In this document: piece by piece, positions 1 through 5,467 of the stretch | How the letters are laid out: every line of letters begins with the position of its first letter | How positions within the stretch are numbered: the stretch's first letter is position 1 | NCBI GenBank assembly: GCA_003144275.1 | Contig: NJBF01000102.1 | Location: 1-5,467, forward strand | Reading direction: 5' to 3' | Length of the DNA: 5,467 bases | Source of the DNA: Candidatus Heimdallarchaeota archaeon B3_Heim | GTDB taxonomy: Archaea; Asgardarchaeota; Heimdallarchaeia; Hodarchaeales; Hodarchaeaceae | Notes under the pieces: model-generated | Seen by the model: the letters and a program-made list of their open reading frames with translations, nothing else | The model's database searches: none | Told to the model about the DNA's origin: nothing | Program-made: the position numbers and the translations under genes

Positions 1-9
1 CCAGATCCC

Positions 10-126
10 CAAGTAGTCCCAATGGAAAGCACTCCTTCTCTGGTTGCTCCCCTGCCGGATAGCGGATGTGTGACTCATCCTGTCCAGAACTAGTTTTTAA
101 CTAGTTGTCTGACAAATTTAGTCATG
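10..126 (-). repeat. Copy 1 of a duplicated ~117-bp structured non-coding element (candidate ncRNA, cis-regulatory RNA or small mobile element); may extend past the left window edge
   Basis: Hand alignment to 2763-2878 gives 104/117 identical columns (12 substitutions, 1 indel). Stems on + coordinates: GGATG 64-68/CATCC 76-80; AACTAGTT 88-95/99-106; AGCA 28-31/TGCT 45-48; TGAC 110-113/GTCA 121-124. GC is about 46% (54/117), higher than the AT-rich flanks. The repeat is certain; strand and function are inferred. Confidence 0.9.
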
Positions 127-168
127 AGAGGGATAGGAAACGGTTTATTGAAGAAATTCAACGAGAAT

Positions 169-1284
169 TCATACTAAAATAGTATTCTCTAAAAAGGCTT
201 CTAACTGGGAAAGCGCCTCAGGCATGTTTTTCCGGCCAAATCCTAGTCTAAAATGATTGTCTCCATACAGAAAGGCACTGCTGGGTAAAAGTAATACACC
301 AGCTTTCTCAATACTATGGGTACAAAATTTTTCTGATGAAGAGTCGTTTGTTAACTTGGGAAACGCAATAGGCCCAGCTTGGGGTCTTACCCACTCTATG
401 AAGGGAGTTTTCTCGAAAAATGGATCTAACAATTTCAAATTTGATAGGATAAATGAAAGGTTTCTTTCAACTAATTTTTGATAATTTTCGAGAGCTAATG
501 TAGCTAAATATTCGCTTACTATACTGTTACAAATGGTTGTATAATCTTTGAAACTAGCAAGCTTGTTAAGAAGATTCTGATCTTTAGTTGCTGTCCAACC
601 AATCCGAAGCCCCGCTAATCCAAACGATTTTGACATAACACCTAAAGATATGGCTTTATCATACAGATCACATGCGGGTTGCAAACGTTTAGATGGATTA
701 TATTCTAGCAAACGGTATACTTCATCGGATAGAAGATAGAGGTTATTATCTTGGGCAATTTCAATGATAGCCTCATATTTCTTCTGTGATATCAATGATC
801 CAGTCGGATTATGAGGAAAATTAATTACAATAGCTTTCGTCTTTGCATTAATATTATTTATCAGAATATCGAGATCTAAATTCCAATTATCGGAGTCCAT
901 TAGCCATTTTGTTACCTTACATCCAACAGCTTCCGCAATTTCAAATAACGATTGGTATGCGGGAAACTGCACAATTATATGGTCTCCAGGACTTAACACG
1001 ACATTCATAAAGGCAAAAATTCCCTCTTCTGCCCCTGCAAACGCCAAAATATCCTGTTTAGAGATATTCGTATAGAGTGTGGCAATCGCATCTCTCAATT
1101 CAGGGCTACCTTGAGAGTCAGTGTAACCTAACCTTAAATTCCTGAACTTCTTCTCTGCACCCTCTTCTAATTGTAAAATCTCTTCAATAGAAAAAGACTC
1201 ACAATCCGAGGCACAAAATAAATATGGGATTTCAAATTCATATCGAGCAAAATAGCGTTCCAGAAGAAAATCATTGAGTTTCAT
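169..1284 (-). CDS. PLP-dependent aminotransferase, class I/II (aspartate aminotransferase fold; resembles the group often annotated capreomycidine synthase-like)
   Basis: 371-aa ORF with the motifs GYTDSQGSPELR, INFPHNPTG, LSDEVY and the PLP-lysine motif SKSFGLAGLRIGW, plus C-terminal FRLGFG. A GAGGTG RBS (1296-1301 on -) lies upstream. Confidence 0.95.
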   Translation of the reverse strand: MKLNDFLLERYFARYEFEIPYLFCASDCESFSIEEILQLEEGAEKKFRNLRLGYTDSQGSPELRDAIATLYTNISKQDILAFAGAEEGIFAFMNVVLSPGDHIIVQFPAYQSLFEIAEAVGCKVTKWLMDSDNWNLDLDILINNINAKTKAIVINFPHNPTGSLISQKKYEAIIEIAQDNNLYLLSDEVYRLLEYNPSKRLQPACDLYDKAISLGVMSKSFGLAGLRIGWTATKDQNLLNKLASFKDYTTICNSIVSEYLATLALENYQKLVERNLSFILSNLKLLDPFFEKTPFIEWVRPQAGPIAFPKLTNDSSSEKFCTHSIEKAGVLLLPSSAFLYGDNHFRLGFGRKNMPEALSQLEAFLENTILV

Positions 1285-1349
1285 AAGAACTAATACACCT
1301 CAAGGTGGGGATATGCATGATCTTTGATAGATTCACATTCCATCAATAA

Positions 1350-1604
1350 TTATTCGGGATTTTTGGAAGCGGGAGGAAAATACTGGGATTGTACGTCCTG
1401 AAGAACATCAATAAGTTCCTGTAGATCATTTGGGCCTAATTGAAGACTCATGGCTGGACCAAGCTTTGTAGAATAGGACCGGCCATTTATTACTGAAAAA
1501 CCCAAGTTTTTAAATTGATCCTTCTGGGTAACCGAAACTACCATCTTACTATCGAATCGACCGTTAATCCATTTATCAAATAATTTATCAGAGAATTGGG
1601 ACAT
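1350..1604 (-). CDS. Hypothetical protein, 84 aa (possible beta-sheet plus helix PC4/Whirly-like fold)
   Basis: ORF with GGTGTG just upstream of the ATG, co-oriented 65 nt upstream of the aminotransferase. The fold is only a guess from the residue pattern. Confidence 0.7.
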   Translation of the reverse strand: MSQFSDKLFDKWINGRFDSKMVVSVTQKDQFKNLGFSVINGRSYSTKLGPAMSLQLGPNDLQELIDVLQDVQSQYFPPASKNPE

Positions 1605-1787
1605 TTTTCACACCGTCTATTAAGGAAGTTAACAAAATTTCTTGAATTTTTCCTTTTCCAAAATGTAAGGCAATTTCAGCAATCAATCAGAATCAAGCTC
1701 CGCTTTTGGAAATCTTCTCGCGTTTAATATCACATCAAAGGAAGAGGTTGATAGAGAAGAAAGAATACCAAAAAAACCAAAATTTGT

Positions 1788-1821
1788 AAAAAAAGAATAG
1801 GTAAGAATAATATTCCTTACC
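1788..1821 (-). terminator. Hairpin plus U-tract downstream of the DUF998-like gene
   Basis: On the - strand, GGTAAG(G)AAT-ATT-ATTCTTACC (1800-1821) is followed by TATTCTTTTTTT, about 30 nt after the stop codon at 1854. Confidence 0.6.
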
Positions 1822-1853
1822 TTCTAATAATACATTTCAGTCCTTTAAGAGAA

Positions 1854-2525
1854 TCATTGGCTAGGATTCTTATAAAAATAGATTCCTTTGAGTAGTAACC
1901 ATAAAATAAATACACTGAACGCAGACCATTCAGTTAAATACGTTATGGTGTTATAATCGAATACGCTTGTGTATGTACCGAGGAATAAAAACAAAGCGAA
2001 TAGTAAACTTAATACTGCAGCTCCTGAAGCAAGGATGGGGGAATATTTTGGAATGGAGGGCTGAGTATTTTCAAGATACGCAAAAAGAATCATAGTTATA
2101 CCAAGGAAAAGGAAGATCAGTTGACCAAAGATCAAATGTGTGTCGTAAGCAGATTTTTTATTAGCATCAAGAGGGAAAAATGCTGTTAGAATTTGACTAA
2201 GGGCAGAAAGAACAGAAGTTCCGAAGGCTATCCACGTTAGGTTAGGGTTCGTGCCCTGCTTTTGCAATGAGCGGGTTAAATATAAATAGAAGGGTATAAT
2301 TACAATGGGCATAATAACCATGAATAGAAAAAAGATTATATCAGAACAATTGGGACCTACGCTCATATCACTTACAAAATTAGATAAAGGACTATAACTA
2401 GGATCAACCATGACATATAAAAAGAAAGCAAGCATTGATCCCCCGAATCCAACTATTACTGTCAAAAAAGCAAAATAATAACCATTTATTTTGTCAAAGA
2501 ATTTATCAATTTGTTCCATGATCAT
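1854..2525 (-). CDS. DUF998-family-like multi-pass membrane protein
   Basis: 223 aa with about 6 hydrophobic segments. YSPLSNFVSDMSVG follows TM1 (the YS..xx.ISDLG-type pattern of DUF998), followed by a G.FP-like FFP and a His before TM4 (THLIFG). Confidence 0.75.
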   Translation of the reverse strand: MIMEQIDKFFDKINGYYFAFLTVIVGFGGSMLAFFLYVMVDPSYSPLSNFVSDMSVGPNCSDIIFFLFMVIMPIVIIPFYLYLTRSLQKQGTNPNLTWIAFGTSVLSALSQILTAFFPLDANKKSAYDTHLIFGQLIFLFLGITMILFAYLENTQPSIPKYSPILASGAAVLSLLFALFLFLGTYTSVFDYNTITYLTEWSAFSVFILWLLLKGIYFYKNPSQ

Positions 2526-2527
2526 TT

Positions 2528-2538
2528 TTGTCTGACAA
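2528..2538. promoter_or_regulatory. Palindrome TTGTC-T-GACAA, candidate transcription-factor operator, 2 nt upstream of the DUF998-like ATG
   Basis: Perfect 5-1-5 inverted repeat. The identical 11-mer occurs at 105-115 and 2857-2867 inside the repeated element. Confidence 0.5.
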
Positions 2539-2627
2539 TTCCATAGTTCTCATATTCGCTGACCTCTCTCTCCCTTACAAACTTAAAAGGCGTCCCTCCT
2601 GTACTTCATCAACGCCGAGGTGATGAC

Positions 2628-2878
2628 AAAAAAATTTACTTAGCTCCTAGGTCATATTCCCTTGTAACTTCGTTAGACGAGTTACCCGTCAAAGGCAAGA
2701 GAAGAATGACCCAGACTGGTCAAAAAGTATTGGTGTCTGGGATGTCGCCAGAAGATCTGATGCAAGTAGTCCCAATGGAAAGCAACAATTCTCTTGTTGC
2801 TAACCTGCCGGATAGTGGATGTGTGACTCATCCGTTCCAGAACTATTTTTCAATAGTTGTCTGACAAATTTAGTCATG
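2628..2878 (-). ncRNA. Candidate ~250-nt structured RNA (repeat copy 2 plus a 3' structured extension ending at a U7 tract)
   Basis: Contiguous stems: repeat element 2763-2878; CCCAGAC 2710-2716/GTCTGGG 2735-2741; GGTCAT 2650-2655/ATGACC 2706-2711; TTCCCTTG 2657-2664/CAAGAGAA 2696-2703 (U-G on -, C.A mismatch on +); GTAAC..GTTAC 2664-2685. U7 tract on - at 2628-2634. There is no expression evidence. Confidence 0.45.
2763..2878 (-). repeat. Copy 2 of the duplicated structured element
   Basis: Same orientation as 10-126. Perfect hairpins: AGCAACAA-TTCTC-TTGTTGCT (2781-2801), GGATG-TGTGACT-CATCC (2817-2833) and AACTATT-TTTC-AATAGTT (2841-2858, GAAA loop on -). Confidence 0.9.
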
Positions 2879-3018
2879 GAAACAACAATGATAAGAAGAA
2901 ATTTTGGCAGGATCCATAGGTCCAAGGGAATCAAATAGAATGCTACGACGACGAGGACAAGTTGATGGAGTATATATGTGTTTGAAAAATATCTTAGAAA
3001 CGTCTTCAAAGAAGACAC
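2878..3018 (-). pseudogene. Remnant of the C-terminal part of an acyltransferase-3 (OpgC/MdoC-like) membrane protein
   Basis: LRYFSNTYILHQLVLVVVAFYLIPLDLWILPKFLLIIVVS resembles the (Y)xxYILHQxxxxxxxxY...xKF C-terminal pattern of acyltransferase-3 proteins as I recall it. The N-terminal bulk of such a protein is absent, and the frame runs straight into the repeat element. Confidence 0.45.
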
Positions 3019-3069
3019 TTGACATTATTTCTTCCGAAACTATGAATTTATGGTAGTCTCCCAAATACG

Positions 3070-3114
3070 TTTATATAGAGAAAAGCGAATGTACATACTA
3101 TCAAAAATATAAAA
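3070..3114 (+). promoter_or_regulatory. Archaeal TATA-like boxes upstream of the 53-aa/nucleotidyltransferase pair
   Basis: TTTATATA at 3070-3077 and TATAAAA at 3108-3114. The latter is about 35-40 nt before the ATG at 3149. Confidence 0.4.
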
Positions 3115-3148
3115 TATGGGCATTGAATGCTCAGAGTAGTCAAATTAT

Positions 3149-3310
3149 ATGGAGTTAAAGGCAATATTTTCATTCAAAAAAGATCGCCTAAGAGATTTAA
3201 GACAAGAAGGAGAAACTGCAAGAAAAATTTCTCCAGAACGAAGATTGAAAATTGTGTTTGAATTTCTTGAGTTTACAGAAGATTTACATAGAGCAGGGAA
3301 CAAAAAATAG
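3149..3310 (+). CDS. Small 53-aa protein, putative partner (antitoxin-like) of the downstream nucleotidyltransferase; absent from the ORF track
   Basis: ATG 3149 to TAG 3310 translates as MELKAIFSFKKDRLRDLRQEGETARKISPERRLKIVFEFLEFTEDLHRAGNKK. It is helical and charged with an ISPERRL motif, and ends 12 nt before the NTase start. Confidence 0.75.
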   Translation: MELKAIFSFKKDRLRDLRQEGETARKISPERRLKIVFEFLEFTEDLHRAGNKK

Positions 3311-3322
3311 GAATTTATATCG

Positions 3323-3895
3323 TTGAAAATCGAAACAATACTTCTGAAAATATCCAACTATTTTGAAGATAATGAAATCCCTTACGCTATCATTGGGGGG
3401 TTTTCAGCAATAGTGTGGGGACGTGGAAGATCAACTTATGATATTGATATAATTATTGACCATAAAAAGCTGAAAATCGCGGATTTTGTTGAATTTGTTG
3501 TCGAACAGGGTATGAAAACAAGTGAATACGAGTTGCAAGAAGCTTTCAAGGAGTTTTCGCATGCAACAATTCTCACAATGGATCCACCTTTTTATAGAGT
3601 CGATTTAAGAGGTATTTATTCCAGTTTAGACCGAGAAACAATTGAAAAAGCAGAAAAAGTCAAATTCAAAGATCAAAACATAAGTTTTGCATCGCCAGAA
3701 ACACTCATTGCCCACAAGCTACACTTTGGATCAGATAGAGATCTGGAAGATGCATTAGTTGTCTTTATTGCTCAAAGAGATGAAATGGATTTAGATTATC
3801 TGGTTTTGTTGAGCAATAAGCTAGGTGTAGGAAAAAAGCTTGAACGACTGATAGAAATTTCTCAGGAAGATAACGAATTACACTCCAAAGAGTGA
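3323..3895 (+). CDS. Pol-beta-superfamily nucleotidyltransferase, DUF6036 / AbiEii-AbiGii-like putative toxin
   Basis: TTG start, 190 aa. N-terminal YAIIGGFSAIVWGRGRSTYDIDIII carries the GG...RxTxDxD motif. VDL supplies a possible third acidic residue, and C-terminal LIAHKLHFGSDRDLEDA matches the K...RxxDxxD-type helix. Confidence 0.85.
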   Translation: MKIETILLKISNYFEDNEIPYAIIGGFSAIVWGRGRSTYDIDIIIDHKKLKIADFVEFVVEQGMKTSEYELQEAFKEFSHATILTMDPPFYRVDLRGIYSSLDRETIEKAEKVKFKDQNISFASPETLIAHKLHFGSDRDLEDALVVFIAQRDEMDLDYLVLLSNKLGVGKKLERLIEISQEDNELHSKE

Positions 3896-4695
3896 AACCT
3901 AACTAATTGCGAACGTCGCCTAACATATATTTTGCGACGGAGTATTAAGGATTTTAGTAAACTATTTTAGAGGAGAAACCTTTTTCGCAGCTGTATCAGG
4001 CCCTTCTACCCACATTTACAGTGTGACGGCAATCTCTCTCACTAAGTGTACATGAACCCATCCAAACGGTGTTGTTGGAAGTCCTGTACAATCAAATTCG
4101 CTATTAACAATAAATGTCATTTGAGAGATGTATGACTATGCTCAATTGATTCACTGATTTTTGCTAGACTTTTGCTTGCATAATAAATCATATAATTTTC
4201 AAACGTGGTCTAGAACGTCTTTGATTTCAGTTGTTCATTTTTTTATAACAGATGTGCAATAACCAACGTTCTGTGCCATGTAGGGTCAGGGAAAAAATAA
4301 AAAGTAGAAGAGCTTATCTTTAGTTAACCAACATTAATCAATTTCTTTTCTGCTCCCGTTTTGAATATATTCTTGTAGTTCAAGAAGTATTCCCCAGCCA
4401 TCTTTCCAAGACTAATTCATTGACATATCCAACGATAAACTTACTAATCCTTAATATGATAATTTTATTGTAGAGATTTATCTACATCATTCGTCTTTCA
4501 AAATCTCTTCATTCTTAGGATTTACAAGCAAGACATAATTTTAATTTCTAGATTACGAATAAGAAGAAGTATTGATTAAAATTAAATTAAGAAAACAGAA
4601 TGTTCATGTTCTAAACCTTTGAGAAGATATAAAAAGAATTTGAATCTAGAACTATCATTGAATTGATCTTGCGTTTTCTCCTAACATTTCAAACT

Positions 4696-4995
4696 TTAAT
4701 CTATCTCTAAAACTTTCAGTGCATCTTGTACTCCCATACATGGTTCTATTTTCCAGACATATCCGTCAATGTCTGTAAACTCACTCTGTAATTTTGAAAT
4801 AAAGATTAATGCCTCATCTGCTTTATCTTTTTCAACCATGATAAGATTATAAACTTTCATCCCATTATTTCCATCTGCAGTGCCAAATATTTGCCATTTT
4901 TTAATATAATCTGGTAACTGAGGAGTGCTAATGGTCTTCTTTACAACATCTTTTGTTTTGGGATATGGATACCATGCTGTTAACATAAAAATCAT
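4696..4995 (-). CDS. Hypothetical 99-aa protein, probable ferredoxin-like alpha/beta fold (DUF3303-like)
   Basis: ORF with alternating strand/helix pattern (MLTAWYP..., KVYNLIMVE, GYVWKIEP, VQDAL). A GGTGA RBS lies at 5003-5007 on -. The family call is from recollection of similar small archaeal proteins. Confidence 0.8.
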   Translation of the reverse strand: MIFMLTAWYPYPKTKDVVKKTISTPQLPDYIKKWQIFGTADGNNGMKVYNLIMVEKDKADEALIFISKLQSEFTDIDGYVWKIEPCMGVQDALKVLEID

Positions 4996-5063
4996 ACTTT
5001 TTCACCTTTGTTGACAAATTGGACTATTATTGGATTTCACAGTAAGAAAAAGGTACTCATCTA

Positions 5064-5076
5064 GGATATAAATTTT
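5064..5076 (-). promoter_or_regulatory. TATA-like box for the 99-aa gene
   Basis: AAAATTTATATCC on -, about 75 nt upstream of the ATG at 4995. Confidence 0.4.
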
Positions 5077-5419
5077 AGCTTTTTGAGGACAGAAGGTATC
5101 TAAAAGATTTTACTTTGAAAGAGGATCTTTGAGAAAAATAAGGATGTACGATCAGGTATCGAAAAGGCGGATATAAATTAACCAAGGTTATGCATCATCT
5201 TATGTATTAAAATACGTATTTTTATTAACATAGCCAACATTAAACGACATTTCTGGCTTAATATAACTTTCTTTAATTGGGAGACTAGAAAATGACTTAA
5301 TTCCACTTACCAATCAAAGATTTTGCGATATTCTTTTTTTGAGATTTCGTCTAAATTGTTGAACACCACCATTAACCTTTAAAAAGAAAACTAAGAAATC
5401 TTAACCTTAGAAATCATCA

Positions 5420-5467
5420 ATGGCCATAGCTGAAATAACAAACGATAAGGAATATGCCATGATTGAC
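5420..5467 (+). CDS. 5' end of a CDS truncated by the window edge (MAIAEITNDKEYAMID...)
   Basis: ATG at 5420 is open to the end of the window and follows an AT-rich intergenic region. It is too short to assign a product. Confidence 0.55.
   Translation, partial: MAIAEITNDKEYAMID

What the first reader, a model, noticed from the sequence alone, without database searches (positions are those of the whole stretch)
10..126. Unrecognised ~117-nt structured element duplicated 2.75 kb apart (10-126 and 2763-2878)
Seen in sequence: there are two same-orientation copies, 104/117 identical, both outside intact genes. The differences cluster in hairpins and linkers, while the blocks CAAGTAGTCCCAATGGAAAGCA, CCTGCCGGATAG, GGATGTGTGACTCATCC and TAGTTGTCTGACAAATTTAGTCATG are invariant. 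In one hairpin, copy 2 has lost both partners of a G-C pair (AACTAGTT/AACTAGTT becomes AACTATT/AATAGTT) and the stem stays perfect. Read on -, the fold is UGAC-UAAAUUU-GUCA, then AACUAUU-GAAA-AAUAGUU, then CUGGA..GGAUG-AGUCACA-CAUCC..UCCGG, then AGCAACAA-GAGAA-UUGUUGCU. CUGGA/UCCGG pairs through U-G only on -, and the GNRA loop also falls on -, the same strand as the neighbouring genes. There are no terminal inverted repeats or target duplication. Inference: this is an undescribed ncRNA, riboswitch or ribozyme family, or a non-autonomous mobile RNA/DNA element. The copy 1 AGCA/UGCU hairpin is partly mispaired, so that arm is variable.
Basis: partly seen in the sequence, partly recalled or inferred. 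Interest (0 to 1): 0.8.

Follow-up and report, generated by a model that had tools for sequence, protein, structure and literature searches.

The report
TnpB transposon guide-RNA end module
The duplicated 117-nt "structured element" is the right-end, guide-RNA (omega-RNA) scaffold of a TnpB insertion-sequence family and its gene-less miniature copies in an Asgard (Hodarchaeota-type) archaeon, so it is a mobile-element part of a known kind and not a new riboswitch or ribozyme.

Summary
Window 10-126 and 2763-2878 are same-orientation copies, about 89% identical, and the genome holds about 37-40 copies.

The interpretation needs correcting.
- The 117 nt are the last 117 nt of a mobile element. 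Homology stops sharply at ...TAGTCATG and continues on the other side.
- In five copies a 420-458-aa TnpB gene (OrfB_IS605 + Cas12f1-like TNB) on the window's + strand runs into the module. These elements are about 1.42 kb.
- About 20 copies, including window 2517-2878, are about 362-bp gene-less mini-elements with the same ends.
- Eight occupied/empty site pairs show insertion at a single (C/T)AT(G/A).
- Two hairpins in the module covary strongly.
- Position, length (the ISDra2 scaffold is 116 nt), orientation and a variable 3' flank fit a TnpB omega-RNA scaffold read on +, not -.

Rfam has no match, and no RNA data were available. No Y1 TnpA, IS607-type TnpA or Cas1 was found, so the mobilising enzyme is unknown.

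The family is confined to a few genomes of one Hodarchaeota-type genus. This scan had already reached the same reading on other contigs of this genome.

Verdict: a new member of a known kind, of modest interest.

The parts
10..126 (+). Copy 1 of the 117-nt right-end / omega-RNA scaffold module (M2). The upstream part of the element lies beyond the contig start.
   Evidence: Covariance-model hit of 132 bits. Contigs C41 and C86 share their first 126 nt exactly and then diverge, which marks an assembly break in a repeat. The 9 nt before the module resemble the full-length tnpB copies more than the mini-elements.
127..146 (+). Flank directly 3' of copy 1. This is the inferred guide-encoding stretch of its omega-RNA; its length is assumed.
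   Evidence: Sequence beyond ...TAGTCATG is unique in every copy. The guide role is inferred from ISDra2 TnpB (PMC10097598).
2517..2878 (+). Complete 362-bp gene-less mini-element (PATE/MITE-like derivative of the TnpB IS).
   Evidence: Homology to about 20 other 358-367-bp copies runs exactly over 2517-2878.
2517..2539 (+). Left terminal inverted repeat (CATGATCATTTTTGTC-T-GACAA...). CATG 2517-2520 is shared with the target and holds the ATG of the DUF998 gene on the minus strand.
2582..2625 (+). TATA-like box (CTTAAAAG, 2582-2589), then the remnant GAGGTGA ribosome-binding site and ATG (2623-2625) of the lost tnpB, followed by a 6-codon frame.
   Evidence: The same layout precedes tnpB in full-length copies. 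Promoter function is inferred.
2660..2705 (+). Second conserved folded module (M1), homologous to a block inside the tnpB ORF. Its function is unknown.
   Evidence: 81-89% identity over 37 nt to codons about 212-224 of full-length tnpB. Synonymous-site identity there is 0.91-0.98 against about 0.72 elsewhere.
2763..2878 (+). Copy 2 of M2. P1 hairpin 2777-2805; GGATG/CATCC hairpin 2817-2833; P4 hairpin 2841-2858; terminal repeat 2856-2878.
   Evidence: Covariance-model hit of 123 bits. P1 and P4 covary.
2879..2898 (+). Flank directly 3' of copy 2. This is the inferred guide-encoding stretch; its length is assumed.
   Evidence: Unique flank. The role is inferred.
1854..2519 (-). Host DUF998 membrane-protein gene. 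Its start codon lies in the CATG at the element's left junction.
   Evidence: the Pfam DUF998 match covers profile positions 2-179 of 184.

Best explanation
The 117-nt repeat is the right-end module of a tnpB-only insertion-sequence family of a Hodarchaeota-type Asgard archaeon. Read on the window's + strand, it is the scaffold of the TnpB guide RNA (omega-RNA).

Shown:
- The module always ends exactly at the element's right boundary.
- In full-length (about 1.42 kb) elements the TnpB ORF runs into it on the same strand.
- In about 20 mini-elements of about 362 bp, including window 2517-2878, it is kept together with the left end, a promoter-like box and one internal block, while tnpB is gone.
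- Two of its hairpins covary.
- The last 22-23 nt double as one arm of a terminal inverted repeat.
- The elements are insertion-polymorphic at (C/T)AT(G/A) sites.

Inferred:
- The element is transcribed from the left-end promoter.
- The transcript is trimmed to about 117 nt of scaffold plus about 16-20 nt copied from the DNA just beyond the right end (window 127-146 and 2879-2898).
- TnpB made by the intact copies elsewhere in the genome binds it, in trans for the mini-elements.
- TnpB then cuts DNA matching that guide, so that an emptied site is repaired from an occupied copy. This is the homing/retention mechanism established for IS200/IS605 TnpB.

The enzyme that moves the elements is not identified.
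For: 1. Sharp boundary at ...TAGTCATG with unique DNA beyond in all copies; homology continues on the other side.
2. Frames of 412-459 aa end 14-32 nt before (one 10 nt past) the element end. Four tested frames carry OrfB_IS605 plus Cas12f1-like_TNB (E = 1e-17 to 1e-24). They are homologous to ISDra2 TnpB structures. RuvC motifs GIDLG and NADYNAA are present.
3. Full-length and mini-elements share only the two ends, the internal block and exactly these last about 117-120 nt. The experimentally defined ISDra2 omega-RNA scaffold is 116 nt and also overlaps the tnpB 3' end (PMC10097598).
4. Covariation on 51 distinct copies: 86.8% of cells paired against 74.8% in shuffles. There were 172 double-sided changes against 67 expected, and 0 of 500 shuffles reached this. 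All 12 pairs of helix P1 and 6 of 8 pairs of P4 show compensatory changes. Slid controls fall to 33-47% paired.
5. Synonymous-site identity in tnpB rises to 0.92-0.95 over the codons that overlap the module, and stop codons fall at different places in it. The constraint is therefore on the nucleotides, not on the peptide.
6. G.U pairs favour the + strand in P1 (23 G.U against 5 A.C). The single-base changes in the GTGACT/AGTCAT, TGTC/GACA and TGAC/GTCA pairings give G.U on + (4 G.U cells, no A.C or other mismatch; the GTGACT/AGTCAT pairing also carries an invariant G.T on +).
7. The module is absent next to the other TnpB genes in the genome, so it is specific to one TnpB clade.
8. Eight elements in relatives have empty sites in this genome, which proves mobility.
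9. PATE-like gene-less elements that carry omega-RNAs used in trans are described in PMC10055086. A tnpB 3' end lying within 250 bp of the transposon end is the general rule (PMC10691335).
Against: - No RNA data, so transcription, processing and strand are not shown.
- No Rfam family matches.
- The conserved C.A mismatch in CCGGA/TCCAG (22 of 25 copies) would be a U.G pair on the minus strand. The outer stem of M1 in one mini-element subgroup behaves the same way. G.U evidence on strand is therefore not unanimous.
- The pseudoknot that defines TnpB and Cas12 guide RNAs could not be demonstrated. The candidate partners are invariant, and one candidate (5' AUG with 3' CAU) is not conserved.
- The right end terminates in the same CATG as the target. 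A simple 4-nt CATG transposon-adjacent motif (TAM) would not let TnpB tell empty sites from occupied ones.
- The terminal 23 nt are also a transposase-type inverted repeat, so part of the conservation is DNA-level.
Confidence: 0.85

Rival explanations
1. The module is a purely DNA-level transposon end. It carries the terminal inverted repeat plus subterminal binding sites or hairpins for an unidentified transposase or recombinase, and makes no functional RNA.
For: The last 22-23 nt mirror the left end. Palindromic TTGTC-N-GACAA cores occur at both ends. 33-bp left/right-end fusion palindromes exist. In IS200/IS605 elements, DNA hairpins at the ends are recognised by TnpA (PMC10055086).
Against: The 94 nt inside the repeat (P1, the GGATG hairpin, P4) have no counterpart at the left end, so they are specific to the right end, as omega-RNA scaffolds are. 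Length and position match the ISDra2 scaffold. Wobble pairs in P1 favour one strand. No Y1 TnpA that would read DNA hairpins was found.
Confidence: 0.08
2. This is the first reader's view: an independent, undescribed structured ncRNA (riboswitch, ribozyme or sRNA) transcribed from the minus strand and duplicated near host genes.
For: The CUGGA/UCCGG helix is fully paired only on the minus strand. Single-sequence folds have somewhat better z-scores on the minus strand (-2.8 and -3.8) than on the plus strand (-2.3 and -2.0).
Against: Every copy is the end of a mobile element with unrelated flanking genes. The GNRA loop is not conserved. The consensus fold is better on + (alifold -18.3 against -10.9 kcal/mol). 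Distribution is patchy within one genus, as for insertion sequences. On the minus strand the RNA would begin in arbitrary flanking DNA.
Confidence: 0.03
3. Conservation reflects coding for the C-terminal tail of TnpB, and the hairpins are incidental.
For: In full-length copies the TnpB frame stays open through most of the module.
Against: Mini-elements keep the module with no ORF. Stops fall at different positions. Synonymous sites are the most conserved. Stems change by compensatory substitutions. The equivalent C-terminal residues of ISDra2 TnpB are disordered (PMC10097598).
Confidence: 0.02

Closest known systems
ISDra2 (Deinococcus radiodurans) TnpB omega-RNA / reRNA (PMC10097598)
   Same: An RNA scaffold of about 116-117 nt that overlaps the 3' end of tnpB on the same strand. 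It ends at the transposon right end and is followed by a variable flank that serves as the guide. It is multi-stem, and the protein carries OrfB_IS605 plus a zinc-ribbon TNB domain and is homologous to the solved TnpB.
   Different: No detectable sequence similarity and no Rfam hit. The stem layout cannot be mapped one-to-one. The pseudoknot is not demonstrable. The TAM is unknown. Here the right end finishes with the same CATG as the target, whereas the IS200/IS605 model uses separate target-side (TAM) and transposon-end (TEM) motifs (PMC10055086).
PATE-like minimal IS200/IS605 elements that carry omega-RNAs (Geobacillus stearothermophilus, PMC10055086; PATEs of Haloquadratum, PMC3119063)
   Same: Gene-less, a few hundred bp, and present in many copies. 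They share both ends with tnpB-bearing elements and keep the omega-RNA region, which would have to be used in trans by TnpB encoded elsewhere.
   Different: The ends here are inverted repeats. No Y1 TnpA was found in this genome or in the element-rich relatives. The mini-elements also keep a 45-nt block from the middle of tnpB.
IS607 family (serine-recombinase TnpA + TnpB; PMC6188088)
   Same: The occupied and empty sites fit exchange over a 2-bp sequence shared by the element ends and the target, with no longer duplication. tnpB lies at the right end.
   Different: IS607 elements lack terminal inverted repeats and use GG. Here there are 22-23-bp inverted repeats and a central AT. The only resolvase-domain gene in the genome has its catalytic domain at the N-terminus and sits among unrelated genes.
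DDE (IS630-type)-associated and solo TnpB elements with symmetrical ends (PMC10691335)
   Same: Inverted terminal repeats around tnpB. Solo tnpB elements are proposed to be mobilised in trans. The tnpB 3' end lies within 250 bp of the end.
   Different: No gene other than tnpB lies between the repeats in 5 local and 13 related loci. The shared dinucleotide here is AT.

Membership tests
TnpB omega-RNA (OMEGA guide RNA) scaffold | Lies at the 3' end of tnpB on the same strand, overlaps its end, and stops at the transposon right-end boundary | tested here: met
   TnpB frames end 14-32 nt before (one 10 nt past) the module's last base. The boundary is sharp in all copies.
TnpB omega-RNA (OMEGA guide RNA) scaffold | Structured scaffold of roughly 100-250 nt with conserved helices | tested here: met
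   117 nt. P1 and P4 covary, and 0 of 500 shuffles reach the observed values. The alignment was fitted to the model, so pair counts lean towards the structure.
TnpB omega-RNA (OMEGA guide RNA) scaffold | Variable guide segment directly 3' of the scaffold, taken from flanking DNA | tested here: met
   Flanks differ in every copy and equal the empty-site sequence. Use of the flank as a guide was not tested.
TnpB omega-RNA (OMEGA guide RNA) scaffold | Pseudoknot joining the nucleotides just before the guide to the 5' part of the scaffold (PMC10097598) | tested here: inconclusive
   GTGACT (hairpin loop) with the terminal AGTCAT is possible, and its rare changes give G.U on +. The columns are nearly invariant, however. 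A 5' AUG / 3' CAU pairing is not conserved.
TnpB omega-RNA (OMEGA guide RNA) scaffold | Expressed as RNA and bound by TnpB | not testable with these tools
   No run on record as RNA holds the sequence.
TnpB omega-RNA (OMEGA guide RNA) scaffold | Partner TnpB with RuvC catalytic motifs | tested here: met
   GIDLG (motif I) and NADYNAA (motif III) are present. The motif II position is E in the C61 copy and D in most relatives. Activity was not tested.
PATE / MITE-like non-autonomous derivative | No protein gene, both ends shared with an autonomous or tnpB-bearing element, many copies | tested here: met
   About 20 copies of 358-367 bp with the same ends as the 1.42-kb elements. Only a 6-codon remnant frame is left.
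IS200/IS605 (Y1 HUH transposase) family | Asymmetric ends without terminal inverted repeats; Y1 TnpA in cis or in the genome | tested here: not met
   22-23-bp inverted repeats are present. PF01797 was not found in this 94%-complete genome, nor in the element-rich relatives G107 and G165. The two Y1 loci found in the genus carry no such ends.
IS607 family | Serine-recombinase TnpA with an N-terminal DNA-binding domain; no inverted repeats; GG at the ends and target | tested here: not met
   The single resolvase gene has an N-terminal catalytic domain and lies among unrelated genes. Inverted repeats are present, and the core is AT, not GG. Only the 2-bp shared-core logic resembles IS607 (PMC6188088).
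Any Rfam family (riboswitch, ribozyme, sRNA) | Covariance-model match | tested here: not met
   The permissive scan of the whole window gave one chance-level hit elsewhere (ceN41, E = 2.2) and nothing on either copy. No tRNA or tmRNA was found.

The most novel reading that the evidence does not exclude
These tnpB-only elements have 22-23-bp inverted ends built on a TTGTC-N-GACAA palindrome. They insert at YATR with a shared central AT, and they leave 33-bp end-fusion palindromes. No Y1, IS607-type, Cas1 or in-element DDE transposase was found. They may therefore move by a transposase or recombinase not yet linked to TnpB, or one encoded on unassembled DNA. The nucleotide-constrained block M1 inside tnpB, which the mini-elements retain, could be a new cis-acting part of that mechanism or of omega-RNA biogenesis.
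Probability: 0.25. Interest if true: 0.65.

Novelty: new member of a known kind. Interest (0 to 1): 0.3.

Why it matters
The result removes a candidate 'new ribozyme/riboswitch' and replaces it with a concrete annotation. It gives the guide-RNA scaffold and the exact ends of an active, insertion-polymorphic TnpB element family in Hodarchaeota-type Asgard archaea, with about 20 guide-RNA-only mini-copies and about five intact nuclease genes in one genome.

The covariance model and boundaries allow clean masking and annotation of these repeats, which break the assembly at contig ends. They also define a compact archaeal TnpB/omega-RNA pair that could be tested as an RNA-guided nuclease.

The real open questions lie outside the original 117 nt. 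What mobilises these inverted-repeat, YATR-targeting, tnpB-only elements? What does the second constrained block (M1) do?

Tried and rejected
- Rfam permissive scan: nothing on the element. ARAGORN: no tRNA or tmRNA.
- Expression: no RNA holder was listed. Three libraries labelled metatranscriptomic but flagged 'probably DNA', plus one DNA run, were laid as contigs. They cannot show strand, ends or expression.
- Orthologous empty site for window copy 2: no relative holds the DUF998 flank at DNA level. The one flanking hit (G163) covers only window 3027-3332.
- A 2,635-bp pair of ends on C8 is not a larger element. It is a host M48-peptidase gene lying between a truncated left end and a 33-bp end-fusion palindrome.
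- The resolvase on C2 is not IS607-like. Cas1 was not found. The Y1 TnpA loci in G163 and G159 lack these ends.
- A pseudoknot between 5' AAUGG and 3' CAUG, at positions like those in ISDra2: the 5' partner is not conserved.
- Long-range pairing between M1 and M2: duplex energies are no better than shuffles.
- A 4-bp CATG target-site duplication, or IS605-style insertion 3' of a tetranucleotide: these fit the variant sites less well than a shared central AT. The sample is small: two informative empty/occupied pairs plus about six variant junctions.

Full report
OBSERVATION

The window is a whole 5,467-bp contig (C41) of a 3.95-Mb, 103-contig genome that is 94% complete. Window 10-126 and 2763-2878 are direct repeats, 89% identical. 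The repeat is far from unique. BLAST finds 40 places in the genome. A covariance model built from 27 copies finds 37, of which 35 match along the whole model with strong scores. C41 and C86 share their first 126 nt exactly and then diverge, so copy 1 sits at an assembly break caused by the repeat.

WHAT THE 117 NT BELONG TO

I aligned all copies with their flanks. On the window's + strand, homology ends abruptly at ...TAGTCATG (window 126 and 2878), and the DNA beyond is unrelated in every copy. On the other side homology continues.

In five copies (six long frames), a long frame on the same strand runs into the module and stops 14-32 nt before, or in one case 10 nt past, its last base. Four such frames were scanned. 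All carry OrfB_IS605 and Cas12f1-like_TNB (E = 1e-17 to 1e-24). They also match solved TnpB and Cas12f structures, including ISDra2 TnpB. The RuvC motifs GIDLG and NADYNAA are present; the motif II position is E or D. These full elements are 1.41-1.42 kb and hold only tnpB.

About 20 other copies are 358-367-bp elements with no gene. Window copy 2 is one of them, spanning 2517-2878.

Both size classes start with CATGATCA(A/T)(A/T)TTTGTC-N-GACAA and end with TTGTC-N-GACAAATTTAGTCATG. This is a 22-23-bp imperfect terminal inverted repeat, matching 20 of 23 positions in full elements.

Full and mini elements share three things: the left end (with a CT-rich tract and a TATA-like box ahead of the tnpB start), one internal block (described below), and exactly the last 117-120 nt.

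MOBILITY AND TARGET

The closest TnpB relatives (67-86% identity) are all in MAGs labelled Candidatus Hodarchaeota or Candidatus Heimdallarchaeota. The next best are about 35% identical and bacterial. All 13 related loci are again about 1.42-kb tnpB-only elements with the same ends.

In a sample of 150 genomes of the phylum, the model hits strongly only in two other genomes of the same genus. A DNA search of 21 genus genomes finds the element in seven others. This patchy distribution is typical of insertion sequences.

For eight elements in relatives, both flanks map to adjacent positions in this genome, so these are empty sites. Each empty site holds a single CATG, TATG or CATA. Each occupied site holds such a tetranucleotide on both sides. 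Where the target is not CATG, the outer base stays with the flank and the inner base is the element's: TATG becomes TAT(T)...CATG, and CATA becomes CATG...CATA. Junction variants within this genome show the same pattern: TATG occurs only on the left, and CATA mostly on the right. This fits exchange over, or duplication of, the central AT of a YATR target. It fits a 4-bp duplication or an IS605-type insertion less well, but the sample is small.

No Y1 TnpA and no Cas1 were found. The one resolvase-domain gene has an N-terminal catalytic domain and sits among unrelated genes. No extra gene lies between any pair of ends. The mobilising enzyme is therefore unknown. The genome is 94% complete, and repeats are often left unassembled.

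WHAT THE MODULE DOES

In TnpB systems the guide RNA (omega-RNA) is transcribed in the tnpB direction. Its scaffold overlaps the 3' end of tnpB and ends at the right end, and the next about 16 nt of flanking DNA form the guide. The structurally defined ISDra2 scaffold is 116 nt (PMC10097598). Across TnpB diversity, the gene's 3' end lies within 250 bp of the transposon end (PMC10691335).

The module here has the same position, orientation and length, and a variable 3' flank. It is the one part of the gene region (together with M1) that the mini-elements retain.

On 51 distinct copies from this genome and its relatives:
- 86.8% of pair cells are standard pairs, against 74.8% in shuffles.
- There are 172 double-sided changes, against 67 expected.
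- 0 of 500 shuffles reach these values.
- Slid controls drop to 33-47% paired.
- All 12 pairs of hairpin P1 and 6 of 8 pairs of hairpin P4 show compensatory changes (the alignment was fitted to the model).

The stretches between the hairpins are almost invariant. In the full-length genes, synonymous-site identity rises to 0.92-0.95 over the overlapping codons, against about 0.72 elsewhere. The stop codon also moves around within the module. The constraint is therefore on the nucleic acid, not on the peptide.

The module is not found next to the other TnpB genes of this genome, which fits a cognate pair of protein and RNA. Gene-less PATE-like elements that carry omega-RNAs for use in trans are already described (PMC10055086).

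STRAND

Hairpins alone do not tell strands apart.
- Wobble pairs favour + in P1 (23 G.U against 5 A.C).
- The rare single changes in the GTGACT/AGTCAT, TGTC/GACA and TGAC/GTCA pairings give G.U on +.
- The consensus fold is better on + (-18.3 against -10.9 kcal/mol).
That helix competes with an alternative fully paired TGTC/GACA helix.
- The GNRA loop cited for the minus strand is not conserved.

The gene context decides for + in my judgement, but no RNA data exist.

OPEN POINTS

The pseudoknot typical of TnpB and Cas12 guides could not be shown, because the candidate columns do not vary. The right end finishes with the same CATG as the target, so a plain CATG transposon-adjacent motif (TAM) would not distinguish empty sites from occupied ones. 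The TAM is unknown.

BEYOND THE FINDING

- The mini-element's second conserved block (M1, window 2660-2705) matches a block inside tnpB (codons about 212-224, just after the first RuvC motif). Synonymous-site identity peaks there at 0.91-0.98. It folds into a small branched structure with U.G pairs on the + strand in the full-length copies. Its role is unknown, and it shows no special complementarity to the 117-nt module.
- In one marine-sediment DNA run, related contigs pile up on M1 and on the core of the 117-nt module. This is consistent with these being the two most conserved parts of a wider family.
- Window copy 2 is inserted at a CATG whose ATG is the start codon of a DUF998 membrane-protein gene. 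The gene has thereby been cut off from its upstream region.

COMPARISON AND VERDICT

In function and position this is a TnpB omega-RNA/right-end module, and copy 2 is a PATE-like guide-RNA-only mini-element. It is not a member of IS200/IS605 in the strict sense, because it has inverted ends and no Y1 TnpA. It is not IS607 either, because there is no serine TnpA of that type, inverted ends are present, and the core is AT rather than GG. It resembles IS607 only in the logic of a 2-bp shared core (PMC6188088). It resembles the DDE-linked or solo TnpB elements with symmetrical ends described in PMC10691335.

Earlier agents of this scan reached the same reading on other contigs of this genome. I re-derived it here independently from the sequence.

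The finding is a new member of a known kind, of modest interest. The unexplained transposition chemistry and the M1 block are the parts worth following.

Noticed in passing
window 2660-2705 (and inside tnpB, e.g. L011:960-996): This is a second nucleotide-constrained folded block (M1), kept by the mini-elements and embedded in the tnpB ORF about 620 nt upstream of the right end. Synonymous-site identity there is 0.91-0.98 against about 0.72 baseline. Its function is unknown, and its hairpin loop carries GTCAGAC, the same 7-mer as the terminal-repeat core.
   Followed up: partly
window 2517-2520 / 1854-2519 (-): The mini-element is inserted at a CATG whose ATG is the start codon of a DUF998 membrane-protein gene. 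The gene is now separated from its native upstream region by 362 bp, and an in-frame ATG inside the element's left end extends the ORF by two codons.
   Followed up: partly
G000 C8:64499-64531, C35:1462-1494, C50:11147-11179 (L069:2901-2933): These are 33-bp palindromes made of the outer half of the left end joined to the outer half of the right end across the TTGTC-N-GACAA core. They could be products of recombination between the two cores, or minimal footprints.
   Followed up: no
G000 C57:96043-96188: A 146-bp micro-element consisting of about 95 nt of the left end fused to the last 51 nt of the right end, lying next to a metallo-beta-lactamase-fold gene.
   Followed up: no
G000 C88:109277-109868: A nested insertion: a mini-element sits in the opposite orientation inside the zinc-ribbon coding region of a tnpB copy of the same family, at a CATG.
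   Followed up: partly
window 3027-3332: A sharply bounded 306-bp stretch is 92% identical to one place in another genome of the genus (G163:C47), while the surrounding DNA is not shared. It includes a 53-aa ORF (3149-3310) just upstream of a nucleotidyltransferase-like gene (3323-3895). It may be a small mobile or toxin-antitoxin-like cassette.
   Followed up: no
G000 genome-wide: At least eight further TnpB genes of about 430 aa (e.g. C82:50848, C48:23053, C38:58152, C61:21743, C63:47743, C96:23849) lack this right-end module. More than one TnpB lineage therefore coexists in the genome.
   Followed up: no
window 1-126 and G000 C86:1-126: Two contigs begin with the same 126 nt, the repeat plus 9 nt. 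The assembler broke at this repeat, so copy 1's upstream part, probably a tnpB gene, is missing from the contig.
   Followed up: partly
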